DNA of 64,000 nucleotides from Armatimonadia bacterium (GTDB taxonomy: Bacteria; Armatimonadota; Zipacnadia; Zipacnadales; UBA11051). The stretch spans positions 21,920 through 85,919 of the forward strand of contig JBDKRC010000323.1 of NCBI GenBank assembly GCA_039683575.1, given 5' to 3'. The notes under the pieces are model-generated. The model was not told the origin of the DNA, ran no database searches, and saw only the letters and a list, made by a program, of their open reading frames with translations. Below, in pieces: positions 1-64,000 of this stretch (positions are counted from its first letter, which is position 1; every line of letters begins with the position of its first letter). A program made the translations under genes and the position numbers.

Positions 1-2838
1 TATCTGCAGCGCACGCAGCAGGATACCGATACCTTCCGGTTGGGCCAGTCCTTCTGGCCGGACGAGAGCCTCAAGCCCTCGCTGCCCAATGATCTGGCGA
101 ACAAGTGGACCATCAACCAGATGCCCAAGCCCATGTGGGTTGGGCGCGGCAACGGTTTCACGCTGGACCAGTCGTTTCTCAACGGCAGCTTCCGCAGCGC
201 CCCCGATGCCTCCGGCGACTATGTCCTGCTGGACGGCTACAACGGCGCTTCGCGCAACCCGTACCATACCTATGACATCCTGGAACTGCGCCTGAACGGG
301 CGCACGCTCCTCCAGGGGTATGCCAACCAGGTGCTGACCTCCGCCGATGGGATGGTCTCGCCGATTGTGCCTATGGACGGGGCCTTGCTCTACAGCGACG
401 TACTGGGGACAACAGCGGTGGCCGTGGGCGAGGTGCCTAAGATGCCCTTCGCCTCATGGCGGCGCACTCTCGCCCAGCGCACCGGCAGGTACTGCCTGAT
501 CGCCGACGACCTGAGGTTCGGTACTGATAGCCAGAACATGAAGGTGAGCACCAGTTGGGAACTGCAGGGCGGCGCCTGGAACGCTAAGGAGCGCGCCATA
601 CGCTTCCAGGCCCCCGGTTCCGCAGTGGTGCTGCCCGGCTGGGTCTCCTTCCGCGCTGTCGATATGAAGTGCCGCACCAAGCCGGAATCGCCGGACATGA
701 TGGCGCCCCTGGATTCACTTGGCATAATGATACTGCGCGCCCGTGAAGCCGACTCGCACATCGAGATGCCGTTCAAGGTGACGTCCGAGATCACTGGCGA
801 AGCCTTCGTGGACTTCCTGAACTACACCGACCGCGGGGTTGTGCAGTGCTATCTCGACGGCAAGCCCTTGGGCGAGAAGTATGACAACTATGCCGAGGGC
901 GTCACCGAGGGCCGTGCACCGCTTGGGAAGGTCACGCTTACGCCGGGCGAGCACGTTCTGCGGGTGACGGCGCTTGAGGCGCATCCGGGCAACGACAGGA
1001 TGTTCGTGGGTCTCAAGGGCCTGAGCATCAAGACGTCCCAGGCGATGGCTGAGGGCACCGCGAGCTTCTTTGAACTCCGCCCCTCCGACGTGCAGGAAAC
1101 GACCGGCGGCGGGACGTGCGTAATGAACTGGGTTGGCGGGGTCAAGAAGGACGACCGGCGAGTGGCGTTCTACCTCCTCGGCCAGAACACCGACAAGGCT
1201 CCGGCGCCGTTGGCCTGCCTGCGGATCGCTCCGAACGCGGCGGCTTTGAGCCTGCCGACGCCAGCCGTGGCAGTGGCGGGTGAATACCAGGGGCTCAAGG
1301 GTGAGCTGCTTATTCTGGCGGCTGATCACCTCACAGGCCACAACCTCACCCTCGCCGGCGTCATGGCAGCCGATAAGCCCGTGAATGTGGACTGGGACTT
1401 CGCTGCCGGGGCAATGGACCTGGTCACCACTGCGCCAACCAGGGTCAACTTTGACCTGGAGAAGGCAGACGCCGTGCAGATGGACGGCAAGCCTGTGCAG
1501 TTGCAGAAGGCGGGTCTGATGGCCGCGCTTGACGTGCCTGCCGGGCGCCACACCCTCGCCGGACTGAAGCCGGCCGGGCTTGCGAAGCTGCAGGGCGAGC
1601 TTGCGAACCTGCTGGCGGCTGGCGCCACGCAGCGACAGAAGGACATAGCCGCCGCCTCGGTAGTCCCCGCTGCGCCGCCCGCCTGGGCTGCGACGGGCAC
1701 CGCCAACATCGGCGGCCGCGTCAGCAACCTCATCACCATCAACTCCTCGCAGGGCAAGCTGGTAGCCACTGCGGCAGACAACGTGATCCACCTGCTCACG
1801 CCGACCGGGCAGGCGGTGCGCCGCTTCAACACTGACGGCAAAATCCGTACGCTGTACTGGTGGGACAAGCCCAAGCTCCTGCTCGCGGGGTGCGTGGATG
1901 AGAAGCTGATTGCCTTCGACGAGCAGGGCAACCGTAAGTGGGTCTTCATCTCCGAGATGGACCCGGCGGTCTACGAGGCCGCCAAGACGTACTGGTTCAA
2001 ATCCGCCCCCGGCCATGAGGGCGTCCACGGGCTCTTCGCCGGCCAGTTCCTCGATGGCAAGGAGCAGTGCTTCGTCGGCGGCGCGTGCACGTTGGAGATC
2101 GTTGACGAGAACGGCAAGCTCGTGAAGCGCATGCCTGCCTTCTGGGGCCCGGGGTCGAAGTTCAACCTCATCCCGCGCGCCGACGGCAGCATTGATCTGC
2201 TCTTTGCCAAAGAGCCCACTGACTCGCATTCCATGTACATCCTGAACAACCGCACGATGCAACTGCGCCGCGCCTTCGATGGCGTGCCCTCCGGGCATAC
2301 CTACGTCGGCGGCTGGGCCAATATGAGCCGCGACCACATCTTCCACGCCGACCTGGATGCTGATGGCAAGCAGGAGATCGTCTCGGAGATCAACGGCGCG
2401 TGGAACCGCATCACGGTGTGGAATGAGGACGGGGCCCCGCTCTACAACGCGCAGTTCGGCCCTGGCAACCCCATCCCGTACCGCAACATGCGCGACGTGG
2501 ACCTGGTGGACCTGAATGGCGATGGGAAGATCGAGATCATCACGGCAACCTCGCAGGGCCTCGTGGTGGCTCTCAACGCCCACTGCGAGAAGGTCTGGTC
2601 GACGCGCTTGACCAGCCCCGCGACGGTGTTGAAGACGGTTGCGCAACCCGGCAAGCCCCCTACGATCGTGGTCGCCTGCGAAAACGGCAGCGTCCTGTCG
2701 CTCGACGCTCAGGGCAGCATCCAGAAGGCAGGGCAACTGGGATCAGCCGCGACGAAGATCGAGCTGGTTCAGACGCCCGAGGGGCCGCTCGTGTTACTCG
2801 GCGGCAGCAAGGGTGAGGTGGCGGTCTTCCAGCCGTAG
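1..2838 (+). CDS. Large carbohydrate-associated protein with C-terminal FG-GAP/beta-propeller repeats; 5'-truncated by window edge
   Basis: Frame is open from base 1. DLDADGKQEIV and DLNGDGKIEII are FG-GAP-like motifs; a CBM-like beta-sandwich segment (GKVTLTPGEHVLRV) lies upstream. Confidence 0.6.
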   Translation, partial: YLQRTQQDTDTFRLGQSFWPDESLKPSLPNDLANKWTINQMPKPMWVGRGNGFTLDQSFLNGSFRSAPDASGDYVLLDGYNGASRNPYHTYDILELRLNGRTLLQGYANQVLTSADGMVSPIVPMDGALLYSDVLGTTAVAVGEVPKMPFASWRRTLAQRTGRYCLIADDLRFGTDSQNMKVSTSWELQGGAWNAKERAIRFQAPGSAVVLPGWVSFRAVDMKCRTKPESPDMMAPLDSLGIMILRAREADSHIEMPFKVTSEITGEAFVDFLNYTDRGVVQCYLDGKPLGEKYDNYAEGVTEGRAPLGKVTLTPGEHVLRVTALEAHPGNDRMFVGLKGLSIKTSQAMAEGTASFFELRPSDVQETTGGGTCVMNWVGGVKKDDRRVAFYLLGQNTDKAPAPLACLRIAPNAAALSLPTPAVAVAGEYQGLKGELLILAADHLTGHNLTLAGVMAADKPVNVDWDFAAGAMDLVTTAPTRVNFDLEKADAVQMDGKPVQLQKAGLMAALDVPAGRHTLAGLKPAGLAKLQGELANLLAAGATQRQKDIAAASVVPAAPPAWAATGTANIGGRVSNLITINSSQGKLVATAADNVIHLLTPTGQAVRRFNTDGKIRTLYWWDKPKLLLAGCVDEKLIAFDEQGNRKWVFISEMDPAVYEAAKTYWFKSAPGHEGVHGLFAGQFLDGKEQCFVGGACTLEIVDENGKLVKRMPAFWGPGSKFNLIPRADGSIDLLFAKEPTDSHSMYILNNRTMQLRRAFDGVPSGHTYVGGWANMSRDHIFHADLDADGKQEIVSEINGAWNRITVWNEDGAPLYNAQFGPGNPIPYRNMRDVDLVDLNGDGKIEIITATSQGLVVALNAHCEKVWSTRLTSPATVLKTVAQPGKPPTIVVACENGSVLSLDAQGSIQKAGQLGSAATKIELVQTPEGPLVLLGGSKGEVAVFQP

Positions 2839-2856
2839 CCGTACAGCCCCAAACGC

Positions 2857-2891
2857 AAAAAGCCCGCTCTCACATCGAGAGCGGGCTTTTT
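2857..2891. terminator. Bidirectional intrinsic terminator
   Basis: AAAAAGCCCGCTCTC-ACATC-GAGAGCGGGCTTTTT between convergent genes. Confidence 0.9.
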
Positions 2892-2905
2892 CATTGCTTC
2901 GCTTC

Positions 2906-4447
2906 TTATATTGTGCCGGTCGGCTGCTGCCGCTGCCTGCGCTTGTGCGCCACCACCCGGCATAGCGTGCCGTTGAGGTCCTTGATGGTCACCGGCTTGG
3001 CGAGTACTGCATCGGTCCGGCCGTCATCATTGCCGCCGACCTTCTCGCCCCACCCGGTAAGCAGCACCACTGCTGCCTGCGGCTGAAGCTTGCGGGCCAG
3101 ATAGGCCACTTCCCACCCGTCCACATCCGGCATCACGAGGTCCAGCACCAGCGCATCATAGCCATCCTGGTAGCGAATGAGACTCATGGCCTGCCGCCCG
3201 TCCACGGCCTGGCTCACGCGGTGCCCCAGGCTCTCCAGCGACAGCGCCACCGTCTCTCGCACCCCCGGCTCATCGTCTACGACCAGCACATTCAGGTTGC
3301 GCAGCAACTCCGGCACATCATCCGGCTTGTGCCGTAGTTCCCGCCTGACGGCCTTGAGGTTCGCCAGCGGCAGCGTGAGGCTTACTTCCGTGCCGGTGCC
3401 CGGCCGACTGCTCAGCGACAACCTGCCGCCAGAGCGGGTGACGATACCATGCACGACACTCAGCCCGAGGCCAAGATGCCCGGCCGCCTTGGTGCTGAAG
3501 AAAGGTTCGCAGGCCTGCCCGAGAGCCTGCTCCGTCATCCCCTGGCCGGTATCGCTGATTCGTATGATGGCTTCTTTGCGCTCGCACGCTACCGAGACGC
3601 AGACTTCGCCGCCCTCCGGCATTGCTTCACGGGCATTGTTGAGCAGGTGGCTGATGATGTCGCGGATATCCGGTGCGCTGGCCAGGACGTGCAAGTCCTC
3701 GGCCGCCTCGATCCTGAGATGCAGCGGGGTTCGTGATCCTGAAGCCGCCTCGGCGTCCGCCCAGCGAGCCTCGGCCGCAGTGCGCACCAACTGCCCCAAA
3801 TCCACGAGGTCCTGATCCGGGCTGGGCCGCGAGCCGCTGAAATCCTCGAGTTGCTGGAGAATGCGCGCCCCCTCGCCGGCCTTCTCATAGATAATCTGCA
3901 CGCATTCATTGCAGGCGGCGTTGTCACAGTCGGCGCGCGTCATCTCAGCCCGCAACAGGATCGTCGCCAGGAGGTTGTTGAAATCATGCGCGAAGGAACG
4001 GACGAGTTGCCCCTGAGCGTGCAACCTCTCCTTGCGCACCAGCCGTTCCTGCTCCTGGCGGGCGGCTGCTGCCTGCGAGCGCGCGGTCTTAAGCTGCAGG
4101 GCAGCAAGCGCCAGCCGGGCCACCAGGGCAAGCTGCTCCGCCATGCCGGCCGGGCCCTCCCCGTTGTCCGGGCACACTGCCACGGCGCGTGACGCTCCCC
4201 GCTGACGGTAGGCGAGCGCCCAGGCAGGCCCGTCAGGCGTGTTCACCTGCATGGGGTTTTCAGTCCGAACCTCCGCCGTTGCCTGTTCCCATTCAGTCAG
4301 GACCTCCGGCGAAAGGCGCCGCAACGAGAGTTCCTGGGTATTCCATTCATACAAGGCCCGTTCACTGCCGCTTGAGGTGTATGCGAGGCAGTGCCGGGCG
4401 CTTGCTTCAGGGCCCCCCGATTCGGTCCGCTCCTCGGTGTTTGCCAT
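2906..4447 (-). CDS. Hybrid sensor histidine kinase/response regulator
   Basis: H-box FAHDFNNLL, N-box LLNNAREAM, DTGQGM, GLGLGLS, C-terminal receiver VLVVDDE...LDLVMP. Start moved to the ATG at 4447 after AAGGA. Confidence 0.9.
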   Translation of the reverse strand: MANTEERTESGGPEASARHCLAYTSSGSERALYEWNTQELSLRRLSPEVLTEWEQATAEVRTENPMQVNTPDGPAWALAYRQRGASRAVAVCPDNGEGPAGMAEQLALVARLALAALQLKTARSQAAAARQEQERLVRKERLHAQGQLVRSFAHDFNNLLATILLRAEMTRADCDNAACNECVQIIYEKAGEGARILQQLEDFSGSRPSPDQDLVDLGQLVRTAAEARWADAEAASGSRTPLHLRIEAAEDLHVLASAPDIRDIISHLLNNAREAMPEGGEVCVSVACERKEAIIRISDTGQGMTEQALGQACEPFFSTKAAGHLGLGLSVVHGIVTRSGGRLSLSSRPGTGTEVSLTLPLANLKAVRRELRHKPDDVPELLRNLNVLVVDDEPGVRETVALSLESLGHRVSQAVDGRQAMSLIRYQDGYDALVLDLVMPDVDGWEVAYLARKLQPQAAVVLLTGWGEKVGGNDDGRTDAVLAKPVTIKDLNGTLCRVVAHKRRQRQQPTGTI

Positions 4448-4712
4448 CTCACAATCCTTGTCGCGCCCGGACGCAGACACATACGACTGCGTCAAGTCCA
4501 CGCGTTTCGGCAGCCCCCAGGATGGCGCCGGTCTCACGTCATATGCAATATAGGCCCAGGCTATCAAATGGATGGCAACGGGGACTCAAGATGGACGCAA
4601 GAAGGGCAGGATGAGAGGAAAGAAAGGGGACAAGACTGATCAAGTTCTACGCAAATCACACATGATGCTGCAATGACCGTCCATGGCGACGGCGGCCCGC
4701 GTTTCAGGGCAT

Positions 4713-5243
4713 CTACGCCTCGATAAGCTGTGGTGCGAAAGGCTCCAGATAGTCGCGCCAGTGCGGGTTCTTGGCCGCTGCCGCAAAGGTCGCAAATGAC
4801 AGGTAGGGGATGAAACGCGGACGGCGCGGCTTGCGCAGCAGCGCCATGTCGGCCTCCCGCAGCGTCTTACTCCCCTTCTTGTTGTTGCACTTCATGCAGC
4901 AGGCCACGAGGTTGTCCCAGGAGGCGGGCCCACCCTTCTGCCGGGGAATGACATGGTCAATGGTGAGGTCGCGCGAGCTATGCCCGCAGTACTGGCAGGT
5001 ATGACCGTCCCGCGCCAGGACGGCCCGGCGCGAGAGCTTCAGCTCGGGCAGGGGCCGGCGGATGGGGTTGGCCAGACGGACCACCGTGGGAAGAAGCAGC
5101 TCCGTGTTTGGCCCATGTACCACCTGCGTATCATGCTCAAGTGCAATCGCCTTGCCCAGGCAAAGCAAGGAGACGGCGCGCCGCCAACTGCAGACATTCA
5201 GCGGCTCGTAATTCTGATTCAGCACAAGTACCTGATTGTTCAT
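4713..5243 (-). CDS. HNH endonuclease, 176 aa, with PLMP-like N-terminus (IshB-like)
   Basis: RDGHTCQYCG...TIDHVIPRQKGG...WDNLVACCMKCNNKKG is an HNH/zinc-finger motif; N-terminus VLVLNQNYEPLNVCSWRRAVSLLCLGKA. Confidence 0.9.
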   Translation of the reverse strand: MNNQVLVLNQNYEPLNVCSWRRAVSLLCLGKAIALEHDTQVVHGPNTELLLPTVVRLANPIRRPLPELKLSRRAVLARDGHTCQYCGHSSRDLTIDHVIPRQKGGPASWDNLVACCMKCNNKKGSKTLREADMALLRKPRRPRFIPYLSFATFAAAAKNPHWRDYLEPFAPQLIEA

Positions 5244-5287
5244 GCGACATACACCGTAGAAGAAGGCTTCGGATCATCTACCTCAGG

Positions 5288-5325
5288 AAAAAGAAGAACC
5301 CGCAGACCTCGAGGGTTGCGGGTTC
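5288..5325 (-). terminator. Intrinsic terminator in the 5' leader of the HNH gene (putative attenuator)
   Basis: Minus strand GAACCCGCA-ACCCTCGAGGTC-TGCGGGTTC followed by TTCTTTTT, ~45 nt upstream of the HNH start. Confidence 0.75.
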
Positions 5326-5443
5326 AGAAACACGTTCGCAGGCACAGACAGGACTCGTAAAGCCCGTGTATCCGGAAACAGGCAGTCCTGTTGAACAGGG
5401 CCTGCCGATGCCATAGTTGTTGCTTGCCGAGACGCAGTAACAT
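5324..5443 (-). CDS. Putative 39-aa leader peptide (uORF)
   Basis: AGGAAG SD, then GTG ATG, encoding MLLRLGKQQLWHRQALFNRTACFRIHGLYESCLCLRTCF; its TGA overlaps the 5' arm of the terminator. Confidence 0.45.
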   Translation of the reverse strand: MLLRLGKQQLWHRQALFNRTACFRIHGLYESCLCLRTCF

Positions 5444-5511
5444 CACGTCTTCCTTTTTGGCAGGGAAGTCAGCGAGGCCGGCGCCATCGCAGCGGCACCG
5501 TGCCCGGCATA

Positions 5512-5541
5512 ATAATACCAAAAACGGCCTGTTCTTGTCAA
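5512..5541 (-). promoter_or_regulatory. Sigma70-type promoter for the HNH leader
   Basis: TTGACA-18 nt-TATTAT with a TG extended -10. Confidence 0.7.
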
Positions 5542-5682
5542 AGAGGAGCATGGGCTGGACCGCCCGTATCACCATGCAGGTACACCGCCATCAGCGTCGA
5601 AGCTGTGTGCGGTTCCTGAACCCTACGGGATCTCCCCCCGAACCTCGGGTTGACCAACTTGAAGCGAAGGAAGTGACAGTTC

Positions 5683-7074
5683 ATGTCAGACCTTGTTGCC
5701 GGGTTAGCCGCCGCCGACATCACGCCTCCCCTCGGCGTTGCCATGGCCGGGTACGGTGCGCGCGACAAGCCCGCTGAGAGCCTTGTGGACCCACTGCAGG
5801 CGCAGGCGTTGGTGCTTGGCTCCGGTGACCGCTATGCTGCAATAGTCTGCACCGATCTCATTGGGCTGCACCCGGATGTATATGTGCCGGTACGCGAACA
5901 GGCTGCGACCCTGTGTGGAATTGACCCCCATGCCATCATGGTCTGCTGCAGTCATACCCACTGGGGCCCGATCGTCAGTGGTGGGCGGTACATGCCCCAG
6001 TACCTGCTCGATACCATCTCGGAGGAGTACCGCCTGACGCTCATCAAGACGCTCGCGGGCCTGGTAGTGGAGGCGAAGGCCAAGGCCGTCCCCGTCACCG
6101 CAGGCTACGGGGCAGGCTTTGCCGACCGCATTACCTTCAACCGCCGCAACGTCGGGGATGACTTCAAGACCGAGATGCACCTGGTGCTTGATCCGCCTGC
6201 CGCCCACGCCGCCTCGGCGGAGGGAAACCGCCTCGCACGGGCGTGGCAGCGCGGCGAGCACAAGGGCCCGCGACTGAGCGGCCCGCTGCCGGAAGTCAGC
6301 GGCAAGCGTGTCGGGCCGGCCGACGCCGAAGTCACCGTTCTGCGGCTGCAGAAGACCTCCGGCGAGCCCTTTGCCGGCCTTGTCAACTTCGCCTGTCACG
6401 CCGTGTGCGGTGGCGGCGACTTCTACGGCTTCTCGGCTGACTTCCCCGGCTACGCCCGGAGTGTATTTGCGGACTTAATTGGCGCGCCGATGCTCTTTGC
6501 GGCGGGTGCCTCGGGCGATCAGGTCCCGCGTTGGCGCCAGAATGACGCCCGCCAGCGCGTGGGCAAGTCGATGGGCGCCGAGGCTGCCCGCGTGTGGCTG
6601 CAGACGGATGAGCAGCGCGCCGACCTGCCGCTGGCAACGGCCTATGAAGTCGTCAACCTGCCTCTGAGCGACAAGATCATCCCGGCAGAGCAGGCTCGCG
6701 CGAATCTCGCCGCCAAGCCCAATCCAGAGGGCACCGACGCTGTATACGAACGCTGCATGGTGGAACTCGCCGAAGAGACCGAGGGGTTGACCGAAGGCTA
6801 TCCGGCCGAGGTCTGGGCCATGGCGGTTGGTGATCTCGGCATTGTAGGTGTGCCCGGTGAGGTGCTTACGGAGATAGGCCTGCAGATCAAGCAGCGCTCG
6901 CCCTTCGCGCATACCATGGTTGTCAGCCTCGCCAACGGCTGCATCGGGTACCTGCCCACCGATGATGCTGTAGACGAAGGTGGCTACGAGCCCGGCTGGA
7001 CTCCGGTCGGCCAGGGCACCGAGAAGATGCTCGTGCAGACCAGCGTATCGCTCCTCCAGCAGCTCCACGGCTAG
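5683..7074 (+). CDS. Neutral/alkaline ceramidase-like hydrolase
   Basis: ADITPPLGVAMAGYGAR, SHTHWGP, NFACHA, GVPGE, GYLPT...GGYE motifs. Confidence 0.75.
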   Translation: MSDLVAGLAAADITPPLGVAMAGYGARDKPAESLVDPLQAQALVLGSGDRYAAIVCTDLIGLHPDVYVPVREQAATLCGIDPHAIMVCCSHTHWGPIVSGGRYMPQYLLDTISEEYRLTLIKTLAGLVVEAKAKAVPVTAGYGAGFADRITFNRRNVGDDFKTEMHLVLDPPAAHAASAEGNRLARAWQRGEHKGPRLSGPLPEVSGKRVGPADAEVTVLRLQKTSGEPFAGLVNFACHAVCGGGDFYGFSADFPGYARSVFADLIGAPMLFAAGASGDQVPRWRQNDARQRVGKSMGAEAARVWLQTDEQRADLPLATAYEVVNLPLSDKIIPAEQARANLAAKPNPEGTDAVYERCMVELAEETEGLTEGYPAEVWAMAVGDLGIVGVPGEVLTEIGLQIKQRSPFAHTMVVSLANGCIGYLPTDDAVDEGGYEPGWTPVGQGTEKMLVQTSVSLLQQLHG

Positions 7075-7315
7075 TCCGTACGGGGGCCGGGTTCGCCAGC
7101 AGCGCGGATCCGGCCCCTGCCCCTTCTTCCTCTTCCCTCAAGCTCTGCCAAAAAGCCCCCCATTATCAGGTCTGCCCTGATTGGAATGGATGCGCCGCGA
7201 CCGTAGACTGCTATACACAGGGCCACCGCAGGACTGGGGGTACCGGTGGCGCACAGCAGGCCATACTGAGGCAGGGCAGCCAGGCGATGGCTGGCCAGGT
7301 GGAGGAGGAAAGAGT

Positions 7316-7810
7316 ATGGATAGCGATGTGCGGGGGTCGGAGGAAGCGCGAAGCGAAGGGGCACGAGCTGAGCAGGCGAGATCGGAAAAGCGGACGGACG
7401 AGAACTGGGAGGAAACCCGGCGCCTGGAAGGGTCCCGAGATCGAGATGAGGTCTACGCGCATCGCGTAACGTACGACCCGGGTCCCAGTGGCACCGCAGT
7501 CGCGGGCCTGATCATCGGCCTCATTGCCCTCGCAGTTGCCATGTATGCGGCCTTTGCCCCTCGTGAGACGGTGCGAGAGGGATCACAGGCGGTCACCACT
7601 GCCTGGGAGCAGACAGTCGACGCTGAACGGTCGAAGCCGCAACCCGCTGCCCAGTCAGCGCGACAGGAGCGGGGCGTGTCGGCCTCCGAGATCCACACGG
7701 TGGTGGCCAGCGAGGTGCAGAAGGAAGTGGCCTCGATGAAGGCTGAGCTGGTGAAGCTGCGCAGTGACATCGCCAGAGGCGATCAAACTAAGCCAGCGTC
7801 ACAGAAATAG
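7316..7810 (+). CDS. Hypothetical single-TM membrane protein
   Basis: GGAGGAGG SD before ATG 7316; TM AVAGLIIGLIALAVAMYAAF; coiled-coil-like C-terminus. Confidence 0.65.
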   Translation: MDSDVRGSEEARSEGARAEQARSEKRTDENWEETRRLEGSRDRDEVYAHRVTYDPGPSGTAVAGLIIGLIALAVAMYAAFAPRETVREGSQAVTTAWEQTVDAERSKPQPAAQSARQERGVSASEIHTVVASEVQKEVASMKAELVKLRSDIARGDQTKPASQK

Positions 7811-7840
7811 CACCGGGCGAGTTGGGGAACGGAGAGTACG

Positions 7841-8113
7841 ATGACAACGCCGACGCTCGAGGCACAGGTCACAATCAGCCACGACAAGATCCGCGAGTGG
7901 ACTGAGGCTCGTCAGGGCAAGCCCGCACGTGTCAAGGGCACCGGCGACGGCAACGGCGGGATAGTGCGCATCGACTTTGAGGATGTCCACGAAGAGCATC
8001 TCGAACCAATCTCATGGGAAGAGTTCTTTGAGAAGTTCGAGGCGGAGAACCTTGCCTTCCTCTATCAGGATGGCGCGCAGAGCCGCTTTAACAGAATGAT
8101 CAACCGCGACTAG
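7841..8113 (+). CDS. Conserved small hypothetical protein
   Basis: HDKIREWTEARQGKPARV...RIDF...ISWEEFFEKFE..LAFLYQ pattern; in operon with stress genes. Confidence 0.75.
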   Translation: MTTPTLEAQVTISHDKIREWTEARQGKPARVKGTGDGNGGIVRIDFEDVHEEHLEPISWEEFFEKFEAENLAFLYQDGAQSRFNRMINRD

Positions 8114-8140
8114 TACCTGAAACGGCGAAAGGCGAGATAG

Positions 8141-8644
8141 ATGCCGCTCAACAGCATGCGCGATCTGATCAAGCAAGAGCTGGAGGAGCTATACGGCGCT
8201 GAGGAACAGGTCACGGAGGCCCTGCCGAGGATGGCGCGTGCCGCGTACTCTGAAGATCTCAAGTCCGATCTCGAAGAGCATCTCGAGATAACTCGACAGC
8301 AAATGCAACGCCTGGAGCAGATCTTTCGGATTTTGGAACTGGAGCCCACTGGCAAACCATCCGCCGGCATCGCGGGTCTCCTGAGCGAGAGCAACGAAAT
8401 CATGAACTCACAGGGCGACCCCGACGTCAAGGATGCCGCCCTTATAGGCGCCGCGCAGAAGATTGAGCATTACGAGATGGCCACTTACGGCACCCTCAGG
8501 TCGCACGCTCTTGAAACAGGATACGACGAAGCTGCGGAGTTGCTGCAGGAGAGCCTGGACGAAGAGGCCGAGACCGACGAACTGCTGACGGAGATCGCGG
8601 AAAACGACATCAACGTTCGGGCCGCCGAGAGTACCTTGGTCTAA
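8141..8644 (+). CDS. YciE/YciF ferritin-like protein (DUF892)
   Basis: LEELYGAEEQ...HLEITRQQMQRLEQIF...DAALIGAAQKIEHYEMATYGTL. Confidence 0.9.
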   Translation: MPLNSMRDLIKQELEELYGAEEQVTEALPRMARAAYSEDLKSDLEEHLEITRQQMQRLEQIFRILELEPTGKPSAGIAGLLSESNEIMNSQGDPDVKDAALIGAAQKIEHYEMATYGTLRSHALETGYDEAAELLQESLDEEAETDELLTEIAENDINVRAAESTLV

Positions 8645-8675
8645 CGGGCGCGCAACGCCAGAAAGGAGCACGAGC

Positions 8676-9134
8676 ATGGGAACCAGGACACATGACGAGA
8701 CCATAGTGGACGCCCTGACCAAACTCGCGCGGGCCAACCGGGACAGCGAAGAGGGCTATACCACGGCGGCTGAGGCTGTCAGGGAGTCCGATGCCGACTT
8801 GCACACGCTGTTCCACAGATATGCTCAGCAGCGGGCGCATTTTGCCGGCGAGCTGGAGCAGGAGATACATACCTACGGAGGCGAGTATCCCGTTGAGGGG
8901 AGCATCAGCGGGACGCTTCGGAAGGGTTGGCTGAACCTCCGTTCAGCGATCAGCGGGCACGACTCGCATGCCATCGTCGCCGAGTGCCTCAAGGCCGAAA
9001 ACGCTACCCTGGAGGGCTACGAGGAGGCGCTGCGTCAAGACCTGCCCGAATATCTCAAAGAGATGATTCGCGAGCAGCATGACGACCTCCTGGAGACCCG
9101 CCAGCGGCTGCAGGCCATCAAGCAGGCGACCTGA
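8676..9134 (+). CDS. PA2169-family four-helix-bundle protein (DUF2383)
   Basis: LARANRDSEEGY...GSISGTLRKGWLNLRSAI...AECLKAE...YEEAL. Confidence 0.85.
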   Translation: MGTRTHDETIVDALTKLARANRDSEEGYTTAAEAVRESDADLHTLFHRYAQQRAHFAGELEQEIHTYGGEYPVEGSISGTLRKGWLNLRSAISGHDSHAIVAECLKAENATLEGYEEALRQDLPEYLKEMIREQHDDLLETRQRLQAIKQAT

Positions 9135-9212
9135 GGATCCGGATAGTCTCGCAGTCCCCGGCAGTTCGCGTTGCGACTGCACATCCCGATAGACAAAAGG
9201 AGTGACAACCCT

Positions 9213-9386
9213 ATGCTCAACTGGGCCATCGTGTTCCTGATTGTGGCCATTATCGCCGGCATCCTGGGCTTCTCAGGCATCGCCGGAACCGCCTCCACCA
9301 TTGCGTGGGTGCTGTTCGTGGCCTTCCTGATCCTGTTCGTGATCTCGCTGATCGCGGGCCGGGGACGGACAACTACCGCAGTTTGA
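9213..9386 (+). CDS. DUF1328 (YtjA-like) small membrane protein
   Basis: [54 protein letters not shown]. Confidence 0.9.
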
Positions 9387-10026
9387 TCGAGGCGGCGGGC
9401 AAGGTGGCCTGCCGCAAAACAAGGCTTCTGGTCGCGGTGTCTCCAGTGGGCGCAAGGGCAGAGAACTGGAGATTGCGGCGAAGGATGGATAGCTTGACCG
9501 GAGTGGCGGAGAGGACTGGAGCGGCAATCGAGGGTGGTTGTGGGCGGTGGAGATCTGGCGAGGCCTGGGTCACCGGATCCAAACACTCTCGAAGGCCGCA
9601 GGGAACGCAGGAAAAGCGCAGGTGGTGGCGACGTGGTGGCTGCTGAGGTGGCGACGCGGGCGCCCGTGGAGGCGGAGGACTGGAGCGTTCCCGGGAACTG
9701 GCGAAGGCGCGCGGGGTGGGACCGGCAGAGGGGTGGCGAAGGGGCAGGCAAGTGGTAGTACTGAGGGCCGGTCAGTGGTGGAGAGCGCGCGGACTGGAAT
9801 AGCCGCCAAAAGCGGCAACGGTTGAGCCAGGTGGTGGCGAGAGAACCATCGCCGCAAAGTGGGCCGCTGCTGGGACATACGACGACCAGAACAACGCATG
9901 GCGCGCCTGCTCAACCTCGGAGCAGGCGCGTTATGCATTTCAGGACCTGGAAGAAGTGGCTGGACGCCTGGCGTGCACCGCCTGTGCGAACTGTGCTCCC
10001 GTGGGGTTGCAGGTGAGGAGGGCTGT

Positions 10027-11292
10027 GTGGTGGATACTGTGCACGAGGATCGAGTCGTTCTTGCTCCGGCAGAGGAACGCCGTCGCCGCTGGTGGTTCAT
10101 TGGGGGCTTGGTCGCACTCTGTCTGGTACTGGTGGCGGTCGTCCTGGCGATTGTCTCCCAGTATCGCTTCCGTGAAGTTGCGGTTACCCGCCGTGACATC
10201 ATCGCCCACGAATCGCTCGCCGGCAGCGTGGTGGCCCCGCCCAACGCGCTGGCGGTCATCAACTGCCATTGCTCTGCCCCGGTCTCCAGGGTCTTCGCCA
10301 CCGTCGGCCAGACAGTGCGCAAGGGCGACGTCTTGGTTGAGCTATCTCATCCCACTGCCGCCGCCAACTACCAGGCCGCACAGCAGGAACTAAGGCTGGC
10401 ACGCAGCACCTTCCGGCAAGCGCAGGCGGTCTATGCCTCAGATGTCAACGAGGCGCAGCAACGTCTTGCCGACGCTCGAGCCCAACGCCAGTACGCGGCC
10501 CAGCGGATCGAGATCCCGACCGGCATGAATGAGGACGGGGGCCCCGCCCCTGGCACCAATCTTGCGCGGGAGCAGGCAGATGAGGCCAATGTCCAGGCCG
10601 AGGCTGAGTTGGCTACGGCCACCAGACGTAGCAACGAGTATCTCGAGCCCTACCGGCAGCGGCTTGCCGCAGCCTCTCAGAGCTTCGAGGAGGCCCAGGC
10701 GGGACGCAAAGCCTCGTTTATCCGCGCGCCCATAGCCGGCCAGGTGATCGAACTGAATGCCCAGCCGGGCCAGGCCGTCGATCAGGCACCCGATACAATA
10801 GTAGCGACCGTTGCTGACCTTAGCGCGCTCAAAATGCACGCCCGCCTCGATGACGCGCAGCGGGGACGCGTGCGACCTGGGATGCCCGTGACGCTTCGCC
10901 TTTCGTCCTTGCCTGAAGAGACCTTCGTGGGCGAGGTTCAGCAGATCGCTGTCGAAATGGGCGGACAGGTCACCAACCGCGAGCGGGAGGTTCAGCCGAT
11001 AGCTGTCATCAGCTTCATCAACCAGCAGGGGCTGGCCAAGCCGGAGATGAGTGCCCACGCCATCGTGGAGACTGAGCGGGCGGATAACGCTCTTTCAGTG
11101 CCGGTGCAGGCCGTGGAGCGGGATGGCGATGGCAAGCCCTTCGTGGGCGTCCGGCGTCGGGGGCGCTGGGTACAGACGCCGGTACAACTTGGCCCCTCTG
11201 ACGGTATGTACGTCGCTGTCCTGTCTGGCCTGAGAGAGGGAGAGGTCGTACGGGTACCAGTGCGGCGTGAGACAGAGATCACCTCGGCCTGA
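10027..11292 (+). CDS. Efflux RND/HlyD-family periplasmic adaptor subunit
   Basis: N-terminal TM; lipoyl-like VGQTVRKGDVLVEL and IRAPIAGQV; C-terminal VLSGLREGEVV; GAGGAG SD before GTG. Confidence 0.85.
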   Translation: MVDTVHEDRVVLAPAEERRRRWWFIGGLVALCLVLVAVVLAIVSQYRFREVAVTRRDIIAHESLAGSVVAPPNALAVINCHCSAPVSRVFATVGQTVRKGDVLVELSHPTAAANYQAAQQELRLARSTFRQAQAVYASDVNEAQQRLADARAQRQYAAQRIEIPTGMNEDGGPAPGTNLAREQADEANVQAEAELATATRRSNEYLEPYRQRLAAASQSFEEAQAGRKASFIRAPIAGQVIELNAQPGQAVDQAPDTIVATVADLSALKMHARLDDAQRGRVRPGMPVTLRLSSLPEETFVGEVQQIAVEMGGQVTNREREVQPIAVISFINQQGLAKPEMSAHAIVETERADNALSVPVQAVERDGDGKPFVGVRRRGRWVQTPVQLGPSDGMYVAVLSGLREGEVVRVPVRRETEITSA

Positions 11293-11476
11293 GACGGTGC
11301 AGCGAGGGGTCTGAAGAGTGGCTTCACTGGGAGGCGATGCCTCTTTGGTAGTTATCGAAGAGCAAGATAGGGTGTGCCCTTATTGTTCCGGCCTGCTTTC
11401 CAAGATACCCTAGAAGAAGATGATGGACAGGGCGTCCATCACATGCCTCGGAGCGCTGGCGCAGGTGGAGGAAGGC

Positions 11477-12592
11477 ATGCAGAAGGTATTGATCACGGGT
11501 GGGGCAGGTTTCATTGGCTCCCATCTGGCCGACGAACTGCTTCGGAGCGGGTATCAAGTGCGAGCACTGGACAACCTGTCGCCCCAGGTTCACGGCCACG
11601 GGCAGGTGCGCCCGGCTTACCTGGACCCCGAGGTTGAGTTGCAGGTCGGCGACGTGCGCAATCCGGACGACGTCCGGGCGGCGCTCAGAGACATGGACGC
11701 GGTCTTTCACTTCGCAGCGGCTGTGGGCGTTGGCCAGAGCATGTATGCCATCGCCGACTACACCAGCGTCAACAACCTCGGGACCGCAGTGCTCCTCGAG
11801 GAGTTGATGGAGCAGCGCGTCAGCAAGCTGATCATCGCTTCCAGCATGAGCCTCTACGGTGAGGGGCTCTATCTCACGCGCAGCGGTAACGTGGTCCCCG
11901 GCTATGATCGGCCGCTGTCGCAGCTTCGGCGGGGGCAGTGGGAGCTTTGCGATAGCGACGGTAACACGATGTTGCCGCTCGCGACCCCGGAGACCAAACA
12001 GCCGAACCTCGCCTCCGTGTATGCCCTGTCAAAGTACGATCAGGAGCGGCTTTGTCTCATCTTCGGCCGCGCCTACAACACCCCCACAGTTGCCCTGCGC
12101 TTCTTCAACGCCTTTGGCACCCGCCAGGCGCTCTCGAACCCCTACACCGGCGCGCTGGCAATCTTCACCTCCCGGCTACTCAACAACAAGCCTCCCCTGA
12201 TCTACGAGGACGGGCTGCAGCAACGCGACTTTGTGAGCGTACATGACCTTGCCCGAGCCTGCCGCCTCGCCCTCGAGACGCCAGCGGCCGATGGCGAGGT
12301 CTTCAACCTCGGCAGCGGACTGAGCTACACCATCCGTGAAGTGGCCCAGCGGGTCGCGGAGGCGCTCAACAAGCAGTACCTGGAGCCGGAGATCACCGGC
12401 AAGTACCGCCTGGGTGACATCCGCCACTGCTCCGCCGATATCACAAAGGCGGAGGAGATCCTGGGGTACGACCCGCAGGTGACGCTCGAAGAGGGTTTGG
12501 TGGAGTTGACGGAATGGCTTGAGGGGCAGATCGCGGTGGACCGAGTAGATCAGGCCGCGGCCGAACTGGCGGCGCGAGGTTTGACTGTATGA
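11477..12592 (+). CDS. NAD-dependent epimerase/dehydratase
   Basis: VLITGGAGFIGSH, YALSK (YxxxK), RDFVSV. Confidence 0.9.
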   Translation: MQKVLITGGAGFIGSHLADELLRSGYQVRALDNLSPQVHGHGQVRPAYLDPEVELQVGDVRNPDDVRAALRDMDAVFHFAAAVGVGQSMYAIADYTSVNNLGTAVLLEELMEQRVSKLIIASSMSLYGEGLYLTRSGNVVPGYDRPLSQLRRGQWELCDSDGNTMLPLATPETKQPNLASVYALSKYDQERLCLIFGRAYNTPTVALRFFNAFGTRQALSNPYTGALAIFTSRLLNNKPPLIYEDGLQQRDFVSVHDLARACRLALETPAADGEVFNLGSGLSYTIREVAQRVAEALNKQYLEPEITGKYRLGDIRHCSADITKAEEILGYDPQVTLEEGLVELTEWLEGQIAVDRVDQAAAELAARGLTV

Positions 12593-14748
12593 AGCTGCAT
12601 AGCGCGCAGGATGAGCAGTCATCCCGGCCGTTGCTCGGAATGGTTGAGTGGTTCCGGCCGGGCGAGCACGAACGGGTCGAGTTGGTTCTATCCAAGCTCA
12701 AGGCCCTCGGCATCAGCGAACTGCGCACGGCCGTCTCGTGGGCCGATTGGCACACTCCCTACGGCGAGAGCTGGTATCACTGGCTGCTGCCCCGGCTCGC
12801 CAAGGATGTCCACTTGCTCCCCTGTTTCCTATACACGCCGCCTTCACTGGGTGTGGCGCCGCGTGCCTCCGCCCCGCCACGCGAACCGCGCGCCTATGCG
12901 GATTTCCTGGATCAGGTCATCACTGACTTCGATGACTGCTTTGACATGGTAGAGCTCTGGAACGAGCCCAACAACCTCAGTGAGTACGACTGGACCCTCG
13001 ACCCGCAGTGGCACATCTTTTGCGAGATGATCGGTTCAGCGGCCTACTGGGCGCAGCAGCGTGGCAAAGGAACCGTCCTGGGCGGTATGGCTCCAGCCGA
13101 CCCTAACTGGCTCTCTACCATCGGGTGCGGCGGCGTGCTCAACTACATTGACGTCGTCGGCATTCATGGCTTCCCCGGCGTCTGGGAGTTTGCCTGGCAG
13201 GGCTGGGATTACTACCTCGAGGAGACACGCGAAGTCCTCCGGCAGCATGACTGCGGGGCCGACATCTGGATTACCGAAACCGGCTTCTCCACCTGGCGCC
13301 ACGGTTACCACAACCAGCTCCGAGCGTTCCTGGAGGCTCTCGACGCCCCGGTCGAGCGCGTGTATTGGTACGCCGTGCAGGACCTGCAGCCGGAATATGC
13401 CACCGTGGACGGCTTCCACTCCGACGAGCGCGACTACCATTTCGGGCTGACGCATTGTGACGGCAGCGACAAGCTCATCTGCCGCGTCCTGCAACAGGAG
13501 GGGCAGTCGGGCCTGAGGCGCCTGGCTGATCTGGCCCATGCCGCCACTCCCCCGGTCCCCGTCCGGAAGTGCGAGGCGAGCAGCTGCCCCAAGGCCCAGG
13601 CCAAAGCCGTTCCGGCGACCTTGCACAAGGTGGGACCGGCCCAGTCTTCGGCCTCTGGACGCGTGCTGATCACGGGTGGCGCGGGTTTCATCGGCACTAA
13701 TCTCGCCCATCGTCTCCTCAGCGAGGGTCGCGAGGTCGCCATCTATGACAGCCTGGCTCGCCGGGGCGCCGAGAGCAACCTCCGCTGGCTATCCGACACG
13801 TACGGTGACCGCCTGCAACTGCATCTTGCCGATGTGCGCGACCCTATCGCGCTCGGGCAAGCCCTGTCCGGGGTTGAACAGGTCTTTCACCTCGCGGCGC
13901 AGGTGGCAGTCACCACCAGCCTTGTCAAACCGGCAGTCGACTTTGAGATCAACGGGCTGGGCACCATGAACCTGCTGGAGGAGATGCGCCGCCTCGACAA
14001 TCCCCCGCGGCTTGTCTTCACCTCCACCAACAAGGTCTACGGCGGCCTGGCAGACATCGGGTTGCGCCTCAGCGGCCAGCGCTACGAACCTGCCGACCCG
14101 GTCCTCCGCCACAGCGGCATCAGCGAGGCGCGCTCCCTCGACTTCCATAGCCCCTACGGCTGCTCCAAAGGCACTGCGGACCAGTACGTGGTCGACTATG
14201 CCCGCAGCTACGGCCTTGAGACCGTGGTCTTCCGCATGAGCTGCATCTATGGGCCGCACCAGAGGGGCAGCGAGGACCAGGGCTGGGTGGCTCATTTCGT
14301 CCTGCGCGCACTCAAGGATGAGCCCATAACCCTCTTCGGCGACGGCTGCCAGGTGCGCGACGTGCTGTTTGTCGAGGACCTGGTTGAGGCTTTCCTCCTG
14401 GCCGAGGCCAACCTGCCCGAACTGGCGGGCGAAGTCTTCAACATCGGAGGCGGGCCGCAGAACACCATCAGTTTGCTGGAGTTGATTGACCTGATCGAGG
14501 AAATGCAGGGCGCCCGGCCGCTGCTGCACCACGATCAGTGGCGCATTGGGGACCAACGCTACTATGTCTCCGACACCCGCAAATTCCAGCGGGCGACGGG
14601 TTGGCAGCCTGAGGTAGACGTCCATAGGGGCGTCCAGCGGCTGCATGAGTGGCTGGTATCAGTTCATGGCAGCGCGCGGCTGAGCCTCTCAGCAAAGGCG
14701 AGACGACTGCCGGAGCCGGTTGCCGCCGCCGTCGCGGCACTGACTTAG
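12589..14748 (+). CDS. Fusion of a clan GH-A-like glycoside hydrolase domain and an NAD-dependent (CDP-paratose-2-epimerase-like) epimerase
   Basis: N-half ELWNEPNN and IWITETG; C-half VLITGGAGFIGTNL, TSTNKVYG, SPYGCSKG. Confidence 0.8.
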   Translation: MKLHSAQDEQSSRPLLGMVEWFRPGEHERVELVLSKLKALGISELRTAVSWADWHTPYGESWYHWLLPRLAKDVHLLPCFLYTPPSLGVAPRASAPPREPRAYADFLDQVITDFDDCFDMVELWNEPNNLSEYDWTLDPQWHIFCEMIGSAAYWAQQRGKGTVLGGMAPADPNWLSTIGCGGVLNYIDVVGIHGFPGVWEFAWQGWDYYLEETREVLRQHDCGADIWITETGFSTWRHGYHNQLRAFLEALDAPVERVYWYAVQDLQPEYATVDGFHSDERDYHFGLTHCDGSDKLICRVLQQEGQSGLRRLADLAHAATPPVPVRKCEASSCPKAQAKAVPATLHKVGPAQSSASGRVLITGGAGFIGTNLAHRLLSEGREVAIYDSLARRGAESNLRWLSDTYGDRLQLHLADVRDPIALGQALSGVEQVFHLAAQVAVTTSLVKPAVDFEINGLGTMNLLEEMRRLDNPPRLVFTSTNKVYGGLADIGLRLSGQRYEPADPVLRHSGISEARSLDFHSPYGCSKGTADQYVVDYARSYGLETVVFRMSCIYGPHQRGSEDQGWVAHFVLRALKDEPITLFGDGCQVRDVLFVEDLVEAFLLAEANLPELAGEVFNIGGGPQNTISLLELIDLIEEMQGARPLLHHDQWRIGDQRYYVSDTRKFQRATGWQPEVDVHRGVQRLHEWLVSVHGSARLSLSAKARRLPEPVAAAVAALT

Positions 14749-14830
14749 CCCAATGTGGAACCGCTGACAGTCCGGCAGGGCTGGGAGGGGTCACTGACCC
14801 CGACAGATCAGGCACTTAGGGAGGGCCAGC

Positions 14831-15805
14831 ATGTCTCACCACAACAAGCACATGCAAGCAGCCGTTCTGGTAGAGCCGGGAGAGATAGAGCTCCAGGAGG
14901 CGCCGGTACCGGAGGCCGGAGCCGGTCAGATACGGGTGAAGCTCCAGGGCTGCGGTGTCTGCGCCTCAAACCTCCCGCCCTTCGAGGGCCGAGAGTGGTT
15001 CACCTATCCCTTCCAGCCGGGCCAGCTTGGGCACGAGGGCTGGGGCGTCATCGACCAGCTCGGTGAGGGCGTGACAGGTCTTGATATTGGCCAGCGCGTC
15101 AGTGTCCTCTCCGACCATGCCTACGCCGAGTACGACGTCACCGACGCCGCCAAGGCTGTGGCGCTGCCGGACGTGCTTGAGGGCCACTCCTTTCCGGGCG
15201 AGCCGCTCGGCTGCGCTATGAATATCTTCCGCCGCAGCGACCTCCACTCCGGCCAGACGGTCGCCATCGTCGGCATTGGCTTCCTCGGCGCCCTCCTGAC
15301 CGAGCTTGCCAGCAAGTCCGGCGCGACGGTATTCGCCATCGCCCGCCGGCCCTTCGCCCAGAGCATTGCGCGCCAGATGGGCGCGGCCGAGGTCATCCCC
15401 ATGGACGACCATTGGAAGATCATTGAGAAGGTCAAGGAGCTGACGGGCCAGGTCATGTGCGACCGTGTCATCGAAGCCGTGGGCAAGCAGTGGCCTCTCG
15501 ACCTCGCCGCCGAACTCACCCGCGAGATGGGTCGCCTTATCATCGCTGGCTATCACCAGGACGGGATGCGCCAGGTCAACATGCAGCTCTGGAACTGGCG
15601 TGGTCTCGACGTGATCAACGCCCATGAACGTCAAACGGAAGTCTACATCCGGGGCATCAGCGAGGCCGTACAGGCTGTCACCGAGAGCCGGCTCACTCCC
15701 GAGCCCCTCTACACTCACCAGTTCCCGCTGAAAGACCTCCAGCAGGCGCTGGAGATGACCCGTGACCGCCCGGACGGCTTCTTCAAGGCCCTGGTGCGAA
15801 TGTGA
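14831..15805 (+). CDS. Zinc-binding MDR-family dehydrogenase
   Basis: GCGVCASN, GHEGWG, VGIGFLG. Confidence 0.85.
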   Translation: MSHHNKHMQAAVLVEPGEIELQEAPVPEAGAGQIRVKLQGCGVCASNLPPFEGREWFTYPFQPGQLGHEGWGVIDQLGEGVTGLDIGQRVSVLSDHAYAEYDVTDAAKAVALPDVLEGHSFPGEPLGCAMNIFRRSDLHSGQTVAIVGIGFLGALLTELASKSGATVFAIARRPFAQSIARQMGAAEVIPMDDHWKIIEKVKELTGQVMCDRVIEAVGKQWPLDLAAELTREMGRLIIAGYHQDGMRQVNMQLWNWRGLDVINAHERQTEVYIRGISEAVQAVTESRLTPEPLYTHQFPLKDLQQALEMTRDRPDGFFKALVRM

Positions 15806-15866
15806 CGGTCACGCGTAGGTCGGTGCGTCTCGCACCCACACCGACAGCAGACGTTGGAGTTTCACC

Positions 15867-16985
15867 ATGAAAGTCTTAATGACAACGGACACAGTCGGCG
15901 GCGTCTGGACTTACTCCCTCGAGCTGGCTCGCGCCCTCGGCGAGCAGGGGGTTGAGATCGCCCTCGCAACGATGGGAGACCCCCTTAGCCCCTCCCAGCG
16001 CCGGGCCGTTGCCGACGTTCCCGACGTCACTCTCTTTGAGAGTACCTACAAGCTCGAGTGGATGCAGGACCCCTGGGACGACCTGGAGCGTGCCGGCGAC
16101 TGGCTGCTCGAGGTCGAAAACCGCTTCGAACCGGACGTCATACATCTCAACAGCTACGTCCACGGTTCGCTGCCCTGGCGCGCGCCGCTGCTCGTTGTCG
16201 GACACTCCTGCGTACTCTCGTGGTGGGAGGCAGTCAAGGCCCTGCCGGCCCCGCCGGAATGGGATCACTACCGCGAGCTTGTGATGCAGGGAATCCGCTG
16301 CGCCGGACTCGTCGTCGCGCCCTCACACACGATGCTCGATGCACTGGACCGCCACTATGGCCCCTTCCGCAACAGCGGCGTCATCTACAACGCTCGCAAC
16401 GCCGGCTGCTTCAAGCCGGGCGGCAAGGGCCGCCTGATCTTCGCCAGCGGCCGACTGTGGGACGAGGCCAAGAACCTGCGCCTCGTCGAGCGGATCGCCT
16501 CGCAGGTGCAGTGGCCTGTGTACATGGCCGGAGAGAATGTCTCACCGGACGGCGGCATGGTGGAGTTTGGCGGGATGAAGCACCTTGGCCGGCTCAGCCA
16601 GGCCGACATGGCCCAGTGGCTTGGGCGCGCCGCAATCTGCGTCCATCCTGCTCGCTACGAACCCTTCGGGCTGGGCGTGCTGGAGGCCGCTCTGTGCGGC
16701 TGTGCGCTCGTCCTGGGCGACATCCCCTCGCTGCGCGAGTTGTGGAGTGGCTGCGCGCTGTTCGTGTCGCCGGATGACGCGCAGGGCCTGCGTGACGCGC
16801 TCGAACTGCTCATCAATGACCCGGACCTGCGTCACGAACTCGCCAACGCCGCCGCCGAGCATGCCCGCAGCTTCGCGCCTGACCGGCAGGCCGATGAGTA
16901 CCTAGACGCCTACGATCTGGTCATGTCGCGCGCCATGTGGCCTGTCACTGCCGAGGCCTTACCCGTAGGAACGACACCTGGATAG
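15867..16985 (+). CDS. Glycosyltransferase family 4
   Basis: DTVGGVWTY, GRLWDEAKN, YEPFGLGVLEAA. Confidence 0.9.
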   Translation: MKVLMTTDTVGGVWTYSLELARALGEQGVEIALATMGDPLSPSQRRAVADVPDVTLFESTYKLEWMQDPWDDLERAGDWLLEVENRFEPDVIHLNSYVHGSLPWRAPLLVVGHSCVLSWWEAVKALPAPPEWDHYRELVMQGIRCAGLVVAPSHTMLDALDRHYGPFRNSGVIYNARNAGCFKPGGKGRLIFASGRLWDEAKNLRLVERIASQVQWPVYMAGENVSPDGGMVEFGGMKHLGRLSQADMAQWLGRAAICVHPARYEPFGLGVLEAALCGCALVLGDIPSLRELWSGCALFVSPDDAQGLRDALELLINDPDLRHELANAAAEHARSFAPDRQADEYLDAYDLVMSRAMWPVTAEALPVGTTPG

Positions 16986-17064
16986 ACTCGCGCAGAGTCA
17001 CTCCTCCCGAACTGAAAGCACCCCTGAGACAGCGCCGAATGTGGCTGGGGGACAAGAAGGCATC

Positions 17065-18234
17065 ATGATGCGAATCACAATGTTTTACCACTCGCTACTC
17101 TCTGACTGGAACCACGGCAACGCCCACTTCCTGCGCGGGATCGTGACCGAACTACAAGCGCGGGGCCATCATGTCGAGGTCTACGAACCCCGGCTCGGCT
17201 GGAGCCTGCAGAACCTCTTTGCCGAGCGCGGCGCCCAGCCTCTGATTGACTTCCAGGACGCCTACCCTGGTCTCATGAGTACACTCTACGACCCCGAGCA
17301 GATCGACCTGGATGCCGTCCTGCAGGACACCGACCTCGTCATCGTACACGAATGGAACGAGCCGGAGTTGATCGCCCGGATCGGTCGACACCGCAAGGGA
17401 CGCTATCTCTCAGGCGGTCCCAACTATCGCCTGCTCTTCCACGATACCCACCATCGCTGCGTCACCGACCCACACAGCCTCGGACGCCTCGATCTCAAGC
17501 ACTATGACGGCGTCCTGGCCTTCGGCGACATCGTCCGGGAACTCTATCTCGTCTACGGCTGGGCCCGCCGCGCCTGGACGTGGCACGAGGCTGCCGACAC
17601 GCGTATCTTCCATCCCTACTACGATGTGGAACCCGAAGGCGATCTTGTGTGGGTTGGTAACTGGGGTGACGAGGAGCGCACTGCCGAGCTACAGGAGTTC
17701 CTGCTTGAGCCGGTGCGCGAGCTGAGACTCACGGCCACGGTCCACGGCGTGCGCTACCCGGATCACGCACTACAGATGCTCAAGCGCGCGAAGATCAAGT
17801 ACGGTGGCTGGGTGGCCAACTATGACGTACCCAGGCTCTTCGCAGCCCACCGCGTGACAGTGCACGTGCCCCGCCGCCCGTACGTGCAGGCACTGCCGGG
17901 CATCCCCACCATTCGCGTTTTCGAGGCCATGGCCGCCGGCATTCCGCTGGTCTGCTCGCCGTGGAATGACTGCGAGCATCTCTTCACCCCGGGTGAAGAC
18001 TTCCTCGTGGCCCACGACAAGCGCGAGATGAAGGGCCACCTGCGCGCGCTACTGCACGATGACGCCATGGCCCGGCAACTGGCCACCAATGCCCGCCGCA
18101 CCATCCTCGCGAGCCACACCTGTGCTCATCGCGTCAACGAACTACTGGCCGTCTGCGGTGAGCTCGGCCTCAACACGGCTGTCCACGCCACGCGGCGGGC
18201 CGGCAGCCCCGCTCTGCAGGGGGTGCTTTCATGA
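17065..18234 (+). CDS. CgeB-family glycosyltransferase
   Basis: SDWNHGNAHFLRG, PTIRVFEAMAAG, HTCAHRV. Confidence 0.85.
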   Translation: MMRITMFYHSLLSDWNHGNAHFLRGIVTELQARGHHVEVYEPRLGWSLQNLFAERGAQPLIDFQDAYPGLMSTLYDPEQIDLDAVLQDTDLVIVHEWNEPELIARIGRHRKGRYLSGGPNYRLLFHDTHHRCVTDPHSLGRLDLKHYDGVLAFGDIVRELYLVYGWARRAWTWHEAADTRIFHPYYDVEPEGDLVWVGNWGDEERTAELQEFLLEPVRELRLTATVHGVRYPDHALQMLKRAKIKYGGWVANYDVPRLFAAHRVTVHVPRRPYVQALPGIPTIRVFEAMAAGIPLVCSPWNDCEHLFTPGEDFLVAHDKREMKGHLRALLHDDAMARQLATNARRTILASHTCAHRVNELLAVCGELGLNTAVHATRRAGSPALQGVLS

Positions 18235-19307
18235 GCAGGTCCTTGAACATCGCCTTCTTTGGTTCCAGTCTGGTCTCTGCCTACTGGAACGGCGCAGCCA
18301 CCTACTACCGGGGCATCATCCGCGCCCTGGCCGGCCGCGGCCACCGGGTTACCTTCTACGAACCCGATGCCTATGACCGGCAGCAACACCGGGACATGGC
18401 CGATCCGGACTGGGCAAGGGTGGTGGTCTACACCGCTGAGGGCGAGGACGGGGTACGCGGCGCGCTCGCGGAGGCGGCGTCCGCTGACCTCGTAGTCAAG
18501 GCCAGTGGCGTCGGCGTGTTTGATGAACTGCTGGAGGCGGAAACGCTCGAACTGCGGAAGCCGGGCACCCTCGTCGCCTTCTGGGACGTGGACGCCCCGG
18601 CAACGCTCGACCGCGTGCAAAGCAACGCAGGAGACGCGTTCGGGCCCCTGATTCCGCGCTACGATCTCATCCTCACCTACGGCGGCGGCCGTCCAGTCGT
18701 GGACGCATATCTCGCCCTCGGCGCCCGGTCCTGCGTGCCCGTCTACAACGCACTCGATCCGGCCACCCACTACCCAGTTGCGCCTGATCCGCGCTTCGCG
18801 GGCCATCTGGGCTTTCTGGGCAATCGCTTACCCGACCGCGAAACGCGGGTGGAGCGGTTCTTCCTGCAGCCGGCGGCGGCGCTTCACGACCACCAGTTCC
18901 TCCTCGGCGGCAATGGCTGGGACAACAAGCCGAAGACGGAGAACGTCAGCTATCTCGGCCACATCTACACCGCCGACCACAATGCCTTCAACTGCACTCC
19001 GCTGGCGGTGCTCAACATCGCCCGGGAGAGTATGGCGCGCTACGGCTTCTCTCCGGCCACCCGCATCTTTGAGGCCGCGGGAGCCGCTGCGTGCCTGATC
19101 ACCGACCACTGGGAGGGCATCGAGCTCTTTCTGGAGCCCGATCGCGAAGTCCTGGTGGCCTGTGACGGCGCCGAGGTGGCCTATCATCTCGAGCGCCTGA
19201 GCACCCGTCGCGCCAAACAGATCGGCGAGGCAGCCCTCAAGCGGACGCTCGCCGAGCACACGTACCACCAGCGAGTGGCGCAGTTGGAGAAAGTCCTGGA
19301 CCTGTAG
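18231..19307 (+). CDS. CgeB-family glycosyltransferase
   Basis: SAYWNGAATYYRG, SPATRIFEAAG, HTYHQRV. Confidence 0.85.
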   Translation: MSRSLNIAFFGSSLVSAYWNGAATYYRGIIRALAGRGHRVTFYEPDAYDRQQHRDMADPDWARVVVYTAEGEDGVRGALAEAASADLVVKASGVGVFDELLEAETLELRKPGTLVAFWDVDAPATLDRVQSNAGDAFGPLIPRYDLILTYGGGRPVVDAYLALGARSCVPVYNALDPATHYPVAPDPRFAGHLGFLGNRLPDRETRVERFFLQPAAALHDHQFLLGGNGWDNKPKTENVSYLGHIYTADHNAFNCTPLAVLNIARESMARYGFSPATRIFEAAGAAACLITDHWEGIELFLEPDREVLVACDGAEVAYHLERLSTRRAKQIGEAALKRTLAEHTYHQRVAQLEKVLDL

Positions 19308-19339
19308 AGCTATCCTCGACATCAGACAAGGTGGTTCCC

Positions 19340-20440
19340 ATGCCTGATAACCTGAACTTCGTCATTCTTGGCCTGTCTATAACCAGCTCGTGGGGCAATG
19401 GTCACGCCACCACTTACCGCGCTCTTGTACGGGAGCTTTCCCGGCAGGGCCACAGCGTCACCTTCCTGGAGCGTGACGTCCCATGGTACGCTGAAAACCG
19501 GGACCTGCCGGACCCGGACTACTGCCGCACCTCCCTCTACTCCAGCCTCGAACAGCTCCATGACGAGCATGCTGCCGAGGTCCGCGACGCCGACATGGTC
19601 ATCGTGGGATCGTTCGTGCCGGAGGGGGTCGCGGTCGGCAAGTGGGCGCTTGAGCAGGCAACTCAGTTGGTAGCCTTCTATGACATTGATACTCCTGTCA
19701 CCCTGGCCAAGCTCCAGCGGGGCGACCACGAGTACCTCGCTCCGCACTTGATCCCGCAATATGATCTCTACCTGTCCTTCACCGGAGGGCGGACTCTCAA
19801 CGTACTGGAAGAAGACTATGGCGCTCCCGCCGCCCGTGCCCTCTACTGTTCTGTGGATCCGGAGCTTTACTACCCTGAGCCGGTGGACCTCAAGTGGGAC
19901 CTGGGCTACATGGGCACCTACAGCGATGACCGCCAGCCGCGACTGGAATCGATGCTCCTGCAGCCCGCGCGACAGTGGCTGCAGGGCAAGTTCGCTGTCG
20001 CCGGGCCGCAGTATCCGGCGGACCTGCACTGGCCCCCCAACGTCACCCGGTTCGAGCACCTGCCGCCCAGCGAGCACCGGCGCTTCTACAGTTCCCAGCG
20101 CTTCACCCTCAACGTCACTCGCGACGACATGACCCGCGCCGGCTACGCCCCGAGCGTCCGTCTCTTCGAGGCCGCCGCCTGCGGCACGCCGATCATCAGC
20201 GACTCCTGGGAAGGGCTGGAGACATTTTTCGCCCTGGGCACCGAGATTCTAATCGGCGGCCATCCCGCCGACACGCTGCGCTACCTCAGCGGCGTTCCGG
20301 AGGCGTGCCGCCGGCGCATCGCTGAGCGAGCGCGCAAGCGCGTCCTGGCCCAGCACACCTCTGCCCATCGCGCAGATGAACTGGTCGGCTACACCCGCCA
20401 AATACTCGACCGTCTTGCCACCCCGGCCACCCTCCTCTAG
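19340..20440 (+). CDS. CgeB-family glycosyltransferase
   Basis: SSWGNGHATTYRAL, APSVRLFEAAACG, HTSAHRA. Confidence 0.85.
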   Translation: MPDNLNFVILGLSITSSWGNGHATTYRALVRELSRQGHSVTFLERDVPWYAENRDLPDPDYCRTSLYSSLEQLHDEHAAEVRDADMVIVGSFVPEGVAVGKWALEQATQLVAFYDIDTPVTLAKLQRGDHEYLAPHLIPQYDLYLSFTGGRTLNVLEEDYGAPAARALYCSVDPELYYPEPVDLKWDLGYMGTYSDDRQPRLESMLLQPARQWLQGKFAVAGPQYPADLHWPPNVTRFEHLPPSEHRRFYSSQRFTLNVTRDDMTRAGYAPSVRLFEAAACGTPIISDSWEGLETFFALGTEILIGGHPADTLRYLSGVPEACRRRIAERARKRVLAQHTSAHRADELVGYTRQILDRLATPATLL

Positions 20441-20476
20441 TCTCTCCGCCTCTGCGGCGTCAGGTCCTCCAGGCAC

Positions 20477-20510
20477 AAAAAAAGGGCTCCCCAAAGTGGG
20501 GAGCCCTTCT
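20477..20510. terminator. Intrinsic terminator between convergent genes
   Basis: AAAAAAAGGGCTCCCCA-AAG-TGGGGAGCCCTT. Confidence 0.85.
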
Positions 20511-20527
20511 GCTTCATGTGGTGTTCT

Positions 20528-21475
20528 CTACTGGGACGTCTGCGTGACCTGGTCCTGATCGGTGCCATCCGGCAGCATTGTCCACAGCTCGCGATTGCGG
20601 GTGAAGGCAATCCGGCTGCCCGCCGCGTTCCATACAGGGTAGCCATCCGAGCGCGCGTCGGCGGTTATCGACACCGGGCTGGTGCCGTCCACATTCATCG
20701 TCCATATGTCGAAATCGCCGCGCCGGTTGGAGTGGAAGGCGATCTTGTTGCCATCGGGGGACCAGTTCGGAGCCTCATCACGGAAGGTGCTGCTCTCGGT
20801 GATGTTGGTGGTGGTCAAGCTGGCGATGTCCAGGATGGCAATATCAGTGTTGGCGCCCGACCTGCCAATGCCCAGTTGGAACGCGATCTTCGTCCCATCG
20901 GGCGAATAGACCGGCCACTGCGCGTCAGTCCCGGGGTCGTATAGCTCCGCCGCGTCCGTGCCGTCCCGGTCGACAGTCCAGATCGTGTAGTGGTCGCCGC
21001 CGCCCTTGTTGCTCACGTAGACCAACTTGCTGCTATTGGGCGCCCAACTCGGCTGGAGGTCCGAGCCGGTCACGGTGTTGTCGGTGATCCGCGTCTCCCG
21101 GAGCCTGTTGCCCTGGGATGAATCGATGAGGTACAACGACTGCGAGCCGCCGCCACGCCGCGTGACCATCGCAATATCAGAGCCGTCCGGTGACCAGGCC
21201 GGCTGCTTGCCACCCTCGTTGCTGTCATCCTCGTCGTTGGTGCTCTGCGTCAGCAGCACGAGACTGCCGCCGCCGCTGCTGATCGAGTAGATGTACTCCA
21301 GCCCGTTGCCGCCGAGGGATGTGAAGGCTACACGGTTCCCTGCCGGGTTGTAGCTCGTCCGGTCGATGACGTTCTGAAACACCGTCTGGTCGTTGTTTCC
21401 GCCGCATCCGACCAGCACAACCGCCAGCGCCACAACCAACATTGCGACCATCACGACTTTAGCGTTCCACCGCAT
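20528..21475 (-). CDS. TolB-like PD40 beta-propeller lipoprotein
   Basis: Lipobox LVGC; repeated PAWSPDG/PVYSPDG/PNWSPDGNKIAF. Confidence 0.85.
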   Translation of the reverse strand: MRWNAKVVMVAMLVVALAVVLVGCGGNNDQTVFQNVIDRTSYNPAGNRVAFTSLGGNGLEYIYSISSGGGSLVLLTQSTNDEDDSNEGGKQPAWSPDGSDIAMVTRRGGGSQSLYLIDSSQGNRLRETRITDNTVTGSDLQPSWAPNSSKLVYVSNKGGGDHYTIWTVDRDGTDAAELYDPGTDAQWPVYSPDGTKIAFQLGIGRSGANTDIAILDIASLTTTNITESSTFRDEAPNWSPDGNKIAFHSNRRGDFDIWTMNVDGTSPVSITADARSDGYPVWNAAGSRIAFTRNRELWTMLPDGTDQDQVTQTSQ

Positions 21476-21590
21476 AGCGCAGAGGCTCCCTTCATCAGGC
21501 AGCGGTCATGGCAGGCATGCCGCTGCAAGTCAGTACCGCATTTGTTTGAGACAGCAGCCGTGCAGCAAGGTTTCCCCCGCCGCACGGTGA

Positions 21591-21620
21591 ATTATACGTA
21601 CCTCTTCAACTACAGGTCAA
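21591..21620 (-). promoter_or_regulatory. Sigma70-type promoter for the TolB-like gene
   Basis: TTGACC-18 nt-TATAAT. Confidence 0.6.
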
Positions 21621-21676
21621 GCAATACCTCCCGCCTCGGCCGGGATCGCACCTGCCGGCAGCTAAGGACCAAGCCT

Positions 21677-22693
21677 ATGGACTCCAAGATCGGTGTCGCC
21701 ATAAATTCCTGTGGCTCAGTTGCCTATGAGCACGCCCGCGCCTACCTCAGCGATCCCCGCTGCGAGATCGTGGGCGTTGCCAGCCGCACCTGCAAGAGCG
21801 CCGAGAAGATGATCTCGGAGCTGGCCCTCGATTGCACGATCTATCCCGACTACGACGCCCTCCTGAGCGATCCCCGCGTCCAGGCGGTCTCCATCACCTC
21901 TCCCAACTACCTCCACGCCGCCGAGGCCGCTGCCGCCCTGCGCGCGGACAAGCACGTTCTGCTCGAGAAGCCCCCCGGCATCACCCATGAGCAGCTTGAC
22001 GACCTCTCCGCCGCCCTGCAGGGCCGCAGCCTCACCACGCTCTGCAGCTTCGTGCTCCGCTGGAACCCGCTCGTCGAGGCCCTGACCGCCCTGCGCGACC
22101 AGGGCGCCTTCGGCGAACTCTTCTTCGTCCAGACCGACTACTGGCACGGCGTCGGCAGCGTCATCAGCCCCGACCGCTGGCTCAGCAAGACCCAATACGC
22201 CGGCAGCGCCGTCCTCGCTGGCGGCAGTCATGCCGTGGACCTCGCCCGTCACTTCGCAGGCGATATCGAGAGCGTCTCGGCCTTCTCCCTCCGCCGCGCC
22301 GAGGGCTTTGACTACGACACCACCATCTCGGCCACGCTGCGCCTCACGAACGGCGGCACGGGCCGCATCAGCGTCTCTTTCGATGCCCCCGCGCCCTACC
22401 AGTTCAACATCGAATTCATTGGCAGCCAGGGCGTGTGCCGTCAAAACCGCGTCTGGAGCGAGCAGGCTTTCCCCGGCCAGGGCGACTGGGTCAGTCTCCC
22501 CCAGGCCGGCCCCGACAGCGGCGCGGTCTCACATCACCCCTTCAACGCCGAGATCGCCCACTTCCTCGACCGCATTCAAGAGGGCCGCGACGGCGATCCA
22601 AGCCTCAGCCACGCCATAGAGACCGCCCGAGTCTGCCTCGCCATAGGCGAATCCGCCGCCAAAGAGGGCCAGCCCGTAACCGTGAGACGGTAG
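21677..22693 (+). CDS. Gfo/Idh/MocA oxidoreductase
   Basis: SPNYLH...HVLLEKP, GSHAVD. Confidence 0.9.
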   Translation: MDSKIGVAINSCGSVAYEHARAYLSDPRCEIVGVASRTCKSAEKMISELALDCTIYPDYDALLSDPRVQAVSITSPNYLHAAEAAAALRADKHVLLEKPPGITHEQLDDLSAALQGRSLTTLCSFVLRWNPLVEALTALRDQGAFGELFFVQTDYWHGVGSVISPDRWLSKTQYAGSAVLAGGSHAVDLARHFAGDIESVSAFSLRRAEGFDYDTTISATLRLTNGGTGRISVSFDAPAPYQFNIEFIGSQGVCRQNRVWSEQAFPGQGDWVSLPQAGPDSGAVSHHPFNAEIAHFLDRIQEGRDGDPSLSHAIETARVCLAIGESAAKEGQPVTVRR

Positions 22694-22723
22694 GAGCGCT
22701 CCCCGGGCGGACGCTGCGTCCGC
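22690..22723. repeat. REP-like family E (GTAGGAGCG...GCGGACGCTGCGTCCGC); second copy at 36304-36356
   Basis: Identical 17-nt hairpin and GTAGGAGCG start at both sites. Confidence 0.6.
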
Positions 22724-22810
22724 CGCGCGATGGTACGCCACCGACCTCTCGTCGCACCTTTGTACGAGCGATCACTGATCGCGACTAGCTCCATAAGGAG
22801 CCGCCATCCC

Positions 22811-23797
22811 ATGACCTCCCGCGAACGCATCACCCGCGCCATCAAATTCCAGGGCCCAGACCGCATCCCGTACAACCTCCCCGCCCCCTACGGCACCGAT
22901 TTCTACTGGATCGGCCCCGGCGCCGACCCCTCCTTCGTGCCTTGCGTGAAGACCGACACCCAGTGGGAGGACGAGTACCACTGCGTCTGGAGCAAGCTCC
23001 ACGGCGACAAGACCATGGGGCAGGTCACAGGCAACCCCCTCACCGACTACGCCATGCTCGACGACTTCCCGTTCCCCGACTACCAGAACCCGGTGCGCTA
23101 CGAACACTGCGCCGAGGCCGTTGCCAAGAACACTGAAGACAAATTCGTCCTCGCGGGCATCCCCTTCAGCCTCATCCACCGCCTCGAGTATCTCCGCGGT
23201 CATGTCAATGCCTGGACCGACCCGTATGTCTACCCGAAAGAGATGAGCCGCCTGCTGAACAAGCTCGGGGACATTGCGATTGATGCCATTGACAGCCTCG
23301 CCGACGCCGGCATAGATGGCATCATGTCCTGCGACGACTGGGGCCTGCAGGACCGCCCGATGCTCTCCCCGGCCACTTTCGCCGAATTCTTCAAGCCGGT
23401 CTACAAGCGCGTCTACCACCACGCCCACGAGCGCGGCGTGCTGACCCTCCTGCACAGTTGCGGCCACATCGCCGACCTGCTCGACCACTTCATCGAGGCC
23501 GAACTGGACGTCATCCAGATGGATCAGCAGGAGAACATGGGGGTAGAGATGCTGGCGGAGCGCTTCGGGGGCCGAATCGCCTTCTGGTGCCCGGTGGACA
23601 TCCAGAACACCATGGTCAACGGCACTGTGGAGGACGTCCGCGCCTACGCGCGCAAGCTCATCGACAACCTCGGCCGCTTCAACGGCGGCTTCATCGCCCA
23701 GTGGTACGCCTCGCCGCAGGCCGTCAATCACTCAGACGAAAAGATCCAGGCCATGAGCCAGGAGTTCGTGGAGTACGGGGGGACGTTCTACCAGTAG
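22811..23797 (+). CDS. Uroporphyrinogen decarboxylase-like (MtaA/CmuA superfamily) protein
   Basis: MTSRERITRAI..PDRIP, DDWGLQ..MLSP, LHSCG. Confidence 0.85.
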   Translation: MTSRERITRAIKFQGPDRIPYNLPAPYGTDFYWIGPGADPSFVPCVKTDTQWEDEYHCVWSKLHGDKTMGQVTGNPLTDYAMLDDFPFPDYQNPVRYEHCAEAVAKNTEDKFVLAGIPFSLIHRLEYLRGHVNAWTDPYVYPKEMSRLLNKLGDIAIDAIDSLADAGIDGIMSCDDWGLQDRPMLSPATFAEFFKPVYKRVYHHAHERGVLTLLHSCGHIADLLDHFIEAELDVIQMDQQENMGVEMLAERFGGRIAFWCPVDIQNTMVNGTVEDVRAYARKLIDNLGRFNGGFIAQWYASPQAVNHSDEKIQAMSQEFVEYGGTFYQ

Positions 23798-23800
23798 TCT

Positions 23801-23877
23801 CTGTAGGGCGGGGGCTTGTACCCCGCCGCAGTGATCGCCCTGCGTGGACCGGCGGGGTACAAGCCCCCGCCCTACAG
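23801..23877. repeat. REPIN-like element family A (inverted GTAG REP pair)
   Basis: CTGTAGGGCGGGGGCTTGTACCCCGCCG...CGGCGGGGTACAAGCCCCCGCCCTACAG. Confidence 0.9.
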
Positions 23878-23906
23878 CTAACGTTACAACGATACAGAGG
23901 CCCGAT

Positions 23907-25277
23907 ATGACCAACAAAGCCCTGCTGATAGCGTTCCTGCTAGTCCTGACGATTCTACTCACCGGCTGCCCCCAGACCTCCCAAACCCAGGCCCCGACGG
24001 CCGGAGCCGGGCCCATTCTCCCCACCCAGCAGCAGGCCGGCGGACAGAAGACCCTCCAGCTCTGGACCATCTGGAACACCGAGCCCCGCCTCAGCGCCCT
24101 CGGCGACCTCGTGAAGGCCTTCGAGACCGCCAATCCCGACATCAACATCCAACTGAACGCCCAGGAGCCTGATGCCTACAAGACCGGCATCCGCGTGGCT
24201 CTCGGCGGGGCGCAGCCCCCGGACATCTTCTTCGTCTGGAGCGGCGAAAAGATGCTGCACAACTTCGTCCGCGGCGGCAACGTGGCCGACCTCACCGCCG
24301 ACCTCGATGCCAACAACAAGGCCTGGCGCAGCCGCCTCGTCCCGACCTCCCTGGCCAGCTACACCTACGATGGCAAGACCTACGGCGTGCCATACCTGCT
24401 CCAGACCACCTTCTTTCTCTACAACAAGGATATGTTCGCCAAGAACGGGTGGAAAGTCCCCACGACCTGGCCCGAACTCGTCGCCCTCAGCAACAAGATC
24501 AAGGCCAAAGGTATCATCCCCATCGCCCTTGGTAATCTCCAGAAGTGGCCCGCCCACCACTACCCGGCCGTCCTCGCCCAGCGCCTGATCGGCAAGGCCG
24601 CCGTCGAGCGCCAGTACGATCCCATGGGCCCCGGCACCTACAGCGAGCCCGCCTGGACCAAGTCACTTGAGATGTTCAAGCAGCTAACCGACACCGGCGC
24701 CTTCAGCAAGGCCCCCAACGGCGTGGACCGCGCCGTCGCCCGCACGCTCTTCTACAGCGGCAAGGCCGCCATGTTCTACACCGGAACCTGGGACTTCGCG
24801 CGCCTGTCCAAAGGTGGCGAGGCCCCCGAGGGCTTCTGGAACGAGTGGGGCTTCTTCAACTTCCCGGCCGTCCCCGGCGGCAAGGGGGAGCAGGACTGCC
24901 TCGCCGGCTCGGCTGACGGCTACGTGATCTCCTCCAAGACCCCCAACCGCGAGGCCGCCGTCCGCTTCCTGCAGTTCATGACCTCGGTCGAGCAAGCCCA
25001 GCAGTTCGTGCAAAAGTGCCAGGAACTCGTGCAGGTTGAGGGTGCCGTGACCGACCAGAACGCCGGCCCGCGCCTGCGCGAATACCGCGACGCAGTAAAG
25101 AAGGCCCCGTGCCTCTCCGCCTGGGCCGACACCCTAATGGAAGAATCCGTCGCCCAGGCCTACATGACGGGCGTACAGAGCCTGATGGAGGGCAAGCTGA
25201 CCCCGGCGCAGGTCATGGACTCCGTCCGCAAGCGCCAGCGCGAGGTAAAGCGCGACCTGCAGGCCAAGGGGCAATAG
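23907..25277 (+). CDS. Sugar ABC-type extracellular solute-binding lipoprotein
   Basis: Lipobox LTGC; PPDIFF, DGKTYGVP, YNKDMF, GKAAMFYTGTW. Confidence 0.9.
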   Translation: MTNKALLIAFLLVLTILLTGCPQTSQTQAPTAGAGPILPTQQQAGGQKTLQLWTIWNTEPRLSALGDLVKAFETANPDINIQLNAQEPDAYKTGIRVALGGAQPPDIFFVWSGEKMLHNFVRGGNVADLTADLDANNKAWRSRLVPTSLASYTYDGKTYGVPYLLQTTFFLYNKDMFAKNGWKVPTTWPELVALSNKIKAKGIIPIALGNLQKWPAHHYPAVLAQRLIGKAAVERQYDPMGPGTYSEPAWTKSLEMFKQLTDTGAFSKAPNGVDRAVARTLFYSGKAAMFYTGTWDFARLSKGGEAPEGFWNEWGFFNFPAVPGGKGEQDCLAGSADGYVISSKTPNREAAVRFLQFMTSVEQAQQFVQKCQELVQVEGAVTDQNAGPRLREYRDAVKKAPCLSAWADTLMEESVAQAYMTGVQSLMEGKLTPAQVMDSVRKRQREVKRDLQAKGQ

Positions 25278-25345
25278 CAGGAAGAAAGCAGGAAAGTCGC
25301 GCTTAACGCCGAAGGCTATGATAAGAATGTTCACGGAGGTGACTA

Positions 25346-25990
25346 ATGCACAGAGGCTTTACGCTAATCGAACTGCTCGTCGTAATCGCGATCATTGCCA
25401 TTCTGGCGGCGATCCTGTTCCCCGTCTTCGCCAAAGCACGCGAAAAGGCGCGTCAGAGTAGCTGTCTGTCGAACGTCAAGCAACTGGGCCTGGCCTTCTA
25501 CCAGTACGCCCAGGATTACGATGAGATGAACGCCAAGTGCTATGGAGGCCCCACTTACTCTTGGAAGTGGTATTACCAGGGTGCGAGCAATCCCGGGTTC
25601 ATCTATCCCTATGTCAAGAACTGGCAAGTCTTCATCTGCCCCAGCGGCAGTTCAACCTACGGCGGCAATCGCAACATTCTCCTCAGCAACGCCCACGGTC
25701 CGGGCTTGGCCATGGCCGCCATCCAGTATCCGGCTGAGACCGTGGTCTTCTCTGATGCCACACAATGGGCCTGTGACCCGGTTACCGGCCTCGGAGGCAC
25801 CTTCCGCTATGGCATCGGCATGACGCCCTGGTCTACGTTTGCGGCCCACGTCGCAGGCGGGTGCACCGGCGGCGGCTGCATGCTACCCCGCCACAACGAC
25901 ATGACTAACATCGCCTTCGCCGATGGTCATGCCAAGGCCATGAAGCCAGAGGCCACCGAGAAGCCTGTGAACATGTGGGACATCAACTAA
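25346..25990 (+). CDS. Prepilin-type N-terminal methylation / DUF1559 / H-X9-DG protein
   Basis: [49 protein letters not shown]. Confidence 0.9.
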
Positions 25991-26016
25991 CGCCAGTAAC
26001 CAGCAAGACCAGAAAG

Positions 26017-26050
26017 AAAGGCCCTGGCAGCGATGCCAGGGCTTTTCTTT
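26017..26050 (+). terminator. Intrinsic terminator
   Basis: GCCCTGGCA-GCGA-TGCCAGGGC followed by TTTTCTTT. Confidence 0.85.
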
Positions 26051-26141
26051 GCCGTGGCAGCAGGCCGTGAACGTCCCTGGCAGGAAGCCTCACCCCGCAC
26101 CGCGAATACGTAATTACCGACTATTCCTGGAGGTGGTACGC

Positions 26142-26783
26142 ATGCGCAGGGGCTTTACGCTTATCGAGTTGTTGGTCGTAATCGCGATCATTGCCATTTT
26201 GGCCGCGATTCTGTTCCCGGTCTTCGCCAAGGCCCGTGAAAAGGCCCGTCAGACGAGCTGTCTGTCCAACGTCAAGCAACTAGGCCTCGCCTTCTACCAG
26301 TACGCCCAGGACTATGACGAGGTCAACTGCAAGTGCTACAACGGCCCAACCTACTCGTGGCGTTGGTACTACAATGGCACCGCCAACCCCGGCATGCTGT
26401 ATCCGTACATCAACAACTGGCAGGTCTTCCTGTGCCCTAGCGGCGGCGCCTATGGCAGCAACCGCAACGTCGTCGCCGCCAACAACTACGGCTCCGGCGT
26501 AGCCATGGCCTCCATTCAGTACCCGGCCGAAACCGTCGTCTTCGCCGACTGCACGTGGTGGAACTGCGATCCGGTCACCGGGCTGGGTGGCAGCTTTGTC
26601 TATGGCGTGGGCATGGTCGAGGCGTCTCGCTTCGCCTGGTCTCTGGCTGGCGGGTGCAAGGGCGGCGGCGTAATGCTTGCTCGCCATAACGAGATGACCA
26701 ACGTAGCCTTCGCCGATGGTCATGCCAAGGCCATGAAGCCGGCCGCCACCGAGAAACCCGTGACCATGTGGGACCTTAACTGA
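26142..26783 (+). CDS. Prepilin-type DUF1559 / H-X9-DG protein (tandem paralog)
   Basis: Same motifs as the upstream copy; GGAGGTG SD before ATG 26142. Confidence 0.9.
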
Positions 26784-26803
26784 CTCAAAACCACCAGAAC
26801 CAC

Positions 26804-26840
26804 AAAGGCCCTGGCAGCAATGCCAGGGCCTTCTGTTATT
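26804..26840 (+). terminator. Intrinsic terminator, near copy of the one at 26017
   Basis: AAGGCCCTGGCA-GCAA-TGCCAGGGCCTT. Confidence 0.8.
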
Positions 26841-26865
26841 CCCTTGACTTGATACTTCCCCCGTA

Positions 26866-27717
26866 CTAGACCGCCGCTACCCCCGCGCCGACTGCCTTAG
26901 CCAGCGACTGGAAGATCGCCATGCCCGGCCCAGGTCCGGTCATCGCACAGGCGTTGCCCCAGGCCTCTTCCTTCAGGTCGGCCCACTGACCGCCCAGTTC
27001 GCCCGGAATCTGCCGCAGGAAGCTCGCCCGCTCCGGATGGGGCATCATGCCCAGAACATTGCCGTCAGGGCTGCACAGGCCGGCAATATTGGCCATCGCG
27101 CCGTTGGGGTTGACCTCACGGTCTTCCGTGACGTTGCCATTCTCGTCGCAGTACTGGAAGACGATCTGGTCGTTCTCCCGCAGTTGGTCGATAAGCTCGG
27201 GGTCACTGGTGGTGAAGCGACCCTCACCGTGCGCAATCGGGATCGGGAAGACTTCACCAGTGGGGATCTCGGTGGTCAGCGCGCAGCGGCCCTGCGCCGC
27301 CGAATGCTTCAGGTACACCCACCGGCAGCAGAACCCTGCGATGCGGTGCTCCGGGTCGTGGAAGTTGGGCGCGAGGCCCATCTCGACGTTGCCGGGGTTC
27401 AGACCGGGGATCAGACCGGCCTCGATCAGCACCTGTGCGCCGTTGCAAATACCCAGAACGGGCTTGCCCTGCGCGGTGACCTGCTGGAAAACGGTCTTCA
27501 TGATCGGCTCTTTGGTGGCGATGACGCCGGAGCGCACGCGGTCCTGGTATGAGAAACCGCCGCCGATGATGTAGCCGTCATATTCCGGAAGTGCCGAAGG
27601 GTCGCGATTCCAGCGGAAGACATCGCAGACCAGCCCCACGGCCTCAGCCGCGCGCTTGGTCTCCCATTCGCAGTTGGAACCGGGGAATTGGATCAAAGCA
27701 ATACGTTTGTCAGCCAT
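26866..27717 (-). CDS. purQ: Phosphoribosylformylglycinamidine synthase subunit PurQ
   Basis: FPGSNC, GGFSYQD, LGICNGAQ, PIAHGEG, NPNG, GMMPHPER. Confidence 0.93.
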   Translation of the reverse strand: MADKRIALIQFPGSNCEWETKRAAEAVGLVCDVFRWNRDPSALPEYDGYIIGGGFSYQDRVRSGVIATKEPIMKTVFQQVTAQGKPVLGICNGAQVLIEAGLIPGLNPGNVEMGLAPNFHDPEHRIAGFCCRWVYLKHSAAQGRCALTTEIPTGEVFPIPIAHGEGRFTTSDPELIDQLRENDQIVFQYCDENGNVTEDREVNPNGAMANIAGLCSPDGNVLGMMPHPERASFLRQIPGELGGQWADLKEEAWGNACAMTGPGPGMAIFQSLAKAVGAGVAAV

Positions 27718-27852
27718 AACATGCACCTGCTTGAGAAGTACGCAGCCCCCATATTAGAACGAAAGCCCGGCGAAGGCAAGGGGGCCAGGCGGCGATTCTG
27801 CGTCCGGGCATACGGTGCGATCCAGTCCACTCACGCGGCCCCGTCGCCCCTT

Positions 27853-27880
27853 TGTCATGCTGAACGAAGTGAAGCATCTC
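27853..27880. repeat. Repeat family C (TGTCATnCTGAnCGAAGnGAAG), single arm
   Basis: Matches copies at 33866, 44216 and 59730. Confidence 0.75.
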
Positions 27881-28280
27881 CCCTCTTCCGGCCCCTGACC
27901 GAACACTCAGCCCCGATCAGACGTCCACAACCTGTCGCCGCCTGCTCATCATGATGAAGATGCTCTGCCGGGACAAACGCGAAACATCTTGGCCCTCTGG
28001 AGCAACTATCCTCTGTAATACATGCGGCAGCATGCCGGGCACAACCTGCCCAAGTACCTTCGAGGTGTCTGCCATGCGGTCATTTCTTCTGCGAGAGTTC
28101 TGCCCCCCAAAGCCGCTCCAGAGCCCGGAACGGCGCTCTCACGGCGAATCTGTCAAGACGCGCGCCCTCTTGCGGAGCAATCTCATGTACGGCTGGCCCG
28201 CCTGCGTGGCAAGGACGCCCTGCCACCGCCATTAGTCGCGGTCCCCTCCCGATTCAGTCCTCGCTCAAGGCATCCTCAAC

Positions 28281-28310
28281 TTGACACTTCCCTCACCTGC
28301 CCGCTATAAT
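28281..28310 (+). promoter_or_regulatory. Consensus sigma70 promoter
   Basis: TTGACA-18 nt-TATAAT. Confidence 0.75.
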
Positions 28311-28392
28311 CTTATCAAATTGTGCGTCGGGGTTGGACGGTCGTCGCACGATGCAAGATCAACACAATGCTGTCTGAGGAGGCGTCAGTTCG

Positions 28393-29094
28393 ATGGCCGA
28401 TACTCCCAATACTCCCCGTGACGTCGATGACATTAGCCTTGACGATGCCCGACCCGCGAAGAAGAGCGGCAAGGCTGCGGGCATTCTTCTGCTGTTGGTG
28501 CTGATTGGCATCGTACTCCTGGTCTGGTGGTTCAGCGCGGAAGCCAAGCGCGCCGCTGAAGAGCGCCAGAAGGCCGAGACGGCCCGTCAGGCCCAGCTCA
28601 CGATGGTCCAGGGCAACATCTCCGACGCAGTCGCCGCCGGCGAGGCTGGCAACGTGGACCTCGCCCTCAACAAGCTGCAGATCGCCGAGGACAAGCTCGG
28701 CCAGATGATCTCCGCCGCCAACAGCGAGAACAACCAGCAAGCGGCGCAGGAAGCCTATACCAAGCGCCAGTTCGTCATCGACGCCCGCAAGGCCATTGAA
28801 GAAGAGCAGACGCGCTTCCGCTCGGTAGTCAACGAGAAGCTCGGTAGCCTGCGGGCGGCCTTTGGCGTGGCCCAGTCTATCCCTTCCGCCACGCCCGCAA
28901 CCGAAGGCACCACGGGTACCACGCCTGCGCCCGGCGCAGGTGTAGTCGCCCCCAACCCTGAGGCCCCGATCTCTCCCGAGGCCCCGCAGGTAGCCCCGGT
29001 TCCTGGCGCTGCGGCTCCGGCTGCCCCGGGCGCGACGCCGGCCGCCCCGGCGGCTCCCGCCGCTGCGGCTCCGGCTACCCCGGCCGCCAGCTAG
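28393..29094 (+). CDS. Hypothetical membrane-anchored helical protein with Pro/Ala-rich tail
   Basis: GAGGAGG SD; one TM; low-complexity C-terminus. Confidence 0.75.
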   Translation: MADTPNTPRDVDDISLDDARPAKKSGKAAGILLLLVLIGIVLLVWWFSAEAKRAAEERQKAETARQAQLTMVQGNISDAVAAGEAGNVDLALNKLQIAEDKLGQMISAANSENNQQAAQEAYTKRQFVIDARKAIEEEQTRFRSVVNEKLGSLRAAFGVAQSIPSATPATEGTTGTTPAPGAGVVAPNPEAPISPEAPQVAPVPGAAAPAAPGATPAAPAAPAAAAPATPAAS

Positions 29095-29229
29095 CGCGCC
29101 GCTGAAACAAATCGTTCTGTTCCGGCCTGGCGGGGTCTCGCACCCCGCCAGCCGCTCACCGACCAGTTTTCCAGCGGGGCACCAGCCCCCGCTGCAGAGG
29201 GTCCCTCAGGGGTCTTCAGGAGGCTATCT

Positions 29230-30540
29230 ATGGCCGCCATGAGCAAGCGGGCGGCGCAGCTCGTCTCCAAGCTACGCGCTAAAAGCTCGACGTCGCGTGA
29301 TGAAGTCGTTGCCCAACTCGTGGAACTTGGCTCCGAAGCCGTTCCACCGCTCCTGCGTGCGCTCGCGCACAAGGATTACAAGGTTCGCATTGCCGCCGCC
29401 GAAGCCCTCGGCAAACTCCGCGATCCTGAAGCCATCACCGCTCTTATCGAAGCCCTCAGCGACTCCAGCAAGAACGTGCAGGAGGCTGCCGCCGAAGCGC
29501 TCACGCGCGTTGGCGATGCCGCCGCGCCTGCCCTACTGGACGCCCTGATCGGCAAGGACCAGGCGGCGCGCAAGTGGGCCGCAGAGGCCCTCGGCAACCT
29601 CGGCGACGAGTCCGTCGCCATGCAACTGATCGCCCGCCTCAATGACCCCAATGTCGAGGTGCAGCGGGCCGCAGTGACAGCCCTGGGCGGTCTGAAGAGC
29701 AAGCGCGCCATCGAGCCGTTGATAGACGTACTGGCGTCCGAGAACGTCGAGTTGGCCCGCGCGGCCGCCGAGGCTCTCGGCAAGATCAAGGGCACTATCG
29801 CGATCGAGCCCCTCACCACCGCGCTCTCCTCACCAAGCGTGGACGTGCGCGCTGCCGCGGCCTCATCGCTGGCCCGCGTCGGCAAGCGTGCCGTGCCTCA
29901 TCTCCTCAAGACCATCCACCACGAGGACTACATCGTCCGCCGCTGGATCGTCGAGATCCTGGGTGAGATCGGCGCTGAAGACGCCCGCGACGCCCTCATT
30001 GAAGCCCTCTCCGACCCCAACGAGCGCGTGGTGCACTACGCCGCCATCGCCCTCGGCCGGATCGGCAAGCCCTCCGTCATCCCGCACCTAGTGGCCCTTT
30101 TGGATCACGAGAAGGAAGACGTGCGCTGCGCCGCTGTGCAGGGCCTTTCGAGTATCGGCACCTACCAGGTGGTTCAGCACCTCTCGCAGATGCTCAAGGA
30201 CCCTGACTGGGTAACACGCCTCACCGCGGCGCGGGGGTTGGGACAGGTCGGCACCCGCACCTGCGTGGAGCCGCTGGTCAAGGCCCTCAAGGACCCGGAG
30301 TGGAGCGTGCGCCGTCACGCGGCGGCTTCCCTCGGAGAAGTGGGCATCAAGAAGGGCGCTGCCGAGCCCCTTATCAAGGCGCTCGACGACCCCAAGCCGA
30401 CGGTTGTACTCGCGGCTGCGCTCTCGCTGGGGCAGCTGAAAGCCACGGAAGCGATTCCGCGGCTCCAGAAGCTGCTCAAGCACGATGACGACAAAGTGAA
30501 GCTGATGGCCCAGGAGATCCTGGATATGCTCGGGGAGTAG
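29230..30540 (+). CDS. HEAT-repeat (PBS-lyase-like) protein
   Basis: Many VRxAAAEALG-type repeats. Confidence 0.9.
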   Translation: MAAMSKRAAQLVSKLRAKSSTSRDEVVAQLVELGSEAVPPLLRALAHKDYKVRIAAAEALGKLRDPEAITALIEALSDSSKNVQEAAAEALTRVGDAAAPALLDALIGKDQAARKWAAEALGNLGDESVAMQLIARLNDPNVEVQRAAVTALGGLKSKRAIEPLIDVLASENVELARAAAEALGKIKGTIAIEPLTTALSSPSVDVRAAAASSLARVGKRAVPHLLKTIHHEDYIVRRWIVEILGEIGAEDARDALIEALSDPNERVVHYAAIALGRIGKPSVIPHLVALLDHEKEDVRCAAVQGLSSIGTYQVVQHLSQMLKDPDWVTRLTAARGLGQVGTRTCVEPLVKALKDPEWSVRRHAAASLGEVGIKKGAAEPLIKALDDPKPTVVLAAALSLGQLKATEAIPRLQKLLKHDDDKVKLMAQEILDMLGE

Positions 30541-30567
30541 TCGCGGAGTCAACCGGGAAGAACTAAC

Positions 30568-30600
30568 AGGAGCGGCCCCCGTGGGCCGCTCCTTGTGTTT
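30568..30600. terminator. Hairpin terminator between convergent genes
   Basis: AGGAGCGGCCC-CCGT-GGGCCGCTCCT followed by TGTGTTT. Confidence 0.7.
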
Positions 30601-30601
30601 C

Positions 30602-31402
30602 CTATCCCCAGATTTCGCTAAGCCACTCACCGCACAGATCAATCCACGAAGCCACATGCGGCTGCTCCGGCGCCAGGCCGAGCCCGTGCCTGCCCGAGCC
30701 GTACACATGCAGCTCAAAGGGCACCTTGTGCGCCGCGCATGCCTGCGCGAACAGCAGGCTGTTCTGGACGGGCACGCCCGGATCATCAGCCGTATGCCAC
30801 AGGAAGGTCGGCGGCGTGCTGCTGTTGACCTGCAGTTCGTTGCTCAGGTTCTCCAGCAGGTCCGCCGGGGGGGTCTCACCCAACAGGTTGATGAATGATC
30901 CCTGGTGGGCATTGGGCCCTGAACTGACGACGGGGTAGCAGAGAATGGCCGCGTCAGGCCGGCAACTGAACCGCGAGAGCGCGTCATCCCCCTCGATCCC
31001 TTCATCCCAGTGAGTAGCCGCAGTCGACGCCAGATGCCCTCCGGCGGAGAAGCCCAGTATCCCCACCTGCGCCGGATTCACGCCCAAGGCCTCAGCATTG
31101 GCCCGCACCCAGCGCACGGCGCGCTGGGCGTCCATCAGCGGGTACGGGTGCCGGTACGGCGACACGCGGTAGTCGCATACACACCCTGCGAAGCCGCGCT
31201 CGTTGAGGGCCTCGGCGATCGGCGCGCCCTCATGCGGCGCCCGGTGCGAGTATCCCCCGCCCGGCAGAACCACGACGCAGCCAACTGGCTCGCGGGTCTC
31301 AATGGGGAAGGGAGTGATGGTCGGCGCAAAGACGGGGTCGGCGCTGTCGAGGCCGGGTGCCCCCTCCGTCCAAAGCAGTTGCGGCTCACCACGGTTAATC
31401 AT
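30602..31402 (-). CDS. Alpha/beta hydrolase (acetyl-esterase-like)
   Basis: PGGGY, GFSAGGHLA, HTADDPGV, GRHGLGL. Confidence 0.9.
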   Translation of the reverse strand: MINRGEPQLLWTEGAPGLDSADPVFAPTITPFPIETREPVGCVVVLPGGGYSHRAPHEGAPIAEALNERGFAGCVCDYRVSPYRHPYPLMDAQRAVRWVRANAEALGVNPAQVGILGFSAGGHLASTAATHWDEGIEGDDALSRFSCRPDAAILCYPVVSSGPNAHQGSFINLLGETPPADLLENLSNELQVNSSTPPTFLWHTADDPGVPVQNSLLFAQACAAHKVPFELHVYGSGRHGLGLAPEQPHVASWIDLCGEWLSEIWG

Positions 31403-31592
31403 TGCGAATCTCCTCGTTATCCTTAGACTGTGTCACAGGCGTCTGCGGCACATGTCCACAACTATCCTTAAACGCGCAGCCGATGCACATGTCCTCCTGG
31501 CAGGCGGTCTTCCCGCGCCAGGCTCGCGTCAGGTTCCGCACCACATACCACGCCGCCACCAGCACGATAATCCCAATGATGACCTGTTCCAT
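31395..31592 (-). CDS. FeoB-associated Cys-rich small membrane protein
   Basis: TM followed by C...CIGCAFKDSC; directly downstream of feoB; GGAGGTG SD. Confidence 0.75.
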   Translation of the reverse strand: MEQVIIGIIVLVAAWYVVRNLTRAWRGKTACQEDMCIGCAFKDSCGHVPQTPVTQSKDNEEIRND

Positions 31593-31613
31593 CCCGCACC
31601 TCCTCAGAGCTCT

Positions 31614-33848
31614 CTACGCTCCGAGCCCCAGCAGCATCCCCGTCTGGTATACCACAAACCCGACCACCCACGCCAGCGCGCACGTGTAGCCCACCGAGAA
31701 CAGCGTCCACTTCCACGAGCACGTCTCCTTGTAGATCGCTGCCACTGTAGACACGCACGGGATATAGATCAGTACAAATACCATGAGTGTAAAGGCCACC
31801 AGCGGATTGAGCCCCGGATCGGCCCGCAGGGCGCTGCGTAGCTCCTGCGACTTCTCGTCCGTGCCCTCCAGGCTGTAGATCGTGCCGAAGGTCGAGACGA
31901 TGATCTCCTTCGCCGCCAACCCCGCAAACAGCCCTGTGGCGACCTTGTAATCAAACCCCAGCGGCTTCATGGCCGGCTCCAGCGTCTTCCCCAGCCGCCC
32001 CGCGTAGCTGTGCAAGATCGCCCGCTCCGCATTTTGCCCGGCTGTCAGGGCCGGATCAGCCGGCAACCTTGGATAGCTGAGCAGGAACCACATCACCACC
32101 GACATCGCCAGGATCGTCGTGCCCGCCTTGCGCACATACAGCCACCCCCGCTCCCACATGTGGATGAGCGTCCCCTTCAGCGTTGGAAAGCGGTACGGGG
32201 GCAGCTCCATCACAAACGGCGTCGGCGGGCCGGGGAAGAGGTACCTGCTGAACAGCTTGGCCATCAGCAGCGCCAGAAACACCCCCAGCGCATAGATCGC
32301 GAAGATGACCTTCCCCGCCGCCTGCGGCGAGAAGAACGCCCCGGTGAGCAGGATGTACACCGGCAGGCGCGCCCCGCAACTCATCAGCGGCACCACCAGA
32401 ATGGTCACCAGCCGCTCGCGGGGGCTCTCCAGCGTCCGCGTCGCCAGGACCGCCGGAACGCTGCACCCAAACCCGATCAGCATCGAAATGAAGCTCTTGC
32501 CATGCAGCCCCACCTGGTGCATGACGCGATCCACCACAAACGCCGCCCGTGACATGTACCCGCTGTCCTCAAAGAGCGAGATAGCGACGAACAGCAGCAG
32601 AATATTCGGCAAGAACACCAGCACCCCACCAACACCGCCGACCACACCGTCAGCGATCAGCGACTGCAACTGCCCCGGCGGCAGGTATGCTGTCGCGGTC
32701 GCATGAAGCCAGTTGAAGAAGATCTCAAGCCCCAGCATGAGCGGGTTGCCGAGGCGGAAGACCCCCTCAAACATCACCCACATCAGGAAGAAGAAGATCG
32801 GCAGGCCAAACACGCGGTTAGCCAGCACCGTGTCCACCCGCTCCGACCAGTCCCGACGGTCCTGCGCAACGCTCGTGACCGCCTCGCGGCAGGCCCCGCT
32901 GACGAACCCGTAGCGCCGGTCCGCCAGCGCAATCTCCGGGTCGTCGCCGAAAACCTCCGCAATATGCGCCCGGGCCGCGTCCGTCATGCGCAGCAGCGCC
33001 TCGCCCTCCGCCCCCAGCCGCTCGACTCGCTGCCGCACCTGGCTGTCGTCCTCAAGAAGCTTGATCGCCGTCCACCGCGCCGGCAGTTCAGATAGCGAGA
33101 TATCGGCCAGCGCCAGGTCCGCATGCATACCTCGCGGCTTGAGGGCCTCACGTTCGTGGCCCCGTCCGGGCCCATGGTGCCGCCGCTGCCGCCCCCGACC
33201 CAGGTGCAGCGGCCCCCGCTGTACCTCAGCCGCTCCCCCCTCCGGCTCCGCTCGCAAGCGTTGTGCCTCTATGGCCGCGGTAAGCTCCTCAATATGCTGC
33301 TCCAGCTCCGGCCCGTAGTTGATCCGGATCTGCCGTGGCCGCCCCTCCTCCGCCGCCGCCAGCACCGCGTCAAGCAGCTTCTCCGCCCCATGCCCCCGGC
33401 GCGCCACAACCGGCACCACCGGCAGCCCGAACAGCTCTGACAGGAGCTCCACGTTGATCTGCTTGCCCTTGGTCTCCGCCACGTCCATCATGTTCAGCGC
33501 CAGTACCACCGGCACGTCCAGCTCCAGGAACATGCTGGCCAGATACAGGTTGCGCTCGAGGTTCGACGCGTCCACCACATCCACCACGACGTCCGGCTTG
33601 TCATGGAGGATGAAGTTGCGGGCCACGACCTCCTCAAGCGAATAGGCCGTCAGACTGTACGTTCCCGGCAGATCAACAAAGTGCAGCCGGTGCCCGGCAT
33701 ACTCCCGGTCCCCCTCCTTCTTCTCCACCGTCACGCCCGGGTAGTTGCCGACATGCTGATGCGAACCAGTCAGCTCATTGAAGAGCGTGGTCTTCCCCGA
33801 ATTTGGATTGCCCGCCAGGGCTACAACAATCGTCTTTGGCATATCCAT
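31614..33848 (-). CDS. feoB: Ferrous iron transporter B
   Basis: GNPNSGKT, GNYPGVTVEKK, DLPGTYSL, NMMD, GFGCSVPA, FVMELPPYR. Confidence 0.95.
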   Translation of the reverse strand: MDMPKTIVVALAGNPNSGKTTLFNELTGSHQHVGNYPGVTVEKKEGDREYAGHRLHFVDLPGTYSLTAYSLEEVVARNFILHDKPDVVVDVVDASNLERNLYLASMFLELDVPVVLALNMMDVAETKGKQINVELLSELFGLPVVPVVARRGHGAEKLLDAVLAAAEEGRPRQIRINYGPELEQHIEELTAAIEAQRLRAEPEGGAAEVQRGPLHLGRGRQRRHHGPGRGHEREALKPRGMHADLALADISLSELPARWTAIKLLEDDSQVRQRVERLGAEGEALLRMTDAARAHIAEVFGDDPEIALADRRYGFVSGACREAVTSVAQDRRDWSERVDTVLANRVFGLPIFFFLMWVMFEGVFRLGNPLMLGLEIFFNWLHATATAYLPPGQLQSLIADGVVGGVGGVLVFLPNILLLFVAISLFEDSGYMSRAAFVVDRVMHQVGLHGKSFISMLIGFGCSVPAVLATRTLESPRERLVTILVVPLMSCGARLPVYILLTGAFFSPQAAGKVIFAIYALGVFLALLMAKLFSRYLFPGPPTPFVMELPPYRFPTLKGTLIHMWERGWLYVRKAGTTILAMSVVMWFLLSYPRLPADPALTAGQNAERAILHSYAGRLGKTLEPAMKPLGFDYKVATGLFAGLAAKEIIVSTFGTIYSLEGTDEKSQELRSALRADPGLNPLVAFTLMVFVLIYIPCVSTVAAIYKETCSWKWTLFSVGYTCALAWVVGFVVYQTGMLLGLGA

Positions 33849-33865
33849 TATTGTCTATGGTAGTC

Positions 33866-33893
33866 TGTCATTCTGAGCGAAGCGAAGAATCTC
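33866..33893. repeat. Repeat family C arm between dtxR-feoA and feoB
   Basis: TGTCATTCTGAGCGAAGCGAAGAATCTC. Confidence 0.8.
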
Positions 33894-33913
33894 CGCCAAC
33901 CACGCGCAAGCAG

Positions 33914-34963
33914 CTACTCCTCCCGCCTCACGGAAATATCCTGCGCAATTACCGACGCCAAGTGCACCTCATTCCCCTCCACACTCATCGCCACCGTGTT
34001 CGGCTCCGCCGACTTCCGCACTTCCAGCCGCGCGCCCGCCTGCAGTCCCATCCCCAGCAGCCGCCGCTTCCGGCCAGCCGTCCCCTGTACCTCGACGACG
34101 GTCACGCTCGCGCCGGGTTCGACATCCACCAGCGCCTGCTGCAAAATCACCACCTCGATCTCCGCCGCCTCCTCCCGCCGGAGGGTCAGGTGGTACTCCA
34201 TTACCGTGACTTCCATGGGATCGCCCAGCGGCGCCAGCCGCTCAACCTTCACCTCCGCCCCCGGTCGCAGCCCCATGTCGAGCAAGCGCCGCCGAATCGC
34301 CCCCTGCCCGCAGACCTTCAAAATCCGTGACACCGTCCCCGGCGCCGCGTGGTCAAGGCTCGTCCGGGGCCGCGTATCCGCCGGCTCTGCCTCCTCCACC
34401 TCACATTCCTCCGCCTCCGCCTGTGCCGGCGCGCTCACAGCCACGGGTGCCGCCACCGCTACCACCGGGGCCGCAACTACCGCCGGCGCGGCGACCTCCC
34501 CCGGCTTTTCCTCCACGGGCGCCTTCTGCAGATACCGCAGCCACTGCTCGCGGATGTTCTCGTCTGTCTGCATGAACTGCGTCAAAGCCACCAGCCGCTC
34601 CAGCGCCTCGGCGCTCAGCGCGTGCTCCAGCCCGCACGCCTCCACCTCGGCCCGCTCCGCCTCGATCATCATGATCCGCTGCAAAAAGCCCACGATCGCC
34701 TGGTGTCGCTGGTAAACCTGCCGCGCCAGATGCTCTCCCTCAGGCGTGAGCGTGATGTAGCCATACGACTCGTGGTTCACAAGCTCACGTGCCTTGAGGG
34801 CCTTCAGCGCCCCGCTGACGCTCGGCATCTTCACCTTGAGCCGCTGCGCAATATCGCGCACCCGCGCCACCTGATGCTCAAGCTGCATCTGGTAGATGGC
34901 CTCAAGATAGTCCTGCATGTGGGTGGAAAGATCAGCGGAAGCGAGGTCAGGCATGGGAGGCAC
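33914..34963 (-). CDS. DtxR/MntR-family metal-dependent repressor fused to two FeoA domains
   Basis: DYLEAIY...RVRDIA...PSVS...EACGLEH; then RRRLLDMGLRPG...APLGDP and KRRLLGMGLQAG. Start is GTG 34963 or ATG 34954. Confidence 0.88.
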   Translation of the reverse strand: MPPMPDLASADLSTHMQDYLEAIYQMQLEHQVARVRDIAQRLKVKMPSVSGALKALKARELVNHESYGYITLTPEGEHLARQVYQRHQAIVGFLQRIMMIEAERAEVEACGLEHALSAEALERLVALTQFMQTDENIREQWLRYLQKAPVEEKPGEVAAPAVVAAPVVAVAAPVAVSAPAQAEAEECEVEEAEPADTRPRTSLDHAAPGTVSRILKVCGQGAIRRRLLDMGLRPGAEVKVERLAPLGDPMEVTVMEYHLTLRREEAAEIEVVILQQALVDVEPGASVTVVEVQGTAGRKRRLLGMGLQAGARLEVRKSAEPNTVAMSVEGNEVHLASVIAQDISVRREE

Positions 34964-34973
34964 CCCAAAAAAT

Positions 34974-35025
34974 GTTAGGTCCTACTAACTACCGCCAATC
35001 TACCACAGCCCAGCCGCCTTGTCAA
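34974..35025 (-). promoter_or_regulatory. feo operon promoter with putative DtxR-type operator
   Basis: TTGACA-17 nt-TAGATT (extended TG); downstream palindrome GTTAG-GTCCTA-CTAAC at 34974-34989. Confidence 0.7.
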
Positions 35026-35078
35026 CTGGACCAGCTCTGGGGGTGTAACGTGCTGTTGTCGCTATCCGTGTCGTCGGA

Positions 35079-35167
35079 CTGTAGGGCGGGGGCTCCGTAC
35101 CCCGCCGCGTGTGGCGATAGGTAATCGTAAATGACGGCAGGCGGGGTACGGAGCCCCCGCCCTACAG
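35079..35167. repeat. REPIN-like element family A
   Basis: CTGTAGGGCGGGGGCTCCGTACCCCGCC...GGCGGGGTACGGAGCCCCCGCCCTACAG. Confidence 0.9.
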
Positions 35168-35417
35168 TGGGGAGTCACACCCAGTTCTGGACCGAATCAT
35201 CCTACAGTCGCCCGAAATGGGGACGGAGCCTTCGCGCGCCACCTGCCCTGGCCAGAACCGTCTGCTCAGACTTCGCGCGAAGGCTCCGTCCCCATTCCGG
35301 CCGCCTAACTTCTGTCTGCCCGGACGCCTCCGCCCCTTGCAGCAACCCGCCCCTCCGGTGTATTCTGCCCCCTGGGACGCCCCCCGCATCACCTGTTATT
35401 GAAAGACGAGACCCACC

Positions 35418-36179
35418 GTGCAATTCACCTTTGACTGTCATGTCCACACCACCCGGTCCGCCTGTGGCGAAAACATCACCGATGAGTGGCTCAGCGAGCA
35501 GGCTCTGAACGGCTTCAGCTTCGCCGTCACCGACCACTCCATGCACATGTACTACGAGCCCGAGATCGCCTGGGCCTTGCTCCGCGAGGACAGCGTCGAG
35601 CTCTTCGCCGAGCGCGTCGCAAAGGGCCGCGACAACACCCTCCGCTACATCGAGGACATCCGAGGCTGCAACCGCGACCACATGCACGTCGGCGTGGAGC
35701 TTGACGTCATGTACAACGGCCAGATCATGCTCGCCGACGACCTTCGCGACCAGTTGGACATCATCGTCGGCGGAGTCCACTTCCTCCCGACTATCGCCCA
35801 CGAGGCTCCCCTGCCGGAGATCATCGACCAGTTCCAGGCGGAGACCCTTTGGCTCCTCGAATACGGCGTTGATGTCCTCGCCCACCCCTTCCGCATCCTC
35901 AGGGGCAAGGACTTGCCGGTGGATGACGACCTCGTGCACTGGACCGTTGAGCAAGCCCAAAAGTACGGTGCCGCCCTTGAGATCAACTCCCACAAGATCA
36001 TCCGCGAGCATGACGTGCTGATGACCAAACTCGCTCTCGAGCGCGACCTCAAGCTCGCCATCGGCACCGACGCCCACAACACTCGCGAATTCGGCGGCTT
36101 CACCTACCACCAGGAGATCCTGCAAGCCGCAGGCGTCCAGCCCGACCAGCTCAACTCAGTGCTCTTCACCCTGAACTAA
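35418..36179 (+). CDS. PHP-domain phosphoesterase
   Basis: DCHVHT, VTDH, GVE, LAHP, EIN, GTDAH. Confidence 0.85.
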   Translation: MQFTFDCHVHTTRSACGENITDEWLSEQALNGFSFAVTDHSMHMYYEPEIAWALLREDSVELFAERVAKGRDNTLRYIEDIRGCNRDHMHVGVELDVMYNGQIMLADDLRDQLDIIVGGVHFLPTIAHEAPLPEIIDQFQAETLWLLEYGVDVLAHPFRILRGKDLPVDDDLVHWTVEQAQKYGAALEINSHKIIREHDVLMTKLALERDLKLAIGTDAHNTREFGGFTYHQEILQAAGVQPDQLNSVLFTLN

Positions 36180-36187
36180 CACCTTTC

Positions 36188-36265
36188 CGCGTGGCAGGCA
36201 TGCTCCGCATGCCGGAACATGTGAATGACTAGTGATTCCGGCATGCGGAGCATGCCTACCACGCG
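36188..36265. repeat. REP family B inverted pair (GGCATGC-TCC-GCATGCC); further copies 42625-42655, 49523-49575, 51990-52025, 59577-59640
   Basis: CGCGTGGCAGGCATGCTCCGCATGCCGGAA and its reverse complement. Confidence 0.9.
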
Positions 36266-36366
36266 AACAAGAGGTCTGCCGTGGTGCGCCGCTAACAATG
36301 CCTGTAGGAGCGGTCACCAAGCGGACGCTGCGTCCGCACCGCGATCCGCTCCAACGAGGTGCCACC

Positions 36367-39252
36367 ATGCTTCGTTTCACCATCCCTCCCCTTCTCCTCC
36401 TGACCCTCACTCTCGCCCACGCCGCCCCTGAGCGGGTCCGGGGCAGCGACACTTGGGCCGTCTACCCCACTGCCTCCGCTGACGACTGGCACTCCCTTCT
36501 CACCACCCAGAGCCTCGCCGCAGGTAAGCCGGTGGACCTGCGCCCTCAGCCCTCCTACGCGCCGCCCTCCGACCCCGATGATTTCAAGCAACTCACCGAC
36601 GGGCAGCTAGCCGCCAGCCCCAGCAACATCATCAGCGACAAGCGCTCCGTCGGCTGGTCCTATACGCCCTACGTCCGCCTTACCGTGGACCTCGGCTCCC
36701 TCCAACCCGTCGGCCAGGTCCTCCTCCGCGTGCAGGTCCTCAGCAAAGACAACACGCTGCCCAGCCAGATCACCCTCTCGCTCAGCGAAACCGGCGACTA
36801 CTTCACCCCCGTCCGCCGTATCAGCGAGAAGGTCCATCCCGACGATAACCCCGCGCTCACCTTCGAACCCCTTCCCGCCGACAAACCCGGCGTCTACGTT
36901 ATCGCCCTCCAGGCCGGCTACGGGGCCCGCTACGTCCGCCTCGACCTCGCCACCCACGGCCACTTCGTCACCGACGAACTCGCGGTCCTGGCTGGTCAGG
37001 GCAATCTCCAAAAGCTCCCACCCCCGCCGCAAGGCCGCCGCGACTGGGAAGACAACGTCTTTGACCGCCGCGACCAGTTCGCGAAACTCATCGCCCCCGG
37101 CAACCTCGCCGCTGGCCTCACCCTCCGCTACGCGCCCCAGCCCGGCTACCGGCTTACGACCGACGAAGCCGACCCCACCGACCTAACCGACAGCCAGTTC
37201 GGCGAGCGTACGGATGAGAAGATCTGGTTCGAAAAGCGTGCCGTCTGCTGGCAGTCCAGCCCCCTCGTGACCATCTTCGCCGATCTTGGCCAGGTTCAAC
37301 CCGTTGGCTCCGTCGTCGCCCGCTTCCTCGGCGGCGGCGAGCAGGGCGGCCTGACCTTCCCCGACGAGCTTCGCGTGCTGCTGAGCACCGACGGCAAGGA
37401 GTACTACCAGGTCACCACCCGCCACAAGCGCGGCCTCGACGATCTTTCGGCCGACGCCTACGATCTCCCCGAGGAGAAGCTGGCCTGGGTCCACAACTTC
37501 GCCCTGCCCGTCGGCTATCGCGCCCGCTATGTCGCCGTGCAGGCCGTCCACCAAAAGCAATTCATCTGCAGCGATGAAATTGCCATCGTCAAGGGCACAG
37601 ACAACCTCCCCGACTTCACCCCCGCCGCGGGCAAGCGCGTCAGCATCGTCACCAGCGGCGTCGCCTTCGAGCCGGTCTGGGGCGATATCCTGCCCGTAGC
37701 CACCATGCCGCTGCGCACCAAGCTCGCCATCACCGACGCCCGCACCGGCAAGGCCTACATGGGCCCCTGCACCCTCGTCCTTGATCTGCCCGAGACCCTC
37801 AAGCTGGCCGCGCCCGCCCCGCAGTCCTCCACCGTGGACCACAACGGCCGTGCCTTCCAGCGCTACCGGATAGACACCAACCGCCACCGGCTCGAGTTCT
37901 ACCTCCAAAGCCTTCTGCCGCACGGCAAGACCGACACCCTCTACACCTACGGCGACAGTGGCCAGGGCCTCGAGAACGAGCGTCAGGTCAAGTGGCAATC
38001 GCTCGTCATTCCCGCCGCCCGCGTCCCCAAGCGCCTCCACGTCAGCCTCGCCTGGAGCGGCGCCGAGGGCCTCGTCAACGATTGGCCCGACTATTTCAGT
38101 GCCATGAAGCACCTCGGCTTCAACGCCATCGCCACCTTCCCGCGCTACTGGAAAGAGTCCGACGTACCAAAGCATCAGGCCACCCTCCAGGCTGGCCGCG
38201 ACCTCGGCTTCCGGGTCATCGTCAACGAGTCGCCAGCCGGTGCCCTGGAGGGCTTCCGCAACCAACCCGAGACCAAGTCGCAACTCCCCGACGGCCCCGG
38301 TACGCACGTCTGCCCGTCCTACCGTGGCCAGTACTACCAGGCCGAGCACCAGGCCATGGCCCAACACGCCGTCTGGGCCAAACCCGACTACCTCTTCTAC
38401 GACATCGAAGCCTACTGGTCCGGCGCCATACAGGATGCCCCCCGCTGCAGCCGCTGCGTCGCCCGCTACCAGCAGGGCGGCTACAAGGACTGGGACGCCT
38501 TCCGCGAAGCCATGGGCCTTGAGATCCACCAGAACCTCAAGAGCGCCGTCGATCAAGCTCTCGCCCAGGCTAGCCTCAAGCAGAGCATCACCTACGGCAG
38601 CTACCGCACCGAGCCCATCACGCAGCTTAACGACGGCCTGTTCAGCTTCCTGAAGCTCTATCCCGACCTCCTGCAAGTCGGCATGCCCAGCCTCTACGTC
38701 GCGGGCAACGCCCAGGCCGTCGCCACTAGCATCAGCCGCAACCGCGCGCTGCTCGACAAGAACGACCTCATCCCCTGGCTCAGCACCGGCACCTACGGTG
38801 AATACGAGCCCTCCCACACCCGTGACATGATCCTGGAAGCCTTCGCCAACGGCGCCCGCGGCATCACGTACTACTGCTATGGAGACTTCGATCCGGCCCA
38901 CTTCATGTACCACGCCCAGGCAGTGGACCTCGTCGCCCCCATTGAGGATATCTTCATGGACGGCAAGCCCCTGACCGGCCTCAAGTCCAGCAACGAGAAA
39001 GTGAAAGTCTGTGGGATGGGAATAGGTGGGGAACTGGCCGTCCTCGTCTCGAACTACTCCAACCTCCCGCCCGACACCACCGTCAGAATCAGCATACCCT
39101 TAGCCGCGAAAACCGCCGTGTATGACATGGACTCCGGCCAGAGGGTCGCCGACCTGACCCCCGGCAAGCCGCTTGAAATCCGCCTCGGCGACCGCTCGAC
39201 AACCTTGCTCTACCTCGGCACCAAGTACGCCAAGTCGGTAGCCCGCGACTAA
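36367..39252 (+). CDS. Large secreted protein with two discoidin/F5-8-like repeats and a C-terminal GH-like domain
   Basis: Signal peptide; internal repeat PQPxY...DxxxLTD...(V/A)DLGxxQPVG...YxARYV; YDIE-containing barrel-like C-half. Confidence 0.6.
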   Translation: MLRFTIPPLLLLTLTLAHAAPERVRGSDTWAVYPTASADDWHSLLTTQSLAAGKPVDLRPQPSYAPPSDPDDFKQLTDGQLAASPSNIISDKRSVGWSYTPYVRLTVDLGSLQPVGQVLLRVQVLSKDNTLPSQITLSLSETGDYFTPVRRISEKVHPDDNPALTFEPLPADKPGVYVIALQAGYGARYVRLDLATHGHFVTDELAVLAGQGNLQKLPPPPQGRRDWEDNVFDRRDQFAKLIAPGNLAAGLTLRYAPQPGYRLTTDEADPTDLTDSQFGERTDEKIWFEKRAVCWQSSPLVTIFADLGQVQPVGSVVARFLGGGEQGGLTFPDELRVLLSTDGKEYYQVTTRHKRGLDDLSADAYDLPEEKLAWVHNFALPVGYRARYVAVQAVHQKQFICSDEIAIVKGTDNLPDFTPAAGKRVSIVTSGVAFEPVWGDILPVATMPLRTKLAITDARTGKAYMGPCTLVLDLPETLKLAAPAPQSSTVDHNGRAFQRYRIDTNRHRLEFYLQSLLPHGKTDTLYTYGDSGQGLENERQVKWQSLVIPAARVPKRLHVSLAWSGAEGLVNDWPDYFSAMKHLGFNAIATFPRYWKESDVPKHQATLQAGRDLGFRVIVNESPAGALEGFRNQPETKSQLPDGPGTHVCPSYRGQYYQAEHQAMAQHAVWAKPDYLFYDIEAYWSGAIQDAPRCSRCVARYQQGGYKDWDAFREAMGLEIHQNLKSAVDQALAQASLKQSITYGSYRTEPITQLNDGLFSFLKLYPDLLQVGMPSLYVAGNAQAVATSISRNRALLDKNDLIPWLSTGTYGEYEPSHTRDMILEAFANGARGITYYCYGDFDPAHFMYHAQAVDLVAPIEDIFMDGKPLTGLKSSNEKVKVCGMGIGGELAVLVSNYSNLPPDTTVRISIPLAAKTAVYDMDSGQRVADLTPGKPLEIRLGDRSTTLLYLGTKYAKSVARD

Positions 39253-39260
39253 CAATCACA

Positions 39261-39298
39261 CATCCTGAGCATCCTTGCCTTTATCCTGTACATCCTGT
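39261..39298. repeat. ACAGGAT-type repeat (family F), inverted relative to 41200-41237
   Basis: 38 nt with 2 mismatches to the reverse complement of 41200-41237. Confidence 0.8.
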
Positions 39299-39322
39299 AG
39301 AGAGCCTCCCTCGGAGACCACC

Positions 39323-39658
39323 ATGCCCGACAACCAACCGCAAGTCAGCAACGCCTTCCAGACCTTCCTCACCGAAGCGCCCGCCCATGCCGTTGCCTGG
39401 ATGCAGGCCGTCCACGGCCTCGACGAAGCCTCCGCCCTCGACCCCAAGACCGCCGAACTGGCCTACCTCGCCGTCCTCGCGGCCCTGCGCCTCGAAAGCG
39501 GCGTCCCCTTCCATGTCCAGATGGCCCGCCAACACGGCGCCACCCGCGACGAGGTTATCAGCGCCCTGCTCGTCGGCCTCCCCGCCGCCGGCAACGCTGT
39601 AGTCCAAGTCCTGCCTGCCGCCCTCGCGGCCTACGACGCCGTACCTGATGAGGAATAG
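39323..39658 (+). CDS. Carboxymuconolactone decarboxylase (CMD/AhpD-like) family protein
   Basis: SALDPKTAELAYLAVLAA...FHVQMARQHGATRDEV. Confidence 0.85.
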   Translation: MPDNQPQVSNAFQTFLTEAPAHAVAWMQAVHGLDEASALDPKTAELAYLAVLAALRLESGVPFHVQMARQHGATRDEVISALLVGLPAAGNAVVQVLPAALAAYDAVPDEE

Positions 39659-39664
39659 CACCCG

Positions 39665-41200
39665 ATGAGAATACTGACCGATCCTGACGCTCTCGCTGAA
39701 TTCGATACCGACGAAGCTGGCGGCTTTCACGCCGCCGGCCTCGAGGCCGTCTACCTGCCCACCTCCGCGGCCGAAGTCGCCCAGATCCTCCGCGACGCCA
39801 ACACCCGCAACCTCCCCGTCACGGTCTCCGGCGGCGGCACCGGCATCACCGGCGGCCGCGTCGCCACTTCCGGCGGCTGGGTCCTCAGCACCCGCGAACT
39901 GCGCAGCCCCGGACATTGCGACTTTGAACGCATCGAGCAGGAGCAGTTCGGCGAGCTCTTCACCATCTGCCTCGACCGCTCCAATCTGCTTGCCCGCGCC
40001 CCTTCAGGCATTACCCTCGAACACCTCAACCGGACCCTCCCCGGCGATCTGTGCTACCCGCCCGACCCGACCGAAGCCACCGCCACCCTCGGCGGCACCA
40101 TCGCCACCAACGCCTCCGGTGCCGGAACCTTCCACTACGGCCCCACCCGCGACTGGGTTCTCGGCCTCGAGGTCATCCTGCCCACGGGCGACCACCTGAG
40201 CATTCGGCGCGGTGAGGTCGTTGAAAGCGGCGGTACCCTCGCCTTCGCCTCCACCGAGGGCACCCACTACACCGTGCCCGTGCCCGGCTACAGGATGCCC
40301 GACTGCAAGAACGCCGCCGGGCTGTATGCCTGCTCCGGAATGGACCTCGTGGACCTCTTCATCGGCTCCGAAGGCATCCTCGGCATCGTCACCTCTGCCC
40401 TCCTCAAGCTCCACACCCGCCCGGCAGACGTGGCCAGCGAGATCGCCTTCTTCAGCACCGAAGAAGACGCCCTTGCCTTCCTCGCCGACCTCCGCGCCGC
40501 CGCCGCTGACGGCCTGCAGGTTCTCTCCCTCGAATACTTCGACGCCAATTCCCTGCGCTTCATGCAGCACCCGCAGGTCCGTGGCGAGTATGCCGCCGCC
40601 GTCTACACCGAGATCGTCGGCACCCTCGACGACATCGAGCCCCTACTCGAAGCCCTCGAAGCCCACAATGTCGCCCAGGACTGGTTCGCCGAGACTGAGG
40701 CGGATCGCAAAGAGCAGCGGGAGTTCCGGCATTCACTGCCAGAGGGGGTCAACACGTACGTCAGACGACGGGGGAGTCACAAAGTGGGGACAGACCTGGT
40801 CGTGCCCGCGGAGCATTTCCCGGCGATGCTCGCGCTCTATCACGAGGTGGGCGAGGAGTTCCGGCGCCGCTGCCCCCGCGAGGGCGAGCACTACCTGATT
40901 TTCGGCCACATCGGCAACTACCACCTGCACTTCAACTTCCTCGCCCACGACCAGCAGGAACTCGAAGTGGCCGGCGACCTCTACGCCCGCCTCGCCCGCC
41001 AGGCCATAGCCTTCGGCGGCACCATCTCCGGCGAGCACGGTGTAGGCAAGAAGACAATAATAGTGGACAACCAGCCCCTCCCGTACCTGCAGCTAATGTA
41101 CGGCGAAGAGGGCCTCAAACAGATAGCAGCCACCAAGCGCGCCCTGGACCCCAAGTGGCTACTGAACCCCGGCAACGTCATCCCAAGCCCTCAGACTTAA
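39665..41200 (+). CDS. FAD-linked oxidoreductase (GlcD/D-lactate dehydrogenase family)
   Basis: SGGGTGITGG, YPPDP...TLGGTIATNASG, FIGSEGILG, SGEHGVG, LDPKWLLNPG. Confidence 0.9.
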   Translation: MRILTDPDALAEFDTDEAGGFHAAGLEAVYLPTSAAEVAQILRDANTRNLPVTVSGGGTGITGGRVATSGGWVLSTRELRSPGHCDFERIEQEQFGELFTICLDRSNLLARAPSGITLEHLNRTLPGDLCYPPDPTEATATLGGTIATNASGAGTFHYGPTRDWVLGLEVILPTGDHLSIRRGEVVESGGTLAFASTEGTHYTVPVPGYRMPDCKNAAGLYACSGMDLVDLFIGSEGILGIVTSALLKLHTRPADVASEIAFFSTEEDALAFLADLRAAAADGLQVLSLEYFDANSLRFMQHPQVRGEYAAAVYTEIVGTLDDIEPLLEALEAHNVAQDWFAETEADRKEQREFRHSLPEGVNTYVRRRGSHKVGTDLVVPAEHFPAMLALYHEVGEEFRRRCPREGEHYLIFGHIGNYHLHFNFLAHDQQELEVAGDLYARLARQAIAFGGTISGEHGVGKKTIIVDNQPLPYLQLMYGEEGLKQIAATKRALDPKWLLNPGNVIPSPQT

Positions 41201-41311
41201 CAGGATGCACAGGATAAAGGCAAGGATGGTCAGGATGAAGACATCTGATCTATCCTTGCCTCTGTTATTGCCTCCATCCTGTCTATCCGGCCGTCATCCT
41301 GCCCATCCTGT
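41200..41311. repeat. ACAGGAT/ATCCTGT repeat cluster (family F)
   Basis: Several CAGGAT units followed by inverted ATCCTG units between convergent genes. Confidence 0.7.
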
Positions 41312-42474
41312 CAAGCTCTCCCAATAGCCATAGCCATCCCCATCCCGCCTCCGACACAAAGCGTCGCCAGCCCCAGCTTCACGTCCCGCCTCTCCATCTC
41401 ATATAGCAGCGACGTCACGATCCGCGCCCCGGTCGCCCCGATTGGGTGGCCCAGCGCGATCCCGCTGCCATTGACATTCACCTTCGCCTCATCCAGCGCC
41501 AGCTCCCGCACCACTGCCACCGCCTGCACCGCGAACGCCTCATTCAGTTCCACCAGCTCAAAGTCCCCAGCCGCGCAGCCGAGCTTCCCGCACAGCTTCC
41601 GCACCGCCTCCACCGGCCCCATCCCCATGATCTCCGGCTCGATCCCCGCATAGGCCGCCCCCAGGATCGTCGCCCGCGGCTTCCAGCCCAGCGCCGCCGC
41701 CTTCTCCTCGCTCGCGATCAAACACGCCGCCGCCCCGTCATTGATCCCTGACGCATTCCCCGCCGTGATACATCCGTCTGGCTTGAACGCCGGTCGCAGC
41801 CCCGCCAACGCCTCCAGCGACGTCGCCCGCGGGTGTTCGTCCACCGCCACCGGCTCACCCTTTTTGCGCGGTACCGGCACGATCTCATCCACAAACCGCC
41901 CCGCCGCAATCGCCGCCGCGGCCTTCTCCTGGCTCCCCAGCGCCCACGCGTCCATGTCCTCGCGGCTGATGCCGTACCGGCTCGCGATCTCCTCCGCCGT
42001 CAGTCCCATCCCCATCCCGGTCACCGAGCACGTCAACCCGTCCATGACGCCGTCTATCATCTCGACATTGCCCAGCTTCTGCCCCCACCGCATCTGCTTG
42101 ACCATGAAGGGCACATTGCTCATGCTCTCCGCCCCGCCGGCGATGTAGACCTCCCCCTCGCCGAGCATGATCCCCTGCCGTGCCATGTCCAGCGCCTTCA
42201 TGCCTGACGCACACGCGATGTTGATGGTCGAGCCGATCACCGACAGCGGCAACCCCGCCTTCAGCGCCGCCTGCCGCGCAATATTGATGCCGGACCCGGC
42301 CTGAATGACCTGCCCCATGAAGACCTCATCCACCACGTCGCCCGGTATGGCATTCCTCTCAATCAGCGCCTTCACCACATGCGCCGCCAACCCCGCCGCC
42401 GAATGCTCCAGCAGCCCTCCGCCGAACCGCCCAATCGGAGTGCGCACCGCGTCAATGATCATAGCCTTCGCCAT
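41311..42474 (-). CDS. Acetyl-CoA C-acetyltransferase (thiolase)
   Basis: [33 protein letters not shown]. Confidence 0.95.
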
Positions 42475-42680
42475 CAGCCATCACTCCCAGTCCATTGGTC
42501 TGCTATAGGGGCGCACCGTGGTACGCCCGCGCCACTCGCCGCTTCGCCCCTGCCAATTCCTCCTCGCCCTCCCCAAACCTCCGCCCCACACGCCCCTGCC
42601 TCATCGCGAGCCGCCCCACCTCAACGCGTGGCAGGCACACCCCGTGTGCCGGAACTCCCGCCAGGTGTCACCTCCCCGCC

Positions 42681-42800
42681 AAAATGAGCGAGCCGACCTT
42701 GAAACAAGGCCGGCTCGCTCGGTGAAGCGTCAGATTTTGGTGTGTCCTATAGTGTATGCCTCCGTGTACCGCTTTTGCTGTGCTCGGAGCTGAGGATCCT
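42681..42800 (-). ncRNA. Candidate ~120-nt small RNA (or attenuated leader)
   Basis: Promoter TTGAAT-17 nt-TATAAA (42834-42806) and a strong terminal hairpin at 42686-42720 followed by ATTTT; no canonical ORF between them. Confidence 0.4.
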
Positions 42801-42897
42801 CACTATTTATATAGCCATATTACCCATCATTCAAACATGAATCTCATTGACCTCCTGCTTCCCTTTGCCCTATCGTTGCGAGCGAGGAGAGCATACC

Positions 42898-44226
42898 ATG
42901 GCCAACGACGCCTTCGACGTAATCATCATCGGCGCTGGCACTGCCGGCGTCGTAGCCGCGATTCAGTCTGCCCGCGCCGGCGCCTCAACTCTACTGGTTG
43001 AGAAGACCGGAATGCTGGGCGGCACGGTCACCACTGGCGGCGTGCCCAACCCCGGCCTCTTTCACGCCTGGCACCGGCAGATCATCGCCGGCATTGGCTG
43101 GGAACTGGTCCTGCGCACCCTCGCCGAGACCGGCCAGGCCCCGCCCGTCCCCCTCTGCGATCCCAGGCGCCACTCGCTGGACCACGTGCACGTGGACCGT
43201 TTCCTCTTCGCCGCGATCTGTGACGAGGCCGTCGTCGAGTCCGGTGCCGGGCTCCTGCTGCACACCATGGTCGCCGCCGTCGCCCCCGCCGGTGAAGGCT
43301 GGACTGTCACACTCTGCACCAAGACCGGTCTGACGACGCGCACGGCCAGGGCACTGATCGACTGCACCGGCGACGCCAACGCCGTGGCGCTGGCAGGTCT
43401 TCCCCTCGAGGTACCGGAGGAGACTCAACCAGCCACGCTGTCCTGCCACGCCGGCGGCTATGACGTGTCCGCGCTGGACACGGCGGCACTGAACGAGGCG
43501 ATGGAGAACGCGGTGCAACGTGGGGAACTGCAGTACACGGACTCGTCGTGGAACACCGCGCAGGCCAATGTGAGTAAGTGGCTGGCCAGCGGCGGCGAAA
43601 ACGCCAGTCACGTTCACCATATCAACGCGCGGGATAGCGAGGGGAAGACGAAACTGGAGCTAGAGGCGCGACGGGCGCTGCTGCGGCTCTACCGGTTCCT
43701 GCGCCAGCAGCCGGGCCTGGAGCGCCTGCGCCTCGAGCACATGGCCCCGGAGTGCGGCGTGCGCGAGACGGTAACGATACGAGGCAAGAAGATGATCACG
43801 GTCGGGGATTACACGTCAGGACGCCTCTGGGACGACGCCGTGTGCTACTCGTACTATCCGCTAGACCTGCACGTCTCCTCGGGCCAAGGCCTCGACGGTG
43901 AGCCACTGCCAGAGGGCGTGGTACCAACTATCCCCCGCGGGGCGATGCTCCCCGAGGGCAGCCGCAATCTCCTGGTGGCGGGCCGTTGCCTATCCAGTGA
44001 CAGGCTCGCGAACTCCGCGCTGCGCGTTCAGGCCACAAGCATGGCTACGGGGCAAGCAGCAGGGGCGATGGCGGCCTTAACAACCCAGACCGGCACCGAA
44101 GTCGAGGCGCTGCCGATGGAGGCAATCCATTCGCTACTGGCCGAGCACGCCGCAATCGTCCCGCCACACACCGCGGTCACTTCGCCACACACCGCGGTCA
44201 CTCCGCCGCACACCTTGTCATCCTGA
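42898..44226 (+). CDS. FAD-dependent oxidoreductase
   Basis: DVIIIGAGTAG, IDCTGDA, GVRET, NLLVAGRCLS...RV...MATGQAAG. Confidence 0.9.
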   Translation: MANDAFDVIIIGAGTAGVVAAIQSARAGASTLLVEKTGMLGGTVTTGGVPNPGLFHAWHRQIIAGIGWELVLRTLAETGQAPPVPLCDPRRHSLDHVHVDRFLFAAICDEAVVESGAGLLLHTMVAAVAPAGEGWTVTLCTKTGLTTRTARALIDCTGDANAVALAGLPLEVPEETQPATLSCHAGGYDVSALDTAALNEAMENAVQRGELQYTDSSWNTAQANVSKWLASGGENASHVHHINARDSEGKTKLELEARRALLRLYRFLRQQPGLERLRLEHMAPECGVRETVTIRGKKMITVGDYTSGRLWDDAVCYSYYPLDLHVSSGQGLDGEPLPEGVVPTIPRGAMLPEGSRNLLVAGRCLSSDRLANSALRVQATSMATGQAAGAMAALTTQTGTEVEALPMEAIHSLLAEHAAIVPPHTAVTSPHTAVTPPHTLSS

Positions 44227-44332
44227 GGAGCGAAGCGACGAAGGATCTAACCGCTAACCATCCGTACTCCCGCGGATTCTTCGCTTCGCTCAGAATGACA
44301 GGCCGCCGTTCCCCGTTCCCCGTTCCCCGTTC
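44216..44332. repeat. Family C inverted pair followed by a (CCGTTCC)x~4 heptamer run
   Basis: TGTCATCCTGAG...CTCAGAATGACA; tandem 7-mers at 44306-44332. Confidence 0.8.
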
Positions 44333-44354
44333 ACGTCCCCCCCCGCCTCTCCCC

Positions 44355-45956
44355 CTACTCCTCCAACACCTTCCGAAACCTCTGCAGATCCACCGGCCGC
44401 GTGCTTGTCCGCTCACTGCCCTCGCTGTCCTGGTACAGAAGATTATGAAACAGCCGCGACGGCGTCGACTCGGGGAAGTCCGTCCGGTAGTGCGCTCCGC
44501 GGCTCTCCTTGCGGTTCAGGGCCGCCCGCACGATGATGTCGGCCACCAGGATCATGTTCGCCCGCTCAAAGTCCCACCGGCACGGCTCGTCGCACTCGCT
44601 GATCGCTCCCCACAGCCGCGCCAGGTTCTTCAGCGCGTTGTTGAGGCTGTGTTCCGAGCGGATGATGCCCACGTCGTCCCACATCATCTCGCGGATTTCG
44701 CTGTAGACATCCCCCGCCACCGGCACCGGCTCAAAGCACTTCTGATCCACCGCTGTCACCACTTGCGGCGCTATCGGTTCCAGCTTCGCCATGGCCTTGG
44801 CGCAGCGCTTGCCGAACACCAGTCCCTCAAGCAGCGAGTTGGAGGCCAGCCGGTTGCCGCCATGGACGCCCGTGCAGGCGCATTCCCCGCAAGCATACAG
44901 CCTGCCCACTGAGGTTGCCCCGGTCAGATCGGTATCCACACCGCCCATTGCGTAATGGGCCACCGGAGATACCGGGATTGGCGACTCCAGCGGCTCAAAG
45001 CCGCGCCGCCTGCATTCGGCGATGATCCCCGGAAAGCGCTTGAGCGCCCTTTCCTCACCGATAGGGGTCCAATCAAGGTAGACAAAAGACTCGTCCGAGC
45101 GCTTCATCTCCGCCAGCACCGCCCGTGCCACCTCATCCCGCGGCGCCAGGTCCTTCTGCTCGTGGTAGCGGGGCATGAAGGCCACTCCCTCGGCATTGCG
45201 CAGGACCGCGCCTTCGCCGCGGACGGCTTCGGAGATCAGGAACTTGGGGGTTCCGGGGGTTGCCAGCGCCGTGGGGTGGAACTGCACGAACTCCATGTCC
45301 CGCACCAGCGCCCCTGCGCGGAAAGCCAGCGCGACCCCATCACCGGTGGCCACCGGCGGGTTGGTCGTGCGGCGGTACAGGCATCCCAGCCCGCCCGTCG
45401 CCAGGCACACGCCCCGCGCCATGAATCGCATGTTGCAGTTCCCGGCCAGGTCTCGTGCCTCTACTCCCACGCACTCCCCCTCCTCCACCAAGAGCCGCAC
45501 CGCCATGACCTCTTCATAGATGTCTATGCTGTCGTGGGCCTGTACGGCCTCAATACACGCCCGCTCCACCTCCGCCCCCGTCGCATCTCCATTGGCATGC
45601 AGTATCCGCCGCTGCCCGTGCGCCGCCTCCCGGCCGAGGAGCAGGTTGCCATCGTCGCGGTCAAACTTCGCCCCGCTGTCGATCAGCTCCGCGATCACCC
45701 CCGGCGCCTCGAAGGTCAGCACCTCCGCCGCTGGCAGATCCACCAGGCCCGCTCCTGCGGCGATGGTATCCTGGAAGTGGTACTCGGGGTTGTCTTTGGC
45801 CGAGAGGGCCACTGCGATGCCGCCCTGGGCATAGTACGTGTTGCTCTCGCGCAGCACGTCCTTGGTCAGCAGCGCGACCCGCCCATGCCTGGCGAGGTGC
45901 AGCGCAGTCCACAGCCCGGCCACGCCCGAACCGACTACTACGAAGTCTGTCCGCAT
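44355..45956 (-). CDS. nadB: L-aspartate oxidase
   Basis: SNTYYAQGGIA, EAAHGQRRILHA.GDATG, QFHPT, LISEAVRGEG, LAPRD, HGGNRLASNSLLEG. Confidence 0.92.
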   Translation of the reverse strand: MRTDFVVVGSGVAGLWTALHLARHGRVALLTKDVLRESNTYYAQGGIAVALSAKDNPEYHFQDTIAAGAGLVDLPAAEVLTFEAPGVIAELIDSGAKFDRDDGNLLLGREAAHGQRRILHANGDATGAEVERACIEAVQAHDSIDIYEEVMAVRLLVEEGECVGVEARDLAGNCNMRFMARGVCLATGGLGCLYRRTTNPPVATGDGVALAFRAGALVRDMEFVQFHPTALATPGTPKFLISEAVRGEGAVLRNAEGVAFMPRYHEQKDLAPRDEVARAVLAEMKRSDESFVYLDWTPIGEERALKRFPGIIAECRRRGFEPLESPIPVSPVAHYAMGGVDTDLTGATSVGRLYACGECACTGVHGGNRLASNSLLEGLVFGKRCAKAMAKLEPIAPQVVTAVDQKCFEPVPVAGDVYSEIREMMWDDVGIIRSEHSLNNALKNLARLWGAISECDEPCRWDFERANMILVADIIVRAALNRKESRGAHYRTDFPESTPSRLFHNLLYQDSEGSERTSTRPVDLQRFRKVLEE

Positions 45957-45969
45957 CACAGACAGGCCC

Positions 45970-46797
45970 TCAGTGCCCTGTTTGCAGAGGCTCATTCATG
46001 CTCCCCGATCTGAAGCCGGAAAGGTCCAGCGCCACATACGCGAACCCAATCTCTTTCAGCCGCTTCACGATCTCCAGCCGAAGCTCCAGCGCCCGCTCAA
46101 ACTGCTCCGGCGCCAGCTCCAGCCGCGCAATCTCTTCATGGTGCCGCACCCGCACCGCCCCAAAGCCCAGCCCCCGCAAGTACTCCTCCGCCTCCCCCAC
46201 CTGCCGCAGCCGCTCCGCCGTCAGCGGCGTTCCGTACGGTATCCTTGACGCGTAGCAGGCCATGCTGGGCAGGTCTGCCGTGGGCAGCCCCCGCCGCCGC
46301 GACAGCTCCCGGACCTCGGCCTTGTTCATCCCCACTTCCCTAAGCGGCGCCCGCGTCCCCAACTCCTCCGCCGCCCGGGACCCCGGCCGGTAGTCTACTG
46401 CATCGTCAATCTGCTCGCCATGAACGACCCAGTCCAGCCCCAGTTCCGCCGCCAGTTGCTTCAGACTGCTGAAGAACCCGAATTTGCAGTGATAGCACCG
46501 CTCTGGCGTGTTGGCGATGACCTGGGGGTCATCAAGCCCACGCTCAATGACGATATGCCGCACACAAAGGTCGCCTGCGACCCTCTTGGCCAGCTCCAAC
46601 TCTGAGGCCGGGAACATTGGCGAGGTCGCTGTGGCCGCTACTACTTTGTTGCCGAGCACCTCATGGGCCACCGACAACAGCAAGGTGCTGTCTACCCCAC
46701 CCGAGAAGGCCACCAGCACCCCGCCCATTTCCCGCAGCAGGTCCTTGAGGTGCCGGAGCTTGCCCGCAAGCTCAGGAGTAAGTGGAGCTTCGCTCAT
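45970..46797 (-). CDS. larE: ATP-dependent sulfur transferase, LarE family
   Basis: AFSGGVDS PP-loop, RCYHCK, DYRPG, ACYASRIPYG, GFRSGSMN. Confidence 0.88.
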   Translation of the reverse strand: MSEAPLTPELAGKLRHLKDLLREMGGVLVAFSGGVDSTLLLSVAHEVLGNKVVAATATSPMFPASELELAKRVAGDLCVRHIVIERGLDDPQVIANTPERCYHCKFGFFSSLKQLAAELGLDWVVHGEQIDDAVDYRPGSRAAEELGTRAPLREVGMNKAEVRELSRRRGLPTADLPSMACYASRIPYGTPLTAERLRQVGEAEEYLRGLGFGAVRVRHHEEIARLELAPEQFERALELRLEIVKRLKEIGFAYVALDLSGFRSGSMNEPLQTGH

Positions 46798-46984
46798 GAT
46801 TCGTCCTTCGGCAGAGAATCCGCGGGTATCATAGGTGACGCCGAAGGATGTGTCAACTTGACGAACGGCTGGTCTTCGTCAACATGGTAAGTAGCGCATA
46901 AAGTGACCCAAATCGTTACATTGGTTAAGTCGAGATGTTCATCCTGGGGCTGGTTCTGATTCATAAAGAGCCGCAAAACTTTCC

Positions 46985-47011
46985 TTAACATCGTGTTAAT
47001 CACGGTATACT
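46985..47011 (+). promoter_or_regulatory. Possible Pho-box-like direct repeat and -10 element
   Basis: TTAACA-N5-TTAATC (11-nt period) followed by TATACT in an AT-rich stretch. Confidence 0.4.
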
Positions 47012-47053
47012 ATGATTGTTACGTAAGACCCTGATCCTTGAAGTTGGGGGGCC

Positions 47054-47746
47054 GTGATGGCCGGTCGCATTCTGATTGTTGAAGATGAGCTAGCCGTATC
47101 CGAGGGCGTTAACTACGCCCTCGAGCAAGAGGGCTTTGAGGTAGCAGCCGCTGCCGACGGGCCGCAGGCCCTCGCGCGCTTTGAGCAAGATAGCCCGGAC
47201 CTGGTGATCCTCGACCTCATGTTGCCGGGGATCAATGGCTGGGACCTTTTCAATGCCTTTCGCCGCCAGCGGCCCCGTGTGCCCATTATCATGCTCACCG
47301 CCCGCGCCGAGGAGCCCGACCGGGTCGCCGGGCTGGAGATGGGCGCCGATGACTATGTCACCAAGCCCTTCAGCATGCGGGAGCTCGTGGCTCGCGTGCG
47401 GACCGTCCTGCGCCGCAGCCACTCGCATGTCGAGGCGCCCCCCGTCATACACCGGGGGGGCGTGAACCTGGATACCGAGCGGCATGAGGTGACCGTGGAC
47501 GACCGGCAGGTTCACCTGTCGCCGCGTGAGTTCGACCTGCTGGCCTACCTCATGCAGCGCGCCGGGCGGGTACGCAGCCGCGAGGACATTCTGCAGGGCG
47601 TATGGGGGCAGGAGGAGTATCTGGACGAGCGCACCGTGGATGTGCATGTGCGGTGGCTCCGGACCAAGATCGAGAAGGACCCTTCCAACCCGCAGCGCTT
47701 GCTGACCGTGCGCGGCGTTGGCTATAAGTTCACCGGGGCCCCATGA
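47054..47746 (+). CDS. OmpR/PhoB-family response regulator
   Basis: ILIVEDE, ILDLMLP, GADDYVTKPF, RTVDVHVRWLRTKIE, VRGVGY. Confidence 0.92.
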   Translation: MMAGRILIVEDELAVSEGVNYALEQEGFEVAAAADGPQALARFEQDSPDLVILDLMLPGINGWDLFNAFRRQRPRVPIIMLTARAEEPDRVAGLEMGADDYVTKPFSMRELVARVRTVLRRSHSHVEAPPVIHRGGVNLDTERHEVTVDDRQVHLSPREFDLLAYLMQRAGRVRSREDILQGVWGQEEYLDERTVDVHVRWLRTKIEKDPSNPQRLLTVRGVGYKFTGAP

Positions 47747-49506
47747 GACTCCCTCTTCGCTGGAAGATAGCTCTCGCTTTCACTGCCCTGTCGGCTTTCA
47801 TGCTGGCGGCGCTGTACCTGTACCTGCATGCCGTGACCATGCAGAGCATCACGGCCACGACTGAGCAGGGCTTGCTTGTCACCGCGCGGGTCATGGCCCG
47901 CCGACTGCCCCCGCCGCCGTGGAAGCCCTCCTCTGCTTTGCAGAGCCTCGCCAAGGAGCTTGACTGGACCTCTCAGACGCGACTGACACTCATCGATCCC
48001 GCAGGGAATGTCGTTGCCGACAGCCGCGAGGCCCCTGCCGGGATGGAGAACCATGCCAGCCGGCTCGAACGCCTGCGCGCCCTGAGTCAGGGGTGGGGCG
48101 TGGCCGTACACATGAGCAGGACCCTCAAGATGCCGATGATCTACGTGGCCCTCGCGGTGGACGCCGCCGGCGACGCGAAATGGGTACTGCGGCTGTCGCG
48201 GCCTGTGACAGAGGTGCAGGCTGCCTCCCAGCGGTTGCAGCAAGTCATGCTGGTCGCAGTCGCCATCGCCGCCGGGCTCGTGTGGCTGCTCAGCCTCGCT
48301 CTGGCGGGCAGTCTCACCCGGCCGGTCCGGCATCTCGTCCGCGTCGCACGGCGCATCAATAAGGGTGACCTGCAGGCCCGGGCGGAGCAGATGGACGACC
48401 CTGAATTGGGGCAGCTTAGCGAGGTCTTCAACTCGGCTCTGGACTCGCTGGCCACTCACGCCGCCACGGCCGATCGCGAGAGCCGCTACTACTCCGCCAT
48501 CCTGCAGCAGATGGGTGATGCGGTGGTGATAGTTGACCAGAGGGGGCACGTCGAGTTCATCAACCCCGTCTTCGCGAGGCTCTTCGGCGTGGAGGGGGAG
48601 ACAGTGCAGGGGCGGACGGCCGAAGAGATCACCCTGAACTACGAGCTCAGCTCGCTGCTCATGCGCGCGGTCGAGCAGAAGGCCGTCCAGCATGATGAAG
48701 TGCGGCTGCTCCATCCCGAGACGCGGCAACTGGCGACGATAGTGACGCCCCTGACCGATGATGAGGGAGCGGTCGTGGGAGCCATCGGCCTCCTGCGCGA
48801 TGTGACTGACCTGAAGCGGCTCGATGAGGTCCGCCGGGAGTTCGTCGCTAATGCGAGCCATGAGCTCCGTACCCCCGCTGCGGGCATCAAGGCCCTCGCC
48901 GAGGCCCTTGAGGTGGGGGCGCTACAGGACCCCGAGAAGGGCCCGCGCTTCGTGCACCAGATCGTGGAATCAGCCGACAGGCTGACCAGCATTCTCGACG
49001 ACATGCTAATTCTCACCCGCGTGGAGCGGGGCCAGGAGTTGCTTAACGTCACAAGGCTGAAGGCGGGGGAGGCGGTGGGCGAGGCAGTCAAGCAGATCGC
49101 GATACGTGCCGAGGACCGACACCTTCAACTGGAGGTCCAAGCCCCTGCCCAGGACACGCTGAGTGCCGACGCCAGGGGCCTGCACACGGTACTGCTCAAC
49201 CTCCTCGACAACGCGGTGAAGTACACGCCGGAAGGTGGAGCGGTGAGCGTCACAGGCCGCGCCGTGCCGGGCGGGTATGAGCTAGCCGTCACCGACACTG
49301 GCGTTGGCATTCCGCCGGAACACCAGGCGCGCGTCTTCGAGCGCTTCTACCGCGTGGACAAGGCGCGGGACCGCGCGACAGGCGGCACAGGCCTCGGGCT
49401 GTCGATTGTCAAACACATCATGGACTCGCACGGCGGCAAGGTGACCTTGCGCAGCGTCCCCGGCAGCGGGTCCACGTTCACGGTGTTCTTCCCGGATAGC
49501 GCGTAG
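47743..49506 (+). CDS. PhoR-like HAMP-PAS sensor histidine kinase
   Basis: MENHASR, EFVANASHELRTP, NLLDNAVKY, FERFYRVDKARDRATGGTGLGL. Confidence 0.9.
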   Translation: MRLPLRWKIALAFTALSAFMLAALYLYLHAVTMQSITATTEQGLLVTARVMARRLPPPPWKPSSALQSLAKELDWTSQTRLTLIDPAGNVVADSREAPAGMENHASRLERLRALSQGWGVAVHMSRTLKMPMIYVALAVDAAGDAKWVLRLSRPVTEVQAASQRLQQVMLVAVAIAAGLVWLLSLALAGSLTRPVRHLVRVARRINKGDLQARAEQMDDPELGQLSEVFNSALDSLATHAATADRESRYYSAILQQMGDAVVIVDQRGHVEFINPVFARLFGVEGETVQGRTAEEITLNYELSSLLMRAVEQKAVQHDEVRLLHPETRQLATIVTPLTDDEGAVVGAIGLLRDVTDLKRLDEVRREFVANASHELRTPAAGIKALAEALEVGALQDPEKGPRFVHQIVESADRLTSILDDMLILTRVERGQELLNVTRLKAGEAVGEAVKQIAIRAEDRHLQLEVQAPAQDTLSADARGLHTVLLNLLDNAVKYTPEGGAVSVTGRAVPGGYELAVTDTGVGIPPEHQARVFERFYRVDKARDRATGGTGLGLSIVKHIMDSHGGKVTLRSVPGSGSTFTVFFPDSA

Positions 49507-49706
49507 GGGATGACGCTTGCTTGTTCCGGCATGCGGAGCATGCCTACCACGCGGGTGGAGCATGCCTACCACGCGGGCAGTGTACCTACGGGATTCCCTA
49601 TCCGACTCTCAGGTTTCCCCCGATTTCGTTCATCTTGTCAAAAGCCTATCCTCTCCCTGTAGATCGGGCCGACAGTTGCCGGCTCGTGTTCAGGAGGTAC
49701 TGGATA

Positions 49707-49931
49707 ATGGCTTTGAAGGCCGGACAGCAAGCACCAAAGTCCGAGATCATACGTTGTGAGGCATGCCGCGATAGCGTGCGCGTGGAGAAGGGGGACTTCA
49801 TCAAGCCCTGTGCGACCTGCGGCAACAACACCTTCGAGCCGCGCAAGGGTGGCAGCAAGAGCAGCGGCAAGGCCGATCGCAAGAGTAAGAGACGCGTGGC
49901 CAACCGTGGGATGGAGCCCGCTCCAGCCTAG
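49707..49931 (+). CDS. Small zinc-ribbon protein with basic tail
   Basis: AGGAGGT SD; CEAC...PCATCG. Confidence 0.7.
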   Translation: MALKAGQQAPKSEIIRCEACRDSVRVEKGDFIKPCATCGNNTFEPRKGGSKSSGKADRKSKRRVANRGMEPAPA

Positions 49932-49965
49932 GCCAGTGGTGTAGCACAACAAACAGCGCACAACA

Positions 49966-50003
49966 GGAGCAGCCTGCTCTGGGTAACCAGGGCGGGCTGC
50001 TTC
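49966..50003 (+). terminator. Hairpin after the zinc-ribbon gene
   Basis: GGAGCAGCCTGCTCTGG-GTAA-CCAGGGCGGGCTGCTTC. Confidence 0.55.
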
Positions 50004-50104
50004 TGCTATGTGGGAGAGGCCCGGAACTCGTCGCAGGTCTTGGCTTGCTGGCGGAGGAATAGCCACTTGCCAGCTACACCATGTCTCCCACCGGAGTGCC
50101 TCCC

Positions 50105-51979
50105 ATGCTCTACGACTCGCTTTGCCAGCAAGCCCATGCCATCTCCAGCACGTCACTCTCGCGGCCGCTGTCGCCGGAACAATGGGAGGGCTCGCTTGAC
50201 CGCCGCCGCCAGCAGTGGCTCGAGATGCTGGGCCTGAACCCCATGCCCGAGCGGACGCCGCTTGAGGCAACGATCACCGGCACCCTCGACCGCGGCGACT
50301 ACGTGGTCGAGAAGCTCCATTTCCAGAGCGTTACCGGCGCCTATGTGGCCGGGAATATCTACCGGCCCGCTACCATCACCGAGCCGCTCCCCGCCGTCCT
50401 CTACCTCTGCGGCCATACCAAGGGCAAAGTTGCCAAGACCTATCAGGCTCAGCCGCGCTGGTTTGGCCAGCATGGCTATGTCGCGCTGGTGCTCGACCCC
50501 ATCCAGCTTGGCGAATGCCAGGGAATGCACCATGGAACCTACCTCAAGGGGCGCTGGGACTGGTGCAGCCGAGGCTATACTCCCGCAGGCACCGAGGTCT
50601 GGAATGCAATGCGGGCGCTCGACTACCTTGAGATGCGCAAGGACGTAGATGCCGACCGGCTGGGCGTCACAGGCCTGTCTGGCGGGGGCGCGATGTCATG
50701 GTTCCTGGGCGCCGCCGATGAACGCGTGAAGTGCGTGGTGCCGGTCTGCCAGACGGGCAGCATCGAGCACCTGATCACTGACCGCGCGACCGACGGCCAC
50801 TGCGACTGCGCCATGTGGATCAACTACTACCGCTGGTGCACGGCGGACATCGGCGCGCTCATCGCCCCGCGGGCGCTCATGGTCGCTGCCGGGACCGAGG
50901 ACGTCATCTGGCGGCCCTATGCCTTCCGCGACGCCCTGCACCGCATTCATCACCAGTTCGCGGCACTGGGGATCGAGGACAAGGTGGCGCTGGTCGAGGA
51001 CCTCTCGCCCCATGGCTATACGCCCAAGCTGCGCAAGGCGATCTTCACGTGGTTCAACACGCACCTGAAGGGGGACCCGACGCCGGTCGCGGACGATGTG
51101 ACCGAGCACGAGGAGCCGGAGGAGAACCTGCTGGTCTTCAATGGCAGCCTCCCCGAAGAGGACGCGATGAAGTGCATCGACACGCTCCTGGTGAAGGCGG
51201 CGCCGGTGCCCGAGGTGGTGGATGAAGGACAATGGGGCGACGTGCAGGCCGAGCGGCTGACAAAGCTCTGCGCCACGACTTTCCGCCACATGCCGGACCT
51301 GGCGGCCCCACGGCTGATTGAGTACCGCCAGGATGGGTGGGAGAGCAAATCGAACGGCACGTATGTCTTTGAGACCGAGGACGCGGTCACACTGAGGATC
51401 CGCATGTCGCTGCCGATGGGGTATGCGCAGCCGACGCAGCTTGTCGTGTTCGCCCTTCCCGAGGATTGCCAGAGCGGGTTCATGGGCGCCTCCCGCTGCC
51501 GCCCACAGGTGGCTGAGGGCGTGGCGACGGCGGGGGTTGAGGTACGCAACACCGGCGCGACGTCGGTCGGGCCGGGTTACCTGTGGTCGCTGAGGCGCGG
51601 GTATCCGCTGCTCGGCGAGACTCTGCCAGAGCGGCAGGTATTTGACCTGATCCAGGCGATGGCGCTCCTGCGCGAGCAGTACCCGGGCGTGCCAATCACG
51701 CTGCGAGGGACGGGCAGGACTGCGGTGCTCGCGCTCTATGCGGCGCTGCTGGATGAGCTTGTGCGGGAGGTCGTTCTGGCGGACCTGCCCGAGACGCATG
51801 AGGCCCCCGAGACGCCGGAGTTTCTCGGCGTGCTGCGCGTCGGGGATCTGCCACACAACCTCGGGCTGCTCTACCCGCGGCCGATCACGATCGTAGGCGA
51901 GCTACCGGCGGCGTACCAATGGACGCGGGAGCTGTATCGCAAGCTGGGACGTGAAGACGCGTTTCGCGTTGGGGGATAG
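50105..51979 (+). CDS. Acetyl-xylan-esterase-like alpha/beta hydrolase
   Basis: PAVLYLCGH, RALDYL...RLGVTGLSGGG, GHCDC; alternative start at 50081. Confidence 0.8.
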   Translation: MLYDSLCQQAHAISSTSLSRPLSPEQWEGSLDRRRQQWLEMLGLNPMPERTPLEATITGTLDRGDYVVEKLHFQSVTGAYVAGNIYRPATITEPLPAVLYLCGHTKGKVAKTYQAQPRWFGQHGYVALVLDPIQLGECQGMHHGTYLKGRWDWCSRGYTPAGTEVWNAMRALDYLEMRKDVDADRLGVTGLSGGGAMSWFLGAADERVKCVVPVCQTGSIEHLITDRATDGHCDCAMWINYYRWCTADIGALIAPRALMVAAGTEDVIWRPYAFRDALHRIHHQFAALGIEDKVALVEDLSPHGYTPKLRKAIFTWFNTHLKGDPTPVADDVTEHEEPEENLLVFNGSLPEEDAMKCIDTLLVKAAPVPEVVDEGQWGDVQAERLTKLCATTFRHMPDLAAPRLIEYRQDGWESKSNGTYVFETEDAVTLRIRMSLPMGYAQPTQLVVFALPEDCQSGFMGASRCRPQVAEGVATAGVEVRNTGATSVGPGYLWSLRRGYPLLGETLPERQVFDLIQAMALLREQYPGVPITLRGTGRTAVLALYAALLDELVREVVLADLPETHEAPETPEFLGVLRVGDLPHNLGLLYPRPITIVGELPAAYQWTRELYRKLGREDAFRVGG

Positions 51980-52047
51980 ACCATCTTAACGCGTGGCAGG
52001 CATGCTCCGCATGCCGGAACATGTGGCCAGTGCAGACGTTCATGCGT

Positions 52048-52076
52048 CGCGTAGGCGGGTTCGTCTCGAACCCGCA
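52048..52076. repeat. REP family D (CGCGTAGGNGGGTkCGTCyCGmACCC); further copies 15812-15840, 53357-53413, 61640-61668
   Basis: GTAG followed by a short hairpin, recurring four times in intergenic DNA. Confidence 0.8.
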
Positions 52077-52115
52077 TGCTCGCCTCATCAAATCAGTCGA
52101 TGGAGGTGCTTTCCC

Positions 52116-53351
52116 ATGCGAGAGTTGACCGTGGTGTGTGCCTTGCTGCTGACGTACGCGCTGACGACCGAGGGCCGGTGTGCCGAGAGCACCTGGAAGA
52201 TCGGCACCCCCATCGTCACGTACTATGCCGGTCCTGCGATGACCGACGCCGTCGCGCAACAGATGGCTGAGGGCGGGCTGAACGTGGTGTGGTGCGGGCG
52301 TGACCAGTTGGACATGATGCAAAGGCATCACCTGCGGGGCATGGTCCGCGACGGCCTGTTGGCCCCGGCCACCCTCGATGACCCCGCCAAACGTGCCCAG
52401 CTCGATGCCCTGATCGACAGCGTGAAGAACCACCCGGCGATGTATGCGTACTATCTCATTGACGAGCCCAACGCCTCGCGCTTCCCGGAGTTCGGCAAGC
52501 TCGTGGCGTACCTGCGCGAGCGGGACCCGGCGCACCTCGCCTACCTCAACCTCTTCCCTACTTACGCCACCAACGAGCAGCTTGGCAACAAGGGCGATGT
52601 GGCCACTGCCTATAGCGAGCACCTGCAGCAGTTCGTGGACACAGTCAAGCCGGACATGCTGAGCTACGACCACTACCACTTCGCCGTGGCCGGCGATACC
52701 GGGCAGTATTTCCTGAACCTCGGGCTGGTCCGGCAGGCGGCGCTCAAGGCTCGCATTCCGTTCCTCAACATCGTCCAGGCCTGCACATGGTCGCCCGCCA
52801 TGCGCATTCCCAGCAGCAATGAGGTGCGGTGGCTGGTCAACACTTCCCTGGCCTACGGCGCGCAGGGCGTCTCGTACTACGTCTACTGCTACCCCGGCCA
52901 CCTCGGCGCGCTGGCGACTGCTGACGGGCAGCCGACCGTGCTGTACCAGTCGCTCAAGCGCACCAACCGCGACTTCGCCGCCTGCGCCGCGCAGTTGCAG
53001 CCGCTGCAGTCGCTGGGCGCGTACCACTGCGGGACGATCCCCATGGGCGGCGTGGCCCTGCCGGCCAACGCTCCCTTCCGTCTGGACCCGGCAATGCCCG
53101 CGAGTCAGCCTGTAAACCTCAAGCCCGCGGAGGGGTTCGTGCTCGGATACTTCGGCCCTGCGGGTGGCGCCCCCACGCATGTGGTGGTCGTGAACCTGAA
53201 ATACTCCAAGTCAGCCGAGACAACGCTGGTCGCGCCCTCGGGGGTGCAGGTGTTCAACCCGGCGCGCGGCAGTTGGTCGGCCACGCGGGCCGCGCGCCTG
53301 CCGCTGCGTTTGGAGCCGGGTGGCGTCGAGCTAGTTCGTCTGGCGAAATAG
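52116..53351 (+). CDS. Secreted hypothetical glycoside-hydrolase-like protein
   Basis: Signal peptide; HPAMYAYYLIDEP, LSYDHY, LAYGAQGVSYY. Confidence 0.65.
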   Translation: MRELTVVCALLLTYALTTEGRCAESTWKIGTPIVTYYAGPAMTDAVAQQMAEGGLNVVWCGRDQLDMMQRHHLRGMVRDGLLAPATLDDPAKRAQLDALIDSVKNHPAMYAYYLIDEPNASRFPEFGKLVAYLRERDPAHLAYLNLFPTYATNEQLGNKGDVATAYSEHLQQFVDTVKPDMLSYDHYHFAVAGDTGQYFLNLGLVRQAALKARIPFLNIVQACTWSPAMRIPSSNEVRWLVNTSLAYGAQGVSYYVYCYPGHLGALATADGQPTVLYQSLKRTNRDFAACAAQLQPLQSLGAYHCGTIPMGGVALPANAPFRLDPAMPASQPVNLKPAEGFVLGYFGPAGGAPTHVVVVNLKYSKSAETTLVAPSGVQVFNPARGSWSATRAARLPLRLEPGGVELVRLAK

Positions 53352-53416
53352 CCCCCCGCGCAGGTTCGTCTCGCACCCATATGTGCGGGTTCGAGACGAA
53401 CCCGCCTTACGCGGAA

Positions 53417-55207
53417 CTAACCCCTGTTTCTCCTGGCCAAGCCCTCCTCATGGATGCCGGCGATTGCTTGCGCCGGCATCTTTGGCTGCCGGTCGTAGGT
53501 CAGGTAGCCGTTGACCTCCCCCTCCACATCGTATAGCTGTACGTAGGAGAACCCCGCGCAATCCGGCTCGCTCATCAGGGCGAGGAAGAAGTCGCGGTAC
53601 AGGGCCAGGAAGCCCTCCACGGTCTCCACCGGGCCGTAGCCGTAGTTCTTCCAGGGGCCGGAGGTGGGCAGCGTCCTGATCCACCAGTTGCCGGTCTCGC
53701 TGAAGACCACCGGCTGGCCGTGGTGCTGGTAGCCAGGGTCGTAGGTGGGCCGGTCTGGGTAGGCGGGGAAGTTGCCCGTCTCGGCGATGCTCTTGCGCCA
53801 CCCTTCCCACCACTCGCGGCAGGCCTTGCCGTCCACCGGGTTGACGTGCAGGTCGCAGATATCGGTGACCGTGTGGCAGTAGCCGCTGGTGTCGATGACC
53901 GGGCGGGTCGGGTCCAGAGCCTTGGTCTCGCGGTACATCCGCTCCTTGGCGAGGTAGTGCTCGGGGGCCTTGGGGCTGTGGCGCTCGTTGGTTGGCACCC
54001 AGGTGACGATGCAGGGGTGGTTCAGGTCGCGCCGCAGGCACGCTGACCACTGCTTCAGGAAGCCTTCGTTCTCCCCCACGATGTCGGCTCCCCAGTCGGC
54101 CATCTCGCCCCAGACCGTCAGGCCCAGCTTGTCGCACCAATACAGGAAGCGCGGCTCGGCCACGAGCTGGTGTTTGCGGATGTTGTTCAGGCCATAGCGT
54201 TTGGCCCACAGCACATCATCTTTCTGGAACCCGTCCGTCGGCGGGGTGTAGAGGCCCTCGGGGTTGTAGCCCTGATCCAGGGCCGACACGAGGAAGAACT
54301 CCTCGCCATTGAGCAAGGTCTTGTCCCCGACAGTCTCGATGGTGCGGATGCCGAGGTAGGTGCCAACCTTATCCAACTCCTGCCCGGTGGCATCGAGCAG
54401 CACCAGCTCGACCTCGTACAGCGTCGGCGACTGCGGCGACCATAGCCGGGGCTCTTTCACGGCGAAGTCCAGAGTCGCCTGCCCGTCCTTCACCTCTGCA
54501 CGTTCAGAGGCTATCTCCTGGCCGTCCAGCAGCAGGCGCAAGGCCAGTTGCTGGCCCGCTCCACCCTCGATCTCCGCCTTCAGGCTCACACGGCCCCGCA
54601 TGTCCGCGGTGAGTGCCCAGTCTGCCACATACGAATCCCCTACCGCCTCCAGCCACACGGTTTGCCAGAGGCCCGTCACCCGCATGTACAGGCAGCCGCT
54701 GGTGAAGCGTTCCGACGCCTGCTTGCCACGAGGCTTGTCCTGCGTGTGGTCGTCGTGGACGCGGACTGAGAGCCGGTTGCCTTCGGGCTTCACGAGAGCG
54801 GTCACGTCGAAGCAAAACGAGTCGTAGCCGCCGATGTGCGTACCCAACGGCTCGCCGTTGAGCCAGACTTCGGCCTCGTAGTCGACCGCTCCAAAGTGCA
54901 GCAGCAGGCGCCTGCCCTGCAGGTTCCCGGGCAGGTCGAAGCTGCGCGTATACCAGCAGGTGGTGTGCAGTTCCTCATCATTGATGCCGCTCAGGGCGCT
55001 CTCGGGGCAGAAGGGGACGAGGATCGGCAGGCGCAGGGTCCTGCCGTCGCTAAGGCCCTCGGCGCGGCCCCGGTCTTCGTCATCCCAGGCGAAGGTCCAG
55101 ATGCCATTGAGGTTCAGCCAGTCCTCGCGCAGCCGGTCTGGGCGCGGATGCTCCGGCCGCGGGACGTTGCCCAGTCGTGCGGTGAGTTCATCAATTGTGA
55201 AAGACAT
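53417..55207 (-). CDS. Glycoside hydrolase family 2
   Basis: WLNLNGIW, LHFGAVDY, GLWQTVWLE, LDQG, NHPCIVTWVPTNE. Confidence 0.9.
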   Translation of the reverse strand: MSFTIDELTARLGNVPRPEHPRPDRLREDWLNLNGIWTFAWDDEDRGRAEGLSDGRTLRLPILVPFCPESALSGINDEELHTTCWYTRSFDLPGNLQGRRLLLHFGAVDYEAEVWLNGEPLGTHIGGYDSFCFDVTALVKPEGNRLSVRVHDDHTQDKPRGKQASERFTSGCLYMRVTGLWQTVWLEAVGDSYVADWALTADMRGRVSLKAEIEGGAGQQLALRLLLDGQEIASERAEVKDGQATLDFAVKEPRLWSPQSPTLYEVELVLLDATGQELDKVGTYLGIRTIETVGDKTLLNGEEFFLVSALDQGYNPEGLYTPPTDGFQKDDVLWAKRYGLNNIRKHQLVAEPRFLYWCDKLGLTVWGEMADWGADIVGENEGFLKQWSACLRRDLNHPCIVTWVPTNERHSPKAPEHYLAKERMYRETKALDPTRPVIDTSGYCHTVTDICDLHVNPVDGKACREWWEGWRKSIAETGNFPAYPDRPTYDPGYQHHGQPVVFSETGNWWIRTLPTSGPWKNYGYGPVETVEGFLALYRDFFLALMSEPDCAGFSYVQLYDVEGEVNGYLTYDRQPKMPAQAIAGIHEEGLARRNRG

Positions 55208-55303
55208 CGCCAATCTCCATTCTATGCTGGGGGGAAGGATGAACACTTCGGATGGAGAAGTCAACCGTTAGCCATGATCTGACCCACGACACAGGAGGAT
55301 CGC

Positions 55304-56407
55304 ATGACCCATAAGGATCGCCTCCTCACTGCGCTGAACCGCGGCGTCCCTGACCAAGTGCCGGTGACGTCAGAACTCGAGACGCGCTACGCTCACACCA
55401 TCGTCCCCACGCGGGGCTGGCGCGGTATCTGCGACGCCCACAGGCTCATCGGCTCGTCGATCTTCAACGTCCAGGGCATTGGCCCGGCCCTGCGGCGCCA
55501 CCTCGGCCCCGGCTATGCGGAGGACCGCTGGTCTGAGCCGCATCCCGGCGGCGGCACCGACAATCACCGCCAGATCACAACCCCGCGCGGCACGCTCCAT
55601 TCCATTGACACCGTCGGCTACATGCCCCGCGACCCCAGCGTGCAAAAGCATACCGAGTACCTGATCAAGGACCGGGCTGACTGGGAGGTCTTCGCCGACT
55701 ACATCAAGGAAGCTGCGCGCGGGGCCGAGCCGCTCGTAGAGGAATCTGTTGCGGCTTACGACTACATCGGTGACGATGGCCTCGTGGGCGGCTGGCTGAC
55801 CGATTCGGTCTATCACTGCGCCGATATGCGCCGCGATCAGGACTTCATCCTCGACCTTGTTGAGGCTCCGGACCTCATGGAAGACGTCCTCGCCGCCGTG
55901 GACCAGTACACGGAGGCGCTGCTGCACTCGTGCAACCTGTCGCGCATCGAGTGCCTTGTCTACGACGTCTGCTGGGCCTCACTCAGTCTCCTGTCCCCGT
56001 CTCTCGTCCGCCGCTTCGTGATTCCACGGGCGAAGCGGACGGCGGAGCTACTGGCGAAGGACAAGTACCTCGTCTTCTTCCAGACCGGCCGCATCCGCGA
56101 AGTCGTCCCGGATCTGGTCGCCTGCGGGCCGCACGGCATCCAGCACTTCGACGTGCTCGGCGACTGCGACCTGGCCGAGATCAAGCAGAGCTTCGGGCGC
56201 GACATCTGCATCATCGGTAATCTCAGCCCCGTCATCCTGGCCAACGGCACCCCTGCCGACGCGCGCGCTGACGCCCGCCGCTGCCTGAACGCGGCGAAGG
56301 CCGGCGGCGGCTACATCGTGAGCACGTCGGATGAAGTGCCGGTGGATGCGAAGCTGGAGAACCTGCAAGCCATCGTGGAAGTGGTGGCGGCTGAGGGCAA
56401 GTACTGA
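55304..56407 (+). CDS. Uroporphyrinogen decarboxylase-like protein
   Basis: MTHKDRLLTALNRGVPDQVP, DLAEIKQSFG..ICIIGNL, GGGYIVS. Confidence 0.8.
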   Translation: MTHKDRLLTALNRGVPDQVPVTSELETRYAHTIVPTRGWRGICDAHRLIGSSIFNVQGIGPALRRHLGPGYAEDRWSEPHPGGGTDNHRQITTPRGTLHSIDTVGYMPRDPSVQKHTEYLIKDRADWEVFADYIKEAARGAEPLVEESVAAYDYIGDDGLVGGWLTDSVYHCADMRRDQDFILDLVEAPDLMEDVLAAVDQYTEALLHSCNLSRIECLVYDVCWASLSLLSPSLVRRFVIPRAKRTAELLAKDKYLVFFQTGRIREVVPDLVACGPHGIQHFDVLGDCDLAEIKQSFGRDICIIGNLSPVILANGTPADARADARRCLNAAKAGGGYIVSTSDEVPVDAKLENLQAIVEVVAAEGKY

Positions 56408-56432
56408 CAATCGATCATGTATCAAAACGCAG

Positions 56433-56471
56433 CAGCCTCCTGCCAAACCGGCAGGAGGCTGTTTGCTCTTT
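56433..56471. terminator. Intrinsic terminator
   Basis: CAGCCTCCTGCC-AAACC-GGCAGGAGGCTG followed by TTTGCTCTTT. Confidence 0.8.
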
Positions 56472-56591
56472 CTGCAATCATCTATGGGGGCTCCAAAAGC
56501 GCTTCCAGAACCAGTGGGAGGGCTCTCCAGAGCCCGGCATTCGCGGTCTGGAGACCGCTCCCACGGTGCGAGAAGGGTATCGGAATACCTT

Positions 56592-57170
56592 CTAGCCGTC
56601 CGCCACGCGCAAGGAGTAGGCCACGCCGCTGCGGACGCGCTCGTAGTGCTTCTGGATGGCGCGCTCGATCAGGTCCTGGGGGTTGTGGCTGTAGACCAGA
56701 TCCGCCTGGGTGTTCTTCTGCACCATCGCCACGATCTCGGCGACATGCTCGGCGATGCCCCCGGTGCCCTTGAGCACCGCAATGAGCTTGCCTTCGTCGT
56801 AAGCAATCGAGAACTCCCCCAGCGTCCCCGATCGGCCGCCCACGATGCAGACAATGTCGCAACTGCGGATGGCCTCGATCTCGCGCCCCATCAGGCCCGA
56901 GCCGGTGAAGATCAGCGCGTCGTACTCCTCATAGGGGGAGTGGTAACGGTCGATGTGCTCCTGCAGGGCCAGGGCAGGGGAGATGCCGAGGGCAAAGCCG
57001 CCGTTCTCCTTGACGCCGAGGACGGCTTCATGGGGAAGCCCGGGGCAGGCTCCCGTGACGATGATACAGTTATGCTGGGCGATCTGGCGACCCAGCTCAC
57101 GGCACGCGCGGCGCGCCTCGTCGGTGATGATTCCCCCGGCTGATCCCATGACTCCGATGCGGATTTTGAT
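56592..57170 (-). CDS. LOG-family / TIGR00725-like Rossmann nucleotide-binding protein
   Basis: IGVMGS, IVTGACPGLP, GGRSGTLGE; start codon uncertain (see findings). Confidence 0.8.
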   Translation of the reverse strand: MKIRIGVMGSAGGIITDEARRACRELGRQIAQHNCIIVTGACPGLPHEAVLGVKENGGFALGISPALALQEHIDRYHSPYEEYDALIFTGSGLMGREIEAIRSCDIVCIVGGRSGTLGEFSIAYDEGKLIAVLKGTGGIAEHVAEIVAMVQKNTQADLVYSHNPQDLIERAIQKHYERVRSGVAYSLRVADG

Positions 57171-57557
57171 AGCAAAGCACCTCCCGTTGGCAAGGGAAGT
57201 ATAGCTGGTGCATGGGTTTGGGGCAAGGTGAGGGAAGGGGACAGAGCGAGGGACAAGACTGGTGCAATGCAAAAGGCCAAAATGGCGGAAAAGGCCCTCT
57301 GCGGGCTTCTCAGGCCCATTTCCGCCTGTGTTCAGGAATTTCGGGGCCCTAAGGGGCCCAAAAAAGCACTATTCAACGGATTCTTTGAATAGTCGAGAGT
57401 GGCCTCTACGGGGCCTACAGCGGCGCTAAGCCGATTCAGGAGTGAAAGACGAAGCCCCTCCAGCCGACGTTGTGACACCGACTCGAGGGGCCCCTTTTTG
57501 ACCAAACTCCACTAGACAACAATAAGCGTAAGGCTCATTTGCTACGAATAACTACCA

Positions 57558-58694
57558 CTACCAGCTAATCTCCGGCACCACCTGCACCTGCCCGCCGCTG
57601 CGCATTGAGTCGGCTCCCGCGCAGCCTGCCGCGACGCTCATGCGGCCTGCTACGGGCGTTGCCAGCGGCTCCTTGCCGTCGAGGACCATGTCGAGGAAGT
57701 CTTCGGTGATGACCGGGTCGGCGCCGCCGTGGCCACCCATGGCCGGGCGGATGTCGTAGGTGCGGTCGGCCAGTTCTTTCCAGCTATTGGCCCGCCGCAT
57801 CTTCACTATCACCTTGCCGTCCGGCTCGCTGTTTTCGAGGCGGCCTTCGGTGCCGATGATGGTGTAGTTGCGGTGGTAGTCCGGCGTGAAGTGGCACTGC
57901 AGGTAGCTGGCCTTGATGCCGCCGTCGAGTTCCATGATCATTACGTTGTTGTCCTCAACCTCGACTTCCTGGCGGAAGGCGCACTGGTTGCGGCGGTTGT
58001 CGCTGTATTCGAAGCAGGTCATGGACTCGTCGCAGACGTCGCAGGTCAGATCGTTGGGCTTGTCGCCGCCGAAGAAGTCGAGGCTGCCGAAGGCCGCGAC
58101 GCGCTTGCTGTACTGGCCGGTCAGCCAGTGGATCATGTCGATGTCATGGCTGCCCTTTTGCAGGAGCAGGGTGTTGCTGCCCTTCTTCGTCGCGTGCCAG
58201 TCCTGGTAGTAGAAGTTGCAGCCATGGCCGACGAAATGCCGGCACCACGCGGCCTTGACCTCGCCGATGGTCCCGCTGTCGATGATCTCCTTCATCACGC
58301 GGAAGATGTTCATGTAGCGCATGTTGAAGCCGACCATCAGGTGCTTGCCACTGGCCTTCCAGGTGCGCAGGATGTTGTCGCAGCCGTCGGTGGAGATGGC
58401 GAGCGGCTTTTCGCAAAAGACGTGCTTGCCGGCCTGCAGGGCCGCCACGGCGCATTCCTCGTGCATGAAGTCCGGCGCGGTCACGGAGATGGCGTCAATG
58501 TCGTCACGCTCAATCAGGCGGCGGTAGTCGGTGGTGACGAAAACGTCGTCACCCATGCGGGTCTTGAAGTCCTCCAGCGCGGTCTCAAAAGGATCGGCGC
58601 CACCGACGACTTCCGAGCGCTTGTTGTCGTGCCACTGGTTGGCGATAGCTCCGCGCCCGCAGACGCCGATTACGCCGATTCTGAGTTTGTCCAT
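57558..58694 (-). CDS. Gfo/Idh/MocA oxidoreductase
   Basis: LRIGVIG, HVFCEKP, VGFNMRY, HDIDM, GGHGGAD. Confidence 0.9.
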   Translation of the reverse strand: MDKLRIGVIGVCGRGAIANQWHDNKRSEVVGGADPFETALEDFKTRMGDDVFVTTDYRRLIERDDIDAISVTAPDFMHEECAVAALQAGKHVFCEKPLAISTDGCDNILRTWKASGKHLMVGFNMRYMNIFRVMKEIIDSGTIGEVKAAWCRHFVGHGCNFYYQDWHATKKGSNTLLLQKGSHDIDMIHWLTGQYSKRVAAFGSLDFFGGDKPNDLTCDVCDESMTCFEYSDNRRNQCAFRQEVEVEDNNVMIMELDGGIKASYLQCHFTPDYHRNYTIIGTEGRLENSEPDGKVIVKMRRANSWKELADRTYDIRPAMGGHGGADPVITEDFLDMVLDGKEPLATPVAGRMSVAAGCAGADSMRSGGQVQVVPEISW

Positions 58695-58833
58695 CTGGTG
58701 CGTCCTCCTTAATCTCAATGCCTGAAGCAAGTATTCTTATCGCTGCGGGCAGGAATCTCCTCTGTGGGCGAGAAAATTGGCAGCTTGTTGCGCAACGTTG
58801 GTTTCACGTTTCGAAAGGTAAAGGTCACGTCAC

Positions 58834-59445
58834 ATGATTCGCAGAGGCTTCACACTGATTGAGTTGTTGGTTGTCATAGCTATTATCGCCATTCTCGCTG
58901 CCATACTCTTCCCGGTTTTCGCCAAGGCCCGCGAGAAGGCGCGGCAGTCGTCCTGCCTGTCCAACTGCAAGCAGCTTGGACTCGCTGCTCTGTCCTATGC
59001 CCAGGATTACGACGAGACGTTCCCGAAGGCTTTCCATCAGCAAACGCCCGCGTACAGGTGGTTCGACTTGATCGGGCCCTACTGCAAGAACACTCAGATC
59101 TTTGTATGCCCATCGCTCAAGCTGAACGGTGCCAACACTACCACCTGCTACGGCTGGAACATTGGAACGGCCGGCGCGTACACCAACGGAATGGGCTACT
59201 ACTATGCCGACGCCCAACCCTGTCGTTCACTGGGGGATGTGTCCCAGCCAGCCGAGACGATCCTGCTCGGAGACATTTCCTACTATAATGGCAACAACAC
59301 TTATCTCGTCTACAGTGCCGCCTCAAACTGCTCCAACATCCACAACGATGGGGGCAACTACACCTTCGTGGACGGGCATGCCAAGTGGATGAGCCGCTCC
59401 ACCGCTTGGGGTTCTCGCCGTCTGTACACCTACACCGAAGACTAG
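58834..59445 (+). CDS. Prepilin-type DUF1559 / H-X9-DG protein
   Basis: [14 protein letters not shown]...; [17 protein letters not shown]. Confidence 0.9.
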
Positions 59446-59467
59446 ACCGATCTCGTAACAGCGCCGA

Positions 59468-59501
59468 AGAGAACTGCCAGCCCTGGCAGTTCTCTTTTTT
59501 T
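59468..59501 (+). terminator. Intrinsic terminator
   Basis: AGAGAACTGCCAG-CC-CTGGCAGTTCTCT followed by a T-run. Confidence 0.85.
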
Positions 59502-59729
59502 GTGTCAGCAAGCTGTCGCCAGGAGGGCCGGTGTCGGTTCTCCCTACGGATGCACGATGTTGGGGATCACCATAGCCGCGTGGGGTAGGCATGCTGCGCA
59601 TGCCGGAATCCCGTTCAATGAATCGCATGCCTGCCACGCGAAGATTTCTCCCCGAATATTCCCTCCGCACGGCAGAAGTCCTCTGCGGCGGCGTGGTGCT
59701 GAGCAGAGGAGGCGATTCAAAAGCACCTG

Positions 59730-59833
59730 GTCATCCTGAGCGAAGCGAAGGATCTCCCGAGATGCTTCACTTCGTTCAGCATGACAAACGAGCTCGAGGA
59801 CGCCTGAGATACTTGACTTCGTTCAGCATGACA
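59730..59833. repeat. Family C cluster (three arms)
   Basis: GTCATCCTGAGCGAAGCGAAGGATCT plus two inverted CTTCGTTCAGCATGACA arms. Confidence 0.85.
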
Positions 59834-59846
59834 GCGTTTCTGCAAA

Positions 59847-60386
59847 TCAGGCCCACGGCACGGTTCGCGACCATCCCGCGCCTTTGGTGGGGACGTAGTG
59901 GGAGATGGCCTCGAGGAGCGCGCGGTACTCGGGGTTGGGGTAGACTTTGCCGCCTCTGCGGGGGCCGGCGTAGAGGACGCCCAGGCGCACGTGGCGGTTC
60001 TGCCAGCCCCTGGTGTGGATGACAATGCTGTAGGGCTGGCCGAGCACGTCGTGCTCCCAGTCCCACGTCACGAATTCCTTCCAGGGCAGCGTCCACAGCG
60101 TCAGGCCGTACTGCTGAACCGACAACCCTTCCGGAGCCACTGTGACGAAGCTGCGGGTGCCTTGCAGCAGCCACAGCCAGGCCAGCGTCAGGCCGCCCGC
60201 GAAGGCGGCGACATAGACCGACCAACTGAAGTGCAGCGCCCCGTGGTACATGACAAAGGCGTCCAGCCGCCCCCGGGCGCCCATGTAGAGCAGTTGCGCG
60301 AAGACGACCGCCCACAGCCCCAGTGTCGGGATGCCGACGTCCCGGAGCAGGCGCGGGTCAACCATTTGGAAGCGGTATGTGGTCAT
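59847..60386 (-). CDS. Hypothetical membrane protein
   Basis: Two hydrophobic segments followed by a soluble domain; ORF fills the gap. Confidence 0.6.
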   Translation of the reverse strand: MTTYRFQMVDPRLLRDVGIPTLGLWAVVFAQLLYMGARGRLDAFVMYHGALHFSWSVYVAAFAGGLTLAWLWLLQGTRSFVTVAPEGLSVQQYGLTLWTLPWKEFVTWDWEHDVLGQPYSIVIHTRGWQNRHVRLGVLYAGPRRGGKVYPNPEYRALLEAISHYVPTKGAGWSRTVPWA

Positions 60387-60502
60387 GGGCGGGAGTTGGT
60401 CGGAAACGGCGTGTATCGGTGCGGGTGATTGTCGGTGATAACGGCGGGCCGGCTGAAGCTCGGCCCCTCCAGGGCGAGACGCCCATCCTACGCGATCTAC
60501 TG

Positions 60503-61537
60503 TTATGCTTCGTGGGCGGCTTCGATGAAGGCGGCTACGTTTGCGGGCGGGATGTCGGGCAGGATTGCTTCATGGCTCGGTGAGATGATGAGCCCGGTCG
60601 GGAAGATGTCGCGTAGTTCGCGGACTTTGGCGCGAACCTCGTCGGGGGTGCCTCGCACGAGGAGGTACTGGGAGTCTACGCCGCCGCAGAAGGCCACCTG
60701 TTCCCCGAACTGCGCCTTGAGCGCCCGTGGCTCCATGCCCGCCGCGAGGGCCTGGATGGGGTGGATCACATCCGCGCCGGCAGCGATGAGGTCCGGGATG
60801 ATGGGGCAGATCGCCCCACAGGAGTGGTGGATGACCGCCAGCCCATGCGACTTGGCCTGCGCGATGAGCTGTCGCGTGCCCGGCATCACGAACTCGCGGA
60901 TGGCCTGCGGGGAGACCATCAGGCCCGTCTGGCTGCCGAAATCGTTGCCAATGAGAACGGCATGCAGCGACCCGGCTGTCGCGCGGTAGAAGATCTCGTT
61001 GGCCTGCAGGTAGAACTGTGTGATGCGGTCAATGACCGCGCGGAAGACCGCAGGCGTGTCATAGATCGCCATCAGGGCGTTCTCCATCCCGAAGGCCGCG
61101 CAGGCGTCCTGGAAGTGCGCCGACCAGATGACGCCCAGAACCGCCCGTCCCTCCGGGGTCCCCTCCACCGCCGCACGGCATTGGTCGGGGTCGATATAGA
61201 GCGAGGGGTCGGGCCAGTCGAAGTCCTCCACGCAGGACGGATCGGTCTGGTGGGCGAAGAACCCGTCAGTGGTTAGCGTGCGGTGCGACAGGTCCACGGG
61301 GCCCTGGCGGCTGAAGTCGAAGGCCGCGTAGATGGCATCGCTGGTGGGGGAATGGTAGGGCAGCTCCACCGGCGCGATGTCGTCATCGAGCTCGTCGATA
61401 AGCTGCCGCGGTGAGGCCACGCCGAAGTATGACAGGAGGTTCGGCCACGCCTCCGCGGTCGGCAGGCCGAGCCACGAGCAAGGCCGGTCAACAGGGCGGC
61501 GCTGGATGGTTGCGTAGAAGCGTTCGAGGTGGGTCAT
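60503..61537 (-). CDS. Uroporphyrinogen decarboxylase-like protein
   Basis: MTHLERF...PVDRP, GNDFGSQTGLMVSP, HHSCG, HPIQ, GGVDSQ. Confidence 0.85.
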   Translation of the reverse strand: MTHLERFYATIQRRPVDRPCSWLGLPTAEAWPNLLSYFGVASPRQLIDELDDDIAPVELPYHSPTSDAIYAAFDFSRQGPVDLSHRTLTTDGFFAHQTDPSCVEDFDWPDPSLYIDPDQCRAAVEGTPEGRAVLGVIWSAHFQDACAAFGMENALMAIYDTPAVFRAVIDRITQFYLQANEIFYRATAGSLHAVLIGNDFGSQTGLMVSPQAIREFVMPGTRQLIAQAKSHGLAVIHHSCGAICPIIPDLIAAGADVIHPIQALAAGMEPRALKAQFGEQVAFCGGVDSQYLLVRGTPDEVRAKVRELRDIFPTGLIISPSHEAILPDIPPANVAAFIEAAHEA

Positions 61538-61710
61538 GGTCGCACCCTCCGATGGGAATGAAAGCGACGGCCTACGCCCGCATGACCTTCCCGAAGCGGT
61601 GTGATGAATCCTCTTTCGGCGCGGTTCGTAGTGAGAGGGTGTGGGTGCGGGACGCACCCACCTACGCGAAGAGATTTCCTCCCCGCGAGGGCGGGAGAGA
61701 GGTGAGGCAC

Positions 61711-62973
61711 GTGAGCATTCCCCGGTTCGGCGACGGCAGAGATTGGTTCTTCGAAAACCGCTTCGGCCTGTTCGTACACTGGGGCCTGTATGCGCTGGGG
61801 GCCTGGCATGAGCAGGAGCAGTTCCGCGCCCGCGTCCCACGGCGGGAGTATGCGGCACAGATCGAGCGCTTCAACCCTGTACGCTACAACCCCGACGAGT
61901 GGCTCGACCTCGCCGAGGCCACCGGCATGCGCTACGTTACCTTCACCACCAAGCATGTGGACGGGTTCTGCATGTTCGACAGCGCCCACACGGACTACAA
62001 GGTGACCAACACGCCATACGGTAAGGACACCCTCGCGATGCTGGCCGAGGCGTGCCAGCGGCGAGGCATCCCGCTGTGCCTGTACTACTCCGTGGCCGAC
62101 ATGCACCACCCGAACTACCCCAATGCGGGCCGCAGCTACGAACTGCCCGAGCCGGACCCAGGCGATGAGCCTGACCTTGAGAAGTACCTCGCCTACGTCG
62201 AGGCCCAGGTTCGGGAGCTTTGCACCAACTACGGCACCATCCACGGCTTTTGGTGGGATGCGAACGTCATGGCCCACCAGGACCCCCGCTTCAGCGCCCT
62301 CATCCGCTCGCTGCAGCCCGCCGCGGTCATCAACGGTCGCGGTTTCGACGGTCTGTGGCCCGCCCAGGAGGCCGGGGACTTCAACACCCCCGAGCGTGAC
62401 TACAACACCAGCGCGGACCTGCCCGATGGCTACGACCGCCCTACCGAGGCCTGTCAGGCAGTCGGCATCGAGAGCTGGGGCTATCGCGAGTTTGAGGACT
62501 ACTATAGCGACGCCTACCTCATTCGCAGCATCGACCGCGTAATGGCGCGAGGCGGCAACTATCTTCTGAATGTGGGGCCGACGGCGGAGGGGGTATTCCC
62601 CGACGAGGCAGTCCGGATGCTGGGGGTAATCGGGGAGTGGTACGAGCGGGTCGAGGAGGCCTTCGCCGACACCGTCCCGGCCAATGCGCTCACGGTCAAC
62701 CCAGAGGTGTTGCTGACACGTCGCGGAGACATAGTCTACGTTCACGTACACCAGTCGCCGAAGGGTACAGCTGTGATCCTCGCGCCCCTGGACCAGCAAC
62801 CGCGCCGCGCGACGCTGCTCAACACCGGTGAGGCTGTCCGGACGCGCGTCGAGGTGCTGCCCGAGCGCTGGCAGCACCCGCCGTGCCTGCGGCTCTATGA
62901 TCTGCCGGTGAACGAGCACCCGGACACCGCGCTGGTCGTAAAGCTGGAGTTCGAGCCCGGCGTGCTGGGTTAG
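61711..62973 (+). CDS. Alpha-L-fucosidase (GH29)
   Basis: FGLFVHWGLY, TTKHVDGFCMF, WWD, GNYLLNVGP. Confidence 0.9.
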   Translation: MSIPRFGDGRDWFFENRFGLFVHWGLYALGAWHEQEQFRARVPRREYAAQIERFNPVRYNPDEWLDLAEATGMRYVTFTTKHVDGFCMFDSAHTDYKVTNTPYGKDTLAMLAEACQRRGIPLCLYYSVADMHHPNYPNAGRSYELPEPDPGDEPDLEKYLAYVEAQVRELCTNYGTIHGFWWDANVMAHQDPRFSALIRSLQPAAVINGRGFDGLWPAQEAGDFNTPERDYNTSADLPDGYDRPTEACQAVGIESWGYREFEDYYSDAYLIRSIDRVMARGGNYLLNVGPTAEGVFPDEAVRMLGVIGEWYERVEEAFADTVPANALTVNPEVLLTRRGDIVYVHVHQSPKGTAVILAPLDQQPRRATLLNTGEAVRTRVEVLPERWQHPPCLRLYDLPVNEHPDTALVVKLEFEPGVLG

Positions 62974-62986
62974 CTGCGGGTCTACC

Positions 62987-64000
62987 TCACACCCCCGGCT
63001 CCCTACCCGCCATGTGGTACTGCCCCCGCGGGTTACCGTGGTTGTCTACGCCATAGACCAGATTCTTGTACGTAGTCGGCCACCGCCGCCGGTTGCCCTC
63101 GTCTGCCGCAAACCGCGCCAGTGCCTCCGGCTCGCCCAGCAGCGCGATGACTTCCCGCAACTCCTCGGGCCAGACCGCGAAGTCGCTCTGGTACAGCGTC
63201 ATGCCCTGCGCCCCCTCCTCATACTGCCGCAGCGCCCGCTCGGCCAGCCGCACCGGGTTGATCTCCTCCGGCCCGGGCAAGGCCCCCGACACCCGCTGAA
63301 TGGCCAGCGCGTTCACTCCTCCGAGCACCTTGACCCCGTACTGCTTCCCCAGTTCCACATATGGCCGCAGGTCATGCTCCTGGAAATCCGCCAGCCAGTT
63401 GAGCGAACTGACTGATAGCTCCTGAACCAGCCCCTCCTGCATCCACGTTGCCACGTCCAGTCCCGCCATCAGGTCCACGTCGAGTCCGCTATCCGGCACT
63501 CGCCCCTGCACAGGGATGGCTCGCCCAGTCTCCCGCCGCAGCGGCTCCAGCGCCGCGTGGAGGTCGCGCAGCATCTGGGTTATGAAGCTCGCGCGATAGG
63601 TAATCCACTGCCGGAAGGCGTTGTCGCCTCCGCTGTAGGGCGGGGGCTCGTACCCCGCCGCAGTGTGGGCAGTGACAACGGCCGGCGGGGTACAAGCCCC
63701 CGCCCTACAGTCTGGCTCCCAGGGGTCAAGGTCCAGTGCCTCCAGACTCGTAGCCTGCCTGAAGCCCTCGACCAGTCGCGGATGGTAGCGTGCCATTGGG
63801 GGCTGGCGGCAGAAGTCCAGTTGCAGGCCTTCCACGCCAATCCGCGCCGCCTCCACGAGCAAATCTATGCGCTCCTGACGCACTTCATCAAGGGCGTAAC
63901 AGAGCCGCGACGGGTCGAGCCCGCCCTCCCTGGTCACCTCATGGAACTCCTCATGCTCCGCCGCCCACTTCGAGGTGAAGCACCCACCGTAGGCCTCTTT
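62987..64000 (-). CDS. Glycoside-hydrolase-like (GHL10-type) protein, truncated by window edge, carrying an in-frame REPIN insert
   Basis: LCYALDEVR...GVEGLQLDFCRQP, GLDVATWMQEGLV. Confidence 0.6.
   Translation of the reverse strand, partial: KEAYGGCFTSKWAAEHEEFHEVTREGGLDPSRLCYALDEVRQERIDLLVEAARIGVEGLQLDFCRQPPMARYHPRLVEGFRQATSLEALDLDPWEPDCRAGACTPPAVVTAHTAAGYEPPPYSGGDNAFRQWITYRASFITQMLRDLHAALEPLRRETGRAIPVQGRVPDSGLDVDLMAGLDVATWMQEGLVQELSVSSLNWLADFQEHDLRPYVELGKQYGVKVLGGVNALAIQRVSGALPGPEEINPVRLAERALRQYEEGAQGMTLYQSDFAVWPEELREVIALLGEPEALARFAADEGNRRRWPTTYKNLVYGVDNHGNPRGQYHMAGREPGV
63633..63710. repeat. REPIN-like element family A, intragenic
   Basis: Same arms as the copies at 23801 and 35079; 78 nt long. 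Confidence 0.9.

Follow-up and report, generated by a model that had tools for sequence, protein, structure and literature searches.

The nuclease gene studied here is preceded by a leader that, on balance, we take to act as a translation-dependent leader-peptide attenuator of the nuclease, a mechanism that we infer from the comparison of sequences. The comparison across related loci shows a promoter, an open reading frame (ORF) that looks translated, the position of its stop codon and a terminator, with no second promoter. The features of the locus, in order of transcription, lie as follows in the window (the whole stretch of 64,000 nt that was analysed):

5512..5541, minus strand: sigma-70-type promoter TTGACA-18 nt-(TG)-TATTAT, matching at 11 of 12 positions.
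5475..5505, minus strand: 5'-terminal hairpin of the leader transcript, in the minimum free energy (MFE) and centroid folds; not conserved between genera.
5449..5468, minus strand: hairpin CUUCC...GGAAG in the MFE fold, in which the small ORF has its Shine-Dalgarno-like AAGGAAG paired.
5324..5443, minus strand: small leader ORF of 39 codons plus TGA, MLLRLGKQQLWHRQALFNRTACFRIHGLYESCLCLRTCF; the homologous frame is open in relatives.
About 5381-5406, minus strand: third hairpin, in the MFE fold.
5369..5377, minus strand: conserved core TTC CGG ATA (Phe-Arg-Ile), from comparison of 27 loci.
5296..5325, minus strand: intrinsic terminator stem-loop GAACCCGCAACC...GGUCUGCGGGUUC, -17.9 kcal/mol, in the MFE and centroid folds.
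5288..5295, minus strand: terminator U-tract UUCUUUUU, from the sequence and a terminator scan.
5244..5287, minus strand: spacer from the terminator to the nuclease start codon, with no promoter-like and no Shine-Dalgarno-like site.
5046..5243, minus strand: PLMP-like N-terminal domain of the nuclease, residues 1-66, from an AF2 model and structure searches.
4815..5042, minus strand: HNH nuclease domain, residues 68-143, from Pfam, profile and structure matches.
4713..4814, minus strand: C-terminal helical tail and stop codon, with conserved W162, Y165, L166, P168 and F169.

The promoter at 5541-5512 is the sole promoter-like site between 4400 and 5900 (shuffles: 0.4 +/- 0.7), and transcription would start near 5505. 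Of 32 orthologous loci, 30 have a promoter of the same type, with a score of at least 8.5, ahead of the leader. A sigma-70-type scan of the stretch from the start of the small ORF to the ATG of the nuclease yields no site of that score at any of the 32. In the leaderless lineages L028, L031 and L036 a promoter of this kind immediately precedes the nuclease gene.

Between the leader ORF and the nuclease gene stands an intrinsic terminator, with no separate promoter downstream of it. An existing terminator-scan tool did not list the 5296-5325 hairpin and we used a custom scan for a hairpin plus a T-run. At 32 of 38 order-level loci a terminator like this one, situated 25-160 nt ahead of the ATG of the nuclease, passes this filter, a count obtained with a scan that missed hairpins seen by eye at L006 and L022 and passed a doubtful promoter-overlapping site at L028. 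Sampled phylum-wide, 45 of 60 loci have a similar terminator. The terminated transcript of about 218 nt upstream of the nuclease gene is likely the main product of the promoter. The near-consensus promoter claimed in the earlier note is thus confirmed by its 11/12 match, and the terminated leader transcript of about 215 nt that it proposed is supported as the likely main product.

The layout of promoter, small ORF, terminator and nuclease recurs phylum-wide. The genes flanking the nuclease here are common to no other locus compared, and the leader-nuclease pairing is kept across many families despite these unshared flanking genes. In a single wastewater study, four sets of metatranscriptome contigs contain pieces from a related strain, 95-99 % alike, which cover 4614-5245 only. 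These pieces represent the nuclease coding region and its 3' flank and none falls on the leader, an absence that contigs cannot show to be real.

The leader holds a short ORF, overlooked in the earlier note, between the promoter and the nuclease gene; by comparison of sequences it appears to be translated. The AAGGAAG site is positioned 6 nt before its ATG, its TGA (5326-5324) overlaps the first two bases of the terminator stem, and the 39 codons are part of an 83-aa frame at 5324..5575. Among 28 related loci, the frame that reads Phe-Arg-Ile is open over at least 69 nt ahead of the core in all 28 (21/28 and 16/28 for the other frames), and its stop codon falls between -15 and +14 nt relative to the terminator stem in all 28 (4/28 for each of the other two). 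These counts overstate independence because the relatives compared are kin. High G+C leaves many frames open by chance, which counts against the coding argument.

Leader peptide motifs are family-specific and the changes within them are mainly synonymous. In PAYALEFRVSP, loci L199 and L201 differ by seven synonymous and no non-synonymous codon changes, and in RHLL(A/V)WDSSLHCVC L239 and L240 differ by 11 synonymous changes and one non-synonymous change; other families have their own motifs, such as LRLLED(G/S) and RHRHA(L/V)(Y/F)H, again with synonymous variation. Purifying selection across the ORF as a whole is weak (pN/pS of 0.39-1.19 in frame 0), with frame-0 values clearly below those of the other frames for the L199/L200/L201 pairs only and indistinguishable from them in several other pairs. 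The entropy of the three codon positions differs slightly (1.58, 1.50 and 1.71). Shine-Dalgarno-like sites precede 9 of 32 small ORFs and 13 of 32 nuclease starts and do not discriminate. No Pfam or NCBIfam family matched the four leader peptides searched; the peptide of L010 gave two chance-level NCBIfam rows for cobalt-precorrin-6A reductase (E 0.042 and 0.12), which score 13.4 and 11.8 bits where the cut-offs are 431 and 302.

The Phe-Arg-Ile core has a marked codon preference. Its first position is Phe in 27 of 27 loci (TTC in 22, TTT in 5), and its second is Arg in 21, encoded by CGG, CGC or CGA, with Leu in three, Tyr in two and His in one. The third position is Ile in 22, Val in three and Leu in two, and the Ile codon is ATA in 22 of 22. 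The core is located 49-65 nt before the terminator in 27 of 28 loci and 40 nt before it in L196. ATA accounts for 12 % of Ile codons in the window; at the loci compared it makes up 39 of 64 Ile codons in the small ORFs but 25 of 217 in the nuclease genes, while other A-ending codons in the small ORFs are only about twofold enriched. In a second type of leader, W-R-D-T-A-I-I-R-I, there are as many as three ATA codons. Both the fixed ATA and the ATA enrichment are suggestive of regulatory codons or an arrest motif, and the invariant ATA could instead come from a constraint on the RNA or DNA rather than from a codon effect.

We hypothesize that the locus forms one transcription unit in which a strong promoter would drive a leader of about 218 nt followed by the nuclease gene. 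Most transcripts would end at the terminator and the PLMP+HNH nuclease would be made from read-through transcripts only, with read-through depending on translation of the leader ORF. A ribosome following close behind the RNA polymerase would reach the stop codon and cover the 5' arm of the terminator, so that no hairpin forms, while a lagging ribosome would allow the terminator hairpin to form. The lag may result from the Phe-Arg-Ile core with its rare AUA or from poor initiation. Termination would accordingly be conditional and switched in this direction, the sensed step being presumably the decoding of AUA or the nascent peptide itself, and the hairpin at 5449..5468 may be functional as well.

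A classical three-hairpin attenuator is unsupported because complementarity to the terminator arm is no better than in shuffles, and there is no general antiterminator pairing. When the 72 nt before the terminator were compared with its 5' arm, the mean z was +0.18 relative to dinucleotide shuffles, and z fell below -1.5 in 5 of 40 loci only; L010, L011, L015 and L115 among these five carry the Phe-Arg-Ile leader. In about half of the loci the stop codon precedes the stem by 10-15 nt, a distance at which a ribosome terminating there would hardly reach the stem. A stop codon closely before a terminator is also the ordinary look of a small gene, which counts against an attenuator.

A precedent is found in Bacillus subtilis, where translation of the bmrB leader peptide and its rare codons set the read-through of an intrinsic terminator (PMC4191407). 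As described there, bmrB-bmrCD shares with the present locus a small upstream ORF, a terminator at the end of the ORF, rare codons and one shared promoter. It differs in that alternative stem-loops acting as an anti-terminator are described for bmrB, whereas no conserved anti-terminator is detectable here, and in that the regulated gene here is a nuclease and not a transporter or biosynthetic operon. In our literature searches no paper connected HNH endonucleases with leader peptides or with attenuation.

Alternatively, the small ORF and its terminator may be an independent small-protein gene whose product acts in trans as a partner, an inhibitor or an antitoxin-like modulator, the nuclease being co-expressed weakly through leakage of the terminator. 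Short motifs under purifying selection are compatible with such a gene, a strong promoter coupled to a strong terminator would give an abundant small mRNA, and the gene order is conserved without other synteny. We nevertheless consider a trans-acting peptide unlikely, as the ORFs encode 25-67 aa with only 3-11 conserved residues and motifs that vary by family, and the nuclease is kept without the ORF both in same-order lineages (L028, L031 and L036) and in orthologs from other phyla. A function purely at the protein level would also have no need for the core Ile to be fixed as the rare ATA. A complex prediction for the nuclease and the 39-aa peptide (score 0.01, mark 0.32) speaks neither for nor against binding.

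It is also conceivable that nothing is sensed, and that the terminator is a constitutive damper or insulator holding a potentially harmful nuclease at a low and fixed level while the ORF only stabilises or clears the leader RNA. The strength and universality of the terminator, the lack of a conserved antiterminator and the lack of a match to any ligand-binding RNA family agree with this possibility. A conserved peptide core, an invariably rare codon, a constant core-to-terminator distance of about 49-65 nt and a stop codon kept at the base of the stem would all be superfluous in a pure damper, and together they make it quite improbable.

The gene behind the leader attenuator that we favour is an ORF at 4713..5243 on the minus strand encoding 176 aa, with MNNQVLVLNQNYEPLNVCSWRRAVSLLCLGKA as the start of the protein. 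Pfam identifies HNH_5 (2e-15) and HNH (3.1e-14), both at residues 83-134, and only HNH families, RuvC being absent from the protein. Because a Foldseek search with the whole model is dominated by the HNH domain, we modelled the N-terminal domain alone (AF2 on residues 1-68, pLDDT 88). Compared by VIA to 48,161 PDB representatives, this domain has as its top five matches only IscB/IsrB N-termini (9k2z, Z 7.7; 9k30, 7.0; 9nvu, 6.0; 8dmb, 5.8; 9liq, 5.3), aligned to chain residues 1-56 with an rmsd of 1.9-3.4 over 49-53 residues; the next match has a Z of 2.9. Foldseek gives a probability of 0.90-0.99 for six IscB/IsrB chains and of 0.69 and 0.75 for two more IscB chains, with weak E-values of 0.19-0.83. 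By sequence alone the PLMP match is non-significant (1.8 bits to TbaIscB residues 497-530), and the literal PLMP residues read EPLNV in this protein.

The HNH domain carries a CxxC...CxxC arrangement and D96-H97...N111...N120, residues that are invariant across 46 sequences, and the predicted catalytic and zinc-binding residues are intact. In a profile search of the PDB the nearest match of this domain is TbaIscB (8.4e-18), with Cas9d chains at 1.5e-11, and VIA finds NbaCas9 (9k32) with a Z of 10.0. JGI names many homologs McrA-type HNH restriction endonuclease. The likeness to these enzymes is the HNH domain (EcoKMcrA 6ghc, Z 7.0, model residues 61-140), but the match is HNH-only with an rmsd of 9.4, and the N-terminus here is PLMP-like and not the DNA-modification reader of McrA. 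Taken together, these results support a PLMP+HNH (IshB-like) architecture without RuvC in the size class of about 180 aa. The 176-aa HNH protein with an IscB PLMP-like N-terminus described previously therefore stands, with the ORF confirmed and five IscB/IsrB N-termini on top of the structural comparison (Z 7.7-5.3).

The nuclease gene belongs to the core genes of its phylum, is carried once on the chromosome and is inherited vertically. An ortholog is present in 112 of 121 sampled genomes of the host phylum, once each, a single ortholog is found in 40 of 41 order-level genomes, and the source genome has one copy. There is no transposase among the eight neighbouring proteins or within 12 kb of the nuclease, and the locus has no mobile-element or insertion-sequence (IS200/IS605-type) context. 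The suggestion of a domesticated copy without transposon ends is upheld as to its non-mobile status by the single copy and the absence of a nearby transposase.

In the passages covered here, IshB-like proteins are named as a possible origin of the IscB/Cas9 lineage (PMC11610941, PMC10734217, PMC13284715, PMC12477157, bioRxiv 10.1101/2023.06.13.544871), and these passages report no function for them. The nuclease studied here resembles IshB in its 176 aa, its PLMP-fold N-terminus, its IscB/Cas9d-type HNH and its lack of RuvC. It differs in lacking an insertion-sequence context and an adjacent omegaRNA-like element, and is IshB-like by architecture. With the IscB/IsrB OMEGA ribonucleoproteins (PDB 9k2z, 9k30, 8dmb and 7utn) it shares the PLMP fold and, for IscB, the HNH domain, but it has no conserved structured RNA beside the gene, and it has neither RuvC nor the TAM-interacting domains and therefore lacks most of the omegaRNA-binding surface.

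We folded the leader over 5505-5286 by minimum free energy and centroid. The four or more hairpins claimed in the earlier note fare well, since all four that it named are present in the MFE fold, the first and last also in the centroid, and the leader has a fold z-score of -2.16, with 3 of 200 shuffles folding equally well or better. For 8 leaders of one genus RNAalifold keeps the terminator only, so that conserved upstream structure is limited to the terminator. Leaders are 44-57 % identical between close genera compared to 77-82 % for the protein, and no leader is found upstream of orthologs in other phyla or in some lineages of the same order. The sole hit of an Rfam search over 4000-6500 at E of at most 1 was to SNORD112, on the opposite strand and at chance level (E 0.18), and the whole window at gathering thresholds returned none. 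There is no guide-like variable segment in the leader. A short 5'-UTR element, GGGGCGCAAGT, is conserved in one genus in two different frames. By the measure used for OMEGA systems, no conserved structured non-coding RNA adjoins the nuclease gene, and the segment that is conserved is codon-like.

That the terminated leader is a structured non-coding RNA, either bound by the PLMP domain in the role of an omegaRNA-like guide or partner, or acting like a riboswitch, is very improbable: the matched IscB/IsrB PLMP chains come from omegaRNA complexes, the leader folds somewhat better than shuffles and the two-frame 5'-UTR element fits, but the lack of an Rfam match, the terminator-only consensus, the divergence of leaders relative to the protein, a core that behaves as codons, the many family members without a leader and the missing guide-like segment and mobile-element context all argue against it. 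The leader as an RNA partner, proposed previously, thus fails on the Rfam result, the terminator-only conservation and the codon reading of the core, and of the regulator proposed alongside it the regulatory part holds in the form of a translated leader ORF and a terminator.

In one phylum, an IshB-like protein is thus an ordinary, near-universal chromosomal gene without an adjacent guide RNA, situated behind a conserved leader-ORF/terminator valve, and the locus is unsuited to mining as an RNA-guided system. A broader proposal would be that a fast-evolving leader-peptide family gates this phylum-wide core PLMP+HNH nuclease, its constant element being a rare A-ending codon, above all Ile-AUA beside an aromatic residue, about 50-60 nt before the terminator; we give this proposal little credence at present. 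The leader peptides could alternatively represent a new class of nascent-chain arrest sequences. If the gating proposal is true, synthesis of the nuclease would depend on the pacing of ribosome and RNA polymerase or on how much AUA-reading tRNA-Ile is available, and this would point to a role of IshB-like proteins in translation- or RNA-linked quality control and not in transposition. The pattern suggests that the cell needs tight, translation-linked control of the nuclease, which is a clue to its function.

The 176-aa nuclease matched HNH families alone in Pfam (HNH_5 at 2e-15), and a profile built from 46 nuclease homologs has C83, C86, D96, H97, N111, C116, C119 and N120 as invariant residues. 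Compared with PDB sequences, this profile matched TbaIscB best (8.4e-18), with Cas9d chains at 1.5e-11 and the HNH domain carrying every match; the PLMP region lines up visibly with TbaIscB residues 497-530 without reaching significance (1.8 bits). The AlphaFold2 model of the protein is confident (pLDDT 92). Re-examination of its Foldseek matches gave Z 10.0 for the HNH part against NbaCas9, and Z 6.4 with an rmsd of 1.7 for residues 3-66 against HfmIscB residues 2-52. Residues 1-68 modelled separately (pLDDT 88) returned weak Foldseek E-values (0.19-0.83), with a probability of 0.90-0.99 in 6 of the 8 IsrB/IscB chains listed and 0.69 and 0.75 in the other two. In a Foldseek-independent search of 48,161 PDB representatives, the top five matches to these residues were IscB/IsrB N-termini (Z 7.7, 7.0, 6.0, 5.8 and 5.3), and the next match reached only Z 2.9.

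Because IscB/IsrB N-termini top the structural search and the HNH domain is matched as well, the models indicate that the nuclease has the architecture of IshB, which secondary sources, as far as they describe it, give as PLMP plus HNH without RuvC. The earlier note had proposed an IshB-like protein, and this is borne out by the five N-termini and by an HNH domain nearest to TbaIscB and Cas9d; the likeness to the IscB PLMP fold appears in structure (Z up to 7.7) and is not significant by sequence only. The nuclease fits the structural definition of IshB in architecture, as distinct from clade placement, but the insertion-sequence context implied by the name is absent around it.

The 6.2-Mb assembly contains a single copy of the nuclease gene and a single copy of its leader, and no transposase was found among the 8 neighbouring proteins examined, which include a hybrid histidine kinase, a ceramidase-like protein, DUF892, DUF2383, an HlyD-type protein and an epimerase, in agreement with the earlier note, which saw no transposon ends. 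Within the order, 40 of 41 genomes (the window's genome counted) have a single ortholog, 55-82 % identical; phylum-wide, a single ortholog is present in 112 of 121 genomes sampled (102 of the 108 of high quality). The window's flanking genes recur at no other locus compared. Full-length relatives of 42-50 % identity come from records titled Ignavibacteria, Bacteroidota, Gemmatimonadota, Acidobacteriota and others. The nuclease locus is not a mobile element. The adjoining DUF892 (9.7e-47) and DUF2383 (1.3e-28) genes, at 8141-9134 (+) a few kb away, are ordinary context unlinked to the leader and nuclease.

One genome holds a second full-length copy (G015:C40:251-766, locus L197; 58 % identity to the query over residues 3-174), which lacks a leader and has a promoter immediately in front of it. 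Two extra matches are partial, one covering the HNH part only (G008:C1:6581-6793, residues 72-142) and the other 27 residues at a contig end (G012:C135:9-89), and do not show a second gene. The ortholog G081:C69:157-666 has one in-frame TAG within the match; erroneous sequencing, pseudogenization or recoding might each account for it.

The ORF, the near-consensus promoter, the leader of about 260 nt between them and its four hairpins, all described from the sequence in the earlier note, are present:

Features of the nuclease locus
5541-5512, minus strand: promoter TTGACA, 18 nt, TG, TATTAT; near-consensus, 11/12
5443-5324, minus strand: leader ORF of 39 codons with AAGGAAG ahead; its TGA takes in the first two stem bases of the terminator
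5326-5297, minus strand: last leader hairpin in the fold, then UUCUUUUU
5243-4713, minus strand: nuclease ORF, 176 aa

The promoter is the sole such site within 4400-5900. The fold of 5505-5286 contains all four hairpins, with a z-score of -2.16 (3 of 200 shuffles equal or better). The last hairpin scored -17.9 kcal/mol in a custom terminator scan; a separate terminator scan of the region did not flag it. The second hairpin, CUUCC...GGAAG at 5449-5468 (-), ties up in its stem the ribosome-binding-like AAGGAAG that belongs to the small ORF, so RNA structure could in its turn control translation of the leader ORF. Four metatranscriptome runs, all belonging to one wastewater study, yielded assembled contigs that match 4614-5245 (strain 95-99 % alike) and may reflect DNA carry-over in those RNA libraries.

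Most order-level orthologs share an upstream layout of a strong promoter, about 150-200 nt, a short, conserved TTYCGNATA block, a terminator about 50 nt on, and 25-110 nt to the nuclease ATG. Ahead of 30 of 32 leaders there is a TTGACA-17/18-TGnTAnnAT promoter scoring at least 8.5, and no promoter-like site of that score was found from the small-ORF start to the nuclease ATG at any of the 32 loci (0/32). Inferred leader lengths are 139-269 nt (218 nt in the window). In the leaderless lineages (loci L028, L031 and L036) a promoter of like type directly precedes the nuclease gene. Among order-level loci with sufficient upstream sequence, a terminator passed our filter in 32 of 38 (one of the 32 doubtful; two further ones can be seen by eye but failed it). 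Phylum-wide, one passed in 45 of 60 loci drawn from 31 families (a single doubtful case among the 45). Only 23 of 131 more distant loci, under 55 % identity, have such a hairpin; about 10 of these hairpins come after an open frame of at least roughly 90 aa and probably terminate a preceding gene, and another 10 or so, all from loci at 51-55 % identity, are leader-like terminators of a second type described below. Promoter, leader and nuclease gene thus appear to form one transcription unit.

The TTYCGNATA block of the order-level leaders reads Phe-Arg-Ile in an ORF present in every case (the core; TTC CGG ATA at 5369..5377 (-) in the window). At 28 loci the core alone served to define the frame, which we then tested against the two alternatives:

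Frame test at 28 loci
Frame open 69 nt or more upstream: core frame 28/28; other frame 1, 21/28; other frame 2, 16/28
Stop within -15 to +14 nt of the stem's first base: core frame 28/28; other frame 1, 4/28; other frame 2, 4/28

Core-to-terminator spacing is 49-65 nt in 27 of the 28 (40 nt in L196). Beside the core Ile, Phe is TTC in 22 cases and TTT in 5, and Arg is CGG, CGC or CGA. Individual leader families retain their own motifs: PAYALEFRVSP (L199 and L201 differ in 7 codons, all of them synonymous), RGRHAAVGF and, phylum-wide, LRLLED(G/S), RHRHA(L/V)(Y/F)H and RHLL(A/V)WDSSLHCVC (11 synonymous differences and 1 non-synonymous between L239 and L240). In several motifs most of the differences are synonymous. 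The case for coding has weak points: whole-ORF pN/pS is just 0.39-1.19, with several pairs no lower than in wrong frames, many frames are kept open by the G+C-rich sequence, Shine-Dalgarno-like sites precede 9 of 32 small ORFs versus 13 of 32 nuclease starts, and the counts come from related genomes and are not independent.

RNA structure is conserved at the terminator alone. RNAalifold on eight leaders of one genus kept nothing else (-18.5 kcal/mol in all). Rfam gave no match to the leader or the window, and sister-genus leaders are just 44-57 % identical in nucleotides. A competing anti-terminator is not general (mean z +0.18; z < -1.5 in 5 of 40 loci). On this sequence comparison, the leader reads as a small gene rather than a folded RNA.

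One genus (L008, L010, L011 and L015) has two further features. Bases right after the core, 40-63 nt before the terminator, complement the terminator 5' arm (in L010 a duplex of -22.2 kcal/mol, z -2.85), an anti-terminator-like pairing that most other lineages do not show. In the 5' UTR of the leader, about 25-30 nt ahead of where the small ORF starts (alignment columns ~33-45), GGGGCGCAAGT is conserved; it is a non-coding RNA- or DNA-level element, because its reading frame in L010 differs from that in L008.

The core Ile codon is the rare ATA in 22 of 22 cases, and the five non-Ile cases have CTA (twice), GTA, GTG and GTT. ATA makes up 12 % of Ile codons in the window's long ORFs; it supplies 39 of 64 in 32 small ORFs versus 25 of 217 in the corresponding nuclease genes, and still 17 of 42 outside the core. 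The small ORFs show just a roughly two-fold enrichment of the remaining A-ending codons. The second leader type, W-R-D-T-A-I-I-R-I with up to three ATA codons, occurs in metagenome contigs and one phylum-level family; its ORF continues across the terminator to a stop that meets or overlaps the start codon of the nuclease. In the metagenome loci L122, L124, L125 and L126, the ATA codons are in tandem and the stop lies 7-16 nt before the nuclease start or overlaps it (TGATG), a position which suggests translational coupling to the nuclease.

The simplest reading of the locus is probably a leader-peptide attenuator. Most transcripts would end at the leader hairpin, and read-through, hence nuclease synthesis, would need a ribosome translating the leader ORF. 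A ribosome keeping pace with the polymerase would block the hairpin, because the stop codon falls on the 5' arm of the stem or immediately ahead of it; one held 43-59 nt upstream, at the Arg-Ile(AUA) core, would allow the hairpin to form. We infer this direction of the switch, with a pacing ribosome giving read-through and a delayed one termination. Bacillus subtilis bmrB offers a precedent: translation of its leader ORF and the rare codons therein set read-through of an intrinsic terminator (PMC4191407). The idea in the earlier note that the leader regulates the nuclease survives in this changed form, as a translated ORF plus terminator. Three rivals remain, a small-ORF product that acts in trans as a small protein, a leader that is a constitutive damper and an RNA partner of the PLMP domain. 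The last, close to the RNA partner of the nuclease that the earlier note had also considered, falls far behind and is not supported, given the empty Rfam search, a consensus fold that keeps the terminator alone and a core that behaves as codons.

Our literature search turned up neither a leader peptide nor an attenuator described ahead of an HNH or IshB gene. The leader-peptide attenuator proposed here would work like the classical one, but has no general competing anti-terminator; the element may thus be a variant of the leader-peptide attenuator that dispenses with one classical feature.
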